The translations under genes and the position numbers were made by a program. DNA of 64,000 bases from Octopus vulgaris (Eukaryota), in NCBI GenBank assembly GCA_951406725.2, contig OX597827.1:63674001-63738000 (forward strand), written 5' to 3'. Positions 1 to 64,000 of the stretch are shown in pieces. A model generated the notes under the pieces. It made no database searches. It had not been told where the DNA came from and saw only the letters and a program-made list of their open reading frames with translations. Position 1 is the first letter of the stretch, and each line of letters begins with the position of its first letter.

Positions 1-280
1 AGTGTCTCTCTGACTGGCTTCTGTGCTGGTGGCATGTAAAAAGCAACATCTGATTGTTGTCAATGCCAGCTCCTCTGGCACCTGTGCTAGTGGCACGTAG
101 ACAGCACCCACTACACTCTCGAATTGGTTGGCATTAGGAAGGGCATCCAGCTGTAGAAACACTGCCAGATCAGATTAGGGCTTGGTGCAGCCAGCTGGCT
201 ACCCAGACCACAGTCGAACTGTCCAACCCATGGCAGCATGGAAAACAGACTTTAAATGATGATGATGATGATGATGATGA
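1..280 (+). mobile_element. SINE family C, 3' part (GCACGTAAAA.GCACCC repeats, GGAAGGGCATCCAGC motif, (GAT)n tail)
   Basis: Matches the reverse complement of copies at 8029-8460, 13417-13618, 15993-16385, 58615-58775 and 63607-64000; ends in ttaaa(tga)n. Confidence 0.8.
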
Positions 281-344
281 TATATATATATTATAATGGA
301 ATAATTACTAGGAAGCATTGTGTAGACTATATTGTATGGAAGAT

Positions 345-582
345 CACGATCTTTTATACAATATAAAGCCAAAACAATGCGAAATAAATGCAACATAGAT
401 CACAAGAAAACAAATATATGAGTTAATGTAGACTTACCTTGTATTCAATATTGTGGGGTCAATTTCTTGAAAATGGGGTCATAACCCCAAAATATTGAAT
501 ACAAGGTCAGTCTACATTTGTTTTCTTGTGATTTACCTTGCATTTACTTTGCATTGTTTTGGCCTTATCCACGATCTTTTAT

Positions 583-590
<8 letters not shown>
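345..590 (+). mobile_element. Penelope/retrozyme-like fold-back remnant with a degenerate hammerhead at its centre
   Basis: About 90-bp imperfect inverted arms (363-459 / 484-568); direct repeat cacgatcttttatacaatata at 345-365 and 570-590; TTC-TTGAAAA-T-GGGGT cata ACCCC-AAAA-TATT-GAA at 464-499. Confidence 0.55.
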
Positions 591-638
<48 letters not shown>

Positions 639-1199
639 CGCATATATATATCTAAATATACACATGCATATATATGTTTGTGTATGTATATGTGTGTGTG
701 TATTTGTGTTACTTTGCCTTGACATCACATATCAATTGTAAATGAGTGCCACTGTTATACAGGTGGTGTCTTTCATTTCTAATATTCTTTTTGAATACAT
801 GTTTGGCCATGGAGAAATAATATCTTGCTTGGTAGCAGTGAGAATTGGTGACAGGAAGTGCATCCAGCCATAGAATATGTGCCTCAACAAACTCTGTCCT
901 CCCAGTACAAGCACAGAAAAGTGGACATTAAAATGACAATGACGATGGTGGTGATGATGATGAGGATGATGATAGATGTAGTGGGCTGAATAAATGTCAC
1001 TATACATATAATTGCATGTTACTTATGCTGTTGATTCCATCACTCAGAGTTATCAAAAATATTCAAGGCTGATTTGAACCTAAATTATAGAAGTTAGAAG
1101 CATCATATTGAACTCTATTAAGACATTTTGTTGCTTTTGCTAGTTTAACTATCAATTGTCTGTGTTAATCCATTGCTGTCTATGTATTTTCACCTTTAG

Positions 1200-1513
1200 C
1201 TGTGTTAATTACCTGTTTTCTTTTTTGTGTGTGTGTGTGTGTATGTAAACTTATCATCATTATTTGTGTCAAACAACTGTCATTGATGTTAACCCTCTCT
1301 CGTTTGCTCACTGTCATTTCTGTCATCCCATTGCTATTTGTGTCAAATTATGTTCGTGTTAGTTCACTGCCATGTCAATCAACATATAGTTACTCATGCA
1401 CCCTAACCGTCATTTCAGTCAATTCACTGTCATACGTATCCATCTACTCTTACATGTACAAGCTCACTATCATTTCTGTGAATTCAATGCCATGTATCCA
1501 TCTACTGTTATAT

Positions 1514-1561
<48 letters not shown>

Positions 1562-1810
1562 CAGTCCCCCCCCCCGTCATTTCTGTCAACATTTTATCAT
1601 GTGAGATAACACACAGTTACCTAACTGTCATTTCTGTCAGTTCAGTCCCATGGGTGTCCATCTATGTTTATATGTACTCACTCGCTGTCATATCTGTCAA
1701 TTTACTGCTAAATGTGTCAATGCACTGCCATTTACGTCAAATTATTATCTTTTGTGTTGACATTTTACCATGTGAATCAACACATGGTTATTTGTATCAG
1801 CTCACTGGTA
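1200..1810. repeat. Old degenerate minisatellite (ctcactgtcatttctgtcaattcactg..., roughly 60-bp units)
   Basis: The motif gtcatttctgtca recurs at about 1313, 1409, 1469, 1576, 1627 and 1687. Confidence 0.6.
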
Positions 1811-1813
1811 TCT

Positions 1814-1990
1814 TATTTCTTTATTGCCCACAAGGGGCTAAACAGGTTGACTTTGCCTTTCATCCTTTCGGGGTCGATAAATTAAGTACCAGTTATGCAC
1901 CGGGGTTCGATGTAATTGACTTAATCCCTTTGTCTGTCCTCGTTTGTCCCCTCTGTGTTTAGCCCCTTGTGGGCAATAAAGAATAAAATA
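1814..1990 (+). mobile_element. SINE family B, 5'-truncated, with an inverted copy of its own 3' end at the 5' junction
   Basis: 1814-1843 tatttctttattgcccacaaggggctaaaca is the reverse complement of the tail at about 1956-1985; the body has gcctttcatcctttcggggtcgataaattaagtaccag. Confidence 0.8.
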
Positions 1991-2329
1991 TTGCGAGGCC
2001 TAGTGCTGGTGTACTTAGTATGATGTGGGAGTAGTATACACTGTATGGTGTTACATACTGTTGTATGATGTGACCCAGGGTGGTATGCAGTGGCATGGCA
2101 TGCTGTGGTCTGGTATTGTAGGCAATGACATAACATGGTGTGGTATAAGAAAGTATGGTGCAGTATAGAGTGATATGAGCAAGACAGTAGATGAAGATAA
2201 TTCTAAATTTCTATGGAATTTGCAGGAAATATCATTTATTTATTTATTGACATATTTTAAAGTAAAGTCTCATTCGTTGATAATATTATTTTTGGTTCAA
2301 GAAAATCAGTTTCTTTCACTATATTTACA

Positions 2330-2478
2330 TCACTGTCTATCCGTCTGCCTACCTATCTGTCTGTCTGTCTATCAGTTTATTTGTATGCCTGCCTATCTAT
2401 CTTTCTATCTGTCTGTAATCTCTTTATCTATCTACTTATCTATCTCTATATACATTTATCTGTCTCTTATTCTTTTTC

Positions 2479-2523
<45 letters not shown>

Positions 2524-2722
2524 GTAGCTTCCTTTCTAATGCTCTGTCTTTATTATATCATTTTTCCCCGTTTCTTTCTCTCTTTGTTTTACTCCATTTC
2601 TCTCTCTCTCTCTCTCACTCTATATCTGTATGTATGTCTGTATGTATATGTGTGTGTGCATACATCCTTCTTTCTCGTTGTTTGCTTCTCTTTCTCTTCA
2701 GCTCTCCCCCCTCTTTCTCTCT

Positions 2723-2774
<52 letters not shown>

Positions 2775-3000
2775 GTAGCTGTCTTCTCTTTCCTCTGATT
2801 ATCTGCCTTATACTTTTTCCTTTCTAACTCAATTTCTCTGTTTACATGCATTTCAGTATACATTTCTTACTCTCTCTCTCTCTTTCTCTCTCTCTCTCCT
2901 CCTCCTCTCTCTCCTCCTCCTCTCTCTCTCTTTTTCTCTCTTTCTCCTCTTCCTCCTCTCTCTCTCACTCTCTCAATCCTTCTGTTTTTCTCTCTAACTC
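2330..3000. repeat. (CT)n / (TCTA)n pyrimidine-rich microsatellite cluster
   Basis: Long ctctct tracts seen directly. Confidence 0.9.
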
Positions 3001-3099
3001 AGTCATCATTATCGTTGTTTAATTAGTCATAAATTAGAGCTCGTTCGCTCATTCGTTTGTGAGTATATTCCAGTCTTTCGTTTGTTACTGCATTTAATT

Positions 3100-5160
3100 A
3101 TTTCCTTCCATTTCCTTTGATCTTTCTTTCATTCATTCATTTCATTCATTCATTTTACTGCTCCTTCATTTGTTTTTTTTTATTTCTTCATTCATTTTAT
3201 TCTTTTCATTCAGTGATTCATTCATTTATTCTCCCAGAAAAATCATTCAGAACTTTATTCATTCTTACAATCAATCATTTAGCTTTTGTTTGTAAGTTTT
3301 TTCATTCACTCATTCATTTTCTTAATTTCTTCTCCTTTCATTATTTTCATTTATTACTTCATGTAATTATTTCCTTCTATTACCTTTGATCTTTCATTCA
3401 TTCAGTTCATTCATATTGCTGCTCCTTCATTTAATTTTTTTTACTTCTTAATCCACATAATTCCTTTCTTTCATTGGTTCATTCATTTTTTTCTTCCAGT
3501 TTATAATTCATTTTTTCTTCCAGTTTATCATTCATTCTTACAATTATTTATCTTTTGTTCATGAGTTTAGTTCATTCATTTTTAAATGTTTCCTTCTTTC
3601 ATTTATTTAGTTCTCCATTTCATTCTCATAGATTTCTTCAATTAGTCATTTTTTCATGTAGCTGTCTTGTCACTTATTCAATTTATTTCTTTTTCATTCA
3701 GTTACTCATTTTCATTGATCCATTCATGAATTCAGCTCATTCATTTATTGACTATTTCCTTCCTTCTTTCAATTATCTTGTGACCTTCTCATTACTTAAT
3801 CACACTACTTTTATTTTTATTCATTTATTCATTCTGTTTTTCATTCATTTCTGTTCTCTCTTTCACATTTATGAAATTATTTCACTCATTCACTCATCCG
3901 TTGATCATTTCATTCATTCATTCATTCATTCATATATTGACTAACAAATTCATTCATCTATTGAATGTTTCATTCATCCATTCATCTAATAATTATTTCA
4001 TTCATTCATTTATTGGTTAATTAATTCATTCATTAATTTATTGATTATTTCATTCAGTCACATTTTCATTTATATACTGAGTAATTCAGTCAGTTATTAA
4101 TTGATAATTATCATTCATTCCTTTATCTATTAATTATCTATTTATGCTCCAGCATGACCACAGTCACAGGGCTGAAACAAATAAAAGAATAAAAGAATTT
4201 ATTGATTATTTCACTCATTCCTCTATTGAATATTATCATTCATTCATCTATCTTTTAATAATTTCATTCATTTATCGATTATTTCATTCTGTTAATTTAT
4301 CTCATTGTTTCCTTCATTCATCAGTCAATTATTTCATTCACTCATTCCTCTATTGAATATTATCATTCATTCATCTATCTTTTAATAATTTCATTCATTT
4401 ATCGATTATTTCATTCTGTTAATTTATCTCATTGTTTCCTTCATTCATCAGTCAATTATTTCATTCACTCATTCCTCTATTGAATATTATCATTCATTCA
4501 TCTATCTTTTAATAATTTCATTCATTTATCGATTATTTCATTCTGTTAATTTATCTCGTTATTGTTTCCTTCATTCATCAGTCAATTATTTCATTCACTC
4601 ATTCCTCTATTGAATATTATCATTCATTCATCTATCTTTTAATAATTTCATTCATTTATCAATTATTTCATTCTGTTCATTTATCTCGTTATTGTTTCCT
4701 TCATTCATCAGTCAATTATTTCATTCACTCATTCCTCTATTGAATATTATCATTCATTCATCTATCTTTTAATAATTTCATTCATTTATCAATTATTTCA
4801 TTCTGTTCATTTATCTCGTTATTGTTTCCTTCATTCATCAGTGAATTATTTCATTCATTCATTCATTCATCTATTGATTATTATCATTCATTCATTTATC
4901 TATTGATAATTTCATTCAATTTTTTCATGTTTTCATTCATTCATCTTGTGATTACATCATTTCATTCATCTATTCATTATTTAATTCTTTCATCTATTTA
5001 TTATTTTATCCATTCGTTATTATCAATCTTTCTTTCACCTATATATTTGTCCATTTATTGCTATTTTTCATTCAATTTTCTTTCTTTTTGGGTTTATCCA
5101 CTAATTTGGAGATTTTTCATTCCTTCTTCATTTGGAGATTCATTCATTCCTTCTTCTAAT
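3100..5160. repeat. Degenerate (TTCA)n-rich low-complexity domain
   Basis: ttcattca motifs throughout about 2 kb. Confidence 0.85.
4212..4860. repeat. Tandem repeat of 5 near-identical 127-130-bp units
   Basis: Unit starts (cactcattcctctattg) at 4212, 4339, 4466, 4596 and 4726. Confidence 0.9.
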
Positions 5161-5204
5161 CTCATGTCTCACAGTTTTGGTACTGAAGTACCAAAATCTG
5201 TGAC

Positions 5205-5600
5205 ATCATCATCATCATCGTCATCATCATCATTTAACGTTCATTTTCCATGCTGGCACGGGTTGAACGGTTTGACTGGAGCTGGTCAGCAGGAGAGGAG
5301 CAGCACTCGGCTCCAATTGTCCGTTTTGGCATGGTCTCTACGCTTGGATGCCCTTCATAATGCCAACTACTTTACAGATCGGACTGGGTGCCTTTTGCAT
5401 GATAGTGGCACAGGTGCTTTATATGTGGCACCGACATGGGTGCTTCATACATGGCACTGGCACGAGTGCTTTTTATGCAGCACTGGCACGTGTGATTTCT
5501 TCAGGGCACCAGATCAAGTACTTTTTTACACGGCACTAGCACAGGTGTTCTTACGTGGCACCAGCACAGGTGCATTCCACATGACATTGGCACTGTTACA
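5205..5600 (-). mobile_element. SINE family C, diverged copy with internal ~25-bp ggcac..gcac repeats
   Basis: (cat)n-ttaacgttcattttccatgctggca...ggatgcccttcataatgccaac. Confidence 0.7.
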
Positions 5601-5615
5601 TTTTATCTATCCATT

Positions 5616-6305
5616 CATCCATCCATCCATCCATCTTCTCTGCCCACTATCCCTTGGCAGATTGCGGAGGTAGAGTCCTCAGGCACCTCTTCTGTATGGT
5701 TCTACCAGAAGCTAACATCATTACATTTTCCAATTAGATTTCCCAAGCATGAACAGTTGAGACTATGGATATTGTCTGACCATCTAATTCTTGGTCTAGT
5801 GGAGGCGCAATGGCCCAGTGGTTAGGGCAGCAGACTCACGGTCATGGGATCGCGGTTTCGATTCCCAGACCAGGCGTTGTGAGTGTTTGTTGAGCGAAAA
5901 CACCTAAAGCTCCACGAGGCTCCGGCAGGGGATGATGGTGATCCCTGCTGTACTCTTTCACCACAACTTTCTCTCACACTTACTTCCTGTTTCTGTTATA
6001 CCTGTATTTCAAAGGGCCGGCCTTGTCACTCTCTGTGTCACGCTGAATATCCCCGAGAACTACATTAAGGGTACACGTATCTGTGGAGTGCTCAGCCACT
6101 TACACGTTAATTTCATGAGCAGGCTGTTCCGTTGATTTGGATCAACCAGAACCCTCGTCGTCGTAACCGACGGAGTGCTTCCATAATTCTTGGTCTACCC
6201 CTAGGTCTCCTACTTTTTGGCTTGACTTGAACAATCCAGCTTGCGATTATTTACTGCAGTATTCTCATCATATGTCTGTAGAACCAAAGTTGTGACTTCC
6301 CAATA
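5616..6305 (-). pseudogene. RTE-clade (Expander/Rex3-like) LINE 3' end, decayed and interrupted by a SINE
   Basis: Minus strand reads IGKSQLWFYRHMMR...KSRRPRGRPRIRWSDNI once the SINE is removed; ends in a (GATG)n tail typical of this group. Confidence 0.75.
5799..6183 (+). mobile_element. Full-length tRNA-derived SINE family D (tRNA-Arg-like head, probably octopus OR-type) with 14-bp TSD
   Basis: A box TGGCCCAGTGG, B box GTTTCGATTCC; TSD taattcttggtcta at 5785-5798 and 6184-6197. Confidence 0.9.
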
Positions 6306-7378
6306 TTTTCAATATTTTATATTAAGTTTGTCCACTTTCATTCAGAACTTTTCGAATACTTTTTGTTATTCCTTTAAATCAATCAAAAATATAGAAATAG
6401 TATGTTTCTAAATCACTCAGAGAGATTTATGCAGTAGTGATACAATAAAGTAGTTATATGCTATCAACTTAATGTAACAGTCCCATGAAGGGAATAATAC
6501 TACTGCTATTTAGCCCTAGGAAGCAGCAACACTTCCTGTCAGCCTTGACACATTTCCTGTGTCCTTATGTTTACAAGGGGGAGATAAGCACTCCCACCCA
6601 GCTAAGAGACTAGTTTCTGAGCCATTGCTTGTCTTCAGTCTGGAGTAGCATGGCTTGCTAATTTTTTTAAATGTATAAAATTTTGGTTATCTATATAGCT
6701 ATACTTGCATTAGCATCATTATATAAAGACTTTTTGTTACTTCATTTCTTTCCTTATTCCATTCTCACATTTATTATTTACAATCAATTACTTTTTTTAT
6801 TCAGATATTTTTTATCATTTTTCATGGGGTTCTTTGTCTATTAATATTTCAAATTCTTCATCCATTCATTCATTAATTATCTTGTAACTCTTTCATTTAT
6901 TGAATATTACATTCCTTCATTCACTTTCTATTTCATTCATATGCTTGGAATTCTATGATTTCAAATATCTAATTATTCTCTTAATTGTTTAATTAATTTT
7001 TTTATCAATTACTTCAGTCAGTTACTGAAATTCCTTCATTTGTCATTTTCATTCTTTTCTTTTATTCTCTCAGTCAGTCAATGGAGTTAGTTTGTTTATG
7101 TCCCCATAGCATAGCGGTTCAGTAAAAGAGAATCCTAGTATAAGTACATAAGTGCATAATATTATAAGTCGATTTGTTCAACTAAATGCTTCAAAGTAGT
7201 GCCCCAGCATGGCCACAGTCCAATGACTGAAACATGTATGAGATATAAGATAGTCTATGACTTTCTTCTCAAAAAAATTATACCCCATAGACCTCTCTGC
7301 AAAATTTCTGCTATCTGAATGCAAAAAACTGTGCCCTACAAACCAGAACATACATGCTTTCATACGTACCTACATATA

Positions 7379-8022
7379 TGAGGGCGTACTGAAATGTTCC
7401 TGGCTTTGGGTAAAAGAAAATACAGGAGGATCAGTTTTAATTATGATTTTATTCAATATATAGGCGCAGGAGTGGCTGTGTGGTAAGTAGCTTGCCTACC
7501 AACCACAGAGTTCCGGGTTCAGTTCCACTGCATGGCACCTTGGGCAAGTGTCTTCTACTATAGCCTCGGGCCAACCAAAGCCTTGTGAGTGGATTTGGTA
7601 GACGAAAACTGAAAGAAGCCCGTCATATATATGTATATATATAGATATATGTGTGCGTGTATGTTTGTGTGTCTGTGTCTGTCCCCCTAGCATTGCTTGA
7701 CAACCGATGCTAGTGTGCTTATGTCCCCGTCACTTAGTGGTTCGTCAAAAAGAGACCGATAGAATAAGTACTGGGCTTACAAAGAATAAGTCCCGGGGTC
7801 GAGTTGCTCGACTAAAGGCGGTGCTCCAGCATGGCCGCAGTCAAATGACTGAAACAAGTAAAAGAGTAAAAGAGTAATAGTAATATTCCCCTTTCAGATT
7901 CACACACTTATTGCAGCGGTCCTTCAGTTTTTGTAAGGTTTCTAAAAGAACTCAGAAGGTTGGGCCTCCAACCAGGCCTTTCATGACACCCTTAAGGCAA
8001 AGAACTTTTCAGTACCACCTTG
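7379..8022. mobile_element. Mariner-derived non-autonomous element carrying a nested SINE A
   Basis: Imperfect TIRs tgagggcgtactgaaatgttc / gaacttttcagtaccaccttg; TA at the left end. Confidence 0.65.
7463..7877 (+). mobile_element. SINE family A, full length (pol III head, ccttgggcaagt core, internal TA/TG tract, (aagagta)n tail)
   Basis: A box TGGCTGTGTGG, B box GGTTCAGTTCC; more than 15 related copies in the window. Confidence 0.9.
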
Positions 8023-8028
8023 AATATA

Positions 8029-8460
8029 TCATCATCATCATCATCGTTTGACATCCGCTTTCCTTGCTGGCATGGGTTGAACGGTTTGACTGAGGACTGG
8101 TGAGCCAAAGGCTGCACCAGGTTCCAATCTGATCTGGCAGAGTTTCTACTACTGCTGGATGCCCATCCTAACGCCAACCACTCCAAGGGTGTAGTGGGTG
8201 CTTTTTACATGTCACCGGCATGAGGGCCAGTCAGGCGGTTCTGGTGACAACCATGCTCAAAAGGTGTTTTTACATGCTACCTCCACGGGAGCCAATCTGG
8301 CAGCACTGGCAACAATCATGCTCGACTGTTGCTTTTCACGTGCCAGTAAAGCGACACTGGCAACGATCACGCTCAAATGGTGCTTTTCATGTGTCACCGG
8401 CACGGGAGCCAATCCATGGCTCTGGCAATTATCACACTTGGATGTGCTCTTAATGATCCA
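8029..8460 (-). mobile_element. SINE family C
   Basis: (cat)n tail, ggatgcccatcctaacgccaacc, internal tandem subrepeats. Confidence 0.8.
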
Positions 8461-8461
8461 C

Positions 8462-8673
8462 TGGTGGTGGTGTTGATGTTGGTGGCAACGGTGGTGGCGA
8501 CAGTGGTGGTGGTGTTGATGGTGGTGGCGACGGAGGTGGTGACAGTAGTGATGATGATGATGGTGATAGTGATGGTGATGGTGATGATGGTGATAGTGAT
8601 GGTGATGATGATGGTGATGGTGATGGTGATGATGATGATGATGATGATGGTGATGATGGCAATGATGATGATG
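8462..8673. repeat. (GGT/GAT)n trinucleotide tract
   Basis: Seen directly. Confidence 0.9.
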
Positions 8674-9917
8674 AAGCTTGTTATTTCATTCCTGTCTCAA
8701 AACAATTTCTGGTTTGGGGATTTGTTTATCCTTTCATTTACATTAACTTTCACATTCAATAAAACTCCTCGTTCGTTCATTCATTAATTCATTCATGAAA
8801 TTCTGCTATTCCTACATTTAATAAATCTATAGCTATTCCAGTCTTACCATGTATTCATTCTCTTTCACCAAAGTTTTGTTCATTCATTTGTTCTGTTTAT
8901 TGATTTCATTATTCACAAATTTTAGTGTTTTTTTTTTTTGTTTTTTTTTTATCAATTTATCATTCTTTCATTCTTTCATTCTCGAAAATATTGATTCTTT
9001 CATTCATTTTATCATTCCTGAATTCTCTAATTCCGCCATTCCTTCCAGCAATTCATTGAATCTCTATGCTAATTATTTACTCTATTATTTCATCTGCATC
9101 ACTCTCTTTTAACTTGTTCGTTTATTTATTCTGCTTTATTTGTGTCTTCATTTAATCCCATCCAACCTTCAGTGTTGTTGTTCTGTTCACATAGACAAGA
9201 CTAGAAAAGAGCTGTTTCATAGAAAATTTATACAGATAACTGGAGAAAGCATACATAGGCAGACACATAGCTGTGTGGTTAAGAAGCTTTCTTTGCAATC
9301 ACATGGTTTTAGGTTCAGTTTCAATGCAGGGTACTCTGGGCAAATGTTTTCTCTTATAGCCCCGAAGCTGACTAGAACCTTGTAACTAAAATTTGTAGAT
9401 GAAAACTGAAAGAACCCCATCATATAGATGTGTGTGTGTGTGTGTGTATGTGTCTCCTTCTCTTGATGTTGTGGGATAGTTGTAAATGAATGTCCCTGTC
9501 ATACAAGTGGTGTCACTAATTTTCACTATTCCTCAAAAATATATATCTGGACATGGTGAAATATTACCTTGCTTGGAAACAGGTGAGAATTGGTGATAGG
9601 AACCAGAGAAATTGGCTATGGAAAATCATCTGTCTTATTAAACTTATTAAAACATCCTATATGCAGCGTGGAGAAGTGGCCATTAAAACAACAACACCGA
9701 CACCGACAGTGACGATATATGTTGATATTATTGTCATATATGGGGGCACCAAAATCTTCTAAGTCCATAGGGCTTCTTTGGGTCTTAATCCGGCTCTGCC
9801 TACCAGCATTACATCACATGCCATCAAAGAAGGGTATGAAATATTTTGGCACAGCCCTTTTGGTGCTCCATATTTTGGCATCCCTGTTTCAGCTCTGACT
9901 TATTTGACATCAGAATG

Positions 9918-10134
9918 GGGACATGTGACTTAGTGGTTAGCATATTTGACTCATGATAGTAAGGTTTTGAGAGTTTGATTACTGGTAGTGTGTTATGTCC
10001 TTGAGCAAGGCACTTTATTTCACATTACTCCAGTCAACTAAGCTGGCAAAAATAAGTAGTACCTGTAATTCAAAGAACCAGCTTTGTCATATTCTGTTTC
10101 TGTATCATGCTGAATCTCCCTGAGAACTACATTA
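9918..10134 (+). mobile_element. Diverged CORE-like SINE (family E head) with a family D-type tail
   Basis: gtccttgagcaaggcactttatttcacattactccag core; tail similar to 6000-6070. Confidence 0.6.
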
Positions 10135-10661
10135 ACTCTTTAGCGTTTAAACTGGTCATATCTGGCACAAATATCTATTTCTTTACTACCCACAAGGGGC
10201 TAAACATGTCCTACATGTCTTACATTCAAACAGGCCATATCTGGCACAAATATCCTACATGTTTTACATTCAATCTGGCCCAAATATCCTACATGTTTTA
10301 CATTCAAACTGGCCATATCTGGCCCAAATATCCTACATGTTTTACATTCAAACTGGCCACATCTAGCCCAAATATCCTACATGTCTTACATTCAAACAGG
10401 CCATATCTGGCACAAATATCCTACATGTTTTACATTCAATCTGGCCCAAATATCCTACATGTTTTACATTCAAACTGGCCATATCTGGCCCAAATATCCT
10501 ACATGTTTTACATTCAAACTGGCCACATCTAGCCCAAATATCCTACATGTTTTACATTCAAACTGGTAATATCTGGCCCAAATATCCTACATGTCTTACA
10601 TTCAAACTGGCCATATCTGGCCCAAATATCCTACATGTTTTACATTCAAACTGGCCATATC
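10132..10661 (+). repeat. 44-bp minisatellite with 166-bp higher-order repeat, following a piggyBac-like TTAA terminus
   Basis: Unit ttcaaactggccatatctggcccaaatatcctacatgttttaca; the 4-monomer block starts at 10215 and 10381; begins ttaactctttagc. Confidence 0.8.
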
Positions 10662-10700
10662 TTGTTCCTGTCATAAAAAGGATTATTTATAGCTTTATAT

Positions 10701-10950
10701 GTGGAGCTTAGTGGTTAGGGTGTCAGCATCATGATCATAAGATTGTGGTTTTGATACCTGGACTGGGTGACGCATTGTATTCTTGAGCAAAACACTTCAT
10801 TTCACGTTGCTCCAGTCCACTCAGCTGGCAAAAATGAGTAACGCTGTAATGGGTGTCCCATCTAGCTGGGGAACACATACGCCATTGAAACTGGGAAACC
10901 GGGCCCATGAACCTGGCTAGGCTTTAAAATGGCACATTTATTTTATTTAT
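10701..10950 (+). mobile_element. CORE-like tRNA SINE family E
   Basis: tRNA-like head, ttcttgagcaaaacacttcatttcacgttgctccag core; tail shared with about 45500-45610. Confidence 0.75.
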
Positions 10951-11059
10951 TATAGCTTTATATATCTACTTTGAGATTCAGTTCCATCAAAAAGAATTTC
11001 ATGTTCCTTTGAAATATGCTGTCAGAAAGGAACGAATCCTTGAGCAGGTAAAAATATGA

Positions 11060-11300
11060 AAGCCTGCCACAGCTCCCTCAAACTGGTCTTCAGAGCATAG
11101 TTGACCATGGGGTGATCGAGAGGCAGACAAAAAATTCTGGTCTGACAGCATCAAGGACTGGGCAGGTCACAACACAAGCGAACCTGATATGCATGACAGA
11201 GCATAGAGACCAGTGGCGATGGGTGACTAGGAAAGTGTCTATAATGGCACCCCAAAAACTTGCTGCATCATTTGAGGGATCTTGATGATGATGTTGATTA
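11060..11300 (+). pseudogene. RTE-clade LINE 3' end remnant
   Basis: Reads RGRQ.../FWSDSIKDWAG.../MTEHRDQWRWVTRKVSIMAPQ with frameshifts, then a (gat)n-like tail. Confidence 0.6.
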
Positions 11301-11758
11301 TGACAACAACATAATAATACTTGTTGCTAATTTAGGTACAAGGCTGAGAATTGCAAGCGGAGGCAGGTACTCTATACAATCAATTCCAGTACTTTAATTG
11401 AGTACTTTATGTTACTGATCTGAAAAGACTGAATGGTGAAGTTGACCGTTACAAGGTTTGAACTCAGAATGTAAAGAACCATAATTATGTACTGCAAAGC
11501 ATTTTGTCCAACATTTTAATGACTATGCCAGTCCAGCAATCTCAGAAATAATGAGACAAACTCTTTTACTCTTTCATTTGTTTCTGTCATTTCACTGTGG
11601 CCATGCTGGAGCACCACCTTGAAGGGTTTCAGTCGCACTAATCGGCCCAAGCGCTTATTCTTTTAAGCCTAGTACTTATTTTATTGGTCTCTTTCACTGG
11701 GCTGCTAAGTTACAGGGATGTAAACACACCAATACCAGTTGTCAAGCAGAGACATAAA

Positions 11759-11797
<39 letters not shown>

Positions 11798-12006
11798 GTG
11801 TGTGTGTGTTTGTATGCACATATAAGTATATACATATATATGCATACACATGTGTAAGAGTATGTGTGGATATGGACATGGGTGTATATGCAAATATATC
11901 TATATCTATCTATATATATATATGTAAATGTCAGTAGCACTGTCCTGTATAGGATGCCACACTTGGTTGGCAATTATATGTTTTATATATCTATATATAT
12001 ATATAT

Positions 12007-12041
<35 letters not shown>

Positions 12042-12413
12042 TATACATACATACATGTGTGTGTGTGTGTGTGTGTGTTTGTATCGACAAAAAGATGTTC
12101 AATGAATCAGTACGCTGAGCAAAAATCTTCTAATGTTTAATCAAATGAATTATATCCCATGGGAGGACTTTACTCGTTTGATAAGTACAGATGAGATTGA
12201 TAAAATTAGTAGATGATAAGCACACTAGTGGGCGGGTGATTGGTGATAAAAAAAAAATTTTTTAAGAAACTAACAAGCCCTTGATGTCAGCAGCGTCTGA
12301 GAATGGCTGTAGGCCAACAGATAAAACCAGAAAAGGAAAAACGAAGTGAATGAGGATAGATCTACTCACATGTACAAACACAATCTCAACAGTTTATACA
12401 TACATACATACAC

Positions 12414-12984
<571 letters not shown>

Positions 12985-13174
12985 GTATTTCTGTATGTAT
13001 ACACAATACACTTTATAGAGAGTGTATGTACAGTGAGCATGAGCAAGTGGCAGTCTGGTTATGTTGTGGTTAAGAAGTTTGTTTTCCAACCTTATGGTCT
13101 TGAGTTCACCTCCACTATGTGACACCTTGGGTACACTGTGGGACTGAACTCTGTATATACATACATGCACACAC

Positions 13175-13375
13175 ACACGTGACCGCGTGTGTATTGCTGG
13201 CGATTTTTTCCTCCGTCTTCCCTTCCTTGGATCTTTCCTTTTCCTATGTTTCTGACAAAGAGCTCTGCTCAAAACGTTAAATCCTCTTTCTTTCTTTCCT
13301 TTCCTGAGTGTCCAATAACACTATACTTGTTCCATGTCCTTGCGTTGTTGTGTTTTTATGTTTGGATTAACTATA
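13175..13375 (+). mobile_element. ~200-bp hammerhead-bearing Penelope-like repeat (family H1), core decayed
   Basis: GTTT CTGACAA A GAGC tct GCTC AAAA CGTT AAAT at 13248-13282; homologous to 51950-52165. Confidence 0.65.
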
Positions 13376-13384
13376 TATATATAT

Positions 13385-13416
<32 letters not shown>

Positions 13417-13419
<3 letters not shown>

Positions 13420-13615
13420 TCATCATCATCATCATCATCGTTTAACGTCCGTTTTCCGCGCTAGCACGAGTTGGACGGTTCGACCGGGGTCTGGGAAGCC
13501 AAGGGTTGCACCAGGCTCCAGTCTGATCTAGCAGTGTTTCTACAGCTGGATGCCCTTCCTAACGCCAACCACTCTCCGCAAGTGTAGTGGGTGCTTTTTA
13601 CGTGCCACCTGCACA

Positions 13616-13618
<3 letters not shown>
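13417..13618 (-). mobile_element. SINE family C, 3' part
   Basis: (cat)n-cgtttaacgtccg...ggatgcccttcctaacgccaacc. Confidence 0.8.
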
Positions 13619-13651
<33 letters not shown>

Positions 13652-13702
13652 GTAAGGCATAAATAATAGTCATTACATATTTTACTTTATTGAAGTAAAT
13701 TT

Positions 13703-13824
13703 GACTTACAGCTGTTTCCAGTAATCATTATAGGTTCGTTATTGGCAAGTTTACTCAAACAGCCCATTGATAGGTTGAGAAAAATTGAATGACCTAGAAA
13801 GTTAATGTTACTTTCATCAGAGTC
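13703..13824 (-). ncRNA. Type-I hammerhead ribozyme motif with intact core and a long stem-II insertion
   Basis: Minus strand: GACT CTGATGA a AGTAA..(~85 nt)..TTACT g GAAA C AGCT GT A AGTC; stem I GACT/AGTC; palindromic stem III. Confidence 0.65.
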
Positions 13825-14369
13825 ATTTCTGATTATATATATATTTAATAAGTTTAATAAAATTTAATATGTACTCAATGCATGAAGTGTCATTATTGGG
13901 TCCAAGGTCCAATGAAGAGCCCTCCACGGGAGCTAGCCTAAAAGCCACCTGATACGGTGGCTTTTAAGCTGGTGAAGGTATAACTGCTCAAATTGTTTTT
14001 TAGAATGTAGCATTTTTTCCTACAACAATGACAGCTTTTACCGTCAAGTTAGTTCTACTGTTTACATTTGATGTCAAAAACACAATTTGAGTATGTTTAT
14101 AGGATTCTGTTTTATGTGTCAGCATATATTAATATTAAGTGTTGGTGTGGATGTGTGGTTGAGAGGCTTGCTTTGCAATCACATCGTTTCAGGTTCAATC
14201 CTAGTGCATAGCACCCTGGACAAGTATTTTCGACTTTGACTTTCATCCTTTCAGGGTTGATAAATTTAATGGGGTCGATCTAATCAATTGGCCCCCTCCC
14301 CACCAAATTTCAGGCCTTGTGCCTATAGTAGAAAGGATTATTTGTGTTTCTACATGACATCTAGAGTAC

Positions 14370-15080
14370 TGGTTTCAAATTTTGGCACAAGGCCAGCAAT
14401 TGTGGGGGAGAGTGCAAATCAATCACACTGGCCCCAGTATGCAACAGGTATTTATTTTATCAACCCTGGAAGTATAAAAGGCAAAGTCAACCCCTGGCAG
14501 CATTTAAACTCTGAACGTAAAGAGTTATAAAATGCCACTCAGCATTTTTCCCATTGTACGACCAATTCTGCTGGCTCATCACTCAATACATTGTAAGAAT
14601 AAGGCAGCATGCTGGCAGAAACATTAGCACGCCAGGCAAAATTCTTAGCAGTTAGGTTCTGAGTTCAAATTCCGCCGAGGTCAACTTTGCCTTTCATCCT
14701 TTTGGGGTTGATAAATTAAGTACCAGTTGTGTACTGTGGTTGATCTAATTGGCTGGTCCCCTCTCCAAAAATTCCGAGCCTTGTGCCTAGACTAGATGAG
14801 ATTATTTAAGGCGGCAAGCTAGCAGAAACGTTAGCACGCCAGGCGAAATGCGTAGCCGTATTTCGTATGCTGTTACATTCTGAGTTCAAATTCCACCGAG
14901 GTCAGCTTTGCCTTTCATCCTTTCGGGGTCGATTAAATAAGTATCAGTTACGCACTGGAGTTGATATAATCGACTTAATCCGTTTGTCTGTCCTTGTTTG
15001 TCCCCTCTGTGTGTAGCCCCTTGTGGGCAGTAAAGAAATAAGAAACATTAGCACACCAGGCAAAATTCTTAGCGGTATTT
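14370..15080. mobile_element. Cluster of SINE family B copies (one minus, two plus; full copy about 14809-15040)
   Basis: ggcggc.agct.gcagaaacgttagcacg head, GAGTTCAAATTCC B box, gcctttcatcctttcggggtcg central domain (Meta-domain-like, from memory). Confidence 0.8.
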
Positions 15081-15546
15081 CAATAATATATCTTAAATAT
15101 TGATATCACGTATATCAATAATATATATATAATATTGTTGTTGTTATTTGATACAGGGTAAGTGCTATGATCAAGGCTACAGCAGTGATTGTCTCATCAT
15201 CGTTTATTTTCTCTTTCGCTTTTCAGATATATGTGCAGCAATGATTGTAATGTTAACAAGATTGCTTTGCATCCATATGATTTTGTGCTCAATCTCACCA
15301 TGTGACACCTTGGGCAGATGCATTCTTCTAAAGCCACTGGTCACAACCAATACCTCATTAGTGAATTTTGTAAATGGAAACTGTGTAGATATCTGTCCTG
15401 TATATATATATGTGTGTGGATCGTATATATATATATATATATATCACCTTCACTGACCAGTCCGTCAGGCGTCCATTTGATACTGCTGGTCGCAGCACGC
15501 TGTCCACTCCTCTCTGGATCGTGCATATATATATATATATATATAT

Positions 15547-15778
15547 ACGTTTATTTACTACCCACAAGGGGCTAAACATAGTGGAGACAAACAAGGACAG
15601 ACACACGGATTAAGTCGATTACATCGACCCCAGTGCGTTACTGGTACTTAATTTATCGACCCCGAAAGGATGAAAGGCAAAGTCGACCTCGGCGGAATTT
15701 GAACTCAGAACGTAGCGACGGGCGAAATACCGCGAAGCACTTCGCCCGGCGTGCTAACGTCTCTGCCAGTTCGCCGCC
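15547..15778 (-). mobile_element. SINE family B, full length and young (CpGs retained)
   Basis: Reverse complement of the 44064-44296 type. Confidence 0.9.
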
Positions 15779-15809
15779 AATATATATATATATATATAGA
15801 TAGATATAT

Positions 15810-15990
15810 ACATGTGGATTGTTGGCAATTTTTCTCCTCCATCTTCCTTTTCTCTTGGACTTTCCTCCATCTCCTGTTTCTGATGAAGATCTTTGCTCAA
15901 AACATAAAACTACCTTTCTTTCCTTCCCTGAGCATATGCTAATACTTTGCATGTACCATATCCTCACGTTGTTGATTTTTTCTTGTGTTT
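15810..15990 (+). mobile_element. Hammerhead-bearing repeat family H1, decayed
   Basis: GTTT CTGATGA A GATC ttt GCTC AAAA CATA AAAC at 15876-15910. Confidence 0.6.
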
Positions 15991-15992
15991 GT

Positions 15993-16385
15993 TCATCATC
16001 ATTTAACATCCGCTTTCCATGCTAGCATAGGTTGGATGATTTGACTGAGGACTGGCGAACCAGATGGCTGCACCGGCTCCAATCTGATCTGGCAGAGTTT
16101 CTACAGCTGGATGCCCTTCCTAATGCCAATCACTCTGAGAGTGTAGTGGGTACCTTTACGTGCCACCTGCACAGGAGCCAGTCCAGTGGCACTGGCAACG
16201 ACCTTGCTCGAATGTGTTTTCACGTGCCACCGGCACAAGTGCTCGTAAGGCAACACTGGTAACAATCATGCTTGTATGGTGCTTTTTACATGCCACCGGC
16301 ACGGAAGCCAGTTAGCTGCTCTGGCAATGATCACACTTGGATGGTGCACTTAGTGCTCAACTAGCACAGATGCCAGTCACTGAAT
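15993..16385 (-). mobile_element. SINE family C
   Basis: Close similarity to 63607-64000. Confidence 0.8.
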
Positions 16386-16412
16386 TTGATCTATATACAC
16401 ACACACACACAC

Positions 16413-16469
<57 letters not shown>

Positions 16470-16579
16470 TAAAGTTACATAAGGCTGATTTATGGGATTA
16501 CTCTGGGTTTCAAGTCCAATAGCTAAAGCTTTATAGTGTACCATCAGATCCTAAACCTATTGGCCTATGGCCTCTCTGT

Positions 16580-16610
<31 letters not shown>

Positions 16611-17249
16611 TGTATGCATGTGTGTATGTATGTATGCATAAATGCTTGTGGACATGTGTCTGTTTTACTGTTAGTCCACCACTACTTGACAACTTGTTTT
16701 CATTTCTATATGTCCTCATAACTTAGCGGTTCGGCAAAAGAGACTGGCAGAATAAGTGGTGGGGTCAATTTGTTTGACTAAACCCTTCAAAGTGGAGCCC
16801 AAGTATGACCAAAGTCCAATGACTGAAAGAAACAAACAACAAAAAAAATAACAGTGATTTTGAGAGGAGTTTCACTACCATTTCTAGCAATTTGAACATC
16901 CATGGAGAAGCTTCTCCATTGACTCAGGATAATGAACTTAAGGATTATTATAACATCCTAAGTCTCAGTAAATGGGTTCACAGAGGACAAACCCAATTGA
17001 TCAACAGTCAAAGGGTATATGTACTATTGATTAGGGGTCGTTGAGTACATATATTGATCAGGGATCTATCTGACTGTTGGCCTTTTTATCTTCAGTTATT
17101 GAATTATAATTTAGTCATTTGATTGTGTTTTTTGTGGGTTTTGTTTATCTCTAGATTAGCTTCCAATGAATTGATTTATTATCAAAGGCCTTCCATATAT
17201 GGCCATCCATCAGCTTTGTATATCAAGGACTATATTCTGAATGTGCCTA

Positions 17250-17915
17250 TAGTTGAGCAAATCAACCCCAGGGCTTATTCTCTGTAAGCTTAGTACTTAT
17301 TCTCTCAGTCTCTTTTGCCGAACCACTAAGTTAAGGTGATGTGAACACACCACCATCTGTTGTCAAGTGATGTTGCGGGGACAAACACATACACACAAAC
17401 ATACACACACACACACACACATATATATATGACAGTGAAGGCACATGGCTCAATGGTTAAAATGTCGAGCTTATGATCGCGAGGTTGTGAGTTCAAATCC
17501 CGGACCGGGCTGCATGTTGTGTTCTTGAGCAAGACACTTTATTTCACGTTGCTCCAGTTCACTCAGCTGTAGAAATGAGCTGCGACGTCACTGGTACCAA
17601 GCTATATCGGCCTTTGTCTTTCCCTTGGATAACACTGGTGGCGTGGAGAGGGGTGACTGCTGGTCTTCCATAAACAACCTTACCCGGACTTGTGCCTCAG
17701 AGGATAACTTTCTTGGTTCAATCCCATGGTCAGTCATGACTGAAGGGGGTCTCAGCATATTTATGACAGGCTTCTTTCAGTTTCCTTCTACCAAATCTAC
17801 TCATAAGGCTGAGGCAGTAGTAGAAGACACTTGCATAAGGTCCCACACTGTGGGACTGAACTCGGAACCATGTGGTTGGTAAGCAAGCTACTTACCACAC
17901 AACCACTCCTGCACC
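17250..17915 (-). mobile_element. SINE family A interrupted in its internal microsatellite by a family E SINE
   Basis: A halves at about 17250-17430 and 17757-17915. Confidence 0.75.
17436..17752 (+). mobile_element. CORE-like tRNA SINE family E with a third tail type and ~13-bp TSD
   Basis: TGGCTCAATGG / GAGTTCAAATCC boxes; atat.tatgacag on both sides. Confidence 0.8.
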
Positions 17916-18006
17916 TAGAAGTATACATGTGTCTATGTTTGTATACATATATCAATATCTCTTTTGTATATTGTTTAGGTCTCTCTAAATTATAATTGTA
18001 TTTGTA

Positions 18007-18078
<72 letters not shown>

Positions 18079-18325
18079 TACATATATACACATAGATATT
18101 ATTTTTATATGAGGATATATGTTTATACATATATGTACATATGTAGATATATGTATAAATATTTATATTTATGTATTTATATGTATATACATACATGTAT
18201 ACATATTTATAAATATATACATATACATATATGTATATGTATATACATATATATATATGTGTATATCCATATGTAAATACATGTACATATGTATATACAT
18301 ATATGTAATATATATATACACACAT

Positions 18326-18373
<48 letters not shown>

Positions 18374-18649
18374 GCACACACACATACACACACACACACA
18401 CAAATATGTACACATAAATACATACACACAATTGCAAAGCTTGCAGTTTTCAATATATATATATATATTTAGAGAGAGAGAGAGGGAGAGAGTTTTAAAT
18501 ACGTGTGGGGCATGGCTTTCCATATTATTTTGAAATTTATGAGGATTTTCTAAGGATTTGTATATTCAGAGATTTTAGAATTTTTTAAAATTTATGTCTT
18601 TCAGTATTTTCTTCAGATAGAATATTTATATTTGCCATATTGCAATTCG

Positions 18650-18704
18650 TATGATAATAATAATCGTAATAATAACGATGATAATAATAATGATAATGAT
18701 GATG

Positions 18705-18753
<49 letters not shown>

Positions 18754-18992
18754 TAATAATAATGATAATAATGATAATAATAATAATGATAATAATAATA
18801 ATGATAATAATGATAATAATAATAATAATAATAATAATGATAATAATAATAATGATAATAATAATAATAATGATAATAATAATAATAGTAATAATAATGA
18901 TAATAATAATAATAATAATGATAATAATAATGATAATAATGATAATAATAATAATGATAATAATAATAATAATGATAATAATAATAATAATA
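18650..18992. repeat. (AAT/GAT)n microsatellite, about 340 bp
   Basis: Seen directly. Confidence 0.95.
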
Positions 18993-19209
18993 AAGGGAAG
19001 TGGAAGGAGGAGAAGAATTTCGTTCATTCGCCACAGGGACATCGGATGAGGGGAACATTATATAGACAGTTTAGAATTTGTGTTGCGGTGGGAGATAGCA
19101 GGGGTTTAGGGGGGGGTGCATAAAAGATGAGGGGGGAAATGAGATAACAATAGACGCAGTATACAAAATAACAACAACGGCAACAACAACAACAACAGCA
19201 ATAATAACT

Positions 19210-19293
19210 ATGATAATTATTATTGTCTTTATTGTTGCTGTAGCTATTATTCTTGCTATTATTATTATTATTATTATTATTATTGTTATTATT

Positions 19294-19337
<44 letters not shown>

Positions 19338-19345
19338 CATTATTA

Positions 19346-19376
<31 letters not shown>

Positions 19377-19471
19377 TATTATTATCATTATTATTATTAT
19401 TATCATTATCATTATTATTATTATCATTATTATTATTATTATTATCATTATTATCATTATTATTATCATTA

Positions 19472-19502
<31 letters not shown>

Positions 19503-19567
19503 TATTATTATTATCATTATCATTATTATTATTATCATTATTATTATTATTATTATTATCATTATTA

Positions 19568-19607
<40 letters not shown>

Positions 19608-19615
19608 CATTATTA

Positions 19616-19656
<41 letters not shown>

Positions 19657-19670
19657 CTATTATTATCATT
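19210..19670. repeat. (ATT/ATC)n microsatellite, about 460 bp
   Basis: Seen directly. Confidence 0.95.
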
Positions 19671-19875
19671 AGTGTTGTCGTTTTATGTTTGTGTCGTGTA
19701 ATTTTATGTATCTTTATATTAGCCCTTGTGGCTAATAAAAAAATATTATTATTATGATTATTATTGTTGTTGTTGTTGTATTGTCTCTCTTGTCCTTCTC
19801 CTTGGTGGCATATTAAGGAAATCATCATCATCATCATCATCATCGTTGTTTTGTTACATTTGTTTGATATATATC

Positions 19876-19914
<39 letters not shown>

Positions 19915-20204
19915 TTGTTTTATTTTTATTCTATTTTATTTTCGTTATACGAAGAAATGAAAAAAAAAAAGGGGGAAAAGAAACTGCCCCCCCGTCCCCC
20001 CGCCCTCCGCCAAATTTCTGTTACGGCATAGATCCTATTTTAAAAGCAGCTTAGATTATCGGAAAGAAATAAAAACGGTGTCGTGTGAGAAGTAATTTCG
20101 TTTCCCAATACAACATCCCGACATTTCTGTGCAACCATCCACCCCGTCTTCTCCCCCCATATACACCGGTGCGTCGACCTCCCACCCCTATCCCACCTTA
20201 CACC

Positions 20205-20748
20205 CCACTGCTACAACTCTCACCACCACCACCACCACCAGTACTACAACCACCACCACTACCATTACTACCACCACCACCACCATTGCCACCACCACCA
20301 CCACCACCATCATCACTACTACTACTATCACCACCACCACTACTACTACTACCATCGCCACTACCATTACTACCACTACCACCACTACTACTACTATCAC
20401 CATCACCACCACCACTACCATTACTACCACCACCACCACCACCACTACTACTACCATCACCACCACCACCACCACCACTACTACTACCACCACCACCACC
20501 ACTACCGTTACTACCACCACCACCACCACCACCACCACTACTACTACCATCACCACCACCACTACCATTACCACCACCACCACCACCACTACTACTACCA
20601 CCATCACCACCACTACCATTACTACCACCACCACCACCACCACCACCACTACTACTACTACCACTACCACCACTATCATCATCACCATCACCACTATCAC
20701 TGCCACTGCTACTACCACTACTACCACCACCACCATCACCATCAACAA
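20205..20748. repeat. (CAC/TAC)n microsatellite
   Basis: Seen directly; source of the poly-P/T/V ORFs. Confidence 0.95.
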
Positions 20749-21344
20749 TGTCTTTTTTAGTACTACTTACTTGAGTCTACGAGAGTGACTGCTTTATGGT
20801 CATTAGACATACTAGAAATAGCAAGTAAATGTCCTTCAAATCAAATCCTTAAAAAAGAAAGGATCCATAAGGCAATGTACTCTAAGGTACTCTTCTCCTC
20901 CAAAAACCAGGATGGTCATCACTGGAATACTTTCAATGACAGGTCTGTCCTGTAACAGTTGGCCTTGGGCTAAACAACAGTGAAAGACAGAGATAGTGGC
21001 TTCTTTGTAGTTGCTTGACCTACTAGAAATAGCAACCAAATCTGCTTCTAATTTCATGCTGCTGTTTAAATAAAGAGATGGAAGAGGCATTGGAGAATGT
21101 AGACTTAGCTAATACTGAAAAAAATTAATACACTAGGTCATGGATGGAATGCCTTGGATCATAGGTCTGCTCGACTGAAGCTGACCTGAATGGAAACAAT
21201 AACAGCAACAACAACAACAACAAAAGTGGGGGTAGTGGGAGATATCTTTTTCTATGAGTACTCGACTTGCTAGAAACAGCAGCCAAATTTATCTTCTGAA
21301 TGGTCAAGCTGACTGGGTGGGGTGGGGGGTTAATGACATCTTCG

Positions 21345-21396
21345 CAACCACCACCACCATCATCATCATCAACAGCAGCACCTGCACGACCACCAC

Positions 21397-21434
<38 letters not shown>

Positions 21435-22350
21435 GTATCATCATCATCATCATCATCATCAACAACAGTAGCAGCAACAGCATCACCAGCACTATCATCA
21501 TCGTCATTGCTGCACAGCTACCACAAACACTATCTCTACTGCAGCTTGTACTACAGCCAATACTACCACTAAGCACTATAAACATTGCCAACAACAATAC
21601 CACAGAAAATGACCCCAACCACTAATGCCATCACACTATCACTGTCACCTATACTATCATCACCATCATCATCATCACATCTTCATCACCATAATCATCA
21701 TCACCATCACCTTCATCATCATAATTATCATCATCATCACCATCATTGTCATCACCATCATCATCACATCTTCATCACCATCACCTTCATCATCATAATT
21801 ACCATCATCATTATCATCATCATAATTATCATCATCATATCATCATCATCACCATCATTGTCATCACCATCATCATCACATCTTCATCACCATAATCATC
21901 ATCACCATCACCTTCATCATCATAATTACTATCATCATTATCATCATCATCACCATCATTGTCATCACCATCATCATGATTCTCACCTTCATCTTCACCA
22001 TCATCATCACATCTTCATCACCATCATCATCATCACCATCACCTTCATCACCATCATCATCATCACCATCACCTTCATCATCATAATTATCATCATCATT
22101 ATCATCATCATCATCATCATTGTCATCACCATCATCATGATTCTCACCGTCATTTTCACCATCATCGCCACCATTATCATCACAACCGCAGCTCACACCT
22201 TACCTGTCACCTCCACCAGGACAATTGTTGTTACTACTACTATTACTAATACTAATACTACCATCATCATCATCATCATTGCTACTAAACCACTACCACC
22301 ACCACAACCACCACCACCACCAAAGCCACCACTACTACTACTACTACTAC
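21345..22350. repeat. (CAT/CAC)n compound microsatellite with internal duplication
   Basis: The block catcacatcttcatcaccataatcatcatcaccatcaccttc is repeated at about 21673 and 21874. Confidence 0.9.
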
Positions 22351-22448
22351 CGTAATCGTGACCATAGCTATTTCGAGCCTAGCTTCCAGTTGTCTTCTTT
22401 TCATTTTTAAGTCTGTTTACTATTTGTATGTCTCTCCTGGAATATGGT

Positions 22449-22484
<36 letters not shown>

Positions 22485-22750
22485 AGAGATGCGAAGCAGG
22501 CAAGCAGGCAGCTTCATCTCACTGATGTATGAATGAATGCTAGAGTTGATGGATGGATGGATGCTGAGAGATATACAGGGAGATAATCAATGACAGACAT
22601 ACGAAATGCTGGATAAATTGGTAGGTATGTAGAGATAGACAGACAGTTAGTCATGTTGACAGACAGACAGAAAGACAGATAGATATATGGATCGATAGAT
22701 AGGTTGAGAGATTGGTCGAGGAATAGACAAATATATATAACATATATATA

Positions 22751-22915
22751 GGCGTAGGAGTGGTTGTGTGGTAAGTATCTTGATTACCAACCACATGGTT
22801 CCGGGTTCAGTCCCACTGCATGGCACCTTGGGCAAGGGTCTTCTACTATAGCCTCGGGCCGACCAAAGCCTTGTGAGTGGATTTGGTAGACGGAAACTGA
22901 AAGAAGCCCATTGTA

Positions 22916-22968
<53 letters not shown>

Positions 22969-23030
22969 GTGTGTGTATATATTGTGTGTCTGAGTTTGTC
23001 CCCCCAAAATCGCTTATACATGTATATATA

Positions 23031-23066
<36 letters not shown>

Positions 23067-23092
23067 GATATATATATATATATGTATGTATG

Positions 23093-23142
<50 letters not shown>

Positions 23143-23386
23143 CAGGGTTGGCCAAAAGTTACCTGACAGTAAATCAAAATCTTTTTAATTCCAAGATTAA
23201 AACAAAAAATTTATTTTGTATGAGACTCCGCTAATGAATAGACAAATGTTGAAAAAACAAAAAAAATATCGGTGATTTTTATCTCACAGCATTCAATTAT
23301 TAAACATTCATAATTAGAATGATCAAAAATAATTGAATATTAAGTATTTATGGAATTTTGATTCACTGTCAGGCGATTTTTGGTCA

Positions 23387-23425
<39 letters not shown>

Positions 23426-23640
23426 CTGTGTTTGTTCCCCATCACCACCATCACTTGACAACCAATGCTGGTGTGCTAATGTCCCCATAACTTAGCGGTT
23501 CAGCAAAAGAGACCAATGGAATAAGTACTAAGCTTACAAAGAATAAATCCTGGATGGGGTGGGGGCGATTTCTTCGACAAAAAGGTGGTGCTCCAGCATG
23601 GCCACAGTCAAATGACTGACACAAATAAAAGAATGAAAGA
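22751..23640 (+). mobile_element. SINE family A with an expanded internal TA tract that hosts a MITE
   Basis: Head 22751-22910, tail 23420-23640. Confidence 0.8.
23143..23392. mobile_element. Tc1/mariner-type MITE (250 bp, ~38-bp TIR, TA target)
   Basis: cagggttggccaaaagttacctgacagtaaatcaaaat ... attttgattcactgtcaggcgatttttggtcaacccta, flanked by TA. Confidence 0.85.
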
Positions 23641-23933
23641 AGATATATATATATATCATCATCATCATCATCATCATCGTCATCATTGTTTAACGTCCGC
23701 TTTCCATGCGGGCATGGGTTGGATATATATATATGTATATATAGACAAGCCCTGCATTTGAAATTGAAGGGAAGATAAGTTTCACGTTAAGAATACCCAA
23801 ATTACTCCATGATCTTCAGGAACATGCTACCTCCAAAACTTGGGGGTATAAAATACGGCTATAGATAAATAGAGAGAAGGAGAGACAGATTAAAAGATAT
23901 ATAAGATAGAGATAGATAGATAGATAGACAGAC

Positions 23934-23967
<34 letters not shown>

Positions 23968-24115
23968 GCTGGCAGGTAGGCATCAGTTATTAGATAGTAC
24001 TCAATAGTGGGTGTAGAGAATTAGTGAAGTAAATAAAGAATATAATGTTGGCCAAATTCTGGAATAGTGTTTCACTATAGTTCCTTGTTTTTTTTAATCC
24101 TCAGAAATGTTACTC

Positions 24116-24162
<47 letters not shown>

Positions 24163-24315
24163 CTCTATATATAATATATGTAGTGTATTGTGTGTGTGTG
24201 TGTATATATATATGGTATGCATACCAACACAATATACACAAACTCACATACATATCAAATATATATATGTATACACTTATATATACGTGTATGTATAATC
24301 ACATGTATGAACATT

Positions 24316-24381
<66 letters not shown>

Positions 24382-24487
24382 GATAGACTCATACATAGAA
24401 ATATTGATAGATAGATTGGTAGATAAATAGATTAATAGATTCATTGGCTGATGGATAGAGGAATTAGATATATATATATATATATCT

Positions 24488-24572
<85 letters not shown>

Positions 24573-25147
24573 TAGGTATATTGATAGATAGACTAGTAGG
24601 TAAACAGATTAATAGATTCATTGGTTGATGGCTAAATAGAGGAATTAGATAGGTTGACTGATAGAATTAGATAGATAGATAGATAGATTGATTGATACAC
24701 AGAGAGGTTGATAGATGAATATATATATATATATATGTGTATATAGATGGTTGTAGATGTAGATGCAAAGAGCAAGTGCAGAAAAAAGATCAATAGAGAT
24801 GGCTTGGCTTTCTAGACGCACAGACAGACTGATGGACACACAGACAGATTTCTGCGCAGGCAGACAGGCAGTGCATCATACACATAATACAGACGAATGA
24901 TTCCGAATTCGAGGAGAATTCAATGCCGTTCTTTGCAGCGTTTATCATATCGGAGACAGCGAGTTAGTATTATCCTTCTGAGAGTATTTTTGTCTACTCC
25001 TGATGTTGTTGTTGTTGTTGTTATTGTTATTATTGTTACATTAGTCAGGGTACATTATTGTTGTTGTTGTTGTGGAAGCAGAGTCTTTTTTTTTTTGGTT
25101 GTTTTAGGTGTTGTTACTATTTACTTTCATTTATATTCTACCATCTG

Positions 25148-25251
25148 ATTATCATTATCATTACTATTATCATTATCATTATTATCATCATTATTATTAT
25201 TATTGAAACCACAATATTTTATTGTTATTATTATCAATATTTAAACCAATA

Positions 25252-25314
<63 letters not shown>

Positions 25315-25580
25315 TGTTATTGTTATTATTATCATTATTATTATTATTATCATTATTATTATCATTATTATCATTATTATTATCATTATTATTATCATTA
25401 TTATTATTATTATCATTATTATTATCATTATTATTATTATTATTATCATTATTATTATCATTATTATTATTATTATTATTATTGTTATTATTATTATTGA
25501 GTGAGAGAACAGCACATGCCATCAAAGTGACACTGGGGTAAAATATATACAAAGCCAGTATACCCATCACAACATTATTA

Positions 25581-25623
<43 letters not shown>

Positions 25624-25740
25624 CATTATTATTGAAGCTAATATATTATTATCGTCATCATTATCATCATCACCGTCATCATCATCTTCAACATTATTAT
25701 TGTCGATGTCGTCATCATCACTGTTGTAATCACCGTTACC
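25148..25740. repeat. (ATT/ATC)n microsatellite interrupted by a ~70-bp unique insert (25499-25570)
   Basis: Seen directly. Confidence 0.9.
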
Positions 25741-25926
25741 ATCATCGTCTATTTCTTCTTTCTTTTGCTGTCATTAAGGTTGTTTAACCCCAGGTCAGCC
25801 CTGATTGAGTAGACCCGTCGTTAAAAATGCCTCCATCGCAACTATGACCATCTCATCTTTCACACACTTACATATTCACATACGCACTAAATATATATAC
25901 ACACACACACATATATGTATACAAGT

Positions 25927-25957
<31 letters not shown>

Positions 25958-26080
25958 CACACGTACATATGTATATGTATACAAATACATATATATATAT
26001 ACACATATATATATATGTATCTGTGTGTGTGTCTATGTATATACACACACTCAGTCACACACGACAAACACCCACTCACA

Positions 26081-26137
<57 letters not shown>

Positions 26138-26186
26138 TCTGTGATCTTTAAAAATGAAAAAATATTAAGGACATTTTAGATATAGT

Positions 26187-26219
<33 letters not shown>

Positions 26220-27149
26220 CATCATCATCAATGGATGTTAAATGATGATGATGATGATGATGATATATGTATATATTGACTAATATCTAATATGTACTTA
26301 ATTTTTTTTTTTTTTTTTTAAAGATCATAGATTGTAATATAAGCAGTATTTGGCTGTTATATCTAGCCTGATGGACAGCAGTGTAGAAATTTCCTTATAG
26401 AATTATCATTTTTGTCGTTGTTGTTCTTGTTGGAGATATGTAGCGGTGTTCTTGCTTTTAGCATTGTGCTTGATTCTAGAAGTCATTCTAGTATCATATC
26501 AGTTCTGGTTAAAGGAAATCCATCCATGACCACCTCATCGTTTCAAGGTAGGAAGTAGGATATGTAAGACTGCTACATTATCCAATATCTCCTTTCCTTA
26601 TTTCTAAAGTTAACCTGCAGTTTAAGGAAGTGTAGGAGACTTGACTGCTATTTCTAACGTGTCAAGTGACCACATAATGGCTCCCTCTTTTCATTGATGT
26701 TGTAATTCTGTTTAGCATTGCCTGATTATAGAAGTTGCTGCTGTTACTACTACTGCTGCTGCTGTTATTGTTGTTTGACCCCCAAGTTAGCACTGTTTAA
26801 TCAGACCCTGTGATCCAGACCATTCCAACGGTGACCATCCTGTCTCTTAGTATATCTGTGACTGTAGTAGTATCATCATTAGCATTTTTGTTCTCATTTT
26901 GGTTTTTGGGTGTTTTAAAGACAAGGTGTAATTTTGAAGGAATTTTGGCTGCTACTTTCAGCTGGTCAAAATAACCACTCAAAGGACTTGCTCGTTGCTG
27001 CTGTTCTGAGTATTACTATGATATTATCACACACACACAGACAGACTGTTGTGGTTAGCTTGTCAGCAAGGTATGAATGTGGTGGTGGTGGTGGTAGTAG
27101 GTTTTCGCTTACTGTTAATAATTGCTACAGCTGCTCTTGATGTGTTGTC

Positions 27150-27700
27150 GACCATCATTATCCTCATCCTCTTCAGCATCATCATCATCATCATCACCAT
27201 TGTCGTCGTCGTTGTTGTCGTTTTTGTCATTGTCATTCTCCTCTCGGCATCATTGTCGTTATCATCATTATCATCGTTGGCATCATTATTATCACGATCG
27301 TTTGTCATCACCCAACCGTCAACAACATCATCGTCATCATCATCATCATCATCATCATCATCACCGTTGCCTTCATCTTCATCATCGACACCATCGCTAT
27401 TTTTTACCACCACCGCCACCACCAACACCACATCACCGTGATCTTAAATTGTTCCTTTATTTTTACCAACATCACCAATGTTTATTACCATCATCATCAT
27501 CATCATCAACATTATCATCATCATCATCATCATCATCAGCATTGTCATCACCATCCACACCATCACTATTTTTATCACCCCCACCACCACCACCACTGTT
27601 AACATGAACTTTATTGCCCTCAGCATCAACACCCCCCCCACTGCTGTCTTGCCGTCATCATCATTATCATCATCATTATCATCATCATCGTCATCATTTG
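27150..27700. repeat. (CAT/CAC)n compound tract with an internal duplicated block
   Basis: Seen directly. Confidence 0.85.
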
Positions 27701-28184
27701 ATAGTATCACATCCTTCTCTCCCTTGCTATAGATGTGCCCTTGTTATAGTTTACTGTTGTTTGATATTATGCTGTTTATCTCCCTTGTTGTTGCTCTGAC
27801 GATGATACTAGCGGCGGCGTTGGGGCTGGTGGATGCAGTGGGAGTATTAGCTATTGTCGTAGTTTAGCCGCTGGTCAGCTCTTCGTCTGGTCTTGAACCA
27901 CTAAATTTTTTTTTATTCAGACACAGTGTATCTAGAGCTACAACTATCTAATGTCTGTTTCCTTTCCAAACACTCAATGATGTGAGTTGAAAATAATTTG
28001 GCTGTGAGGTTAAGAGGCTTGCTTTACAACCACATGGTCTTGAGTTCAATCTCTCTGTGTGGCGCCTTGAACAAGTGACTTCTCCTTTGGCCTCTGGATG
28101 ACAAATGTCTTGTGAATGAAACCTGTAGACAGAAAGTGTGTGCAAGCCCCCATAGTATTCTGTTTATCTTTGTTTATCTTTGAA

Positions 28185-29025
28185 ACTCTTTACTCTCTTT
28201 TACTTGTTTCAGTCATTTGACTGTGGCCATACTGGAGTATCGCATTTAGTCGAGGAAACTGACCCCACGACTTATTCTTTGTAAGCCTAGTACTTATTCT
28301 ATCGGTCTCTTTTTGCCGAACCGCTAAGTTACGGGGACGTAAACACACCAGCATCGGTTGTCAAACGATGTTGGTGAGGACAAACACAGACACACAAACA
28401 TATACACATATATATATATATATATACGATGGGCTTCTTTCAGTTTCCGTCTACCAAATCCACTCACAAGGCTTTGGTCGGCCCGAGGCTATAGTAGAAG
28501 ACACTTGTCCAAGGTGCCACGCAGTGGGACTGAACCCAGAACCATGTGGTTGGTAAGCAAGCTACTTACTACACAGCCACTCTTGCGCCTATATCTTTAG
28601 ACTTGTTTCATTCATTAGACTGCGGCCATGCTGGGGCACCACTTTGAAGAATTTTAAATTGAATGAACCAGCCCTAGTACTTTATGTTTTTCCGAAAGCC
28701 TGGTGCTTACTCTATCACTCTCTTTTGCCGAACCACTAAATTATGGGGGACATAAACACACTAAACACCGGTTATCAAGTAGTGCAGTAGAGGACAAACA
28801 CATACACACACTCACTCACACACATACACACACACACACACGCGCACGTACAGATATATGTATACACAATGGGCTTCTTTCAGTTTCCATCTACCAATTC
28901 CACTCACATGGTATTGATCAACACAAGGCTATAGTAGAAGACACTTGCCCAAGGTGCCATGCAGTGAGGCTGAACCCAAAACCATGTGGTTGAGAAGCAA
29001 ACTTCTTACCACATGACCACACCTA
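28185..29025 (-). mobile_element. Two tandem SINE family A copies (28185-28589 young; 28600-29025 older)
   Basis: Both are reverse complements of the A consensus. Confidence 0.85.
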
Positions 29026-29852
29026 TTTACTAATGTTTCCTTCCTTTCCAAGGACATCAAAGCGTGATATGATAATGATTTGGCTGCTATTTCTAGCAAA
29101 TAAAAAGGATACTATAGAGACTTCGTTTTTTGCTGGTTTTCATGATGTTGGTGCTGGTGCTAGTGTTGGTCTTGGTGGTGGTGATGGTGGTTGTGGTGGT
29201 GGTGGTGGTGGTGGTGGTGGTGGTGGTGGTGGTGGTGCTGCTGCTGTTGGCAGTTACGTTTAATGTTTTAGGTACCACTTCTGCTGATTGATATTGTGAT
29301 TACTGATGGTGATAATAATGATGATGGTGATAATGATGACGATGGTGACGATGATGATGATAACGACAATGCTGATGATGATGATAATGGTGATGATGAT
29401 GGTGATGATAACGATAATTATTATTATTATTGACAGGGCTGACGGCAACGTTGGTTATTACAGAGAAAAAAAGAAAACGTGTTATGTAATTCTTACATTC
29501 AAAATTACACTGTGCAATTATATGTGCAGCAGTGTCTGTAGATGCACGTATACACTTAAACGTATGTATGTATGTATGTATGGTTGTATGTGTATGTATG
29601 CATGTTATTTTATTCAAAACTGAGTCTGTGTGAGTCAATAATGGGAATTTCTACTTCCCAGCCTTCAAAGTTAATTGCATTTCGCACCTTTGTGAAACCA
29701 CCATCCATGAGAAACCTCACTCTCTCTCTCTGTATATATGTGTGTGTGTGTATGCGCGTGTTTATACATGTATGTGTGTGTGTGTATGTGCATATATGAA
29801 TATATATGTGCATATATTTACATACACATGTATTTGTGCATGCGTATGTGTT

Positions 29853-29886
<34 letters not shown>

Positions 29887-29930
29887 CCTCCACATGCATA
29901 TATATATGCTATATTATATATGTGTGTATC

Positions 29931-29972
<42 letters not shown>

Positions 29973-30564
29973 GGAGTAAGCACATAAATGCGAAACAAGG
30001 TGGAAAAAAGAGTACTCAAATACCAGAGGTAGAGTAAAATGCTTTATTTAAAAGCTGCAGCAATATCAGAAAAACTGTTACTCAGAGTTTCACGAATGGA
30101 GCAAAAATGACGATATATATACACACTAACACACACACACACACACACCACACATACTCATATATACATACATACCTATGTGTGTGTGTGTGTGCGTGTG
30201 TAATGTAAATCTGTTCACTAAATACACATCTACACTATTCTGTGTTTCATTCTGTCTTTCAACCTAGCTATCACTGAATGACATAATACACATAAAACAA
30301 TTCAATAAATGAGAGAAACGTTCTTCCCAAGCCGTAGGTTCATGAAGTCTCTTTCTTGCATTCTGTGGCATATGTATTCCTTCTTGAATGAGACACCGAT
30401 TTGATGCAGGATTACTCATGTTTGCCGCCTGAGTGGACTGGTGCGACATGAAATGAAGCGTTTTGCTCAAGAACACAAAGCTTAGCCTGGGCCAGAAATC
30501 AAAAAGTACAATTCTATGATTTTAAGCGCAACACCACAACTACTACATCACCCATCTCCACAAT

Positions 30565-30922
30565 ACATTTGACTGTGGCCATGCTGGAGTGCCGCCTTTA
30601 GTCAAACAAATTGACCCCAGGACTTATTCTTTATAAGCCTAGTACTTATTCTATCAGTGTCTTTTGCCGGGGACATAAACCCACCAGCATCAGTTGTCAA
30701 GCGAAAGGTGGGGGACAAACACAGACACACAAACACAAACATATATATATATATATGTATATACGATGGGCTTCTTTCAGTTTCCATCTACCAGATCCAC
30801 TCACAAGGCTTTGATCGGCTCGAGGCTATAGTAGAAGACACTTACTCAAGTTTCCAAGCAGTGGGACTGAACCCAGAACCATGTGGTTGGGAAGCTAGCT
30901 TCTTACCACACAGCCACTCCTG
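30565..30922 (-). mobile_element. SINE family A
   Basis: A consensus motifs. Confidence 0.8.
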
Positions 30923-31801
30923 TTACATGTGTAACTTTAACATAGTTCTCAAGGAGATTCAGCGTGAAACAGGGTGTGACTAGCCTGGCTCTTTGAAACA
31001 CATGTACTGCTCATTATTGCCAGCTGAGTGGACTAAAGCAACGTCAAATAAAGTGTCTTGCTCAAGGAGACACTACATCACCAGGAATCAAACTCTCGAC
31101 CTTACTATCATGAGCTAAATACCTAACCCACTAAGCCATGCACTCTCACTCTGATGTCGGATAAGCCACAGCCAAATCAGAGATGCCGAAATATGTGGCA
31201 CCAAAATGGCTGTACTATGCTTCAATCGAACAAATTGACCCCAGGACTTATTCTTTGTAAGCCTAGTACTTATTCTATCCGTTTCTCTTGCTGAACTGCT
31301 AAGTTACGGGGACATAAGGCCACCAACATCAGTAGTCAAGCGATGGTGGGGACAAACACAAACATATATATATATGCTTCTTCACATCATATAAATATAC
31401 GTAGATTCAGGCAAACACACATGTGTATATATGCATATACACACATGTGCACATTTATGTATGTATATCAAGGGATTTTTTTTTTGAAATGATACATTGT
31501 ATCTCTGCATGTTGTTAAAAGGTTGGCATCAGGAACTGCATCTGACCATAAAAAAAAAACCGTTTCCTATGGAAGCAGAATTCAACTCAGAGCTGCATGA
31601 AATAGTGGACATAAAAAAAACAATAATGATACGTATGTTTGTAGATATGTGTGTATGTGTATGTATGCATGTATCATGTATGTATGTACGTATCTATGTA
31701 TGTGTGTCTGTGTGTATGTATGTATAAATATGTATTATGTATATATGTATTTATGTATGATGCATGTATGTATGTTTAAATGTGTATATATGTTAATATA
31801 T

Positions 31802-31845
<44 letters not shown>

Positions 31846-31879
31846 GTATACATGAATGTATGTATATACATGTGTGTGT

Positions 31880-31928
<49 letters not shown>

Positions 31929-32123
31929 GTATGTATGTATGTGTATATATATATGTATGTATATATATATATGTATATGTATGTATATATATATATATCA
32001 AATATATATTCCCTCCCTATAATATTTTTGTGTATGTATTGATCGACACATTAACATTCTTGCGTAGTTATAGGTGCATACATGCACCAATACATATACA
32101 TATATGTGTGTGTGTGTCTGTGT

Positions 32124-32161
<38 letters not shown>

Positions 32162-32268
32162 TGCTTGAGTGTGTCTGTGTCTGTGTCCATGTATGCTTCA
32201 ATATAGATATCCATGCAATAATACATTCTGGCCAGGAGGTATACCAGCTCCCTCACTCACCTTTCTCT

Positions 32269-32302
<34 letters not shown>

Positions 32303-32784
32303 CACGTACACAGAACTATATATGTATTGATGCTACAATGCATTATTTATACATGACCGATTCCTTCCCACAGTGTGGCCAGTGACCGACTTTTTTAAGT
32401 GATGATGGTATGGACAGTTTGGAGATCTTTGAAATACCACTGAATAGAGTTGTGGAGGAGACGGAAGAGAAGGAGGAGGCAGCAGGGAGGTGGGGGAGAG
32501 AAAAGAAAAAGAGGTGGAGGGAGAAATATTTGTGTAGATCTATGTAAACATAATCTATATATAATATTATAAAAACATTATAGTTGTAGGCCTGCCTGTA
32601 TCTGTATGTATGTATGTGTGTGTATACACATATATACACACATGTGCACACATATATATATAATATACACATATATATGTGTGTGTATATATGTATGTAT
32701 ATATATATATATGCAACTATCCCTGTATGTGTGTATGTGTATAAATATATATGTATCTATATCTATATTATATATATGTATATA

Positions 32785-32975
32785 TAGTGAGAATTTACAA
32801 AAAAAAACAAAAAGACGAAGATGGGTGTGTAAACAACAAACAGATGCATTAGTTAGTTTAACACTCAGGAAGTGAGAAAGTCTTTTACGTTTCGAGCCTA
32901 TGCTCTTCGACAGAAAGGAATGCAGAAAAAGAGAGGGAGAGAAAATAGAAAAAGGTTTAGTGGCTAACGATCTAC
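32785..32975 (-). mobile_element. Hammerhead-bearing repeat, H1-related subfamily
   Basis: Minus 32917-32882: CTTT CTGTCGA A GAGC atag GCTC GAAA CGT A AAAG. Confidence 0.65.
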
Positions 32976-33043
32976 ATACACACACACAAAGATAGTTGCC
33001 TATATATATATATACACAGACATACATATATATACACACACAT

Positions 33044-33076
<33 letters not shown>

Positions 33077-33177
33077 CACACGCATACACAAATAATTTAC
33101 AATTACAGTGCTACTCCAGCATGGCCGCATTTAAATGACTGAAACAAGTAAAAGAATGGAAGAATACAGGAATAGTT

Positions 33178-33210
<33 letters not shown>

Positions 33211-33497
33211 AATATATATATATAAAAATATGTATCTATATATACATACTCACACTATGTAAGACAAATGTACTCACAGCACATCGGTAAAATGTGTATC
33301 TTTATGTGTGTGACCATGCATGTGTGTGTGTGTGTGCATGTATGTTCCAATGTATGTCTGCACACTATTTTACAAATTTGACTATTCTATCTTCTTGGCT
33401 TTATTGGTTGCTTATTTGAAACAGTAGCTTCAAATATGTGTGTGTGCGTGTGAAAAGTAAGTATAAACACAAGCTTTCTATAGACAGACACACAGAC

Positions 33498-33775
33498 ATA
33501 TTCATACCAATAATTGTTGCACTAGGGTTTGTTAGTAAATGCTTGAAGGAGAATCAGGATAAACTGGAACTTTCAGAAAGAGAAGTTGACCGACTGATTT
33601 GTACATTGTAAGTGCAATCTGTGAGTAGAGCTGTAAAAATATGGAAGACTTTTCTCAAGTTCCAAATGTGAATTTGTCTGTGTTGACTACATTCCAAAGA
33701 TGGAGCCTTGTATCTTTGTTGGAAACTGGCTCCCTCCTCATTGGAAGATTTATAATAATTATAAAATAGAAGAGA
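33498..33775 (+). pseudogene. R4/Dong-like (restriction-like endonuclease LINE) C-terminal fragment and 3' UTR, copy 1
   Basis: IFIPIIVALGFVSKCLKENQDKLELSEREVDRLICTL*VQSVSRAVKIWKTFLKFQM*. Confidence 0.6.
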
Positions 33776-33796
33776 TACACACACACACACACATAG

Positions 33797-34040
33797 CTAC
33801 TCTATCCAGATTACAAGTTCAGGTTTATACTGCTTAAATAGCAATCTTGAGAAACGGCTTCTCAAAACCAGAAAGAAGGAAGCTGATTCAAAGACTATAG
33901 ATCCAAGCTATCACTGGAACTGTAAAAATCTGTAGAACTCTCCAGAAGTTTATCATTTAAGTATATAATGAGCATGTCTAGATATGCAACTATATGCATG
34001 AGAAGACATTCATAAAACAAAGCATACAAATCTGCATGTA
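33797..34040 (+). pseudogene. R4/Dong-like LINE C-terminal fragment and 3' UTR, copy 2
   Basis: LLYPDYKFRFI../CLNSNLEK/GFSKPERRKLIQRL*IQAITGTVKICRTLQKFII*; aligns by eye with copy 1. Confidence 0.6.
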
Positions 34041-34351
34041 TACATACATACATATAGGCATAGATTCATGCATGGCAATACCTTAGCATTGCCACAGCCC
34101 TCAGGCTCAAATAAGTAAAAGTGTATGTATACATACATTCATACATACATATATATATATATATATGTATATATGTGTGTGTGTGTGTATTTTTTTTTGT
34201 TTTGTTGTTGTTTTTTGTATCATCTATCTGGATATTTTGTTGTCCCTTTTTGTATCACCTAGTTGTCCAGATATTTTGCATTCTTGTCCCATTTTGTATT
34301 TTATTTTATATATGTATATATATATATGTGTGTTTGTGTGTATATATATAT

Positions 34352-34477
34352 ATCACCATGATCACCGTGACCGACCAGGCTATCAGATGTTGCTACACAT
34401 CGCTGGTCACAATGCGCTTCACATTGTTTTTTAGCCTTCAAATGACGCCACCCCGCTGGCTAAGCGAGCAGGCCAAT
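34352..34477 (-). mobile_element. ~125-bp retroelement 3' tail fragment (other copy 52268-52389; diverged copy about 39106-39187)
   Basis: Near-identical sequence at both loci, each inside TA-rich DNA. Confidence 0.7.
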
Positions 34478-35799
34478 ATATATATATGTGTGTGTGTTTG
34501 TTTGTGTATATATATATATGTGTACATTCTATACACACAAAACACACCTCCGCGCAGTTTCCATCTACAAAATTCACTCACAAGGCATTGGTTGACCTAA
34601 GGCTACATTAGAAAACACTTGCTGAAGGTACCATTCAGTGGAACTGAACCTGTGTCCACATGCTTGCAAATCAAGCTTTGCTTTTTAACCTCACAGCCAC
34701 ATCTGCACTCACACAGGAAAATAAATAAAAAAAACGGTTAACGAACGCAGATCTTTACCACCCTAGATTCAGATTCTGCAGGGATAGACATTGCTTCTTT
34801 CAAAAACACACAGTGATCAATAACGCAAACACCGTTCATGCAGCGAGATTGATTTAATCGAGTATGGCCCTCCCCATTCATGTACAGAAGTGGTCGGTTC
34901 ATACGTTGGCCTCATGTCAAAATCTGAAATCAATATGGGATTATTGGAATATGTTGCAACCTTAATATAAGAACTAGCATGTACTTGGTACACGAACAAA
35001 ATATAACAACTAGAAACGCAGATCATTCTAGTACTGTTCTATACGTCATAAGATAACACTAGGAGCAATTGCATTATAGCTTTGCCTGAAATAGCAGCCA
35101 AATCTCCATCAAATCACCCACTTGTTTCTCCTCTTTTCCATGCTTGCATGGATTGGACTGTGTTTTAATCTTTACTCTTTACTCTTTTACTTGTTTCAGT
35201 CATTTGACTGTGGCCATGCTGGAGCACCACCTTTAACCGAGCAAATGTATGTGTGTTTGTATATGTTTGTGTGTCTGTGTTTGTCCCCGACCCCCTAACA
35301 TCGCTTGACAACCGATGCTGATGTGTTTACGTCCCCGTAACTTAGTGGTTTGGCAAAAAAGAATGATAGAATAAGTACTAGGCTTCCAAAGAATAAGTCC
35401 TGGGTTCGATTTGCTCGACTAAAGGTGGTGCTCCATCATGGCCACAGTCAAATGACTGAAACAAGTAAAAGAGTATGCCAGGAAAAATACATAGCAGCAT
35501 TTCTTTTGTCTTTAGTTTCTGAGTCTAGACACTGCCAAGATCAACCTTGCCATTCATCCTTTCACACTCAATGAAATAAGTACCAGTCAAACACTGGGGC
35601 CAGTGTAATCGGTTTACCCGCTTCCTTGAAATTGCTGGCCTTGTGCCAGAATTTGAAACCAATATAAGTTCTAAATATTTACTTTTTAATGACAGGTATT
35701 TTACTCTAAATTCTTCGATATTTCCAAAATTAACTGAAATAAAATTTAGTTTATTTCCAACAGAAATATGGTAACAAAAGGGTCACAGCTGCATCATCC

Positions 35800-35851
<52 letters not shown>

Positions 35852-36650
35852 CCTCATCATCATCATCATCATCCTCATCATCATCATCATCATCGTCGTC
35901 GTTATCATCCTCATCATCATCATCATCACCATCATTATCATCGTTTAACGCTGGTCTTCCATGCTGGCATGGGTTGGTTTACCTTTGTTCCTTCTAATAA
36001 ATAACTTAATTCTAGGTACAATTTCAGAGGGGCATCATCATCATCATCATCATTTAACGTCCATCTTCCATGCTGGTATGGGTTAGATGGTTTTAACCGG
36101 AGCTGGCAAGCCAGAGGGCTGCACCAGATGCAAGTAATCTGTTTTGACAAGATTTCTATAGCTGAATGCCCTTCCTAATGTCAACCACTCTACAGAGCAT
36201 ACTGGGTTCTTATTACATAATGCCAGCACAGGTAATATTTTCTACACAGCACCAGCACAAGTGCTTCTTTACATGGCACACTGGCACAGGTGCATTCTTA
36301 TATGGCACCAGCACAGGTGCTTTATTATGTGACGCCAGCATAGGTGCTTTTAGACGTGGCACTGGCACAGGTGCAGTTTGTATGGCACCTGCATGGCATA
36401 TTTATTTCTTTATTACCCAAAAGGGGCTAAACATAGAGGGGACAAAGACAGACAAAGAGGTTAAGTTGATTACATTGACCCCAGTGCATAACTGGTACTT
36501 ATTTAATCAACCTCGAAAGGATGAAAGGCAAACTTGACCTCGGCGGAATTTGAACTCAGAACGTAACAGTGAGCTGGCAGAAATGTGGTAATGTTAGGCA
36601 ATGTGTGTGTGTGTAGTTTAGATTTTATTATCATGTATGTATGTATATAA

Positions 36651-37153
36651 GCATGGTCGGGTCGTCGGCGACTAAACCAGCAACTCCACCAAGCTTGCTT
36701 GGTGAGGAGGGTGTTTATTGGACACCCTGCGGGAGGAAAAACAAAACCCGTCAAAGGGCGGAGGAACTCTTGAGAGTCAACGACCATCCAATAAATGTCT
36801 TAAGGGTGTATCATGCTCGGGAACATAGAAATAATTGGACTGAATACCCAATCGCGTGGTTAAACCATTGGGAGTGAAGGACTCCTAGCCTTTGTTAGGG
36901 CATCCTTCTAGGAGAAGGTAACTCAAGTAACTGGGATAACTCCGACACAAAACCTGCGGCACAGTGGTTACCGATGATGTTGACTTGTTCTTCTTTTCGG
37001 ATTATCGCTGCTGTTGCTTAGTGAGTGGGATTGACTTAGTGCACAGCCTTTCCTCACTTTAAAAAAAATCTTCTTGCACAGGCATTGCACGATAACAACA
37101 TTGATTAAGCCTCGTGCAATGGCCATACTCGATAATGAGGGGGTAGCCACCAT
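36651..37153 (+). mobile_element. ~500-bp GC-richer non-coding element, probably an RTE-derived non-autonomous retroelement
   Basis: Sharp boundaries within (TATG)n; gggcatccttctaggagaaggtaactc resembles RTE 5' UTR motifs (from memory). Confidence 0.5.
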
Positions 37154-37557
37154 ATAAATATGTATGTATGTATATAAGTATATATGTATGTATGTATGTG
37201 TTTATGTATGTATGTATGTATTTATATATGTATGAATGTATGTATGTATATAAGTATGTATGTATGTATATAAGTATATGTGTATGTATGTATATAAGTA
37301 TGTATGTATGAATGTATGTATATGAAGATATGTACAGTTGAAGTGTATAAATGTACTTTGTTAGCATATGTAATTATATTTTCATCCAAAATATATTGCA
37401 ACAATAGCATTGTGAAACGACCTAGTTCTTTAAAATGTAAACAAAATATATTTTTATGTCTTAAATACAAACAATATATGTATGTGAATTTATATGTATA
37501 TGTGTGTGTGTGTGTGTATATGTGTATACACACATATATATGTATGTGTATGTGTGA

Positions 37558-37599
<42 letters not shown>

Positions 37600-37677
37600 G
37601 TATGTATGTATATATATATAGGTATATATATGTGAGGAGACATACATATGTACGCATGCGCACACACACAGAAACAA

Positions 37678-37718
<41 letters not shown>

Positions 37719-38157
37719 GCTGTTACAGTTTTAAATTACCTAACTGAAATCAGTTTCTGATTAACATACTTTTTTTTTTTTTAATTTCAAAATTCAAAAG
37801 GAATTACGATTTTCATTTCTTTCCATTTTTTTTAAAAATTTTCTTTTTACTTATTCTTTGATGTTTAAAACATGAAAATCCATACCAACCTGAGAGTCAA
37901 CACCCCACCCCACCCCACCTCTCACCCGCCACTGATTCTTTAAGATACAAAACTTCATGTTTTAATAATGATCTAAATTACAACCTTTCATCAAAATTTC
38001 ATCTTGAGTTTATGCTCTGAACACCCACCATATTCATAATGATAAAATTATTTTGCAAAATTCTTAATTTAAAAAAAGAAAAATTCATTGAAACAAGGCT
38101 GAATATTTTAACATAAATATACCAACAAACATGGCTGTTCCTTCTTTTAATATTATG

Positions 38158-38192
<35 letters not shown>

Positions 38193-38406
38193 TGTGTACA
38201 GTGCTCAGGTGCACTACAACTCATCTAAAGTGTATATATAATCAGGTGTAGTTTCGGCGGATTTCGGAAAGCATGAGGGCCTTAAAGGATGCAGTGTCAT
38301 GGCAGTCAACAACTGACGCAGGCAGTTTATTCCATGCTTCAGCAACTCTGAGCATGAAAAAATGTTTCCGAAAGTCATGGGAGCTGTGTTGTTTTCTGAC
38401 TTTGTA
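38158..38406 (-). pseudogene. CR1-clade LINE 3' end with (ATT)n tail
   Basis: YKVRKQHSSHDFRKHFFMLRVAEAWNKLPASVVDCHDTASFK (CR1/L2-type FF..RV...WN.LP..VV motif), short 3' UTR, microsatellite tail. Confidence 0.8.
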
Positions 38407-38800
38407 GCAAGAATCGCCCGGCATTGCTCGGGTTTGTTTTGACCCTTTAGAATTGGAATTTCTGAAAAGTAAAAATTTTGCATTATGTAGCTTGTTATTC
38501 TCTTTAACTGAACATTGTTTTGGTTGAAATACGCCGAAAAATGGTGACACAGTAGTAAAATAATCATAAAATATAGGGATTTTCATAGAAAAAAAGCACC
38601 TTTTTGATGTAAATAATTTTTGGTGTTAACATGGTCTGATTTTAATTCTTTCTTCTACAGAAGGAAGAATAAGCCTTCTTCTATCATACTCTCAACTTTG
38701 GTCAACTTGCACCTCTGGGACTCGGAGGAGATAGTTTTAGTTGAAGGCTACCAAACCTGCCATACACAGACAACTTCAGCTTTATATATATATATATAGA
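38405..38800 (-). mobile_element. Non-autonomous Helitron-like element (~395 bp)
   Basis: Minus strand starts A|TCTATATATA...; subterminal hairpin CCCGAGCAATGCCGGG followed 8 nt later by GCTA. Confidence 0.65.
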
Positions 38801-39244
38801 TTATTACAAAGATGGCAGGCTGGCAGAGGAAGTAGCACAATGGACAAAATGCTTAGCAGCATTTCATCCGTCTTTACATTCTGAGTTCAAATTCTGTCGA
38901 GGTCGACTTTACTTTTCATCCTCTCAGGGCCAATAAAGTACCAGTTGAACACTGGGGTTGTTGTAATAAACTTACCCCATCCCTTGAAAATTGCTGATTT
39001 TCAGCTGAAATTTGAAACCAATATTAAGTACAGTTCTTTATTTAAGAGATGAGGAATTATGTACATTATTTACCTTATTTACATTTGACGGATATTTGTC
39101 CTCATCTAAAACAATACAAGGAAGTGCATTGTGACCAGTGGTGTGTAACAACGTTCTGTGCCTGGTCTGTACAGTGATACAGTGATATTCCTGGTACACT
39201 TACATTTTAATTCAAAACTCTGCACAACTCTCATTATTTTTTAT

Positions 39245-39652
39245 CTTTTACTTGTTTCAGTCACTTGATTGTGGCCATGCTGGAGCACCACCTTGAAGGG
39301 CTTTTAGTCGAATGAATTGATGCCAGTACTCTTTTCCTTCTTTGTTTTTAAGCCTGGTACTTATCCTGTCAGTCTCTTTTGCCAAACTGCTAAGTTACAG
39401 GGATGCAAACACACCAACACCAGTTGCCAATTAGTGGTAGTGGTGGTGGTAGGGGGCATATACAGACACAAAGACACACACACACATAGATACAGGCTTC
39501 TTTCAGTTTCCGTCTACCAAATCTATTCACAAGGTTATGGTCAGCCTGAGGCTATAGTGGAAGACACTTGCCCAATGTGCCAAGCAGTGGGACTGAACCT
39601 GGAACCATGTGGTTGGGAAGCAAGCATCTTACCACATGGCCATACCTATGCC
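39245..39652 (-). mobile_element. SINE family A, older copy
   Basis: A consensus motifs. Confidence 0.8.
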
Positions 39653-40482
39653 TATATTTTGTAAAATATTAATAGCCTTTCCATAGTTTTCCGGTTCAAA
39701 GAAATATACCACATAACTTTCAACAAGGCAATAATTCTTCACAGAATATTTTCCCCTTTCGTTTTTGTTATGATTTCCAAAATTAATTAAATCTGACTTT
39801 ATTTCCACACAAAATGGATATAAAATTCTTGTTCGTTTACAAAGATTTTTGGTCAGGTGAAACATTCCAAACAGCTTTCCACTTAGGTACAGTTTTTCTT
39901 TTTTTTTTTATTATTTTGTTACTACAGGGATGGATGTGGGGGTTAAGAAGCTTGTTTCCTAACCATGTGTCCTTGGGTTCGATCTCACTGAAAGGCACCT
40001 TCAACAAGAATTTTTTACTGTAGCCCTGAGCTGACCAAAGCCTAGTCAGTAGATTTGGTAGACAGAAGCTATAAAAAAACCCCATTGTGTGTGTGTATAT
40101 ATCTTGTTGTGAATTGCTTGAAATATGGATTAGAAAAACAGCCGACAACTGATGAAGGGTTGTTCCTTGTGTTTCTTGTCTTGTTTTCCATTTATTTCTT
40201 TCATCGCTTGCAAAGAAAAGCCCTTATTCCATGTCCTCGTACTTCGTATTATTTGTTGTTTATATTTTGTGATGTCCTGTGCCCACATACATATGTATAT
40301 ATGTATACATGTGTATATTTAAAGGGTTAAAAAACCACTATGTGGTCAGCCATATGCTAGAAGTAGATCACCTACGATCAAACCATAAAGAAAAGAATGT
40401 TCTCTAGAGAAATAATTCAGCGGTAACCAGAACAATATGCGGGCAAGACAGATGAAAATTATATAAAAAACCAAGAATTAAA

Positions 40483-40556
40483 CGCAGACTGGCGGTTTCG
40501 CCTATTAACGAATGAATCATTTACGCAATCCCTCGTCCGTAGGGCTTGTCAGTGCG
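40483..40556 (-). ncRNA. Type-I hammerhead motif with a single core mutation (G8A)
   Basis: CGCA CTGACAA GCC..(loop)..GGC GAAA C cgcca GT C TGCG. Confidence 0.6.
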
Positions 40557-40812
40557 ATCGTTCCACAAGTAATATAATTTGTAAAACTAACCACCAGTTT
40601 TCCGTATAAAAACAGACATGTGCTTAGTTTCACCGATTACATTGGGGTTCATTTCAAATGTCTGAGTTCTGGCGTGCTAAAATTCCGGAGACAAAATCTG
40701 CAGTAAATAATTTACTGCAGTTAATGCTGCCTATTAGAGAACATATTTTTTTTTTTTTTTAAATATATATATGTATACATGTAAGTACGTGTACATGTAT
40801 GTACATATATGC

Positions 40813-40870
<58 letters not shown>

Positions 40871-40939
40871 TATTCATATTATTATATGACTGAATGCCAT
40901 GCATCCTTTTCCAAGTATATATATATGTATATATAGACA

Positions 40940-41268
40940 AGCTTTGCCTTTCCCTTGTATAATATCAGTGGCATGGAGAGGTGAGGCTGGTATGCATGGG
41001 CCCACTGCTGGTCTTCTAAAAACAACCTTGCTCAGACTTGTGCCTTGCGGGGTAACCTTTCTAGGTGCAATCCCATGGTCATTCATGACCGAAGGGGGTC
41101 TTTACCCTTTAAATATTTATAATGGCATAGAGACTTTACCCTTTAAATATATATAATGGCATGGAGAAGGGCTGCTGGTATGCATGGTTGACTGCTGGTT
41201 TCCCAAAAACAACCTTACCCTGACTTTCTAAGTGCAATCCATGGTCATTTGTGACCAAAGGGAGCCTA
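40940..41268 (+). mobile_element. Tandem 5'-truncated copies of the family E tail seen at 17610-17752
   Basis: gcatggagagg..gctggtatgcatgg...catggtcatt..tgacc.aaggg repeated. Confidence 0.7.
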
Positions 41269-41509
41269 AAATAATGATGAGTTTATGGAGATCTTACCAT
41301 TTTGCCTGTTTGGCAGTGAAAAACGGCTGGATATCCAGCAACTCAGGTTTCTAAATCATGCACTGCTAACGATGGGCCTTTGCGCCTGATATATACTGTT
41401 ACTCAGGTTTCCTTTTTGCATTGATAGCTCTCCTTCTTCGTCCAATTGTTATTATTTTGCTTCTGTATCACAGTGTTTCCAGCAAACTGCAACATGCTTC
41501 ATATATTCA

Positions 41510-42058
41510 TTTATTCTTTTACTTGTTTCAGTCATTTGACTGCGGCCATGCTGGAGCACCACCTCGAAAGGATTTAGTCAAATAAATCTACCCCTGGACT
41601 TATTCTTTGTAAGCCTAGTACTTGTTCTGTTGGCCTCTTTTGCCGAACCGCTAACTTACAGGGATGTAAACACACCGGTGCCAGTGGTCATGTGGTGATG
41701 AGGGACAAACAGACACATAGGCAAACACACACAAATACCACATAAATATACATATATACATACATATGAGTGGCTGAGTGGTAAGTAGCTTGCTAACCAA
41801 CCACATGATTCCGGGTTCAGTCCCACTGCGTGGCATCTTGGGCAAGTGTCTTCTGCTATAGCCCCAGGCTGACCAATGCCCTGTGAGTGGATTTGGTAGA
41901 CAGAAACTGAAAGAAGCTTGTCGTATATATGTATATGTGTATATATATGTATGTGTGTGTGCCATGTATGTGTGTGCTCAAGGTGCCATGCAGTAGGACT
42001 GAACCTGGAGTCATGTAGTTGGGAAGCAAGCTTCTTACCACACAGCCATACCTGCGCT
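41510..42058. mobile_element. Rearranged SINE A pieces (tail minus, head plus, head minus)
   Basis: 41510-41730 (-), 41768-41925 (+), 41975-42058 (-). Confidence 0.7.
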
Positions 42059-42494
42059 ATAAATATATATGATGTCATATATATTTGTGCCTACGTATAT
42101 ATTGTGTGTATGTATATATATATCGTGTGTACTTATATGCATGTATAACCTTGTTTTGATATCCTGTGATGGTTATAAATGAACATCACCATAATAGAGA
42201 CAAAATAGATTTCTGATTGGATAAAACGTGTCAGAGAGCTTTCAACTTAGTACAGATTTCTATCGACCTCATGGTTTTTTTCAACTGAACTTATTTCATG
42301 ATTAGATATCTAACGAAATACACTGTTGAAGAGGTCAAGTGTTAGACTGCACATGAGCGAAAACAACACAACTGCCTGAGAGACACCACGTTACCATCAG
42401 TGCAGCAAAACCACCATCAATGTATGGAAAGATGTGCTGTTGTTGTTATTATCATCATCATCATCATCATCATTATTAGTATTATTATTATTAA

Positions 42495-42704
42495 GGTGGC
42501 AAGCTGGTGGAGTCGTTAGCATGCCAGGTGATATGCTTTGCAGTACTTCATCTGTTGCTATGGTCTGAGTTCAAATTTCACCGAGGTTGACTTTGCCTTT
42601 CATCCTTTCGAGGTCGATAAATTAAGCACCAGTTGTGTACTGGGGTCGATCTAATTGACTGGCCCCCTCCCCCAAAGTCTTCCCTTGTGCCTAGAGTAGA
42701 AAAG

Positions 42705-42741
<37 letters not shown>

Positions 42742-42952
42742 GCGGTGAACTGGCAGAGTAGTTAGCATGCCAGGCGGCACGCTTAGCAGTATTTCGCCTG
42801 TTGCTGTGTTCTGAGTTCAAATTCCACCGAGGTCGACTTTGCCTTTCATCCCTTTAGGGTTGATGAATTAAGTACCAGTGAAACTCTGGAATCAATTTAA
42901 CCAATTAGTCCCCTTGCTCCGAATTTGAGGCCTTCTGCCTTTAGTAGAAAGG
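42495..42952 (+). mobile_element. Two tandem family B variant SINEs separated by (ATT)n
   Basis: B head and central domain; alternative tail ...ccttgtgcctagagtagaaaagatt. Confidence 0.75.
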
Positions 42953-43205
42953 ATCATCATCATCATCATCACTTTTGGTGGTCAGGGTAAACCTGGATCT
43001 ATGGGGTTCCATGGTTTGCGCTAGCTGGAGTTTCTCCTGCATCAGGATGAGTGCATCATTCATTCATGTTATCACAAACTCTGAATACTATGTACACTTT
43101 TATCACATATCACTGTCTTTCCCATTTCTTTCGCGCCATCTTTTATGTAAATCCCAACACAAATTGTTATCTGTCCCTGTGATATCCCCCTCATCTATAA
43201 AAGAA

Positions 43206-43243
<38 letters not shown>

Positions 43244-43399
43244 CATTGTTATTATTATTATTATTATTGTTTTTGTTATCATCATGGCAGTCAAAATTCA
43301 TCATCATCATCATCGTCATCATGTTCATCATCATCACATTTTACAACCTAATATTATTATTATTATTATCAAAATGTCATCAGGTGCTCACAGCCCTCT

Positions 43400-44580
43400 A
43401 CTAGTCAGACAATAGGATTTGGTGGATGTTCCACTTTAGAAATTTATAGAGGATTAGCGGTGGGGAAGTATGACAATGTTCAAGGGGAGACTCTGGGTGC
43501 TGATGAGAATGAACTGGTTGGGAATTATCATCGATGATTTCCAGATGTCCTTGGCCTGGCAGTGCTACCAGGGAGTGCTACAGGCACAGATGTGCTGCCA
43601 GACAGGCTTGTCTGAGGTGCACGCAGCGTGACGAAACCTTTCTGCATGCCCTCGTTCAGTGTCCAGGCATTGCTGACTTGTGGGGGTTTATATCAAGCAG
43701 CTGCTGTTACATGTGGGACGAAACCATCTGTCAGCCGAGTCTGTAGTGATGATGGCTCTGCCACCCTCCTTCAATCGAGCAGGCAAGGCAGTTTTCCTTT
43801 GCCCGGTGGCTGTGGCAAAAGAGGTTGTTTGGTGGACAAGGTTGAAAAGCATGAGGACAGGTATGTTCCTCTTTGGTAGAGCTCGCATTGACTTCTTCAT
43901 GTTTCACATGGAAAGGAAATTGTGAGTGGCGAGAGAAGTTCTGTCCTTGAGTGAGTTTACTGAAAGGTGAGCGAAAGTTGTGAAAATGGCAAGAGTGGAT
44001 GGCACCTCTCTGAGTGTAGACCTTTGAGTCAAAGAGAAGGAACTGGAGAGGGTACTTGTTCTTGGCGGTGAGCTGGCAGAAACTTTAGCACGCCAGGCGA
44101 AATGCGTAGCCGTATTTCGTCTGTCGTTACGTTCTGGGTTCAAATTCCGCCGAGGTCGACTTTGCCTTTCATCCTTTCGGGGTCGATAAATTAAGTACCA
44201 GTTACGCACTGGGGGGTCGATGAAATCGACTTAATCCACTTGTCTGTCCTTGTTTGTCCTCTCTATGTTTAGCCCCTTGTGGGTAGTAAAGAAATAGGTA
44301 CTTGTTCTTGGGGTTTCAGGGAAATCAGTGGGTTTCCTTAATTATCCCTAGAAGCGTTCCTGTATCAGGAGGACCATATCTCTGTCATCCTCCCCGCCAC
44401 TTTCATTTTAAGCCTTTGTATGCTATGCATATGACCCCTTCTTCTTCAGTGTGTACTGTGTATAATTTCTTCCCTTTATCTTTATTATTCCATCATATGT
44501 AAACCCCAACACTTCATGTCTGTCTTTGTATTGTCTTCCCTCATCTTTCACCCTTGTGGCAGATAAATGAAATCATTATT
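43400..44580 (+). pseudogene. Tx1-clade (L1 superfamily) LINE ORF2 C-terminus and 3' UTR, decayed
   Basis: DFQMSLAWQCYQG.. and CCHC knuckle CLRCTQRDETFLHALVQCP, then VAKEVVWWTR; stops and frameshifts; ends cccttgtggcagataaatgaaatc(att)n. Confidence 0.75.
44064..44296 (+). mobile_element. SINE family B, full length, 13-15-bp TSD
   Basis: TSD ggtacttgttctt at 44051-44063 and 44297-44309. Confidence 0.9.
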
Positions 44581-44774
44581 ATCATTATTAATAATACTGC
44601 TGATCATGTGTCTCTCTCTGAGCCCCTTTGGAATATAAATGATGTAGCAAACAGTCCCTGAAGGCCGGTCAGTGACCAGTTGGCCGGTTGAGTTTTAAAG
44701 ATCATGTTACACATAATGAATTCGTTTCATTGTCCAATGCTCCAGTGCTCCATCCCCAGGGAATCTACAAGCTG

Positions 44775-44862
<88 letters not shown>

Positions 44863-45207
44863 CACACACTCACACATGCCACATATGCCACAAATGCAAG
44901 CATATATACATTCATATGTGTGTGTGTGTATATATATGTATGTATATATATATATATGCGTGTGTGTATGTGTATATGAATATATATGTGTAAATATATA
45001 TGTGTGTGTATATATATATGTATAGATATGGGTATGTGTGTGTATATAGATGTGTGTGTGTTTGTGTAAATGTATTGATCAGTTGTTCATAAGTTCCAAC
45101 AAAAGTACATTGTAGAATAATTTTCTGAGCTGTAATATTTAATGTAGTCGTTGGTTATGCCCAGTGAGAAAAGCTGACCAACCATAACCAACAACTACAT
45201 AATATAC

Positions 45208-45254
<47 letters not shown>

Positions 45255-45271
45255 CATACACATATATATAT

Positions 45272-45302
<31 letters not shown>

Positions 45303-45304
<2 letters not shown>

Positions 45305-45616
45305 GAGGCGCAATGGCTCAGTGGTTAGAGCAGCGGGCTCGCAGTCGGAGGATTGCCGTTTCGATTCCCAGACCGAGCGTTGTGTGTGTTTATTGAGCAA
45401 AAACATCTAAAAGCCCCATGAGGCTCCGGCAGGGGGTGGTGGCAACACCTATTGTACTTTTTCGTCACAACTTTCTATCACTCTCTCTTCCTGTTTCTTG
45501 AGTAACGCTGTGATGGACTGGCGTCCCATCCAGCTGGTGGGAACACATACACCACAGAAACTAGGAAACTGGGCCCATGAGCCTAGCTAGGCTTGAGAAG
45601 GGCAACGTTTATCGTT

Positions 45617-45618
<2 letters not shown>
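45303..45618 (+). mobile_element. SINE family D head (tRNA-Arg-like, TCG at the anticodon position) with an E-type tail
   Basis: Head matches 5801-5990; tail matches about 10836-10935. Confidence 0.8.
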
Positions 45619-45666
<48 letters not shown>

Positions 45667-46678
45667 CAGTTAATTTATGATTACAGAATGCTGTGTAAAC
45701 CTCATCTTCTGTTATTGGCTATCAGATGTCATCATACAGTAGAAATGCTACTAGATTTTCTTTGGGAATTCCACAGTGTATAATTCATGGACAATGGATG
45801 TTAAACCATGATGATGATGATATAAGGCGGCGAGCTGGCAGAAACGTTAGCACGCTGGTCGTAATGCTTACCAGTATTTCGTCTGTCTTTATGTTCTTTG
45901 TTCAAATTCCGCCGAGGTCGACTTTGCCTTTCATCCTTTCGAGGTCGATAAATTAAGTACCAGTTGCATACTGGGGTTGATCTTATTGACTGGCCCCCTC
46001 CCCCAAAATTTTGTGTCTTGTGCCTAGAGTAGAAAAAAAGATGATGATGATGTGTGTGTGTGTATATGCCATATTATATGTCTGTGTGCATGTGCTTTTG
46101 TGTGTGTGTGTTTGTATTTTGCATGAGCTATAGCTGAAATTTTTTTCTATTTAATTTGGGACTTTGTTCAGTCATGGACAAAGTTTATTAAAGGGTTTCA
46201 AATATTTCATTCCACCTTCAAACTTCTCTGCATCATAATCAGAAATGTAGAATCTTTTTCTTCCCTAATGATGGAGACTCGATTTATCTAATGTTTATTT
46301 GAACAGCTGTTGTTGGACTTTTAACACCTTACCGCCTCCTCTTTTAATTTTCCCTGTCATTTGTACTCTGTGTAAGTTTGATCCCTTAATATATAAATAT
46401 TTTCCTTTTCTACTTGTTTCAGTCATTTGACTGCAGCCATGCTGGAGCACTGCTTTTAGTCGAACAAATCGACCCCCAGGACTTATTCTATCGGTCTCTT
46501 ATGCCGAACCATTAAGTTATGGGGGATGTAAACACACCAACATCAGTTGTCAAGCAATGGTTGGAGGACAAAAACAGAAACACAAACATATATATATATA
46601 CAATGGGCTTCTTTCAGTTTCCATCTACCAAATCCACTCCCAAGGCTTTGGTCAACCCAAGGTTATAGTAGAAGTATA

Positions 46679-46735
<57 letters not shown>

Positions 46736-47789
46736 TTATGTATTTTATACAAATCTCATTTACAAAAAAACATTTTTCAATTGGAGAATATTTGTTTTCT
46801 TAAAAGTGCCACAAAATATGGACCATCTTGTTTGATTGTCCAGGTAAACTTAGTCTACTGCTCAGAGTGACCCTGGCAGCTGACACTAAGAACAGCAGAG
46901 TGGTGAACCAGTTATACTGGAAGCCTGAAGCCAAAGCAGTTAACAATTATCAAATGTCAGTATGTCCTCCCTTTTCAAGACATCATTGTGTTTGATTTAA
47001 GGGAGATTTTAGCTGCTGTTTCTATCAGATCAAATGACTATGAAGAATGGGAATGAGCTTTCTGTAAGTTATTGCATGTTGCACGCTGTAAATCAGACCA
47101 CACTGTTAAAGTAATAAGTTACCAAACTACGGTATGCAGTAAAGAGTATACCATTTATTATTACACTAAGCTAATCGTGAAGAATTGATTGAGGTAAAGT
47201 GTGAGTGAATGGGAGGAGTGAGTGAGAGAAGAAGAGAGGCAGGAGAAAAGAAAGAAAATTATCTAAAGTAACTGAGACAAACTACTCTAAAGATTATGAT
47301 GTGAAATTTTAGTATAAAAAATTACTATCATCATCATCATCATCATCATCATCACCATCATCATTATCATCATTCATCATATTCATCAACTTCATCATTA
47401 TTGTCATAATCATCATCATCGTCACCATCATCAGTCATCACGGTTTGTTTTGAGCAGTAAACATCAATGTCTCTAGACCACCAACACAACCTCATCTTCA
47501 TGATGAAGGGAATGTTGGTGTGTGGTGCTGTTGTCTCTTTATTGCATGTAACATCTACAGTAAAAGGGGAACAACACATTCCAACATCACATCATCCTGA
47601 AGATGAGACTATTACTTCTAGAAACATTAATGATCAATTAAAGAATTTTCCAGAGCATTCTACTTGGAACTTCTCTTTTCATTTGGTTCCATATCATCCT
47701 TATCACTTTCAATTTTCCTTCTGCCAATCTCTACCAAATAATTCTTGGATGTCTTACCATCCTTTCCTCACTGAGTTCTAATCCAAGGC

Positions 47790-48024
47790 TTGCCGGGCAA
47801 AATGCTTAGCGGTATTTTGTCTGCCATTAAGTTCTGAGTTCAAATTCTGCCAAGGTCAACTTTGCCTTTCATCTTTTTAGGGTCGATTAAATAAGTACCA
47901 GTTATGCACTAGGGTCGATGTAATCAACTTAATCCCTTTGTTTGTCCTTGTTTGTTCCCTCTATGTTTAGCCCCCCATGGGCAATAACAACATAAATGTT
48001 CTTTTCGTTTTCATCATATATGAG

Positions 48025-48074
<50 letters not shown>

Positions 48075-49680
48075 TAGATGTGGCTGTGTAGTAAGAAGCT
48101 TGCTTCCCAATCACATGGTTCTGGGTTCAGTCCCACTGTGTGGCACCTTGGAAAAGTGCCTTCAACTACAGTCCTGGGCCAACCAAAGACTTGTGAGTGG
48201 ATTTGGTAGACGGAAACTGAAAGAAGCCCATCATATAAGTGTGTGTGTGTGTTTGTGTGTGCGTTCAACATTGTCCCCTCTTACACAAACCACCACCACC
48301 ACCACTATTTGACATCTGGTGTTGGTGTATTTATGTCCCCATAACTTAGCAGTTCAGCAAAAGAGACCAATAGAATAAGTACCGGGCTGCAGTTAATACA
48401 TTCGACTAAATCTTCTTCAAGGCAGTGCCCCAGCATGACCACAGTCTAATGACTGAAACAAGCAAAAAATGCCAAAAAAAAAAAATAAAAAAGGAAATCA
48501 AAGATATCTCTCCATTTGCATTTCTCTGTTTGTTAGCTGATAGATTCCTGTGCGTCTTTTGGTTTTAACCCAGCATGGCTTTGACTCTCTCAGACTCACA
48601 CAATCTCTGGGATATACATACTATGAGCAGAATGGATTTTTTTTTTCTTGTTTTGCCAATAAATATATTTCTGTGAAGTTAATGCATGTTGCAAAAACAA
48701 AAAAAAACAAACAAAAAGCACATATTATCTTCATCAGTGGGAAGCCATTCTGCTCATTGTTCAAAGTAGATTTTGTTTCAAAATGTCATAAATATCAAGT
48801 GAAAACTTTTTAGGGGTAGAACTCTGTAGAATAAAGAGCTCCTTAATTCCAGATATGAAATATATATTATTAGTAAAGGTAGTGCAGGAGTGGCTGTGTG
48901 GTATGTAGCTTGCTTACCAACCACATGGTTCCGGGTTCATTCCCACTGTGTGGCGCCTTGGGCAAGTGTCTTCTACTATAGCCTCAGGCCGACCAAAGCC
49001 TTGTCAGTGGATTTGGTATACAGAAACTGAAAGAAGCCCGTCGTATATATGTATGTATGTGTATGTGTGTATATGTTTTTGTGTCTGTGTTTGTCCTCCC
49101 AACATCACTTGACTACCAATGCTGGTATGTTTACGTCCCCGTAACTTAGCGGTTCGGCAAAAGACACCGATAGAATAAGTACTAGGCTTACAAAGAATAA
49201 GTCCTGGGGTCGATTTGCTCAACTAAAGGTAGTGCTCCAGCATGGCTGCAGTCAAATGACTGAAACAAGTAAAAGAGAGAGTAAAGAGTAAAGAATAGCG
49301 AGCTGGCAGAATCGTTAGCACGCCGGGCGAAATGCTTAGCAGTATTTCGTCTGACTTTATGTTCTGAGTTCAAATTCCACTGAGGTTGACTTTGCCTTTC
49401 ATCCTTTCGGGAGTCGATGAAATAAGTACCAGTTATGAACTGGGGTTGATGTAATTGAGTTAATCCCTTTGTCTGTCCTTGTTTGTCCCCTCTATGTTTA
49501 GCCCCTTGTGGGCAATAAAGAAATAAGAAACTGGTGTGCCTATGTACCCGAAACTTAGCGGTTCAGTAAAAGAGACTGGTAGAATAAGTACTAGGCTTAC
49601 AAGGAATAAGTTCTGTGGTCGAGTTGCTTGACTAAAAGTGGTGCTCCATCATGGCCACAGTCAAATGATTGAAACAAATA
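47790..49680 (+). mobile_element. Dense plus-strand SINE cluster: B (47790-47985), A (48075-48470), A (48881-49295), B (49297-49525), A tail (49530-49680)
   Basis: Family consensus motifs. Confidence 0.8.
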
Positions 49681-49705
49681 AAAAAACTGTGTGTGTGTGT
49701 GTATG

Positions 49706-49770
<65 letters not shown>

Positions 49771-49783
49771 GTATGTACATATG

Positions 49784-49830
<47 letters not shown>

Positions 49831-50299
49831 ATATATAAATATATTTGTATATATATATATGTATATATATGTATGTATATATATGTATAAATATATATAT
49901 ACACACATGCATATATACATACATATGTTTATATATGTGTGTGTATGCACATACCTATACACACACACACACACAGACACAGAAAGATACCTAGTATTTG
50001 TGCTTTGCTTGCGAGTTTTAATTCCAACTCAGTGAGACTGTGACGATCTTGTTTATTGAATTATTCTCGTTACTGTGACGTCCATTCTAATTCATTCTGA
50101 TAGATTCTAATTGAAAGGACACTAATTGTAGTTTACTAATTATCTATGTGTTGAATTAAATTAAATTTATTGTTTGTTAATCTAGGATTCAATAGGAGAA
50201 ACATATTCATTTCAAACAAAGCAATGTGCACAAGTAGAAAGAAGAGTATTTGCATATACCTGTGTATATGTATGCAAACATCTACATGTATGTATGTAC

Positions 50300-50377
<78 letters not shown>

Positions 50378-50378
<1 letters not shown>

Positions 50379-51037
50379 ATATTTTACTTTGATAGGTTTC
50401 GGCCATTATTGGCCCAGGCCATGTCTAACTAATAGCACCACCTGGTGAAGTCTTTCAAGTCAGAATTTGGGCACTATGGCCCACTCAAGTAGAGAAGGTG
50501 CTTCGACTTTTTGATACCTTGTATTGTGTGGGGAGACCACAGTGGACAACAGTATTCAAGGTGGGGTCGGGCAAAAGTGGAGAAGAGAAGGATAATGGTG
50601 TGGATATCTCTCGACTGGAAAGTTCTGAGAATCCAGGAACACATTCTGCGGGCCATGTCAACTTTGGTGTTTATATGAGTGGCCCAGCTTACGTTGTTGT
50701 CCACAATTACTCCCAAGTCTCTGATGTTGTTGGACGCCGCGAGAGTTTCACCTGAAGGAAGGGAGTATGGGAGTTTCAGGGCATCCTCTTTTCCAAAGTG
50801 GATTAGCTCAAATTTATCCTCGTTCAGCAGCATATTGTTTTTTTCTGCCCATTGGATAACAGCCAGTAGATCTGACTGAAGGCATGTCCGGTCACTCGCC
50901 TCATTTATGACCTTCTGTAGCTTGGAGTCATCTGCAAAGATTTTTATGTTGCTGTGCTTGATGATGTCATTAATGTCATTAATGTAAATGATGAAAAGAA
51001 GTGGGCCCAGCACAGTGCCTTGCGGAACGCCACTACT
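50378..51037 (-). pseudogene. CR1-clade reverse transcriptase fragment, 5'-truncated and apparently internally deleted, with 3' tail
   Basis: [21 protein letters not shown]...KIFADDSKL...RDLGVIVD...RPHLEYCCPLWSP, stop-free for about 180 codons; homology breaks near 50500. Confidence 0.9.
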
Positions 51038-51070
51038 GACTATATATATATTTATATTTATATTTATATT

Positions 51071-51108
<38 letters not shown>

Positions 51109-51166
51109 CATACATACATACATACATGTAGATGTTTGCATACATATATATATGTGTGAGTGTGTA

Positions 51167-51200
<34 letters not shown>

Positions 51201-51207
51201 GCAATTG

Positions 51208-51264
<57 letters not shown>

Positions 51265-51595
51265 GCACAGTTAACTAACACCACACACTTCAGTGTTAGT
51301 TGCCTCCTCTGAAGAGCACATAGTGCTACTTAATATCCAGTTATCTAATACTTAATGTGAAACTGTTTTGTAAGAACAGAAATGTGGCTATTGATTAATG
51401 TACCCACTCTATTGACTAATATTATGAGTGTTATATTTTTTCTGACTTATGGCTTCTTACATGACTGCATATATATATATATATATATATATTGATAGAA
51501 ATGGTAAGACAACAAAAGAAGGAAAGACACCTTGGTATTATGTAAATAGAGGAATTATCTGTAAATATTATATGTGACAATTATTTGGTAGCCAT

Positions 51596-51656
51596 GATAA
51601 AAATCTGAGTTTTGGATGTTGGGGCAGAAACCCACGCTGCCATCTCTTCAGTTATC
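51596..51656 (-). ncRNA. Degenerate hammerhead motif inside a Penelope-like repeat (about 51490-51740)
   Basis: GATAA CTGAAGA GATG..CATC c AAAA CTCAGATT T TTATC; stem I GATAA/TTATC. Confidence 0.5.
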
Positions 51657-51916
51657 TGGTCATCGAAAAAAATGCTATGAAAATGACTGTTAAACAAAGG
51701 GTAATTACTGTGTGATTGACCGTAATTAAAACAAAAGAGCTATGTATATAGCTCTTTTGGGGTCTGTATATATAAAAAAAGTGTAAAAAATAAGCAATAA
51801 GAATAAAAACACATCTATATACGGACACACATGCGCGCGCAAAAAAGGCTCATACACACATCTATATACGCACCTGCACAAGAAAAAACAGGGTTAAAGG
51901 CTTCTTTTATGACTAC

Positions 51917-51948
<32 letters not shown>

Positions 51949-52054
51949 ATATAGTTAATCCAAACATGAAAACACAAAGAGAAAACATAACAACGCAAGG
52001 ACGTGGAACAAATATAGTATTATTGGACGCTCAGGAAGGAAGGGAAGAAGGAGG

Positions 52055-52089
52055 GTTTAACGTTTCGAGCGGCGCTCTTCGTCAGAAAC
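52055..52089 (-). ncRNA. Minimal type-I hammerhead with intact core (family H1, element about 51950-52165)
   Basis: GTTT CTGACGA A GAGC gcc GCTC GAAA CGT T AAAC. Confidence 0.7.
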
Positions 52090-53248
52090 ATAGGAAAAGG
52101 AAAGATCAAGAGAAGGGAAGATGGAGGAAAAAATATCGCCAACGGTACACACACAGTCACATTTTGAATGTATTGATAGAGATGGTAAGACAACAAAAGA
52201 ATGAAAGAGACCTCGATATTATGTAAATGACTACATATATAAGAATAACTTATATTTATATTTAAATATCACGTGATCACGTGACCGACCAGGCTATCAG
52301 ATGTTGTTACGCATCGCTGGTCACGATGCACTTCGCATTGTTTTAGCCTTCAAATGACGCCACCCCGCTGGCTAAGCGAGCAAGCCAATATTTAAATATA
52401 TATATATATATATATGTAGTCATTTACATAATATCGATGCAGATATATTGTATGATATAGAAGATATAGAAGGCTTGCTTTTCAGATCAACAGAATAATA
52501 TGGTTACATGAATTTGTCAGGAGCTGGAGTTGTCAGGAGCTGGCAAGGCAGAGGACTACACCAAGTTCCAGTGTCTGTTTTGGCATGGTTATTACAGCCG
52601 GATGCCTTACTAATACCAACCACTTTACAGAGTGGACTGGCAAGGTCCCTTTTTGGCATGCCTTTAGCACAACAGCACCACAATGCCACCGTGAACAATG
52701 ACAACAACAGTGATGATGATGATGATGATGACGATTATGTTGTATGTCCCTAGCAGAACTGCAAAGCTAATTCTGTGCTGCCTGTGTTTAAGAGAACAAT
52801 CGAGTGAGTGGTGGCTTTACTCAAAATCTAAGTTTCAGACATCACGTATGCATACATGCAAGCATCTATGTAATGTATGTACATATGCAAATATGTGTTT
52901 GTGTTTGTGTGTATATATTTCTGAATATGCAAATATTGCTGCAGATGTAAGATGATGTATAAAAAATTGTATAATCTTCTTAGCACAAGTAAGAAAACAT
53001 TATCCGTTGTCATTAGGCATGGCAACTCTGTTTAGATTTATGCATTAGCACATTCATACATTACACACACAAACCTACATGCATATTTGTATGCTCATAA
53101 TACAAATACACATAGACATGCATACACACACACACATACACACACAGAGTACATATACACAAACAAAAATAATATATTACTGAATACATTATCCTGTTTT
53201 GAATTTTGCTGAGCTTGCTCTTAGTCATGCTAAATTATCTATATATAT

Positions 53249-53869
53249 GGTGCAGGAGTGGCTGTGTGATTAAGTATATTGCTTACCGACCACATGATTC
53301 TGGGTTCAGTCCCACTGCATGGCACCTTGGGGAAGTATCTACTATAGCCTCAGGCAAGCCAAATCCTTGTGAGTGGATTTGGTAGACAGAAACTGAAAGA
53401 AACCGGCGAGCTGGCAGAAATGTTAACACACCAGGTGAAATGCTTAGCGGTATTTCGTCTGACTTTATGTTCTGAGTTCAAATTCCGCTGAGGTCGGCTT
53501 TGCCTTTCATCTTTTTGGGGTCGATAAATTAAGTACCAGTTACACACTGGAGTCGATGTAATCGACTTAATCCCTTTGTATGTCCTTGTTTGTCCCTTCT
53601 ATGTTTAGCCCCTTCTGGGCAATAAAGAAATAAGAAACTGAAAGAAGCCAAGCCAGTTGTATACATGTGTGTGTCTGTGTTTATCCACCCACTATCACTT
53701 AGCAACCGGTATTGGTGTGTTTATGTCCCTGTAACTTGGCGATTCGACAAAAGAGACCGATAGAATAAGTACTAGGCTTATAAAGAATAAATCCTAGAGT
53801 TGATTAGTTCGATTAAAAGGTGGTGCTCCAGCATGACCACAGTCAAGAAGACTGAAACAAATAAAAGAA
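53249..53869 (+). mobile_element. SINE A with nested SINE B (53405-53632)
   Basis: TSD agaaactgaaagaa at 53388-53401 and 53633-53646. Confidence 0.85.
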
Positions 53870-53921
53870 CATGCATATATGAATATTTATATTTATATAT
53901 GCATGTTCTTTATATTTATAT

Positions 53922-53966
53922 ATGCATCTGACGACTCCACTTGAGTGGACGCAAGCGCTAATATAT
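53922..53966 (+). ncRNA. Degenerate minimal hammerhead
   Basis: ATGCAT CTGACGA cTCCAC ttga GTGGAc GCAA GCGC T A ATATAT. Confidence 0.5.
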
Positions 53967-54180
53967 GATTTATAAAAGCATGTAACATATTAATAAATAT
54001 CTGTAAATATAAAACCATCCAGATTTCTGAGTACCTCATTTATTCTAATAAATATTTATATATACATATCTATGCATCTGCATATGTATGGAATACAGTG
54101 AATGTCAGAATGCCTGAAGCTTATATAATATATTGCTCTGTAAGTAAATAAATAATATAATTGGGAATGTTATTAAAGTT

Positions 54181-54215
54181 CGGTTTCAGGGATGATTGTC
54201 CCCTCATCAGAAAAC
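54181..54215 (-). ncRNA. Hammerhead motif truncated in stem III
   Basis: GTTTT CTGATGA GGGGA caatca TCCCT GAAA CCG, with no UH or stem I partner. Confidence 0.5.
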
Positions 54216-54496
54216 ATATATCTTGAATATTTAACTATCCAGAGAATCAGTAAACTCAATATAGAAACATATATGTATACATACGTGTGTGTGTGTGTGT
54301 GCGTATGCACACACATCTCAAAATTAGATAAATGTCATCGTTATTGAAAGATTATATTTCTGGAAACAAAATAATGTCATTTGTTGAATTTAGATTGTTA
54401 ATCTATATTTAGTAGACATGCCTTGTGCAGTTTACACATAGATAGATGGATGGATGGATAGGTAGGTAGATAGATAGATAGATAGATAGATGAAAA

Positions 54497-54542
<46 letters not shown>

Positions 54543-54848
54543 GGATAGTTAGATAGATAGATAATAGATAGCTAATAGATAGATAGATATCTGCTCTTTG
54601 TGATTCTATCTAGCCAATTGGCAGTGTTCATATATATTGATGTGCCTCAATTCTTAAGGAATCCTTTTAATTGAAATATACGTGCATGCACACACACAAA
54701 CACACACACACGCACACACACATGTAGTTTGTTTTGTTGAAACTCAAGTTACAAAACAAACTTTTAGATTCAATTTCAGTAAAAAAAATTGTATTGAGCA
54801 ATTTCTTTCTCATTTGTTTAACATTAGGCAACGTATGAAAAAGTACAG

Positions 54849-54882
<34 letters not shown>

Positions 54883-55416
54883 CTATGTATGCATATGTAT
54901 ATGTATATATATGTATATATTTGTGTGTCTTTGTTTGAGTGCATGTGGCAGTAGATTATCAGGATATAACATCAATAGTCTTCTTAATTTGCTTATAAAA
55001 TATCAGTCTGTCACATAATTAAATAGTAAATATTTATATAGAACACAGTATAAAGTAAAACTTGCGACTGTAGATTTATACCCATTATCTATGTTTCGTT
55101 TATTATAACCTTGATAAACCTTTATCATTGTAACTGCTGTTCATAACTGTTGGTTTTTCTCTTCAACGTAAGTTAAAATTTCCTAAAAGCATTTGCATCC
55201 ATCTTGTGATTGACCCAAAGTTGAATCAAAGCCAACACATGAAATATTGCAGCTTATTCTTAAAATTGAGTATAAGTCAAATCCTACACATTAAATGGGA
55301 ATTCTGTGGGTTCAGAACAATGTTAACCATCTAGTCATCCTTAAGGATGACCAATAACTATTGTGATGACTTTGTTTAAATTGAAGAAGTGTTGCATACT
55401 TTCAACAACACTCTCT

Positions 55417-55650
55417 TATTTCTTTATTGCCCACAAGGGGCTAAACATAGATGGGACAAACAAGGACAGACAAATGGATTAAGCCGATTATATCGATCCC
55501 AGTGTGTAACTGGTACTTAATTTATCGACCCTGAAAGGATGAAAGACAAAGTTGACCTCCAACGAATTTGAACTCAGAACGTAAAAACAGACGAAATACT
55601 GCTAAGCATTTTGCCCGGTGTGCTAACATTTCTGCCGGCTTGCTGCCTTA
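55417..55650 (-). mobile_element. SINE family B
   Basis: Reverse complement of the B consensus. Confidence 0.85.
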
Positions 55651-56629
55651 AGGCAATCATTAAATTGTTGGATAGAATGCCTTATAGCATTTGTTCTGAC
55701 AGTCTGCTGTCTGAGTTCAAATCCTGCTAAGGTAATCTGGTATCCTTTCTTCCTTTTGTAGGGGTGGATTTAATAAAATAAAGTACCAATGAAGGACCAT
55801 GTGTCAACAGAATTGTTAGAGTTGTCAGGAAGCAAGATACCTTGTGGTATTTATGGTAGTTCTTTGAATTCTGATAGCAACACATGTGATAACACTGGTA
55901 CCAAGCTATGTCAGCCCAAGTCAGAGGTTTTACTCTTATATAAAACGCATCTATGGTGTAGAGAATGAAACCTTGCGTATCTGGGTAACTACCTGTCATC
56001 CTTAAAAACTTCTTTCTCAAGATGCATAATCGATCTTGACCAATAGAAGTCTTACTTACCAGAATTCTTTTTCTTAAATTTTTTTTTTATCTTTTACTTG
56101 TTTCAGTCATTGGACTGCTGCCATGTTGTGACACCACCTTGAAAGGTTTTTAGTTTTAACAAATTGATACCAGTACACGTGTTTTTCTTTAAGTCTGTTA
56201 TTCATTCCGTCAGACTCTTTTACTGAACTACTAATTTATGGTAGACATAAGCAAACCAACACTAATTTTCAGTCAGTGGGTGGAGGAGAAACAGAGAGGA
56301 AAACACACACACATGATGAGATTCCTCACAATTGTTTCTATGTACCAAATTCATTCACAAGACATTTGTTGGTTCAGTATGAGACACTTACTCAAGGTGC
56401 CATGTCATGGGACTGAACCTGGAACCATTATTGTTGTAGTTATCGTTATTATTGTCATTTCCGCTGAGGTCAACTTTGGGAGTCAATAAATTAAATACCA
56501 GTGAAACACTGGGGGCAATATAATCAACTAGTCTCCTCCTGCAAAATTTCAGGTCTTGTAGAAAGGTTAATTATCATTATCATCCTCTTCATCATACAAA
56601 AGCTATATTTAGTTTAATTTGTAGAGATG

Positions 56630-56896
56630 TTATCCTGCAACATGGCCAAACATGCTGCCTGATTTTCCAGGTTAGAACCTGCTTACTGTGTTCTCTTCAC
56701 TGAGGACCCGGCTGAGTTGACAGCTCATATTGATTGACCACATGGTCACAGCAGATGAGGAAGTATCTCACAGAGATGGAGCCTGACTGGAACTATGCTG
56801 GATGGGTCACCCAAGACAATGCAGGACTATACAGACAAATAGTAAATGCAGCAACATGCTGCAACAACTCATGCCTTCACACCTGATCCAACCTGA
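56630..56896 (+). pseudogene. RTE-clade LINE 3' end remnant (third RTE lineage in the window)
   Basis: HAA*FSRLEPAYCVLFTEDP.../TWSQQMRKYLTEM...YRQIVNAATCCNNSCLHT*, then a cctga repeat. Confidence 0.55.
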
Positions 56897-57501
56897 TGTT
56901 ATCCTGAGGTTTAGCAGCCACAAGTCTTGTCAAATTTCAAGAATCTTTTCTCAAGATGCTTACAGAATTCAGCTATACATTATTCTGCAACTGGAAAATA
57001 CAGAACTCAATTCCAGTATCCCTCCATGTCAGTTTGGGCATTGAGGCGAGTGCACCAGTTATCATGGGAACAGTTGTACCTTTGTTTTCCATCAAATAGT
57101 CATACACAGTTCAGTGATAAGTGATATTGCTACAGCCTAAGTTGAACAGAATCAAATACTTCATCCTTTGTTCCATTCACAATGGCAGGGCTGTTATAGT
57201 TAACAAACCAGACATTGTTCCTAAACAATGGAAAAGTAATCTCACAATATTTAGGTGTATTCCTGTTATTTCCTACATAAACTGTGTCATTGAGCGCTGA
57301 TTCTGTGAAGTATGTGATGTGTGAGTTGTGTTATTTTATTGTGCAGTGATTGTGTGACTGATTTTATAGATTGTATGTGTTTTTATATGTCGGTGCATAG
57401 ACTATAATGTGTGTGTGTGTTGTAATATTATATTGAAAGTGTTATGGGTTAACACTGGAAGCAAAAAACATCTGCAGAAAGTAATACATAGATGTGTATA
57501 A

Positions 57502-57732
57502 GGCGGCGAGCTGGCAGAAACGTTAGCGTACTGGGCGAAATGCTTAGCGGTATTTCGTCTGCTGTTACGATCTGAGTTCAAATTCCGCCAAGGTCGACTT
57601 TGCCTTTCATCCTTTCAGGGTTGATAAATTAAGTACCAGTTACGCACTGGGGTCAATTTAATCAACTTAATCCCTTTGTCTGTCCTTGTTTGTCCCCTCT
57701 ATGCTTATCCCCTTGTGAGCAATAAAGAAATA
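57502..57732 (+). mobile_element. SINE family B with 20-bp TSD
   Basis: agaaagtaataca.agatgt at 57476-57495 and 57733-57752. Confidence 0.9.
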
Positions 57733-58130
57733 AGAAAGTAATACACAGATGTTTTTACAACATTTGGGTTAACAAAAGTCTGCTATAACCAAATGTTTGT
57801 GTACCTGCAGGGGCCACAGACCCTACTAATATTAGGGTTGACAAACACAGATGCACAAACATACACACACACACACACACAGAGAAATACATGCACACAA
57901 ATACACACACACACATATATACAACAGGCTTCTTTCAGTTTCCGTCTACCAAATCCACTCACAAGGCTTTGGTCACCTATTGCACCTGTACAGGTAATGT
58001 TGATTTGATGGAGGGAGTGAGCTTATGTGTACACAGACATTTGATCACTATAAACAAATCGTATGTGTGGTTGTTCGGTAAGAAATTGTCGAACCCTCAT
58101 ACATCATCTAATGACAGGAGAATTCATTAT

Positions 58131-58175
<45 letters not shown>

Positions 58176-58180
<5 letters not shown>

Positions 58181-58583
58181 TTATTAGTGAATTGAAGAAA
58201 TGGAGTTGAACGAAGATTGAACAGAATTCCTTTTATTGCATTCTACACATGCTTTGCTGCGCCTCTGTTCTGTTTTGTTCTGCCAACGGAATTCCTATTT
58301 TTTTCCTGAAGAGAAAGCCACAATATGGTATCCTTATTTAATCAGAATTTGGAAAATTGTGGCTTTTGAAACATATGTAGAATGCAATAAAAGGAATTCT
58401 GTTCAATCTTCGTTCAACTCCATTTCTTCAATTCACTAATAATACTAAAATTCAATTATCCGCACCAACGCACGGTTGCAACACCAAAAGGTTTTATCTC
58501 CAACCGTGCTTTCTTCTGCTGTGATTTTTGATACCAAGGTATCGGTTAAACTTTTGATTAATCTGCAACAAGATTATTCATCT

Positions 58584-58590
<7 letters not shown>
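58176..58590 (+). mobile_element. Penelope/retrozyme-like element: 76-bp inverted repeat around an intact hammerhead
   Basis: Arms 58176-58251 and 58372-58447 (1 mismatch seen); bounded by (TA)n on both sides. Confidence 0.7.
58303..58382 (+). ncRNA. Type-I hammerhead ribozyme with intact core
   Basis: TTC CTGAAGA GAAAGCCACAAT..ATTGTGGCTTTT GAAA CATATGT A GAA; 12-bp stem II; palindromic stem III; predicted cleavage after 58379. Confidence 0.75.
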
Positions 58591-58618
<28 letters not shown>

Positions 58619-59083
58619 CATCATCATCATCGTTTAACGTCCGTTTTCCATGCTAGCATGGGTTGGACGGTTCAACTGGGGGTCTGGGAAGCCAGAAGGC
58701 TGCGCCAGGCCCAGTCTGATCTGACAGTGTTTCTACAGCTGGATGCCCTTCCTAACGCCAACCACTCCGAGAGTGTATATATATATATAGATATAGGTTC
58801 AGCAAAAATTTAGATTCAAATGAATATGGTACTTAATTTAGATGCACCAGAATTTTGTATGGTGTTATCCATAAAAATCCGTGGGGTGATTATAATCAAA
58901 ATAATACTTACAACATTTAATAAAAAGATGTAGTATGAAACGATCGTACCAAATTACCGGAGTCATTCTTGTTGCTTATTTTGATTATATATATATATAT
59001 ATGTTTGTATATGTGTATATATATTGTTAGATAGATATACATATGTATATACATGCCCACATACTTATTCACATACATACGCG

Positions 59084-59122
<39 letters not shown>

Positions 59123-60010
59123 CATACATACATCCATATATACAATACCCGCTCTGACGTGGATACAGTCCAGGAACTGAAACAAATAAGAGTGGAGGAG
59201 TTTGCATATATATATGCGTGTGAATGGTTGCGTGTACGCATATGAGTATTTAGAGACGTGTGTACGTGCTTGCATGCATGTGTGTTTGTGTGTGCGTGCG
59301 TGCGTGCGTGTGTGTGTGTGTGTGTGTATGTCTTGGTATATGACTAAACTGTAGCATTTGTTAAAAACCAACCATTCTCTGCTTTTAGTGCAATAGCTTC
59401 CAGTGAAAATGTTGTAGTTGTTGTTTGGTGGCGGTGGCGGCAGTGGTGGCGATGGTGGCAGTAATGGCGGTAGAGATGGTGGAGGTGGCGGTGGTGGTGG
59501 TGGTGGTGGTGGTGGGGATACTCACTGATGTGCTGGTAATGATACAGTCTTAATGATGGTGCCCGTGGCTTTGACTAACTATAATGGCATTGAGGTGGTC
59601 GCGGATGCTTTTGGATGTGTTTGAATGTGGTGGAGGTGCGTGTCAGCAGTAGAGGTGTTTTGTTGTGATATTGGATTATAGGAGGTTGCTGGTGGATAGT
59701 AATGGTGGTGGTGGTGGCGGTGGTGGTGGTGGTGGGGTGTTGGAGACTGAGTGCTGTTCGTATAATGAAGTGGGTGTTTATGTTATTGATGTGGAGATGG
59801 CACTGTGGGGGGGGATGCTGTCTGTGGTAATATGTTGTGATAATACGGCAGCTAGACGTGGAGGTAAACGAAGCTAACTGTGCTTACAGATGGGTGAGCT
59901 GTGGTTAATAACAGTCTCAAATTTTTGCCATAAGGCCAGGGAAGATCAGGTGAGGTGGGTAAGTTGATTACTGGTACTTATTTTACCAATCTATCAAAAC
60001 GATGAAAGGC

Positions 60011-60463
60011 AGAGATGATCATGCTGGTCAAAATGTAAAAACCAGAGATGACCCTGGTGGTCAAAATGTAAAGTCCAGAGATGACCCTGGTGGTCAAAAT
60101 GTAAAAACCAGAGATGACCAAGGTGGTCAAAATGTAAAGTCCAGAGATGACAATGGTGGTCAAAATGTAAAGACCAGCGATGACCATGGTGGTCAAAATG
60201 TAAAGGCCAGAGATGACCATGGTGGTCAAAGTGTAAAGACCAGAGATGACTATGGTGGTCAAAGTGTAAAGACCAGAGATGACCATGGTGGTCAAAATGT
60301 AAAGACCAGAGATGACCATGGTGGTCAAAGTGTAAAGACCAGAGATGACTATGGTGGTCAAAATGTAAAGACCAGAGATGACCATGGTGGTCAAAATGTA
60401 AAGACCAGAGATGACCATGGTGGTCAAAATGTAAAGACCAGAGATGACCATGGTGGTCAAAAT
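60011..60463. repeat. 33-bp minisatellite (~14 copies) inside a minus-strand SINE B relic
   Basis: Unit agagatgaccatggtggtcaaaatgtaaagacc; flanks gatgaaaggc and gctaagcattttgcc...tctgccagctcactgcc. Confidence 0.9.
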
Positions 60464-60805
60464 GCCGCTAAGCATTTTGCCCTGCACATACTAATGGTTC
60501 TGCCAGCTCACTGCCTTAAGACCTGTAGTAATATCAGCTTCAGATTTTGCCACAAAGCCAGCAAGATCAGAGGAGGCGGGTAAATCAATTATATCAACCC
60601 CTGTGTGCTCAACTGGTACTTATTTTATTGACCCTGCAAAATGATGAAAAGCAGAGTTGATCTTCATGGAATCTGAGCTCAGAACACAAAGACAGATGAA
60701 ATGGAACTAAGCATACCCAGCATGCACCAATGATTTTACCAGCTTGCTGCTTTAAGACTTGAGGTAATATTGGTTTTAAACTTTGGTGCCAGGCCTGCAA
60801 GTATA

Positions 60806-61162
60806 GGTGTAGGAGTGGCTGTGTGGTAAGTAACTTGCTTGCCAACCACATGGTTCCGGGTTTAGTCCCACGGCGTGGCACCTTGGGCAAGTGTCTTCTA
60901 CTATAGCCTTGGGCCGACCAAAGCCTTGTGAGTGGATTTGGTAGACAGAAACTGAAAGAAGCCTGTCGTACATATGTATATGTATATATATATATATTGT
61001 CCCCCCAACGTCGTTTGACAACCGATGCTGGTGTGTTTACGTCCCCGTAACTTAGCAGTTCAGCAACAGAGATCAATAGAATAAGTACTAGGCTTTCAAA
61101 GAATAAGTCCTGGGGTCGATTTACTCAACTAAAGGCAGTGCTCCAGCATGGCTGCAGTCAAA
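60806..61162 (+). mobile_element. SINE family A
   Basis: A consensus motifs. Confidence 0.85.
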
Positions 61163-61184
61163 AGGCTAATTGTGGTATTGTTCA

Positions 61185-61865
61185 AGTTAACTATGGTAAT
61201 TGTGACCCCAGCTGTGGTAACAAATAGGTGAGCTAGCCATAGTAATAGGTAAGTAAGTTATTGTAATTGCATACCAAGCTTTGGTAACAGATGGGTAAGC
61301 TATGGTAATAGTAATGCTAGTCATGGTAATAAGCAAGTTAGCTGTGGTAATAGGATGATTACCTGTGGTAACAGGTGGGTGAGCTATGGTAATAATAAGG
61401 CTAGTCATGGTAATAGGCAAGTTAACTGTGGTAATGATGAGGTTACCTATGGTAACAGACGGGGGAACTACAGTGATAGTAAGGCTAGCTATGGTACTAG
61501 GCAGGTTAGCTGTGGTAATGATGAGGTTACCTATGGTAACAGATGAAGAGCTACGGTAATAGTAAGGTTAGCTATGGTAATAGGCAAGTTAGCTGTTGTA
61601 ATAATGAGTCTGCCTGTGGTAACAGATGGGTGAGCTATGGTAACAGAAAGGCTAACAGTGGTAATGGGCAAAAATAGCTATGGTAATAGTGAAGCTAACT
61701 ATGGTAACCAATCATAATAATGGCTGTGAAATTATTATCAAAGCTAGTAGGGCTAGCTCTGTTAATAATGGCAACCGCTGTGGTAATTGCACAGCTAGCT
61801 ATAGTAACATCAAACCTAACTGTGGTAATATATCCTGATTATAGTGGAGTTGGTCATGGTAATAT
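61185..61865. repeat. Degenerate ~21-bp minisatellite (ggtaataggcaagttagctgt)
   Basis: The tggtaa motif recurs at about 21-bp spacing for roughly 30 units. Confidence 0.8.
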
Positions 61866-61869
61866 AGAG

Positions 61870-62249
61870 TGGTGGTGTCGGCAGTGGTGGTTTTTATAGC
61901 AGGGGAGATAATTGGTAGAGGTAGTATTGTGGTTCTTGCCTTTAACAACGAAGGTGTCAATGCTGGTATTCAGAAGATAGTAGTAGTTATAGTAGTAGTA
62001 GTATTAGTAGTGATTATATGGAGTGGTGGTGGTAGAGGTGATGGTGGTGGTGGCAGCAGGGGCAGCAGCAGTAAATTTGCTAGTAATGGTGGCATTACCT
62101 GTGGAGATACAATGGTGATGGTAGTAGTAGTAGTAGTGGTAGTAGTAGTAGTAATGATACTGATGTTGTGATGGTGGTGGTGGTGGTGATGACAGTGGTG
62201 TTTATGGTATTGTAAAAAAGGGGTATGCTTCATTATCATCATTGGCTGC

Positions 62250-62317
<68 letters not shown>

Positions 62318-62494
62318 TCCCTGCAGTTGCCTCTGTTCTCAGTGTTTGCATCATCTGCCGTGTGTAAATTGATCGATTGTACATTGACTACACCTGCCCC
62401 CCCCCCCCACCACCACCACCACTTCCTCCTCCATTACATTCATTATTGCTCCTGCCCCCCATCCCCCCCTCACTTTCTGTCTCTGTCTCTCTGA

Positions 62495-62536
<42 letters not shown>

Positions 62537-62781
62537 TTCTGTCTTATTTCTTTCTCCTTACTCAATGCACCCTACTCTCTCTTGACCTCTTTTTCATTCA
62601 TCCTTTCTTTCTCTCTCTCTCTCTCTTTCACTTTCTCGCCCTCTTTTTTCTTTCTTTCTCCTTTTCTCCTTCCGTTTTTCTCTCTCCATTTCTCTTATTC
62701 TTTTTCTCTCACTTCTTTTTCTCTTTCTCTTCCCCCATTTCTCTATCTCCCTTTTTCTATTTCTTTTCCCCTTTCCCTCTT

Positions 62782-62840
<59 letters not shown>

Positions 62841-63059
62841 TGCCATACATATGTATATACAGGGCTTCTCTTCAGCCCTGGCTCTTCTTCCTACTTGTCT
62901 ACAAACCTACCTAATTCCACTACTAACATCATCATCATCATCGTCATCATCATCATCGTCGTCATCATCATCATCATCATCACCATTGTTTACAGTATGC
63001 ATGTTCTCAGTTTTTGCATTCAGCATACATGACAATATTTTCTGTCATCATGCACCAAT

Positions 63060-63114
<55 letters not shown>

Positions 63115-63470
63115 ACTCTTGCTCTCTATCTCTTTCACTCTCTCTCTCTCTCTCTTTCTTGTCTTTTTTTCTTCCTTTACTGTCACCATCATTAGTTCAT
63201 CATTACCATCACCATCAATTTTAATCATCTTCGTCATCATCATCATTATCATCATCATCATCATGTATCTTCATCATTACCATCATCATCATTACCCTAA
63301 TCATCACCAACATCACTATCATCAGCATCATCACCATCATTGTCATCATCATTACCCTCAACATTACCACACCATTATCCCACATCATGCACTGATTTGT
63401 ATTGATATTGGTATAGGTAATGGTAATGATGGGGGTGGAGATAATGCTACTGGTGTTGATATTAGCATTG
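61870..63470. repeat. Compound microsatellite zone (GTA, GGT, GCT, CT, CAT)
   Basis: Seen directly. Confidence 0.9.
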
Positions 63471-63606
63471 GTGGTAGTACCAGTGGTCTTCATCAGAGAG
63501 ATATTCATACTGTTGTTGCTGTAATTGTTTAATCAGTGAGCAGAGGTCTCGTTAGCATGCCAGACAAAGCACTTTGAGGCATTTCATCCATCTATTACAG
63601 GACACA

Positions 63607-64000
63607 TCATCATCATCATCATCATCGTTTAACATCCGCTTTCCATGCTAGCATGGGTTGGACGATTTAACTGAGGTCTGGCGAACCAGATGGCTGCACC
63701 AGACTCCAATCTGATCTGGCAGAGTTTCTACAGCTGGATGCCCTTCCTAATGCAAACCACCCCGAGAGTGTAGTGGCTGCTTTTACATGCCACCGGCACG
63801 CAGGCCAGTCAGGTGTACTGCAACAACCACGCTCAAATGGTGCTTTTTATGTGCCACCTGCACAGGAGCCAGTCCAGTGGCACAGGCAACGACCTCACTT
63901 GAATGCTTTTTCACGTGCCAGTAAGGCGACGCAGGTAATGATCACGCTCAAATGGTGCTTTTTATGTGCCACCTGCACAGGAGCCAGTCCAGTGGCACAG
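63607..64000 (-). mobile_element. SINE family C running off the window end, with internal tandem subrepeats
   Basis: The block cacgctcaaatggtgctttttatgtgccacctgcacaggagccagtccagtggcacag occurs twice. Confidence 0.85.

Follow-up and report, generated by a model that had tools for sequence, protein, structure and literature searches.

Penelope-like elements typically carry an inverted, 5′-truncated copy of themselves next to their 5′ end, are biased towards microsatellites and bear hammerhead motifs in their pseudo-LTRs (PMC8557442), and head-to-head inverted pseudo-LTRs with palindromic junctions have been read as products of self-priming (PMC3846280, Arkhipova 2013). Their hammerheads are described as having a long stem II, a short stem I and a palindromic stem III, and motif pairs on opposite strands have been noted (PMC4209133, Cervera and de la Pena 2014). 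When tested alone, these hammerheads were weak or inactive (PMC11167929, PMC4209133). In PMC11167929, cleavage was dispensable for insertion in vitro and no RNA-seq ends were reported at the cut site, and the role of Penelope hammerheads is stated to be unclear (PMC8557442, Craig 2021). Coleoid cephalopods are rich in Penelope families (PMC8967140). In retrozymes, the units are arranged in tandem (PMC7229834; bioRxiv 10.64898/2026.07.22.740005).

Here we describe an insert in a 64-kb stretch of AT-rich, microsatellite-dense DNA of animal type (the window). As a single copy it matters little, since its inverted layout and its hammerhead have both already been published for Penelope-like elements. 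What it offers is a clean case of inversion formation and a way into a high-copy family whose many junctions lend themselves to counting by position. If junctions were truly enriched immediately 3′ of the cut, this would provide in vivo evidence of hammerhead cleavage and address what Penelope hammerheads do. The literature we consulted contained no account of the family or of junction clustering at the cut; the family may be among the hammerheads catalogued in the supplements to PMC4209133 and PMC8557442.

Anatomy of the insert

The insert is 410 bp long, encodes no protein and is set in a TA microsatellite, with a left (TA)n run at 58140–58177 and a right one at 58587–58615; TA on both sides agrees with the bias of Penelope-like elements for microsatellite or AT-rich targets. 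Its main part is a direct, plus-strand copy of the 3′ end of a repeat family (58250–58589), delimited by contig alignment and 5′-truncated at 58250. In front of it stands a left arm on the minus strand (58176–58251), an inverted copy of 58372–58447. The latter, the right arm, lies on the plus strand inside the direct copy and is the original of the duplicated piece. The 76-bp inverted repeat that had been noticed in the preliminary description is indeed real: 75 of 76 positions pair, with 72 bp of perfect pairing (58176–58247 with 58376–58447) followed by a mismatch (58248/58375) and three further pairs. The outermost 2 bp of the arms also belong to the TA run, the final two bases of the left run being common to the inverted arm. 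For the entire element, the predicted folding energy is −172 kcal/mol (z = −20.6), a value that none of 100 shuffles reached. The head-to-head junction (58250–58254, plus strand) was identified by base comparison and by contig loose ends before 58250 and 58253. Its microhomology is perfect over 2 bases, and extends to 4 of 5 bases in the insert copy and to 5 of 5 with an allele from another copy (run X2).

No ORF with a reverse transcriptase (RT) or GIY-YIG domain is present in the insert copy, and a Pfam search of the 203 stop-to-stop frames of at least 60 aa that passed the complexity filter revealed neither a Penelope ORF nor a clear host gene in the window. Protein searches with the one open frame of the insert gave no match among longer or similar-length proteins, which is weak evidence. 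Pattern scans for the family, one of them with an upstream motif, gave 0 matches in public metagenome contigs, viral contigs and prokaryote genomes. Within the window, blastn returned the inverted match of the element to itself and three short matches (E 0.26–0.91), with no second copy.

Elsewhere in the window, an RT fragment lies on the minus strand between TA runs (50477–51169; Pfam RVT_1, E 8.5e-11). We considered it as the element's own RT and rejected it as a separate, unrelated fragment; its motifs are presumably LINE-like and not of the Penelope type. The repeats of the window are, as we take it, similar to cephalopod SINEs. Tandem arrays of 33-bp and 21-bp units with open frames are found at 59911–60563 and 61169–61830, and a Pfam beta-solenoid match at 59963–60580 (E 5e-16) may be caused by repeat composition.

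The hammerhead motif

A type I hammerhead motif was found at 58303–58382 on the plus strand by a descriptor search and base-by-base folding. All core bases are present, with CUGAAGA at 58306–58312 and GAAA at 58368–58371. Stem II comprises 12 bp (58313–58324 with 58356–58367) and is closed by a loop of 31 nt, stem III consists of 2 bp and a palindromic tetraloop (palindrome ACATATGT at 58371–58378), and the proximal stem I has only 3 bp (58303–05/58380–82). The site is GUA, with the predicted cut after 58379. The core had been called perfect: the core bases, the 12-bp stem II and the palindromic stem III stand, but "perfect" does not, given the 3-bp stem I and a first stem II pair that is G-U in the insert instead of the conserved G10.1-C11.1. 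Since the family has C at 58367 in 60–74% of summed depth, which restores the canonical G10.1-C11.1 pair, the hammerhead of the insert is slightly decayed. We rejected the palindromic ACATATGT as a sign of selection in the insert: the family majority has CG at the centre of the palindromic stem III, the left arm is in a one-step state and the right arm shows one further transition.

The motif is far beyond chance. A strict descriptor (stem I of at least 3 bp, stem II of at least 8 bp, palindromic stem III) gave 0 matches in 300 shuffles of the 64-kb window, and 1 match in 300 shuffles when stem II was relaxed to at least 4 bp. In Rfam, no family reached the gathering score in the window and no hammerhead model was among the 24 weak matches around the site, for which the long loop II may account; weak matches to miRNA families at the site were rejected, being due to the hairpin only. 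Folding also predicted a distal extension of stem I (about 58288–58299 with 58386–58400; 58288–58400 overall, plus strand), which relies on the letters at 58291, 58393 and 58396. All three are minority letters in organism A, and that at 58291 is the majority in organism B; possibly, they are a subfamily trait. Directly 3′ of the predicted cut lies AATAAA (58386–58391, plus strand), which may be a poly(A) signal.

The sole other match to the strict descriptor in the window belongs to a second, unrelated and minimal hammerhead in another TA-flanked repeat (51952–52241, minus strand, core at 52085), with a stem I of 4 bp, an extra base before a 4-bp stem II and the palindrome ACGT. A perfect 29-bp inverted repeat (52213–52241 with 52409–52437) lies well apart from this core. 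Decayed hammerhead-like motifs at 54210 (−), 47597 (+) and 23819 (−) matched a loose scan and failed the strict descriptor. Furthermore, five CTGATGA...GAAA motifs without stem II, spaced 127–130 nt apart, occur within a tandem repeat at 4324–4841 on the minus strand.

The family in public contigs

Part of the stretch was contained in 20 of the 24 public runs listed, which represent three organisms and one metagenome with a small share. Four runs were taken into the contig alignment, three of them DNA-like (organisms A, B and C) and one a probable RNA run (X4), whereas a wastewater run with 0.07 of the words was left out; the contig evidence covers 40 of 66 variant rows, 24 of 128 loose-end rows and 32 of 3185 pieces. 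The DNA-like runs of A, B and C contributed 2009, 494 and 592 aligned contigs, respectively. All 30 bins were covered, and depth over the 3′ part was 18–42 times that over the 5′ spacer, a ratio that 5′ divergence may inflate. This abundance and 3′ bias, together with a defined 3′ end, indicate frequent 5′ truncation, as in Penelope-like elements.

Behind 58589, 14 contigs of run X1 and 8 of X2 continue for about 9 nt and then enter TA; judged by these loose ends, the direct copy ends about 9 nt before the commonest family 3′ end. The 3′ ends observed differ by about 9 nt and by about 150 nt, with 24 of 128 loose-end rows listed, and the optional tail of Penelope measures 30–40 bp. Before 58250, contigs of all three runs enter one ordinary, non-inverted sequence that is unrelated to the left arm. 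Since other copies thus continue upstream, the direct copy is 5′-truncated exactly at the junction at 58250. These two observations support the preliminary assignment to a Penelope-type element with an inverted, truncated piece. A 2–2.7-fold step in summed depth at about 58386 in the DNA runs was considered as evidence for truncation at the cut and set aside because the depth is high again at 58302–58329.

The same contigs bear on whether the arms could be the terminal inverted repeats of a MITE, which had been judged unlikely from the outset, or an artefact of assembly fold-back. Such origins would account for a long, near-perfect inverted repeat in a TA context, and none of the 32 of 3185 contig pieces listed spans the insert's own inversion junction. 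However, the right arm is internal: the family runs 140 nt past it, where the depth is highest, and in other copies unrelated sequence precedes 58250. Between the arms there is a one-base difference and each leads into a different flank, and the hammerhead motif is non-random. The MITE is therefore largely refuted, and we regard either origin as barely credible.

In 15 of the 40 variant rows listed (of 66), the letter of the insert is not the majority letter of X1, so that no fewer than 15 of about 340 positions depart from it. Sixteen of the 40 rows (near or above half in X1) were checked; 15 exceed half in X1, and 13 of these 15 letters do so in all three DNA runs. Within the arm interval, the right arm departs from the family majority at five positions, and four of these letters are common to both arms (58374, 58393, 58396 and 58445), the one at 58445 making up at most 0.5% of the depth in all three DNA-like runs. 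The shared minority letters imply either one template lineage or later homogenisation. As for age, a young insertion is possible, being compatible with the similarity of the arms. The "recent" insertion of the preliminary description is no more than loosely supported, given the 95% interval of 0.03–7.3% on the one difference in 74 bp and the 15 departures from the X1 majority.

To summarize, the insert is a shortened copy of an abundant animal repeat family that carries a hammerhead motif and an inverted duplicate of part of itself, the latter being likely a by-product of insertion and not a built-in switch. The family is likely of the Penelope type, an assignment that rests on structure, as the parent ORF was not found.

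Origin of the inverted arm

As described before, the right arm begins within stem III a few nucleotides 5′ of the predicted cut: its start at 58372 lies 8 nt from it. The inverted arm takes in 6–8 nt 5′ of the cut, and the direct copy reaches 130 nt 5′ of it. Since both pieces span the predicted cut, the template was presumably uncut or re-ligated, and if so, priming at a self-cleaved end does not explain the insert copy. Thus, of the earlier idea of fold-back priming near the self-cleaved end, the fold-back remains a good mechanism, whereas the self-cleaved end does not hold.

We propose, with slightly more confidence than doubt, that a 5′-truncated copy of the hammerhead family was inserted in the TA run and that its 76-bp arm formed when the new cDNA folded back on itself in the course of insertion. 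From the observed anatomy, family abundance, 3′ bias, truncation point, microhomology and shared rare alleles, we infer the following steps. The element's endonuclease would nick the TA run, and uncut (or re-ligated) RNA would be reverse transcribed from about 58589 through the hammerhead, with a stop at 58250. The 3′ end of the cDNA would then anneal to its own strand at 58369–58373 via 2–5 bases of microhomology, looping out about 115 nt, and, with its own cDNA as template, would grow by about 74 nt as far as 58446. Joining to the TA target would follow, over 2 bases common to both. The position of the arm in stem III would be wherever the microhomology happened to fall. Fold-back would account for the shared rare alleles, for the microhomology and for the outer end of the arm (58446/7), which stops about 150 nt before the 3′ end of the family, as an aborted second synthesis would.

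Several points weigh against fold-back, besides the missing ORF and the absence of a junction-spanning piece among the contig pieces listed. Two RNAs of a single donor, or gene conversion at a later time, would explain the shared alleles just as well. The microhomology of the insert copy is perfect for no more than 2 bases, and if it determined the landing site by chance alone, this would not explain why junctions of other copies seem to gather near the cut. Moreover, purified Penelope protein of Anolis cuts both strands, extends both and initiates internally with no need for homology (PMC11167929), which by analogy would favour a rival with two primers. In that case, reverse transcription would start from both nicked TA strands, from one at the 3′ end of the family and from the other internally at 58446/7, on one or two RNAs of the same donor; the inverted cDNA would stop at the base of the 12-bp stem II, and the two cDNAs would be joined head-to-head by microhomology. 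The inner end of the arm (58369–58374) adjoins stem II, which is predicted to be paired at P 0.5–1.0, and two other junctions stop at 58368 and 58372. The alternative 3′ ends described in PMC8557442 and PMC11167929, however, are 30–40 bp apart, compared with about 150 nt in the insert, and a loose end into TA at 58446 is absent among the 24 of 128 rows listed. Dual priming fits nearly as well as fold-back; overall, we consider it possible, though unlikely.

The inversion could also have arisen after insertion, by fold-back at a replication fork or break repair at the fragile TA run, unrelated to retrotransposition. The very rare letters common to both arms (58445) look as if they had been copied after mutation, and the left end adjoins about 38 bp of TA. 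On the other hand, the inner junction falls exactly where the direct copy is 5′-truncated, and nine other inversion junctions exist in the family, as is typical of Penelope insertions, which makes a later inversion distinctly improbable.

Inversion junctions in other copies

Among the 10 joints listed in the contigs, nine connect the left arm with the direct copy and therefore read as head-to-head inversions; one changes strand and is ambiguous. Relative to the cut, the inner ends of the inverted pieces lie at −12, −8, +7, +9, +9, +17, +41, +44 and +45, and the direct pieces start at −2, +6, +7, +8, +11, +21, +71, +137 and +180, six of the nine within −2 to +21. Near-perfect fold-backs make up five of the nine junctions, and three junctions fall on an AT-rich stretch. 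The joint from 58236 to 58387 is present in two runs from different organisms, and that from 58255 to 58517 might come from an allele of the insert's own locus that carries a deletion. The preliminary description had suggested examining whether breakpoints cluster at stem III. They do so in part, near the cut but not at stem III specifically: two of nine are at the core or stem III and seven of nine are 7–45 nt 3′ of the cut.

The inner end of the inverted piece lies within −12 to +45 of the cut in 9 of the 10 joints listed, a 59-nt part of 301 nt (p = 3.5e-6, if strand-changing joints are equally readily reported). Exactly this 59-nt part is made visible by the reference as same-strand joints, and sensitivity elsewhere is uncertain, so that detection may be biased; inside the visible part, the concentration of junctions is weak (p = 0.06). 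The joints have depths of 8–78 against 1e4–1e6, and library chimeras could yield them. We treat the clustering near the cut as a lead that detection bias or library chimeras may explain. Were it genuine, the family-wide 5′ truncations and the inversion junctions at the cut could record in vivo hammerhead cleavage that sets the 5′ ends of templates, with the cDNA running off and folding back, a reading that we find clearly doubtful. The insert would then be an exception, made from uncut RNA at the same hotspot.

Predicted folding and editing signals

To estimate the effect of the left arm, we compared predicted secondary structures; these fold costs take no account of tertiary contacts or dimers. 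The active hammerhead fold cost 4.7 kcal/mol without the left arm and 18.2 kcal/mol with it, a predicted suppression of 13.5 kcal/mol, in line with the earlier proposal that the duplex sequesters the ribozyme stems. In nascent plus-strand RNA ending at 58385 the cost was already 7.4 kcal/mol, and the predicted share of the active fold was 5e-4 even without the left arm. According to these predictions, the left arm in a plus-strand transcript would keep the ribozyme off as a side effect. Roles as a built-in off-switch and as an ADAR/Dicer substrate, also proposed before, find no support at the locus: the arm belongs to the insert copy alone and no transcript of the locus is shown. "Off-switch" would at most describe the hairpin of a dead copy, with no function established.

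In the probable RNA run, 28 of 61 places were T>C, compared with 8/35, 8/39 and 8/37 in the DNA runs (Fisher p 0.01–0.03). This excess could be a trace of A-to-I editing in transcripts of the family that come from the strand complementary to the hammerhead, at the level of the family and with the RNA status of the run being a guess.

The preliminary reading as a whole, with an RNA end made by self-cleavage, fold-back priming at that end and an arm that acts both as a built-in off-switch and as a dsRNA substrate, would agree with the start of the arm 8 nt from the cut, the predicted suppression, the positions of the direct pieces and fold-backs at the other junctions, and the T>C excess. Yet both pieces of the insert cross the cut site, other copies are devoid of the insert's arm, and the T>C excess is on the opposite strand, is family-level and comes from a run of guessed RNA status without matched DNA. 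We consider this reading highly improbable and retain fold-back of the cDNA on an uncut or re-ligated template.

At 58388, the T of AATAAA, three contigs of X4 carried T>C and the three DNA runs lacked it, possibly owing to antisense A-to-I editing of other copies. Beside the insert, two inverted SINE-like copies of 241 nt (55410–55650 and 57499–57739), 87% complementary and 1.8 kb apart, could possibly form a longer dsRNA.

Comparison with known systems

LINE-1 inversions made by twin priming are 5′ inversions joined by microhomology, in which a segment is inverted without duplication. The insert shares the 5′ inversion and the microhomology with them but differs in that its inverted piece duplicates sequence that is already present.

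With non-LTR retrozymes, as far as they are described in the sources cited above, the insert has in common that it is short, non-coding and low in GC, carries a type I hammerhead and is a probable Penelope derivative. Unlike these, it forms a single unit in the window and not a head-to-tail array, and the 3′ ends of the family enter TA and not a next unit; correspondingly, no joint that goes back, as in tandem units, was among the joints listed.

The hammerhead resembles the Penelope type I hammerheads described in PMC4209133 in its conserved core, long stem II, short stem I and palindromic stem III, and in the G10.1-C11.1 pair of the family. It differs from them in the size of stem II (12 bp with a loop II of 31 nt, compared with the 7–8 bp described there), in the absence of an extra base between positions 9 and 10.1, and in the G-U pair at 10.1-11.1.

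The closest match is with inverted, truncated pseudo-LTR insertions made by endonuclease-bearing Penelope-like elements. The insert differs from these in having no ORF and no parent found, in an inverted piece that ends about 150 nt and not 30–40 nt short of the 3′ end, and in a target duplication that is unreadable in TA. It shares with them the inverted, truncated piece at the 5′ end, the microhomology junction, the 5′ truncation, the microsatellite target and the 3′ hammerhead. Apart from the missing ORF, the insert appears to follow the Penelope insertion pattern on every structural point that its sequence allowed us to compare.
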